32,313 bases of DNA, taken from contig CAXHJY010000727.1 of the NCBI GenBank assembly GCA_964016885.1, forward strand, positions 1 to 32,313. The letters are read 5' to 3'. The position numbers and the translations under genes are program-made. Of the stretch, positions 1 to 32,313 are shown in pieces. The notes below the pieces were generated by a model that saw only the letters and a program-made list of their open reading frames with translations, ran no database searches and had not been told where the DNA came from. The stretch comes from Eledone cirrhosa. Lineage: Eukaryota. Position 1 is the stretch's first letter. Each line of letters begins with the position of its first letter.

Positions 1-58
1 ACGCGTCACCAATCAATAAACGTAATGAAGACTTAACAAAATCGTCCTTGTATTATTG
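1..58 (+). mobile_element. PLE-like terminal remnant, family I (window starts inside the hammerhead 3' half)
   Basis: Homologous to the reverse complement of 15344-15410 and 8847-8887. Begins ACGCGTC-ACCAA, the equivalent of GAAACGCCCGTC-ACCAA in the 15.4 kb copy, followed by AATAAA. Confidence 0.55.
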
Positions 59-70
59 TATTATTATCAT

Positions 71-119
<49 letters not shown>

Positions 120-263
120 CACATATGCACACATACACATATACACACACGCACATATATATATATACACATAGATATATACATGTATATATATACGCGC
201 GCACACACACACACACATAACACATATATAAATTGGCAAGAGTTCAGCCGTGGGTCCCGATTC

Positions 264-790
<527 letters not shown>

Positions 791-1904
791 CGTGCCCTGG
801 ATAACAAAATATGACAAACTCGGCAGGAAACATGATGTGTTTCCCATTATTGCCTTTGAGCGGTGACCACATCCTCTCTAGGTAATCTATCGGGGAACTC
901 ACTGAACGGGGGCAAAAAACTCTTATGTATAGACATGTTTATGTATAGATGTAGGTACTGTTGTCCCTTCCTCATTTATCTGTCACAGTGGACAGCTACT
1001 GGTATGTATTTTTATATTTACTAAGCGACCAACTAACCAGTCAGCCGACCAGCCAACCAAGCCATTAATTTTCTTTATATATTAAAAAAAAAATTATACA
1101 TGACAAAAAAAGTACATTACTAGAAATTCCATATGCTATAAAATAAATTGGATGGGTTGGGGGGTCTCAATTTGTAAGCTAAACGACTAATTCTGGTTTT
1201 TTAAAAATATCAACGGAGACAACCTAGGAGAATTACCAATTTTCCAAACTGCTTTCTCTGCTTATTCCACCCCCATCCCCTATTATTTGGGACCCCAGCG
1301 TAAATGTCATCATATGGAACAAAATAATAAATTTTGCTGACGTCTGTAAGCTTCGAAGTTTCATTAAACGGAGTTAGAAGACCGGACCTGCCTTCAATGT
1401 TGATATACACGCTGTGATTCAGTGGGTGGTGGTAGTGGTGATGGTGGAGAGAGAGAGAGGGGGGGGGAGCTTCAAACAATATGCTGTAAAAACGAGGAGA
1501 AACTTGAACTAATCCACTTTGGATAAGAGGATGCACTTAAAAAACCATATTCTCTTCCCTCGGATTTAATTCTCGTGGCATAAAATAACAACAAAGAGCG
1601 TGATGATGTAACTGTCAATAACAACCTCAGCTAGTTTGGTTTCCTTGATGGGTGTACATCTATGAAACCACTGGTAACGTAGCGACACTCTCTCCAGAAG
1701 CAGCTTGGTTAAATCGGTGACAGGCCCAGGCATCGTTGCTCGACAAGCTAAAGGAAAGAGTAGTAGTAGTAGTAATATTAATTTAACACCGAGGTTCTCG
1801 GTGGACGCTACAACTCCCTGAGGGCGTTAAGATGATCCAAAGGGGGCGGTAGAGATGATATAATAGTATATTAAATATCAAATGATATATATTATATATA
1901 TATA

Positions 1905-1955
1905 TCATCATCATCATCATCATCCTTTAACGTCTATCTTCCACTCTAGCATGGG
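1905..1955 (-). mobile_element. Extreme 3' end of a retroposon with a (GAT)n tail
   Basis: (CAT)n-C(G/C)TTTAACGTCTATCTTCCAC...AGCATGG recurs at 29456-29503 and 31264-31305. Confidence 0.6.
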
Positions 1956-2145
1956 TTTTATATACATATATATATATCACGATAGATTAACGGAGCCATA
2001 GACTCTCGCTATTCCCTGTCAATAATGTGCTCAAAGGGGAAGGAATCCTGAGCTCTTTAAAATACAATATGTTGAAAAGGTAACACACTAGTGCGCCCTC
2101 AATAAAACAGAAAAAACCACCAGTGTTTAGAATCTATAACCTATG

Positions 2146-2314
2146 AAAGGCAGGGTAGACACACAGTAATTAAAAATATAAATTAAAGTGTATATACAAA
2201 CCTCTATAACTATATATATACACTTGTATATACACTTTAATTTAACTATATGTATATACACTTTGTATATACACTTTAATTTAGATTTTAATTACGAGTG
2301 TCTACCCTGCCTTT
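2146..2314. repeat. Inverted repeat (arms 2146-2200 / 2262-2314) with a tandem duplication in the spacer
   Basis: AAAGGCAGGGTAGACAC...AAATTAAAGTGTATATACAAA pairs with TTTGTATATACACTTTAATTT...GTGTCTACCCTGCCTTT. Confidence 0.8.
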
Positions 2315-2439
2315 AATCTGTTATTTTCATAATATTTGCTCTGGGGTTCTTATATATTGATAGATATTTATCCTTATCGAGCCCTCTTTGGGGTTTAGTC
2401 TTCACATTTATTATTATTAATAATGTATATATATAATGT

Positions 2440-2513
2440 TTAATATAGAAATGGCTTCTACAGGACTAGTACTGTTTCATTCGAAGAAAATCAAGCCCCG
2501 ATTGAACCTGGAC
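2440..2513. mobile_element. PLE-like remnant, family C (inverted arm plus tail tip)
   Basis: Minus-strand ribozyme 3' half joined to plus-strand CCCCGATTGAACCTGGA. Homologous to the 9791, 19328 and 20401 copies. Confidence 0.7.
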
Positions 2514-2568
2514 ACACACACACACACACACACATATATAGAAATATTCATGACTATATCTATAATAT

Positions 2569-2599
<31 letters not shown>

Positions 2600-2948
2600 T
2601 CATGTATATACGTAGGTATATGCGTGTTTATATATATATATCTATATGTATGTACATACGTATATGTATGTATACACATGTATATACATGTATATATGCA
2701 TATGTACGTATATATACACATGTGTGCGTATGAATATATATACAAATGTCTATATGCATATGTACGTATATATACACGTATGTGTATGAATATTTATATA
2801 CAAATGTATGCATATGTACGCATGTATGCGTATGAATATATATATATATTTATATATATATTTATATTTATATATATATATATATTATATTATATATATA
2901 TATATATTTATATATATATTTATGTATATATTTATATATATATATATT

Positions 2949-2979
<31 letters not shown>

Positions 2980-3004
2980 TTATATATATATATATTTATA
3001 TATA

Positions 3005-3047
<43 letters not shown>

Positions 3048-3100
3048 TTATATATATATATTTATATATATATATATATTTATATATATATTTATATATA

Positions 3101-3412
<312 letters not shown>

Positions 3413-3494
3413 TTATATATACATATATGTATAAAAATGAGTGAATATATATATATAAATATCTATGTGTATATATGTATATAAATGAGTATGA

Positions 3495-3536
<42 letters not shown>

Positions 3537-3538
3537 TC

Positions 3539-3572
<34 letters not shown>

Positions 3573-3882
3573 TCGTATATATATATATATATACGAGTAT
3601 ATATATATATATATAATCATTACACGGTATTTTAACGATCATTGAATTAGTTTACTGTAGACTTTGCTTACAGATAAATACTCGATGCATTTGATGAACG
3701 CACACACACATACACACACACATATATATATATATATACATACACACATACACAATGAAATAGTGTTAATGTGCAATCAATGAATAGCAATGATTAGGGA
3801 TTACTGAAGCAGAAAACAAGCCTCGTAAGAGTGTGTGTATATGTGTAATGTGTGTATATATGAATATGTGTAATGTGTGTGT

Positions 3883-3914
<32 letters not shown>

Positions 3915-3964
3915 TGTATATACACAAAGCCACAAATTGTGCAAACGTGTACAATTGCTCTCAG

Positions 3965-4108
3965 CGCCACCAACCGACCAGTACCGGTACCAACCACGCT
4001 GGCGCTAATTTTATCGACCCCTAATACGTTGAAAGACAAAAGTTGGAACAACAACGAACGCTTGAACTCGGAATAAAAGGGCTTAGAGTGAGGAAATAAA
4101 TAGACAGA
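3965..4108 (-). mobile_element. Degenerate tRNA-derived SINE
   Basis: Diverged match (ATTTTATCGACCCC...GAAAG-CAAA...TTGAACTC) to the SINE at 4123. Confidence 0.55.
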
Positions 4109-4122
4109 CAATAATAATAATA

Positions 4123-4305
4123 ATTGTTTCTACTTTTGGCACAAGGCCAGCAATTACCAGTGCATTACTGGTACTTTATTTTATCGACCCCGTAAGGATG
4201 AAAGGCAAAGTCAACCTCGGCGGGATTTGAACTCAGATCGTAAAGGGACGTAACTATGCTGGAAAGCATGGCGTCCGACCCTCTACCGATACTGCCAATC
4301 CACCG
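4123..4305 (-). mobile_element. tRNA-derived SINE (octopus type), near full length
   Basis: Minus strand has an A-box-like TGGCAGTATCGGTAGA and B-box GAGTTCAAATCCC. Flanked by (AAT)n. Several homologues in the window. Confidence 0.9.
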
Positions 4306-4321
4306 AATAATAATAATAATA

Positions 4322-4832
4322 ATATCATTTATTGGCCACAAGGACCGACATGTAGGGGACAATACAAAGACAGGGACAGTGGGGGTTTACAAAAAACTCG
4401 AGTAAAAGTGCACTATGGCAAGACTAATTTTAAGAATGAAAATATAAAATATATAAAATAAACTATGCTTAAATATAACAAAATAAATTCTCCAATAGGG
4501 GGGGGGGGGCGTCCCAGGGGTGACTCAGGTACCCCACCAATCCTAAACCACCCTGCGCTTCTGGGGCACCCGGGGAGAGCACTCCCTCTCCTCTTCAAAT
4601 TAGCCAGCCTATAGGTGCATGGTCAGAGTAGGCTCATTCACACGGGCCATTCTCGTCACATTCATCCACCTTTTAGCGAATGTACTGGAGGATGGGGCGG
4701 GGGGCAGCACTACACTCTCCACCCTCACCTTCCTTTCCAGGTGAAACTTGAAGAAGTTGATGAGGGATTGGCCGAAGAGAAAAGTGTTTCTCTTCAGTCC
4801 TTTCAATCTGGTCCACCATACAGAGTAGGGTG
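4322..4832 (-). mobile_element. L1/Tx1-like LINE 3' fragment (ORF2 C-terminus plus 3' UTR)
   Basis: Minus-strand CVWWTRLKGLKRNTFLFGQSLINFFKFHLERKVRVE...FAKRWMNV resembles the Tx1-type ORF2 C-terminus. AATAAA at 4328-4333 (minus) precedes an (ATT)n tail. Confidence 0.6.
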
Positions 4833-4860
4833 GCAGTCTTCAGACTAAAGGGACAATAAA

Positions 4861-5037
4861 TGTTTCTACTTTTGGCACCACAAGGCCAGCAATTATCCCA
4901 GTGCATTACTGGTACTTTATTTTATCGACCCCGTAAGGGTGAAAGGCAAAGTTGGCCTCGGCGGGATTCGAACTCAGAACGTAAAGGGCCGTAACTCTAT
5001 GCTACAAAGCAGAGCTTCCGACCCTCTACCGATACTG
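4861..5037 (-). mobile_element. tRNA-derived SINE, slightly 5'-truncated
   Basis: High similarity to 4123-4305. Confidence 0.9.
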
Positions 5038-5284
5038 AGGGTTAATAAATAATGCTGAAACACACTCGCATACAACTCTGGAAACCCCAAATCAATAGAA
5101 AGACTTTAAGGATTGATGCTAGAGCTGTGAAAGCTTGCATGCGTTAATTTCAAATTTCAACTCTTCTTTTAAATAACTGCATTGTTTCTTTCCAGGAACT
5201 ATGCTGAAAAATAAACCTCATTTGGTCATTCTTTGAGGGTATCTTGTTCAGCATATGGACCCTTTCATCTAACCCTCGTACCTC

Positions 5285-5398
5285 GGTTGGCTGTGGAATG
5301 TAGTTAGGCCGTCGTAGTTCAAATCCTGCCGAAGCCAACTTTGTCTCGCGTTCCTTCGAGATTTGAGGAAAAAAAGTGAATTACCAGTCATTTATTAG
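5285..5398 (+). mobile_element. Degenerate SINE
   Basis: AGTTCAAATCCTGCCGAAGCCAACTTTG...TACCAGT matches the SINE body. Confidence 0.6.
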
Positions 5399-5477
5399 GG
5401 GCTCAAGACCAGAAATTCTTAACGGGAGTTCAGGAGGTGGAGAGTAACATATATTATATCTACCTCCGTATATGACT

Positions 5478-5605
5478 GCTACTTTATTTTATCGGCCCCA
5501 CCACCTCTATAGTACGACGGATGAAAGACGAAGTTGATCTGGGTGGTATTTGAAACCCAAACAGTTAAGGGGTCTTAACTAAAAGCCACAAAACATGTCG
5601 TCCGG
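5478..5605 (-). mobile_element. Degenerate SINE
   Basis: TACTTTATTTTATCGGCCCC...GGATGAAAGACGAAGTTGA...ATTTGAA matches the SINE body. Confidence 0.6.
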
Positions 5606-5748
5606 TGTTCCACAGCTTCTATACATATATCGATAAAAATTACAGGGGTATATTTAAAGATTATTTTATTTTTATCTTATTTATCTTATTTATCTTATTT
5701 TATTTATTTTATTTATATCTTATTTATCTTATTTTATTTATTTCATTA

Positions 5749-5806
<58 letters not shown>

Positions 5807-5862
5807 TATTATTATTTTTTTTTTTTTTGCTTTATTTCGAGGGAATAAATAATTTTATAATT

Positions 5863-6160
5863 CAGGGGCGGTGGAAGCATTTCTGACTTAGGAGCAGTAG
5901 GGTGTGCAAATGTGGTCACTTTAGCTGTAGTGATTAGTTTAGCTGTTATTATCAAATATCAACCGAGATATAATAAAACAAATTAAAAAAACTTCGATAT
6001 GCGATAAACATAACATAAACACGTAAATTGTAGCGCACATAGAAATCGATGTGTGTTTTGGTAGTTTGGGGATAAACATATATAATTATGTGGGGAGGGG
6101 GGGGGGGGCGTGTAGTGCCTGTACACCACCACTTCCCCACCCCCAGTTCCACCACCCCTG
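5863..6160. mobile_element. MITE with 14-bp TIRs (hAT-like CAGGGG ends)
   Basis: CAGGGGCGGTGGAA (5863-5876) / TTCCACCACCCCTG (6147-6160), one mismatch. TAATT lies on both flanks. Confidence 0.65.
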
Positions 6161-6484
6161 TAATTGTTGCATTAAATGGATTTCAACCAGTTACGATATA
6201 ACTATGTAAATCATCAGTCCCATCTGGTCACATATTTTGTCAGCTTGATTCTACCTTAGAATTAATTTTAACGTCATACGGAACATTCAGCCATTTAAAC
6301 GCTAATTCACACCTATACTGGTTTAGTATACACAAATATAAATTCAGCGAGAATCGCATTTCGGCGGGGAGAAAGAAGTTTGACATGGTTCGCGATACAG
6401 TAAGAGCTTTATTCACTATCCACTACAAGAACTACTCCAGCTGGAGAACATCTAAGTGGACTGCCATAACGATAACCTGTTATC

Positions 6485-6564
<80 letters not shown>

Positions 6565-6566
<2 letters not shown>

Positions 6567-7006
6567 AAAGTTATATTTAAATTGTTGGGTTACAACTAGT
6601 AAATATTTATAACTGATATAAAAGCACTCGACAAATATTTGGAGTATATTTACAATATTAAATAAATGGAAACTATATTTATAAAACCATATTTATTTCA
6701 TTATATATATTTCAGGGATATCATATTAACAATATGCTATGCCTTCCTCAGACAAAATACAATATAAACAGTTTTATAGATAAATAGATTCGACATACCG
6801 TAACAACATCGACTTGTATTTGAAAATCAACCTTTTCAAATACAAGTCGATGTTGTTACGGTATGTCGAATCTATTTATCTATAAAACTGTTTATATTGT
6901 ATTTTGTCTGAGGAAGGCATAGCATATTGTTAATATGATATCCCTAAAATATATATAATGAAATAAATATGGTTTTATAAATATAGTTTCCATTTATTTA
7001 ATATTG

Positions 7007-7014
<8 letters not shown>
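6565..7014. mobile_element. PLE-like asymmetric foldback, family A copy 1
   Basis: Arms 6645-6826 / 6833-7014 are near-perfect, with an 80-bp tail (6565-6644) on the long arm. Hammerhead in each arm (CTGAGGA at 6908; GAAA is intact in the minus-strand arm). (TA)n on both sides. Confidence 0.85.
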
Positions 7015-7043
<29 letters not shown>

Positions 7044-7045
<2 letters not shown>

Positions 7046-7218
7046 CGAAGGAAATGTGGTAAGGAACCAGGTGGACCATAACGCACCAAAGTACTCAATA
7101 CTTAGGGTAGTAGAGTGGGTAATAGGAACGAGTAGGACCCCGACGGCTGAGCTCAAGCCGTTTCGACGGCTAATTCCGTCGAAACGGCTTGATCTCAGCC
7201 GTCGGGGTCCTACTCGTT

Positions 7219-7223
<5 letters not shown>
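7044..7223. mobile_element. PLE-like asymmetric foldback, family B copy 1
   Basis: Arms 7122-7169 / 7176-7223 carry GAAA-CGGCT-loop-AGCCG-TC (hammerhead stem III plus GUC site). Tail 7044-7121. Lies in (TA)n. Confidence 0.8.
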
Positions 7224-7250
<27 letters not shown>

Positions 7251-7253
<3 letters not shown>

Positions 7254-7545
7254 ACAAATTTCGCTCTACATGGCTGAATGCAATAAATGTAATCTGAGTT
7301 TTTCGAATATTAATAATAACATTCGATTCGTTTAAAATTATGCTAACAAGCCTCAATTTTATAGCCATGTCAGTAAAATGAACCCCTGAGCTGTACTGAT
7401 GAAGGGTGATACCCAGAAACAGTGTCTGCAGTTCTGTTTGCATGTCAACACAAGAGCAAGAATGAAGGGTTCATTCTACTGACATGGCTATAAAATTGAG
7501 GCTTGTTTGCATAATTGCAAAAGAATCGAATGTTTTTATTAATAT
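7251..7545. mobile_element. PLE-like asymmetric foldback, family F
   Basis: Arms 7307-7387 / 7465-7545, tail 7251-7306, complete hammerhead in the spacer. Single-arm homologue at 10992-11118. Confidence 0.8.
7388..7434 (+). ncRNA. Type I hammerhead ribozyme (minimal)
   Basis: Stem I GAGCTGTA/TGCAGTTC; CTGATGA 7396-7402; stem II GGGT/ACCC; GAAA 7416-7419; GTC site 7424-7426. Confidence 0.8.
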
Positions 7546-7548
7546 ATA

Positions 7549-7591
<43 letters not shown>

Positions 7592-7695
7592 TCGGCACGA
7601 TTACTCTCATAACTTGATTACTGGTGTTTCCGAGCTTAGCACTTCAGGCACTTCCATCCCGTCCGTCCCCTCAATCTATTTTATTTCTCATTCTT

Positions 7696-7731
7696 TCTTC
7701 TGATGAAGGATTAGCGTCCGAAACGTTAAGA
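7696..7731 (+). ncRNA. Type I hammerhead ribozyme (minimal) in a PLE-like terminus of about 7590-7820
   Basis: TCTT-CTGATGA(7700)-A-GGA/TCC-GAAA(7720)-CGTT-AAGA, with palindromic AACGTT at stem III. Confidence 0.7.
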
Positions 7732-7822
7732 CCCTCTTCCTGCTATATCAAGCGTTAACTTAATATATACCTTCCATATGCTGTACCGATTTTGTGTTAT
7801 TATTTCTGTTTACCTTTTACAT

Positions 7823-7859
<37 letters not shown>

Positions 7860-7864
<5 letters not shown>

Positions 7865-8134
7865 ATACTTTGGGAGGGTCATGTTGCCAATAATAAACAC
7901 ACGCACCAGTTGCTTTCACTTCAATTTATTATATATTTATAAATTTATAAATTTACAAATTTACAAACTTATAAATTTCTGGTTGGTTGGTTGGTTCCAC
8001 AACCAGATAGTTGTTTATATATAGTCATAGTCCTTTCGTCACACACTCTGTGACCTCTTCCCAAAGTATAACAATATCGGTTTCAACACACGATTTCAGA
8101 TAAAGAATCTTGCTAAACAAATTCAGAAACGAAA
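7860..8134. mobile_element. Family D copy 2, inverted arm plus tail
   Basis: 7860-8008 is the reverse complement of about 3216-3352, and about 8051-8134 is direct to about 3330-3412. The two parts overlap only at CCCAAAGTATAACAATA. Confidence 0.75.
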
Positions 8135-8159
8135 TATATATATATATATATATATATAT

Positions 8160-8612
8160 GGAAAGTTATATTTAAATTGTTGGGTTACAACTAGTAAATA
8201 TTTATAACTGATATAAAAGCACTCAACAAGTATTTGGAGTATATTTACGATATTAAATAAATGGAAACTATATTTATAAAACCATATCTATTTCATTATA
8301 TATATATTTCAGGGATATCATATTAACAATATGTTATGCCTTCCTCAGACAAAATACAATATAGACAGTTTTATAGATAAATAGATTTGACATACCGTTC
8401 AACATCGACTTGTATTTGAAAAAGTGCCAAATCAACTTTTTCAAATACAAGTCGATGTTGAACGGTATGTCAAATCTATTTATCTATAAAACTGTCTATA
8501 TTGTATTTTGTCTGAGGAAGGCATAACATATTGTTAATATGATATCCCTGAAATATATATAATGAAATAGATATGGTTTTATAAATATAGTTTCCATTTA
8601 TTTAATATCGTA
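8160..8612. mobile_element. PLE-like asymmetric foldback, family A copy 2
   Basis: Arms about 8246-8425 / 8435-8612, tail 8160-8245. Intact hammerhead cores in both arms (CTGAGGA 8512, GAAA 8550). Confidence 0.85.
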
Positions 8613-8690
8613 TATATATATATATATATATGTTGATTTAAAACTGCACTATCCACAAGTGTTTTTTAGCCTTCATATCATGTTCTCCTG

Positions 8691-8757
8691 TTTTATCTGA
8701 TGAAAACACAAATATTATTGCATGATGATGTTTGTTTTTGAAATGCGCATAATAAAA
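8691..8757 (+). ncRNA. Type I hammerhead ribozyme in a (TA)n-flanked insert (8630-8797)
   Basis: Stem I TTTTAT/ATAAAA; CTGATGA 8697-8703; stem II ACAAATAT/ATGTTTGT; GAAA 8740-8743; palindromic ATGCGCAT; ATA site. Confidence 0.8.
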
Positions 8758-8794
8758 TACATGGAACTCTTTTAACCATCTTTTGATCTTATAT

Positions 8795-8835
<41 letters not shown>

Positions 8836-8899
8836 ACACACACACAGGGACGAATGGTTACTCCTTCATTACGTTTATTGGTTGGTAAGAAGGCGCTAG

Positions 8900-9038
8900 A
8901 TACCCAGGGAGTGTAACGCGAAGTTACTGCAGGGTCACCCGGGTGTCTAGCTCTACACCTCGCTACTGATGTGAACCCAAACATTGAGGGCTCACCTGGG
9001 TGAACCTACAGTAACTTCGCGTTAGACTCCCTGGATAT
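8900..9038. repeat. 46-bp inverted repeat (8900-8945 / 8993-9038)
   Basis: Five mismatches by eye. Adjoins a family I tail at 8847-8887. Confidence 0.8.
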
Positions 9039-9040
9039 GC

Positions 9041-9119
<79 letters not shown>

Positions 9120-9297
9120 TATGCACACGTATATACACACATATACACATATGTACGTATGGGTTATAAACAAACGACCTAATTTGAAGCTGTGCCTTGG
9201 CGGTGACCGATCGTCACCTGTGTTCAACACAGCTGTGCTGGGCGTGAAATAAAATTCTAATTTAAGGGTGACAGCAGCGATTCTTTGCTTTAATCTG

Positions 9298-9377
<80 letters not shown>

Positions 9378-9378
<1 letters not shown>

Positions 9379-9499
9379 GTGACAAATGGAACGGGAACAA
9401 AACAAAGAGGCAGTACGAACAAAGGTTTATTAGTTTCACGCTCTTGAGAGTGTGGTGGTGGGGGGGGGGTGTTTAGGGCATAAGCCCTTCTTCAGGCGA

Positions 9500-9502
<3 letters not shown>
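9378..9502 (-). mobile_element. PLE-like terminus with a degenerate hammerhead
   Basis: Minus strand TTTTCGC-CTGAAGA-A-GGGC-TTAT-GCCC-TAAAC (GAAA mutated), then GCGTGAAA and AATAAA. (TA)n flanks. Confidence 0.55.
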
Positions 9503-9530
<28 letters not shown>

Positions 9531-9533
9531 ATA

Positions 9534-9604
<71 letters not shown>

Positions 9605-9671
9605 ATATATATATACATGTGTGTGTGTGTGTGTATATAAATGTGTGTATGTATATAAATGTGTGTGTGTG

Positions 9672-9743
<72 letters not shown>

Positions 9744-9755
9744 CATGTGTATATA

Positions 9756-9790
<35 letters not shown>

Positions 9791-9793
<3 letters not shown>

Positions 9794-9966
9794 ATTCCGG
9801 GTTGAATCGGGGGTAACCTCACTAAGTAAGGTACTCAATACATAGCAGAGTATACATGTTTAAATATAGAAAAGCTTCTACAGGACTAGAACTGTTTCAT
9901 TCGTGAGAAATCATTCTCACGAATAGAAACAGTTCTAGTCCTGTAGAAGCTTTTCTATATTTAAAC
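9791..9966. mobile_element. PLE-like asymmetric foldback, family C
   Basis: Arms 9858-9909 / 9914-9966, tail 9791-9857. GAAA-CAG...CTG-TA-GAAGC ribozyme half in both arms. Confidence 0.8.
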
Positions 9967-10009
9967 TATATATATATATATATATATATTATATAGGAAA
10001 GAGAGAGTT

Positions 10010-10085
<76 letters not shown>

Positions 10086-10231
10086 TACATTAGTCATATC
10101 ATACAGATACATACGTATACTATTACAACTCAAACCTATGTAGGTATAGCTGACCCCTTACAAGGCTGGATCTCAGGTGTCTTTGATGTTTTAATGTAAG
10201 GGGCCCCAGTTACATTACACACACACACACC

Positions 10232-10376
10232 ATTCCTGATGATTTCATACGAATGAAACAATTCTAATCCTGTGCAAAGTCATTTCTATATATATAATAA
10301 AGATGCCTATACCCCCCCCCCCCCTACGTAGTGAGTACCTTTGTTAACTGTAGTTGCCCTCCGACACCACTTGGAA

Positions 10377-10379
<3 letters not shown>
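10232..10379 (+). mobile_element. Degenerate family C copy
   Basis: CTGATGA 10236-10242, TTTCATACGAAT-GAAAC, and a diverged tail containing GAGTACC. Confidence 0.6.
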
Positions 10380-10415
<36 letters not shown>

Positions 10416-10474
10416 CAAGGTTCTGATACCATCAACACTATACACACAGAGCTGGCTTATCTAAGAACTGACTC

Positions 10475-10530
10475 ACTGCCTGATGAGGTCATAGCCATTC
10501 AATGGCTATCATCGAAATATATATAGCAGT
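10475..10530 (+). ncRNA. Type I hammerhead ribozyme in a (TA)n-flanked insert (10411-10576)
   Basis: Stem I ACTGC/GCAGT; CTGATGA 10480-10486; stem II GGT-ATAGCCAT/ATGGCTAT-ATC; GAAA 10514-10517; TATATATA stem III; AATAAA follows. Confidence 0.85.
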
Positions 10531-10571
10531 AAATAAAGGATTATGAGTTCATGCAATTGACTTATGCTTCG

Positions 10572-10650
<79 letters not shown>

Positions 10651-10658
<8 letters not shown>

Positions 10659-10742
10659 TATGATCGTTGGCAAATCACTGATGAGGGACTCATTTTATAA
10701 CATGTTATCCATGTGCAACCTGCAGTATTCTTCTCCCCATTT

Positions 10743-10746
<4 letters not shown>
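10651..10746 (+). mobile_element. (TA)n-embedded repeat, family H
   Basis: Homologous to the reverse complement of 29541-29642. Begins GAAATATC, a possible ribozyme 3' half. Confidence 0.6.
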
Positions 10747-10793
<47 letters not shown>

Positions 10794-10797
10794 TATA

Positions 10798-10949
10798 ATA
10801 GTAGAACACTGGAGGTTATATCCGTAGTAGTAGAGCAATCAGTCCATGGCACGAGTTTGGAGACCAAATAAGCTGAGGGTCTGAATAAGGTGGAACAATT
10901 GTTCTCGGTATGGTGAACTAACTGTTATTACCCACCAGTGTTCTACTAT
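10798..10949. repeat. 152-bp insert with 15-bp terminal inverted repeats in (TA)n
   Basis: ATAGTAGAACACTGG (10798-10812) / CCAGTGTTCTACTAT (10935-10949). Confidence 0.7.
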
Positions 10950-10991
10950 ATATATATTTATATATGTATATATATATATATATAATTAAAA

Positions 10992-11118
10992 AAATGCCAA
11001 CACAAGAACAAGAATGAGGGGTTCATTCTACTGACATGGCTTTAAAAATGAGGCTTGTTTGCATAATTGCAAACCGATTTGAATGTTATTAATATTCGAA
11101 AAACTAAGATTACATATG
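10992..11118 (+). mobile_element. Family F single-arm copy
   Basis: Matches 7442-7545 and continues into the tail seen on the minus strand at 7285-7306. Confidence 0.75.
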
Positions 11119-11191
11119 TTTTATTCATTCTGACGACTGAAGACAGATATAAATATCTGTCTTCAAGAAACCACTGGTAAATAAAATAAAA
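11119..11191 (+). ncRNA. Type I hammerhead ribozyme
   Basis: CTGACGA 11130-11136; long stem II TGAAGACAGATAT/ATATCTGTCTTCA; GAAA 11167-11170; stem III CC-ACT-GG; GTA site; weak AT-rich stem I. Confidence 0.75.
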
Positions 11192-23822: not shown

Positions 23823-23899
23823 CGAGGCGGACTAACCCGTTACCATTACATTGCTCTATATATACTATTATATTTTCAAAGTAAAGGCATTATCTTATA

Positions 23900-24059
23900 T
23901 AATTACCTCACATAATATTGAATCTATGAGATTTTGATATTATTTATTTTAAGAACAATACCTTAACATAACTATGAACAGCCGGTTCCAGCCAGTTTGA
24001 ACAGAAAGAAGTGAGAGAATTCTGGCCGGATATGACCAGTTTAAATGCTAAAGGGTTAA
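23900..24059. mobile_element. piggyBac-type MITE end fragment
   Basis: Ends GGCCGGATATGACCAGTTTAAATGCTAAAGGG-TTAA. The left boundary is uncertain. Confidence 0.5.
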
Positions 24060-24302
24060 ATGAGAGTGAAGTTGATTGTCAATGTGTTTACATTAGGCAA
24101 TATCATTAGGTGATGAACAGAGGAATTTTAGTTTTCATTAATTTCATGACACTTAACTGTTGCGCTGGCTGAATCTTTGTCTACAACAGTGGCCCCAAAA
24201 GTTTGAGAACCTCTGGTCTACATGGTCGACTGGATCTTTGTCAGCAAACATTTCGTAATTTTTTATTCTTTTACTGGTTTCAGCCATTATTAATCTACTA
24301 AT

Positions 24303-24422
24303 GGCGGTGGATTGGCAGTATTGGTAGAGGGTCGGACGCCATGCTTTGCAGCAAAGAGTTACGGTCCTTTATGATCTGAGTTCAAATCCTGCCGAGGTTA
24401 ACTTTGCCTTTCATCCTTACGG
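24303..24422 (+). mobile_element. tRNA-derived SINE, 3'-truncated
   Basis: GGCGGTGGATTGGCAGTATTGGTAGAG...GAGTTCAAATCCTGCCGAGG. Confidence 0.9.
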
Positions 24423-24499
24423 TATTATTAGACTACTAATGAAGCGGATGTCTAAGAGGAATGTTTTTTTTACTCCAGAAGCTAAAAGATGGCTGGATT

Positions 24500-24605
24500 T
24501 AAGGGCAAAACCAACCAGCAGGAGACCCAAGGGTAAACCCCAGAGCAAGATGGTTGGATAACATCTATGAGCTTGGATGATTTCGCTTGGGGATCCAGCC
24601 TATCT
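24500..24605 (+). mobile_element. Short decayed RTE-like C-terminal fragment
   Basis: RAKPTSRRPKGKP / ARWLDNI resembles the GRRPRGRPR.RW.D motif. Confidence 0.5.
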
Positions 24606-24804
24606 GTAGTTTGAGTGTTATTTCGTAGCTATTTCTAGCACATCGAGGGGGCAGATGTGTGCACAACGTTTACTTCTTGATTATCTCATTTACTACTTTG
24701 GCAAAACTTTGCTGCTCTGGGGAGGTTACAAGAGCGAAACATGTCGTGAATTGTCACAGAATACTTGATAGTTCACATAGATGTCAAAACTATATATATA
24801 TATA

Positions 24805-25215
24805 TATCACAGAAAAAAAGAGAATCAGTGTTGCGACGAATGGAATTTATTGGACATATGACAATCGTTTCTCTGGCGACCAGCTCGAGGCACGATCGAT
24901 GTGATGATCGAACCTGACTCTGAAAAACGCAAGGTTCTCGGATACGAAGCAGATTTTCCTATGGACATAGGGAAATCTGCTTCGTAGAATCAAGACGTAT
25001 CTGAGGACCTTGCGATTTTCAGAGTCAGGTTCGATCATCACTTCGGTCGTGCCTCGAGCTGGTCGCCAGAGAAACAATTGCAATATGTCCAATAAATTCC
25101 ATTCGTCGCAACACTGATTCTCTTTTTTTCTCTGATATCATACTCTGCTCTATGAGAGCATCGAGTGCTCATACGGCCTACCGCATACGGACGCTTTAGC
25201 ATCCAACACCAATTA
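24805..25215. mobile_element. PLE-like asymmetric foldback, family L
   Basis: Arms 24805-24963 / 24966-25137 (the left arm has a small deletion), tail to 25215. Hammerhead GACGTAT-CTGAGGA(25001)...GAAA(25071)...ATATGTC, then AATAAA. Confidence 0.85.
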
Positions 25216-25485
25216 TTATATATATATATGCATATATATATATGTATGTATATATATATATATATATATATAAACAATGAGTTATATGGTTTGTTGATTA
25301 TCATTCAACAAAATTAATTTTACACACACACACACACTTACACACACACACACTTACACACACACACACACACACATATGTATTTCTTTAATGATTTTTG
25401 TGCAACATAACTGCGTTCTAAGAAAATGACTAAATAAACTTATATGTGTGTGTGCCTACACATATATCTACATATATTATGTATG

Positions 25486-25557
<72 letters not shown>

Positions 25558-25605
25558 TATATTTGTCTGCATATATACATATATGCATATATATATGTGT
25601 ATGTA

Positions 25606-26055
25606 GATAAATCTACCAAAATATGCGGTAGTGTCCAATCCGTATGAAGAACTCAATGTAATCCAAATATCATGAAAAGAAAAGATGTATTCAAAATTTG
25701 TTTCGATGAAAATCACAGGAAAACAGAGTCAAGATAAATTAACAAAAACAATGAATAAAAACAAAGAAACAGTTCCTTATATTAAAAAATTCATCATTTT
25801 ACGATCGTTTCTAGGATATATATGTCTGTGTTGGTATGTATATCATATAGATCTATGTAAAAATTATTTCTGAAGACAGCATATATATGTGTAGGTATGT
25901 ATATTCCGTCTGATAGTTTGTAACATTTTTACATAGATCTATATGATATACATACCAACACATACATATATATCCTAGAAACGATTGTAAAATGATGAAT
26001 TTTTTAATATAAGGAACTGTTTCTTTGTTTTTATTCATTGTTTTTGTTAATTTAT
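25606..26055. mobile_element. PLE-like asymmetric foldback, family M
   Basis: Arms 25734-25864 / 25925-26055, tail to the left. Hammerhead ATTATTT-CTGAAGA(25870)...GAAA(25978)-CGATTG-TA-AAATGAT. A fragment of the same family lies at about 31940-32015. Confidence 0.8.
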
Positions 26056-26916
26056 ATGTGTATGTACATTTATATCTGCATATATTTATGTATGTGTGTG
26101 TTTATATATATATGCATATATATATATGTGTGTCTGTATATAAATGTATGAATGAATGTAAATGTATATATACACACACACATATATATATAATGTGTGT
26201 GTGTGTGTGTGTATGTATATATGCATATATATATATGTGTGTGTGTGTCTGTGTGTGTGTATACATTTACATTCATTCATTCATACATTTATATACAATG
26301 AAAGTCGTTTATAAATATCACTGTTGCGATAGTCTTTTAAATATGACAATAAACAAGTGATAACATTATGCAGAGGACACAACTATATGCTTGAGAAAGC
26401 AGTTGAAAACTACAACAATTTTGATGTTATTCATAATTATAATATGCGGCTTTCAGTGTACGATATAATTGTTTTGTTTAGCTTAACCCCTTTTGATACC
26501 AACCGACCCCAAACCGTCTCAATTTTTATGTCTTTTTAACGAACCTTTCTATTTAAATTAGAACCTTCCACAATAATTTGATATAACTACCCTCCTCTTT
26601 ATAATGGAATAATTAATAATTTTAGTAAGTCCCTCTGATAATCTTCATTGATATCTACTCGCCCCAAATTAATTCTGGTTCTATGGGACAAAATCACCCA
26701 TTTTGTGCATACATACGTGGTTCTGTAACTCAAGATGGCGTCGCAGTGAGGCTGTATTGATATACGGCGTTTCTAGGGCATTTTTAAAAACCTGGTGGAG
26801 CTCATCTCATCTCCAGGTCTCCCACTTTATAGGAGGTCCTAAATAGATTAAAACCTTCCACAATAATTTGATATAAGAACCCTTTGTTGTTTTACGAGTA
26901 GCACCATATTTATAAT

Positions 26917-27084
26917 TGTTTCTACTTTTGGCACAAGGCCAGCAATTATCCCAGTGCATTACTGGTACTTTATTTGATCGACCCCGTAAGGATGAAAGGC
27001 AAAGTTAACCTCGGCGGGATTTGAACTCAGAATGGCAAGGGCCGTAACTCTATGCGTCAAAGCATGGCGTCCGACCCTCTACCG
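26917..27084 (-). mobile_element. SINE with 11-bp TSD
   Basis: ATATTTATAAT at 26906-26916 and 27085-27095. Confidence 0.92.
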
Positions 27085-27485
27085 ATATTTATAATGAAAT
27101 AATTAATAACTTTAGTAAGTCCCTCTGAAGTCTTCATTGATATCTACTTTCCCCAGACTAATTCTTGTTCTACGGAATAAAATCACCCATTTTGTGTTTG
27201 CATACGTGGTTCTGTAACTCAAGATGGCGTCGTATACCAATACAGCGTTTCTAGGGCATTTTTAAAAGCCTTTTGGAGCCTATCTCTTCTCCAGGTCTCC
27301 CACTTTATAGGAGGTCCTAAATAAATTAAAACCTTCCACAATAATTTGATATAAGAACCCTTTGTCACAAACGCCATCTTAATAATAAAATAATTAATAA
27401 TTATAGTAAATCTCTCTAAATTCTTCATTAATATGAACTCAACCCGAACTAACTCTACGGAATAAAATCAACCACATTATTTAAA

Positions 27486-27651
27486 GATTGGCAGTATCGG
27501 ACGCCATGCTTTGACGCATAGTTACGGCCCTTGCCATTCTGAGTTCAAATCCCGCCGAGTTTAACTGTGCCTTTCATCCTTACGGGGTCGATAAAATAAA
27601 GTACCAGTAATACACTGGGTGTTTGCTGGCCCCGTTCCAAAAGTAGAAACA
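27486..27651 (+). mobile_element. SINE with 10-bp TSD
   Basis: ATTATTTAAA at 27476-27485 and 27652-27661. Small internal deletion between TCGG microhomologies. Confidence 0.92.
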
Positions 27652-28062
27652 ATTATTTAAATTAAAATCATTCAACATAATTTATTCATAAGAACCCTTT
27701 GTTAAGTTATGCATGTTACAAATACCTTCTTAATGAAATAATCGTTATAGTAAATCCCTCTAAATTCTTGATTAGCCCTTTCAATACCAACCCAGCCAAA
27801 CCCAACTCTCGTTCCATGAAATAAATCCAACAGTTTTGTTCCTATTTTAATTAAAATCTTCCCAGATAATTTTATATCGGAATCTTTTGTTAAGTTATGA
27901 TAGAAATACCGTCTTAATTAGGACATAATTAACGAATTCAGTGAAGTCCACTTAATTCCTTAATTGAGATACGAAGTACTTCATTAGAATTACGTTCAGG
28001 AAAGGGTTAAAGATTTTATACACGGAAGCTTGTTAATAAAATAGGGCTTGTGTAAAGCGTTG

Positions 28063-28085
28063 ATGGTGGTATCATCATCATCAGC

Positions 28086-28116
<31 letters not shown>

Positions 28117-28283
28117 ATTGTGGTGGTGGTGGTAGTGATAGTAGTGGTGGTGGTAGTAGTCGTAGAAGTAGTAGTAGTAGTGTAGTGATGGTGATGGTGG
28201 TGATAGTAGTAGTAGTAGAAGTGATAGTAGTAGTAGTAGTGGTATTAGTGATAGTAGTATTGGTAGTAGCGGTGGCGGTGGTT
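28063..28283. repeat. Compound (GTA)/(GTG) trinucleotide repeat
   Basis: Direct reading. Confidence 0.95.
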
Positions 28284-28288
28284 GTGTG

Positions 28289-28622
28289 AAGGGGTGTAGT
28301 TTAGTGGTTTGAGTGTGTCAGATTCAAAATCGGAAGATTGTGAGTTCGATTTTCGGACAGGGTGATGCGTTGTGCCCTTGAGCAAGACACTTTATTTCAC
28401 TCAGCTCCAGTTCACTCAGCTATAGAAATGAGTTGCGACGTCACTGGTGCCAAGCTATATTGGTCTTTACCTTTCCCTTGGAAACATCGTTGGCGTGGAG
28501 AGGTGAGGCTGGTATCGTTACGTATGGGCGACTGCTGGTCTTTTACACAAAAGCTTGTGCCTCGGAGGGGAATTTTCTAGGGGTATATATCCCATGGTCA
28601 TTCGTTACCGAAGGTGGCCGTT
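28289..28622 (+). mobile_element. tRNA-derived SINE with a CORE-like domain (second family)
   Basis: A-box-like TAGTTTAGTGGTT, B-box GAGTTCGATT, then TGCCCTTGAGCAAGACACTTTATTTCAC and a long 3' tail. Confidence 0.85.
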
Positions 28623-28771
28623 AGCCATTTTTTAGTAGTAGTAGTAGTAGTAGTAGTAGAATGATAACATCATAGTTACTATAATGTGCTTTAAAGCTAA
28701 TTGAAAGATGAAAATTAGTATTATTAGAAGGCATTCCGGCCATGACCACATGACCAGACATGCTTTTATTG

Positions 28772-28851
<80 letters not shown>

Positions 28852-28969
28852 TTATGCTTTGCTTTGATGAAATATATATATATATATACACACACACGAA
28901 TTTGTTTTGTTTCGTTTTAATCAAACCTATATATATGTATATATATATATAAATATATTTATATTTGTT

Positions 28970-29029
<60 letters not shown>

Positions 29030-29031
<2 letters not shown>

Positions 29032-29230
29032 ACAGACCCTCCATCTCAACTCTACTTTTGAAAAGCAGAAGAACTGCGAAACCGGTAAAGGAACCAAATA
29101 AATATATATATTTTTTTTTAGATAAGACTCCAGTTGCATTTTCGATTTCATCTTTTTTTCTTTATACTTTCACTCGTGTAGGACACCTCGGTTATTTTTC
29201 ATTTTGTAAAAAAAACCTCACTTTCTAATA
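29030..29230 (+). mobile_element. Family K single-arm copy with a variant hammerhead
   Basis: CTT-TTGAAAA(29058-29064)-GCAG/CTGC-GAAA(29078)-CCGG-TA-AAG. The 3' part matches 19595-19745. Confidence 0.8.
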
Positions 29231-29333
29231 TATATATATTTATATATATATATATTTATGAACACACATATATATATATGTGTAGTTAAATATTTATATT
29301 CATATGTTTAGATATATATATACATTTATATAT

Positions 29334-29399
<66 letters not shown>

Positions 29400-29540
29400 C
29401 TAAATATGTTTATATAGTAACAAAGCCTACTTTGTGTCTCCCTATATATATATGTATCATCATCATCATCATCGTTTAACGTCTATCTTCCACGCCAGCA
29501 TGGTAAACATCTTTATATATATATATATATATATATAAAA

Positions 29541-29641
29541 CATGAGAAGAAAGAAGAATACTGCGTGGTTGCACATGGGTTACATATGACAAAATTAGTC
29601 CCTCGTCAGTGATTTGCCAACCATCATTGATATTTCATCGC

Positions 29642-29642
<1 letters not shown>
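29541..29642 (-). mobile_element. Family H copy 2
   Basis: Reverse complement of 10651-10746. Lies in (TA)n. Confidence 0.6.
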
Positions 29643-29707
<65 letters not shown>

Positions 29708-29789
29708 ATGTTTACTTCTCTACTTAGGGCAATTTGATATGTAAACATATTACTATTCAGTTAGGTAAAATATAACATAACCGGTCGCT

Positions 29790-29992
29790 CTCCGACAGGT
29801 TTGCGGTCGTACGTACCCCTGGCAGTGAAGACTTCTGGTGTCCTCGGCCCCAGGGCTACCTCCTTACTCACAACCATAGGCGCTGAGCTAGCCAGCCTCG
29901 GGTGTGAGCCCCGCGAGTTGGAGCGACTTTTCCAGCGCGTCACCCTTGCCGTCCCCCGGGGAAACGCCTTCTCCATTCTGTCCGCTGGGGCT
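29790..29992 (+). mobile_element. CRE-like retrotransposon 3' fragment
   Basis: YVPLAVKTSGVLGPRATSLLTTIG...RELERLFQRVTLAVPRGNAFSIL. Homologous to 23620-23820. Confidence 0.8.
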
Positions 29993-30694
29993 GTGGGTGG
30001 GTCCCATGCGTACCGTTGTAGTTGTTGTATACAGATATTAACTCATCAATTCTAATTCTAGACCCGATACATAGCATAAATTCTGTATGTATGAAGAGAT
30101 TTGTAATAGACACACGCCGGGGAATTTTATGTCTAAATTTTATGTCTAAATTTTATGTCTAAATTTCTTACAGTGTATATATATATATATACATATAGAT
30201 GTGTGTGTGTGTGTGTGTGTGTATTTGTGTGTGTGTATTTGTGTGTGTGTATGTATGTATATATATATATATGTGTGTGTGTACGTATGAGTGTATGGTT
30301 ATATAAATAATATGTATATATACATGTATATGTATAATTTTATGTGTGGGTATGAGTAATTATTTATATACATGTGTGTATGAGTGCATATATATATATA
30401 TATATACATATATACATATATGCACACACACATACATATATTAGCATCAATTGCCTTAACATGGCTGTATGTAACATGTAATCACATCTCCACAAAAGCC
30501 ATGTTATCGAAGAATTCAAGCAAATGCAAAAACCCAATCCAGGAATGAAACACTTATTGCACAAGGCATAAATTAATTTTTAAACACGTCCTTCAAAATC
30601 ATACTACTGCCCTCCCCATCTTCACATAGTAGCATTGCTGCGACGACAACAAACGTCATCAGACTGCAGCCGTTGTTTTCTCTCGCGCTCTCGT

Positions 30695-30792
<98 letters not shown>

Positions 30793-30840
30793 TATATTAT
30801 AATTAAAGTTTAATTATAATTAAATATATATTATGATTAA

Positions 30841-30905
30841 AGTTTAAGCAAAGATTCCTTATCGAGCCCTCTTCGGATTTTAGTCTTCACATTTATTATT
30901 ATTAT
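30841..30905. repeat. Short dispersed repeat (family E)
   Basis: CCTTATCGAGCCCTCTT..G..TTTAGTCTTCACATTT also occurs at 2371-2412. Confidence 0.7.
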
Positions 30906-30927
30906 TACTATTTATATATAGTAAAAG

Positions 30928-31060
30928 CGCGTGCCCTTGGGCAAGAGACTTTATTTCACGTTGCTCATTCTACCTGCGACCGATATATAGTATTAGCAAT
31001 TGGAAATACCAATGGAAACATTGTTTTCTCGGTCCGATTTGACGAAAGTCGATCGAATGT
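30928..31060 (+). mobile_element. 5'-truncated SINE (CORE-like domain plus short tail)
   Basis: Matches 32145-32276. Confidence 0.8.
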
Positions 31061-31091
31061 CGAGATATATATATATATATAAAATCTTTGG

Positions 31092-31233
31092 AATTTAGTC
31101 CAGAAATAGACGTCGTAACGGCTTCAGCTCTGCCGTCGGGGTCATACATTTTCCTATTACCCACTCTACTACCCTAAATATTGAGTACTCTGGTACGTTA
31201 TGGTCCATCTGGTGCCTTACCACAACTCCTTCG

Positions 31234-31235
<2 letters not shown>
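31092..31235 (+). mobile_element. Family B single-arm diverged copy
   Basis: Matches 15183-15315 and extends the family 5' to TTAGTCCAGAA. Confidence 0.8.
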
Positions 31236-31267
<32 letters not shown>

Positions 31268-31395
31268 TCATCATTATCATCGTTTAAAGTCCATCTTCCA
31301 CGCTAGATATATATATATATAATTCAAGTTAAAAGAAATATTGATGCTCTGGGCTGGGAAAAAGTCCATTGAGCTTTTCTATTGAGAAACATAAT

Positions 31396-31564
31396 TGTTT
31401 CTACTTTAGGCACAAGCCCAGCAATTACTGGTACTTTATTTTATCGACCCCGTAAGGATGAAAGGCAAAGTCAACCTCGGCGGGATTTGAACTCGGATCG
31501 TAAAGGGACATAACTCTATGGAAAGCATGGCGTCCGACCCTCTACCGATACTGCCAATCCACCG
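31396..31564 (-). mobile_element. SINE with a 9-10 bp TSD
   Basis: GAAACATAAT at 31386-31395 and 31564-31573. Confidence 0.92.
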
Positions 31565-31608
31565 AAACATAATGATCATACATATATATGTGATGATAGC
31601 TTAAATTA

Positions 31609-31654
<46 letters not shown>

Positions 31655-31807
31655 ATATATGTGTGTGTGTGTATATATGTGTTTTTACAGAGAGGGCGTG
31701 AGCTCAACTGCTGGGCACGAACTATTTACAATACATAAATTCTACTTTCCCAAGTACTAAGTAATTAGCTGAACATTGTCTTACTAGTCTAAACTGGTAA
31801 CTCCCAA

Positions 31808-31840
<33 letters not shown>

Positions 31841-31870
31841 CTTTTATATATATATATAACTCCCAATCTA

Positions 31871-31937
<67 letters not shown>

Positions 31938-32014
31938 CTTCTTTTGTTTAATATAAGGAACTTTTTTTGTTTAATATAAGGAACTGTTTCATTGTTTTAT
32001 TCATTATTTTTTAA

Positions 32015-32059
<45 letters not shown>

Positions 32060-32061
32060 GT

Positions 32062-32279
32062 GAAGTCGTGTGGCTGAGAGGTTAGAGAATTGGATTCGCA
32101 ATCGTAAGGTTGTGAGTTCGATTCCTGGACCCGGCGATGCGTTTATGTCCTTGAGCAAGACACTTTATTTCACGTTGCTCCTTCTACCTGGAGTTGCGAC
32201 CGATAGATAGTATTAACAATTGGAAAGACCAACGGAAACATTGTTCCCTCGGTCCGATTTGACGAAAGTCGATCGTTCC
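32062..32279 (+). mobile_element. tRNA-derived SINE with a CORE-like domain and an alternative tail
   Basis: TGGCTGAGAGGTTAGAG (A box), GAGTTCGATTCC (B box), TGTCCTTGAGCAAGACACTTTATTTCACGTTGCTCC. The tail differs from that of the 28289 copy. Confidence 0.85.
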
Positions 32280-32313
32280 TATATATTTATATTTATGTGT
32301 GCGTCTATCTCTC

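Follow-up and report, generated by a model that had tools for sequence, protein, structure and literature searches.

PAc, the Poseidon Penelope-like element (PLE) of Anolis carolinensis, has been purified and shown to cut AT-rich DNA on both strands and to extend both. Its reverse transcription (RT) starts at two internal sites whose spacing corresponds to the tail; a dimer is predicted, and uncleaved RNA is used (Frangieh et al. 2024, PMC11167929). The core idea discussed below, two fixed RT starts that delimit the tail, is therefore known. The available portions of that report neither assign one start to each DNA end nor give a twin-priming account of inverted arms.

In a standard PLE insertion a 5'-truncated copy is inverted and a tail of 30-40 bp is often confined to one end (PMC8557442; PMC3846280), and how PLEs form inverted repeats and one-sided tails has been stated to be an open question (PMC8557442). 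Type I hammerheads with a palindromic helix III are a mark of PLE pLTRs (PMC4209133; PMC6765202), a non-autonomous origin from PLEs has been proposed for short non-coding hammerhead repeats (Li et al. 2026, bioRxiv 10.64898/2026.07.22.740005), and recently active Penelope families have been reported in octopus (PMC13282606).

The short inserts described here come from a single window, the whole stretch of 32,313 nt that was analysed. PAc resembles our reading of them in its two RT starts delimiting the tail, AT-rich targets, cutting and extension of both strands, and an upstream hammerhead left uncut in the template (PMC11167929). It differs in that its starts lie in an AC-rich stem-loop and that its printed template, inspected by eye, is without ACUC; a likeness between its start region and the hairpin described below was for this reason dropped. 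The tail of the inserts measures 49-82 nt from ACUC to tip (11 scored copies), compared with 30-40 nt in print. With the EN+ PLEs the inserts share an inverted 5'-truncated copy joined head-to-head, a tail that is often one-sided and junction palindromes, and for Naiads a preference for (TA)n is also reported (PMC8557442; PMC3846280). The available text of these two papers, however, derives the tail from endonuclease resolution and the inversion from self-priming, and mentions no shared hairpin. Identity with Naiads was rejected, as Naiads are described as lacking canonical hammerheads and the inserts have them. The inserts hold no ORF that could carry the N-terminal endonuclease of Naiads.

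Non-LTR retrozymes and PLE hammerheads are similar to the inserts in having a type I hammerhead, a palindromic stem III and short non-coding pLTR-related repeats (Cervera and De la Pena 2014, PMC4209133; bioRxiv 10.64898/2026.07.22.740005). The inserts differ from retrozymes in the absence of two-hammerhead tandem arrays in each family, in their inverted stumps and in a long and varied stem II; correspondingly, in masked self-comparison of the window none of these families formed a head-to-tail array, the retrozyme arrangement in which every unit has a complete type I hammerhead. In L1 twin priming (Ostertag and Kazazian 2001, as presented in PMC2246262) both break ends prime on one RNA and an inverted 5' piece results, a geometry that the inserts B4, C3 and C4 also have. 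Differences from L1 are the lack of a poly(A) tail, an internal site that is fixed beside a structure and not variable, and the frequent overlaps of 50-185 nt.

Non-coding inserts between (TA)n tracts

The window is AT-rich animal DNA of octopus-like appearance and is dense in microsatellites. Its masked self-comparison revealed numerous short inserts placed between tracts of (TA)n, and several of these form local inverted repeats. The segment 6565-7223 holds two, A1 and B1; in each, a long arm with its RNA-sense 3' end leftward and a short arm directed rightward are joined head-to-head. A1 follows a (TA)n target tract (6487-6564) and has its long arm at 6565-6829, with RNA sense on the minus strand and the tail tip at 6565. 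This arm carries a bulged hairpin of the form ACUC..YY-GAGU (6626-6645, minus strand), with a tail of 81 nt from ACUC to tip, and a type I hammerhead with an 8-bp stem I and a palindromic stem III (6694-6759, minus strand). The head-to-head junction lies at 6818-6843 and the short arm at 6835-7013 (plus strand), where the hammerhead copy has a G-to-A change in its GAAA core. Another (TA)n tract (7010-7044) separates A1 from B1, which consists of a long arm with tail (7045-7176, minus strand), a bulged hairpin (7093-7116, minus strand) and a short arm (7176-7223, plus strand). We added the family labels E (7251), K (8845, insert 8845-9038) and N (11.5 kb); the other letters follow the preliminary description.

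Judged from their sequence, the inserts appear to be non-coding end modules of Penelope-like retroelements, an element class left unnamed in the preliminary description. They combine a type I hammerhead, head-to-head inverted arms, a one-sided tail and (TA)n targets. An inverted 5'-truncated copy joined head-to-head, as in EN+ PLEs, is present, and the tail occurs on one arm only in all 17 two-armed inserts examined; any target-site duplication would be masked by the (TA)n flanks. No telomerase-like RT with a GIY-YIG endonuclease was seen among the 77 window frames of 90 or more amino acids listed, and the six of them scanned against Pfam gave no match. Such an absence is expected of non-autonomous stumps; it also means that PLE membership is argued from structure and that we infer the mobiliser.

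The type I hammerhead descriptor gave ten matches, nine with a palindromic stem III, located in family A, in an A-like sister copy, in E and in three other inserts. The short arm of the E insert (7251-7541) has a complete hammerhead at 7388-7434. The core is partial in C and not resolvable in B, and in L the pairing was traced by eye only. Three targeted Rfam scans of inserts returned no hammerhead match, and the 150 of 346 rows listed from the whole-window Rfam scan contained just sub-threshold microsatellite and hairpin matches. Further hammerheads are found at 7696-7731, 8689-8759, 10475-10530 and 11130-11195, with a varied and often long stem II; the last one sits directly behind an E-family tail region.

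The window also contains other repeats. Two fragments, 20747-21442 (plus strand) and 14134-14493 (minus strand), resemble C-terminal pieces of non-LTR retrotransposon ORFs, presumably RTE or CR1-like, and have no Pfam match. A SINE-like repeat of about 120-200 bp is present in six copies 80-93% alike (4114-4321, 4855-5037, 24305-24422, 26906-27087, 27497-27657 and 31391-31580), and at 26554-27474 an AT-rich unit forms three to four diverged copies in tandem, interrupted by SINE copies.

Arm ends, junctions and overlaps

The family-constant tail tips claimed in the preliminary description are borne out: they agree within 1-2 nt in 3/3 copies of A, 5/5 of B, 2/2 of D, 2/2 of M and 3/4 of C. The exception, C4, stops a few nucleotides earlier than the other C copies, in (CA)n. 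The companion claim, that short arms stop just 5' of the ACUC motif, holds for 15 of the 17 two-armed inserts, whose ends fall from -11 to +1, and fails for D and K, which have no ACUC there.

Positions are counted from the A of ACTC and given as ranges because of TA microhomology. The short arm ends at -4..+1 in A1 and at -7..-5 in A2 (8160-8610) and A3 (16200-16654). Family B is similarly uniform, with -8..-5 in B1, B2 (15130-15314) and B3 (15790-15980) and, from a pairwise alignment, about -8..-5 in B4 (19228-19316). The ends in family C are -6 in C1 (9791-9966) and, taken from alignments, -3..+1 in C2 (20402-20572), about -3..+1 in C3 (19329-19444) and about -6..-4 in C4 (2436-2507). Values of -7..-3, -9..-5 and -11..-7 were obtained for L (24808-25216), M (19455-19745) and E, respectively; for N (11481-11655), with diverged arms only about 70% alike, the end at about -4 is weak. 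Five local inverted repeats lack a clear tail or hairpin (2136-2324, 14701-14772, 17209-17490, 25734-26055 and 26135-26297), and the inverted pairs beginning at 2136, 14701, 17209 and 25734, having no clear tail or short-arm end, were excluded from the counts.

In D (7861-8133) and K the end looks fixed although the hairpin is absent, and both may belong to another PLE lineage. Three K ends (1-51, 8845-8900 and 15343-15440) share an ACCAA-rich motif where other families have the ACUC hairpin; it is possible that this motif represents a second class of start signal.

Copies of family A were also sought among reads and contigs. Four runs were aligned to the A2 long arm, in which the A of ACTC is at 8240; X3, with three contigs under 90% alike, was left out. 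Six rows of loose ends account for 25,970 of the 26,546 partly aligned reads in the raw RAD-seq run X8, and those with a (TA)n consensus lie at 8240 (5306 reads) and 8256 (1388 reads). The row at 8175 was set aside as reflecting the library cut at the sole AATT site, which hid the tail tip in X8, and those at 8201, 8217 and 8305 as indel or variant clips, their consensus continuing the element. In a simulation with our own scoring, true ends from -8 to 0 all clipped at 8240. The consensus at 8256 ends like 13337-13346 of the A-like sister copy (13225-13346, plus strand), which has a hammerhead, ends at the proximal site, lacks a tail and carries a 1-nt deletion at this place; the 8256 row therefore most likely marks the same short-arm site in a sister subfamily. 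The contigs of X4 have 38, 2, 46 and 51 loose ends at 8240, 8244, 8249 and 8256 (137 of 385 partly aligned), with low agreement at 8249 and 8256, and in run X1, which bears a second species label, 3 of 19 lie at 8240 and are pure TA. All of these figures come from the loose-end rows listed and concern a single family, and RAD reads are not independent loci. A strand-switching joint at 8240 in X8 (21 reads, 4 starts) may be a further case of the non-nested arms described below.

The overlaps between arms are as originally described, namely about 180 bp in A, about 20 nt in D and none in C3 and C4. The accompanying statement that the central junction varies from copy to copy is true at base resolution, where every junction differs; in long-overlap copies, nevertheless, both arms end near one family-specific place, about 10-15 nt away at most, which is often hairpin-forming. 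The A3 junction (16372-16400) repeats short stretches of the sequence that flanks it, resembling templated insertion in end joining.

In six inserts, B4, C3, C4, D, E and M, comparison with a further copy confirmed that the short arm carries element sequence which the long arm does not have. Such sequence cannot have been copied from the long arm, so a second priming event is needed. B4 is the clearest of these non-nested cases: its tail arm ends 4 nt before ACUC and is followed, with no overlap, by an inverted piece of 16-19 nt (19301-19316) that ends at the usual B site. This piece was overlooked in the first reading; none of 2000 shuffles scored as high, and B5, a single long arm at 31082-31234 (plus strand), served as an independent reference. 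C3 consists of a short arm and a tail arm starting inside the hairpin, and C4 of a short arm and a 13-18-nt piece of the tail end, both with no overlap. The short arm extends further 5' than the long arm in E, and by approximately 40 nt in M, where it (19455-19570) also has a 22-nt internal deletion relative to a copy at 29030. Non-overlapping inverted and direct parts of the L1 type are thus present in B4, C3 and C4, and nearly so in D, and absent in A1-3, B1-3, C1-2, L, M and E. In B and C, non-nested short arms end where the nested ones do.

Variable alignment columns bear on how the arms are related: in A and B, 9 of 16 group by copy and none by arm, the two arms of one insert sharing private variants. 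Each palindrome was accordingly built separately from one source allele.

A bulged hairpin between the arm ends

A hairpin common to six families lies between the two putative starts. Its base is a 4-bp stem of ACUC with GAGU; two pyrimidines bulge on the 3' side, and the upper stem remains paired though its sequence varies by family. The pattern ACTC-N8-20-TYGAGTRC matches the window 12 times, with 0.04 expected by chance, in A, B, C, L (25142-25166, upper stem of 6 bp) and N (11513-11532, with a UUCG loop). A structure descriptor likewise gave 12 matches, with 0.1 expected, and adds a sixth family at 11354-11387 (minus strand), for which no short arm was identified. The strict descriptor misses B5, and the relaxed one yielded a single additional match with 4.0 expected, hence no new members. 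M and E have ACUC without its full GAGU partner.

In an alignment of 12 rows that takes in M and E, pairing holds in 89% of cells and three of the seven pairs show two-sided change; the covariation score was reached by none of 500 shuffles, and slid registers pair at 17-56%. Because the structure was derived from these same rows, which are related to one another, the values are support for the pairing and not proof of it. Folding is weak (z from +0.2 to -1.8 in six motif-bearing segments), and this unremarkable energy is more in keeping with a site bound by protein than with a physical block. The preliminary description had the hairpin set the internal priming site. Position and covariation, from which its role in setting the proximal start would follow, agree with that proposal, while the fixed-looking ends of D and K, where it is missing, do not.

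Rfam gave no match across the A hairpin and tail. A family-B motif had no matches in JGI metagenomes; a looser version hit at least 117 stretches, and since none of 117 had a fold-back, two a hammerhead-like core and one a TA run, these were put down to chance. Neither a shared bulged hairpin in PLEs nor Penelope twin priming or a pLTR stem-loop was found described in the papers searched, a set that excluded most of the subscription literature. Relative to this set, the additions made here are the shared hairpin between the starts and an arm geometry suggesting that each DNA end uses its own start.

Origin of the two arms

The best fit to these observations, which we hold with moderate confidence, is that non-autonomous PLE modules moved in trans have two fixed RT starts and that each DNA end uses one of them. 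The inserts would be pLTR or retrozyme-like end modules. A GIY-YIG/RT protein would cut both strands in (TA)n, and each freed 3' end would prime reverse transcription on sense RNA, one at a distal start corresponding to the tail tip, 49-82 nt past ACUC, and the other at a proximal start 0-11 nt 5' of the conserved bulged hairpin. The hairpin between them would probably bind or position the protein, with a nearby TA run fine-tuning the exact base, and the two cDNAs would then be joined head-to-head. A distal cDNA that stops at or before the occupied proximal site would leave no overlap, as in B4, C3 and C4. One that reads through, whether it strips the first cDNA from RNA that has escaped degradation or runs on a second RNA of the same source, would produce a long overlap, and the long overlaps are probably due to such read-through. 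PLE RTs are not known to carry RNase H.

Two starts and the extension of both strands have been demonstrated for PAc, yet in the same in vitro work the start site was no different between strands, which counts against one start per end (PMC11167929). As first formulated, the model had both ends of a break prime RT at two sites and the cDNAs join head-to-head. The non-nested arms, which need a priming event of their own, uphold the first part; the contribution assigned to the hairpin is conjectural. The associated remark that long overlaps are not expected from classical twin priming applies to the long-overlap class only, B4, C3 and C4 having the non-overlapping geometry.

The principal competitor, which we regard as less likely but as a serious rival, applies to the long-overlap class. 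Here a cDNA or antisense template would fold at a palindrome, prime itself and be copied tailward, so that the short-arm end would be a stop or an endonuclease cut and not a priming point. Self-priming was proposed by Arkhipova 2013 (PMC3846280), and Craig 2021 attributes the tail to endonuclease resolution (PMC8557442). Such a snap-back predicts near-symmetric arm ends within about 10-15 nt at hairpin-like centres, as seen in A, B, C1, C2 and L; private variants common to both arms fit it too, and read depth in the raw run drops from 5603 to 485 to 0 at the same place in A, whatever the cause. It cannot, however, produce the short arms of B4, C3, C4, D, E and M with their sequence missing from the long arm, the non-nested short arms of B and C end at the same site as the nested ones, the hairpin is a weak block, and two-site priming has been demonstrated in vitro for PAc (PMC11167929). 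Identical cDNAs would anneal only at a self-complementary stretch and give the same picture as snap-back, so the long-overlap class does not decide between the two.

Far less probable, and largely refuted, is the inheritance of the fixed ends from a few palindromic master copies amplified whole, with the arms later homogenised by gene conversion. Palindromic arms can undergo gene conversion, and junction zones do cluster within families. Nevertheless, every junction differs, arms group by copy nine to zero, and the same end recurs in overlapping and non-overlapping copies and in unrelated families.

TA microhomology of 1-5 nt is present at 10 of the 11 scored short-arm ends, C1 being the exception. 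A null was constructed for six families in which ends were placed at random on the TA runs that each long arm offers, with the interval of -12..0 picked after inspection of the data. For all ends to fall within 12 nt before the motif, it gave P of 9e-7 to 4e-6 with runs of 2 or more nt and 4e-6 to 6e-5 with 3 or more nt; with 4 or more nt it is weak (5e-5 to 4e-3), and B and C have few other runs of that length. The longest TA run was left unused in A (9-11 nt at about -65, 3/3 copies, among 23-24 runs of 3 or more nt) and in M (10 nt at -68, 1/1), and no TA-consensus loose-end row appears at the long run of A among the rows listed for the raw run and the best contig set. That short-arm ends merely fall where the RNA offers TA microhomology, independent of motif distance, the alternative raised in the preliminary description, is hardly credible in view of this null, the unused runs and the C1 end; TA microhomology tunes the exact base and does not choose the site.

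Two fixed starts, one for each DNA end, therefore remain the preferred reading. We tentatively extend it, with rather more doubt, to a recognition rule: the ACUC/GAGU hairpin with its two-pyrimidine bulge may be the recognition element of one PLE lineage. A protein dimer bound there would start two cDNAs, one for each side of the break, the first immediately 5' of the hairpin and the second 50-80 nt to its 3' side. The two published explanations of PLE insertions disagree with each other and with the later in vitro result, and the locus offers a natural test set, as twin priming and self-priming predict non-nested and nested arms, respectively. It also provides a short candidate cis-element, common to otherwise unrelated families, that can be mutated in an existing assay format. 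If true, the rule of hairpin and dimer would explain why Penelope-like insertions have a tail on one side, are inverted head-to-head and fall into two overlap classes.

Follow-up and report, generated by a model that had tools for sequence, protein, structure and literature searches.

Why do seven dissimilar repeat families in one stretch of Eledone cirrhosa DNA share the same small hairpin, and what does this hairpin do? The stretch analyzed, referred to here as the window, is 32,313 nt long, and its focal hairpin lies in the family called L at 25142..25169 (+), where it reads ACTC-6 bp stem-TC-GAGT-GCT (core site 25142-25166). An earlier note on this DNA took the hairpin for a conserved element recognized, as RNA or single-stranded DNA, by a mobilizing RT-endonuclease. 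A pattern scan of both strands for exact sites (ACTC-stem of at least 3 bp-loop-TY-GAGT) returned 13, and every site that the note lists with coordinates is real. Dinucleotide shuffles of the window contain a mean of 0.22 such sites (maximum 2; 300 shuffles), or 0.34 (maximum 4; 300 shuffles) with microsatellites removed, and only three of the 256 possible 4-bp helices, all three AT-only, outscored ACTC as outer helix. Across the 3.0-Gb genome, ACTCN{9,36}TYGAGTRCY matches 171,430 times and its reversal 17,925 times.

Self-comparison of the window showed that most carriers consist of an inverted repeat with a one-sided extension within (TA)n, the motif beginning no more than 6 nt from the end of the mirror. 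In family L, the inverted pLTR arms occupy 24804..25138 and the mirror stops 3 nt before the hairpin (start site 2 in the scheme developed below); the tail, 25139..25216 (+), stops at (TA)n (start site 1), 3 nt before the position of a second hairpin copy in full-length elements. Family A is represented by one stub at 16192..16657 (+; arms 16192-16573, hammerhead core 16467, hairpin 16573-16595, exact site 16573-16592, tail) and by two on the minus strand, 6565..7014 (hairpin 6623-6645, exact site 6626-6645) and 8160..8618 (hairpin 8218-8240, exact site 8221-8240). Family B contributes stubs at 15127..15317 (+; arms 15127-15237, hairpin 15243-15269, exact site 15243-15266, tail), 15787..15982 (+; hairpin 15908-15934, exact site 15908-15931) and 7045..7223 (-; hairpin 7090-7116, exact site 7093-7116), together with a tail-only fragment at 19228..19304 (-; hairpin 19274-19300, exact site 19277-19300). 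These are four of the five B copies originally claimed; the fifth, 31163-31186, lies in a stub without an inverted arm (31092..31237, +; hairpin 31163-31189) and has an A.A mismatch in its inner stem. Family C is found at 20403..20575 (+; arms 20403-20516, hammerhead core 20463, hairpin 20516-20537, exact site 20516-20534, tail) and 9791..9974 (-; hairpin 9830-9851, exact site 9833-9851), and family M at 25598..26055 (-; arms 25734-26055, long-loop hairpin 25648-25729, exact site 25651-25729, tail). The two remaining families are named by position: the 11513 family, whose hairpin has a cUUCGg loop (11510..11532, -; exact site 11513-11532), and the 11354 family (hairpin 11351..11387, -; exact site 11354-11387), whose stub is truncated inside a Hydra-type hammerhead. 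A covariance model added three sites, all of the GCTC/GAGC form: 2338..2385 (+; model match 2330-2385), 13 nt past an inverted repeat at 2136-2324; 2026..2053 (-; match 2026-2061), with an A-U closing pair; and 31346..31377 (+; match 31338-31377).

An inverted pLTR plus a tail is the known layout of Penelope-like elements (PLEs), according to the available text of PMC8557442 and PMC3846280, and the motif carriers are 5'-truncated inverted pLTR-plus-tail stubs of Hydra-clade-like PLEs. Among 30 copies of family B, both outer ends are constant and the center is variable. A motif-blind search for inverted structures (arm of at least 40 bp, tail ending in (TA)n) gave 30 clusters, 18 of which have the hairpin at the start of the tail, compared to a mean of 1.8 (maximum 6) in shuffles, part of the 18 coming from loci that had been retrieved by the motif itself. 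Among the 12 clusters without it are five of Neptune type and several that are spurious, and the whole set adds GCTC/GAGC and GTTC/GAAC outer helices and UA bulges to the known forms. Other features of the window are an inverted hammerhead stub at 7251-7545 whose tail holds a decayed ACTC...TA-GAGC form, with GCTC/GAGC relatives; fragments at 20747-21442 (+) and 14134-14493 (-) that by eye resemble C-terminal parts of LINE ORFs; and, at the center of a family A palindrome, a sub-threshold Rfam match to MIR6140 (8347-8513; 93.9 bits versus 140). Such inverted stubs might pass for microRNA hairpins or be a source of them.

The general form of the motif is RCUC-[stem-loop]-UN-GAGY-RCU, with the consensus GCUC-[stem-loop]-UN-GAGC-ACU in other organisms and hairpin loops of 3 to about 75 nt. 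Contrary to what had been proposed, neither the outer helix nor the 2-nt pyrimidine bulge is fixed: GCTC/GAGC is usual outside this genome, GTTC/GAAC and GCAC/GTGC also occur, and the bulge is U-N (UU, UC, or UA), followed by a conserved RCU. The association with an upstream hammerhead on the same strand, described as invariable, holds for families but not for every copy in the window. A complete core is present upstream only for the three A copies, the C copy at 20516, and L, where a type I hammerhead with a long stem II (24994..25089, +) has CTGAGGA at 25001-25007, GAAA at 25071-25074, and, by eye, a stem III mismatch that is absent from its intact counterpart in locus L366. The remaining window copies are truncated inside the ribozyme; since longer copies of B, M, and the 11354 and 11513 families do carry the core, the statement is valid at the family level. 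Decayed hammerhead helix III is rejected as the identity of the motif, which has no catalytic core and usually takes the GCUC/GAGC form, although some Hydra helices III do read ACUC-n-GAGU. SECIS or another known Rfam family was likewise rejected: among the 150 matches listed of 240, none reaches its gathering score and none covers 25142-25166.

Which elements gave rise to these stubs? A Pfam GIY-YIG search of the genome retrieved Neptune- and Poseidon-type ORFs without the motif, and not the carriers. The link came from extending a long B copy upstream, which reached an autonomous element, and families A, B, L, and M trace to four such elements with 40 to 48% RT identity. The B protein is encoded by a single ORF of 717 aa (L236:4457-6610), to whose copy in L192 Pfam assigned no family, and 968 homologues were found. 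It combines an RT (YRDD at 348) with a C-terminal GIY-YIG-type endonuclease (EN; AYIG at 605), and has DKT at 117 in place of DKG, a CxCX5C linker (CNCPDRSIC, 572), CxxC (CNLC, 670), CxH (CKH, 698), RWR at 37 where the Hydra clade has an N-terminal RWK motif, and, by eye against Neptune proteins, no CCHH motif in the EN. DKT, CxCX5C, CxxC, CxH, and the lack of CCHH are the Hydra-clade marks in the available text of Craig et al. (PMC8557442), which also gives a length generally under 3 kb, a tendency rather than a criterion that the 3,531-bp B unit exceeds. B inserts sit in (TA)n, as do Hydra-clade PLEs, and its hammerhead has a U3/A8 variant core, while the pLTRs of A, C, L, and M have the canonical CUGANGA core. 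Judged from sequence by protein motifs, (TA)n target, and hammerhead, family B is a Hydra-clade-like PLE; the RT tree used below was built on a Hydra-profile alignment from which Neptune and Poseidon proteins dropped out. Tandem 3,531-bp B units agree at 2,008 of 2,009 compared bases and many 784-codon frames are open; the family is young and looks recently active from its sequence. In L236 and L237 (G000:C1:437.196-437.216 Mb), full-length B elements that are nearly identical and keep their 784-codon frames open stand in tandem. A B-like hairpin with a TATAT patch also makes up a kilobases-long 41-bp minisatellite in L334-L336 (G000:C1:14.236-14.268 Mb), and a 54-bp satellite with motif halves lies at C1:31.86 Mb. 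U3/A8 in place of C3/G8 was observed in family B (L236:4180-4260) and in three Neptune families (pLTRs of L062, L031, and L057); a ribozyme with this swap would retain its activity.

The full elements revealed what the earlier note had missed: each holds two copies of the motif, and each copy marks one fixed end of the insert. The order is hammerhead, copy 1, tail, copy 2, ORF, and 55 to 137 nt separate the two copies, both of which lie ahead of the start codon. A Hydra-type ORF preceded by both copies is present in A (L339, L344), B (L192, L236), L (L363, L365, L366), and three further families of this genome, with copy 2 mutated in the family L locus L082. In family M, copy 2, with a long insert as in copy 1, and an ORF were found in 6 of 7 loci examined and neither in L381. 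Neither copy 2 nor an ORF was found in the loci examined for family C and the 11513 family, and the 11354 family was examined through 20 stubs only. Since A, B, L, and M continue into ORFs, these are not tandem non-coding retrozymes.

To what extent is the pair of hairpins a property of the clade? An alignment of 41 relatives led to 86 loci in 75 families, and the motif was counted in 44 non-redundant foreign Hydra-type families with at least 150 nt before the modeled ORF start. At least one sense-strand copy is present in 41 of these, two in 27, and none in 3; under a loose definition an antisense match occurs in 8 of the 44, and the background in ORF interiors is 0.04 motif per 150 nt. Copy 1 lies 31 to 61 nt past the hammerhead and copy 2 34 to 74 nt before the modeled ORF start, with 55 to 83 nt between copies. 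Applied to 27 further loci (two close to training rows; L322 left out for size), a model from a 34-row alignment found sites in 25 of them, 49 in all, of which 48 lie on the sense strand. In a published supplement, available in part, four 9-mers of the motif 3' half occur 7 times, 4 of them in six Hydra consensi, where line breaks may hide matches. A one-protein metagenome scan and a viral scan found no relatives. Eight Hydra-type loci (L320-L327) lie within prokaryote genome bins, most likely as animal host contamination.

Outside the Hydra clade, motif model R1 found nothing in the tails of elements at 13 Neptune/Poseidon loci, and the 7 matches at these loci were interpreted as stubs of other families nested there. 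Neptune-type PLEs have left solo pLTRs in the window (19451-19745, 29029-29228) and in L062, L063, L066, L031, L057, and L073. The tails of three Neptune families begin with a common ACTC-GTG...CAC hairpin without a GAGY partner, possibly a clade-specific counterpart of the signal.

The covariation claimed for the inner stem is borne out across these families. In a search that left inner pairing free, 79 of 81 rows (with one motif entered twice) have a Watson-Crick closing pair. Copy 1 has U-A there in 22 cases and C-G in 22, with no cross-overs, against a permutation mean of 22 (maximum 34) of 45. The pair switches 9 to 10 times on the RT tree and is phylogenetically clustered (10 changes versus 17 shuffled), so that independent support amounts to about 10 events rather than 45. 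Covariation in the 34-row alignment, whose rows were picked by loop length, is 0.341, a value reached by none of 500 shuffles; three outer pairs never vary there and are thus uninformative on structure. Inner pairs 1 to 3 on the sense strand include 13 G.U against 3 A.C, and U.U occupies the second inner position in 12 of 34 instances of copy 2. Because of this G.U excess and loops of 3 to about 75 nt, RNA is favored over ssDNA as the probable acting form. Free folding is marginal: z-scores of the seven window hairpins range from -1.79 to +0.71, three of them favor alternative folds, the closing inner pair exceeds a probability of 0.5 in 24 of 44 copy-1 and 4 of 32 copy-2 contexts, and the sense strand folds better than the antisense only modestly. 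A protein would therefore have to stabilize the hairpin. All traced families are Hydra-type, so the motif is homologous and convergence among unrelated families is rejected. The possibility raised at the outset that the families are close, alignable relatives holds as to descent, but their RTs are only 40 to 48% identical and the surroundings of the motif cannot be aligned, so that descent without selection does not explain the motif.

The ends of inserts show where the hairpins exert their effect. Ends were measured against full-length references, counted where they adjoin (TA)n, with offsets that include UA/UAU target homology; those of short arms cluster 3 to 5 nt upstream of copy 1, those of tails within the same range upstream of copy 2, and the last copied bases are UA or UAU. 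In family B, the offset is 5 nt for 74 of the 87 such ends at copy 1 and 3 nt for 75 of the 94 at copy 2, with 55 further alignment ends falling elsewhere or not beside (TA)n; in L, it is 3 nt at both copies, for 10 of 12 ends at copy 1 and 28 of 30 at copy 2. The B, L, and C loci were retrieved with tail-bearing queries, which biases the counts at copy 2. In M, 12 of 17 ends lie four nt before copy 2, while those at copy 1 are smeared in AT-rich sequence (10 nt in 4 of 7), and A ends are likewise smeared, at 5 to 9 nt and 7 nt before copies 1 and 2. The short arm in A, C, and M often stops 9 to 15 nt before copy 1 in AT-rich sequence. This comparison left out family F6, and its offsets for E4 were measured from the wrong upstream ACTC. 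Among foreign pLTR junctions not at a contig end, 15 of 19 fall 0 to 5 nt upstream of a copy, 13 of them scored by script and 2 by eye; L248, L261, L276, and L327 miss.

The two sites are used once each. Short inverted B inserts were counted genome-wide by sequence patterns, restricted to a center gap of 85 to 115 nt and with the 5 bases beyond the site deciding whether a tail is present (a DNA search with 60 nt of arm alone gave no matches). Of these inserts, 10,818 have one tail, 82 none, and 79 two (total, 10,979; 98.5% one-tailed), where independent site choice would give at most 50%. Measurement of 40 B inserts (two rows duplicates) gave a longer tail-less arm in 8, a longer tailed arm in 13, and arms equal within 3 nt in 19. 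Since the tail-less arm can be longer, in three cases by 225, 1,272, and 2,155 nt, it did not arise by fold-back copying of the tailed cDNA. Arm pairs share a diagnostic subfamily 8-mer in 36 of 40 inserts versus 10.4 shuffled: the two arms carry the same subfamily variants yet stop independently, most of them 52 to 69 nt before copy 1, beyond the ribozyme cut site, in stem II.

The covariation, the tie to hammerhead-bearing pLTRs, and the Hydra-type ORFs to which the carriers lead support a putative recognition element for the PLE RT-endonuclease. We consider it probable, from these sequence patterns, that each RNA hairpin docks one RT priming on nicked (TA)n DNA just upstream, and that the tail is the spacing between hairpins. 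The GIY-YIG domain would nick both strands of a (TA)n tract, and each nicked 3' end would pair with UA/UAU just 5' of one hairpin; each hairpin would seat one RT, with copying starting 3 to 5 nt upstream of it. Two RTs, probably a dimer on one RNA, would copy toward the 5' end of the RNA, with frequent stalling in stem II of the hammerhead, and joining of the two cDNAs would give an inverted pair with a single tail as long as the distance between the hairpins. Copy 2 would never be copied into the insert 3' end, so that solo stubs such as those of the window, which hold only copy 1, would be dead ends. A homodimer prediction for B residues 1-490 scored 0.00, returned no verdict, and weighs neither way.

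Could the motif act on DNA instead, positioning the GIY-YIG endonuclease to trim or resolve a longer cDNA or tandem intermediate at the upstream TA? The insert ends resemble TA, the EN's own target, DNA folding supports the outer helix in 31 of 44 contexts, Craig et al. 2021 (PMC8557442), in the available text, attribute the tail to resolution by the EN, and fly Penelope EN needed the tail to cut plasmids, as cited in the accessible part of Frangieh 2024 (PMC11167929). However, loops of 3 to about 75 nt, compensatory pairs, and the 13:3 excess of G.U over A.C fit a folded sense strand rather than a duplex, the cDNA is antisense, and the independent arm lengths fit two priming events; we regard action on DNA as unlikely.

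The placement of copy 2 34 to 74 nt before the modeled ORF start would also suit a packaging or translation-control operator bound by the protein, with ends set only by the nearest UA-rich patch, as the smeared ends of the AT-rich families A and C might suggest. Yet B and L end at one exact position despite other UA patches nearby, the offset recurs across distant families, and the strict one-each use of the sites needs coordination, which makes such an operator very unlikely. Hardly more credible, and if anything less so, is a role in RNA processing, in which the hairpins would cause cleavage just upstream or define RNA 3' ends there and the RT would start at ordinary 3' ends in a LINE-like manner. 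Processing too would yield fixed ends 3 to 5 nt before a structured element, but a cut before copy 1 would lose the tail, whereas a short arm stands opposite a tailed arm with the same variants in 98.5% of inverted B inserts. The arms also extend across the hammerhead cut site, which shows an uncut template, and the lizard element starts internally on uncut RNA (PMC11167929, available text). That the motif is inherited sequence with no present role, as membership of all traced carriers in one clade might suggest, is extremely unlikely given 40 to 48% RT identity among A, B, L, and M, unalignable flanks, compensatory changes, and a fixed position relative to the ends.

How does docking of one RT per hairpin compare with what is known of PLEs, for which tails, hammerheads, internal starts, and the Hydra clade are already known? 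In the available text of PMC8557442, C-terminal EN+ PLEs of the Hydra clade share protein motifs, (TA)n targets, hammerheads, and the inverted pLTR with tail with our carriers. By eye, its Hydra-1_Ajap consensus has both hairpin copies before the start codon, Hydra-2_Amil and Hydra-2_Ajap have one hairpin at the 3' end, Hydra-1_Crog and Hydra-1_Obim have imperfect hairpins, and Hydra-1_Amil has none. Its passages on tails, hairpins, and cis-acting signals name no such motif, and its tail, an EN resolution product, is 30 to 40 bp, compared to 55 to 137 nt here. In the lizard element Poseidon_Ac, according to the accessible text of PMC11167929, RT initiates internally at two sites bounding the tail and depends on RNA 3' of the start; the protein cuts and extends both strands, is predicted to form a dimer, and does not need hammerhead cleavage. 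This element belongs to another clade, and that text defines no conserved positioning motif; its starts involve an AC-rich stem-loop with no target homology, unlike the UA pairing proposed for Hydra-type elements. By eye, its printed template has a 3'-bulged hairpin about 3 nt past the second start window, inside the required region, and RNA folds near the starts may appear in Figs S1 and S2, which lie beyond the text searched. Animal non-LTR retrozymes are also short hammerhead-bearing repeats derived from PLE pLTRs, but they are tandem non-coding units and the window copies are single truncated inverted stubs of coding elements; the motif is unnamed in the available retrozyme texts (PMC7229834; 10.64898/2026.07.22.740005). 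Neither the motif nor a twin-signal model was found in the literature searched, which included the accessible text of PMC4209133 and PMC7229834 and did not extend to Repbase, Dfam, and most subscription papers.

In the elements studied here, the second priming site would be programmed by a repeated signal, in contrast to L1, where it is opportunistic. L1 twin priming, the hepadnavirus epsilon, group II intron DIVa, and telomerase template-flanking helices are partial parallels as a set, in that two primers on one RNA lead to inversion and a bulged hairpin brings in an RT and sets where it starts; in epsilon, the template lies within the bulge and the primer is a protein.

How PLEs choose their template, and why their pLTRs are inverted with a one-sided tail, has been an open question since the class was first described. 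One in vitro study gave two internal starts and no signal; a covarying motif of 20 to 30 nt at a fixed 3- to 5-nt offset to both ends can be tested by point mutants. The hairpin pair would likely account for the long-noted, unexplained PLE tail. For annotation, the motif provides a handle, since about 150,000 excess matches in the genome mark stubs of elements whose protein Pfam does not detect. In a broader proposal, which we hold tentatively and at slightly less than even confidence, the clade encodes programmed twin priming, in which two signal copies, each seating one subunit of a telomerase-related RT dimer, define the two start points of a double-strand insertion; an equivalent arrangement with hairpins particular to each clade would account for the tails of all PLEs, and two short hairpins could make any RNA a substrate for two-ended insertion into (TA)n. 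PLE RTs are the sister group of telomerase RT, and an RNA element that sets the template register in PLEs may thus bear on the origin of telomerase RNA recognition.
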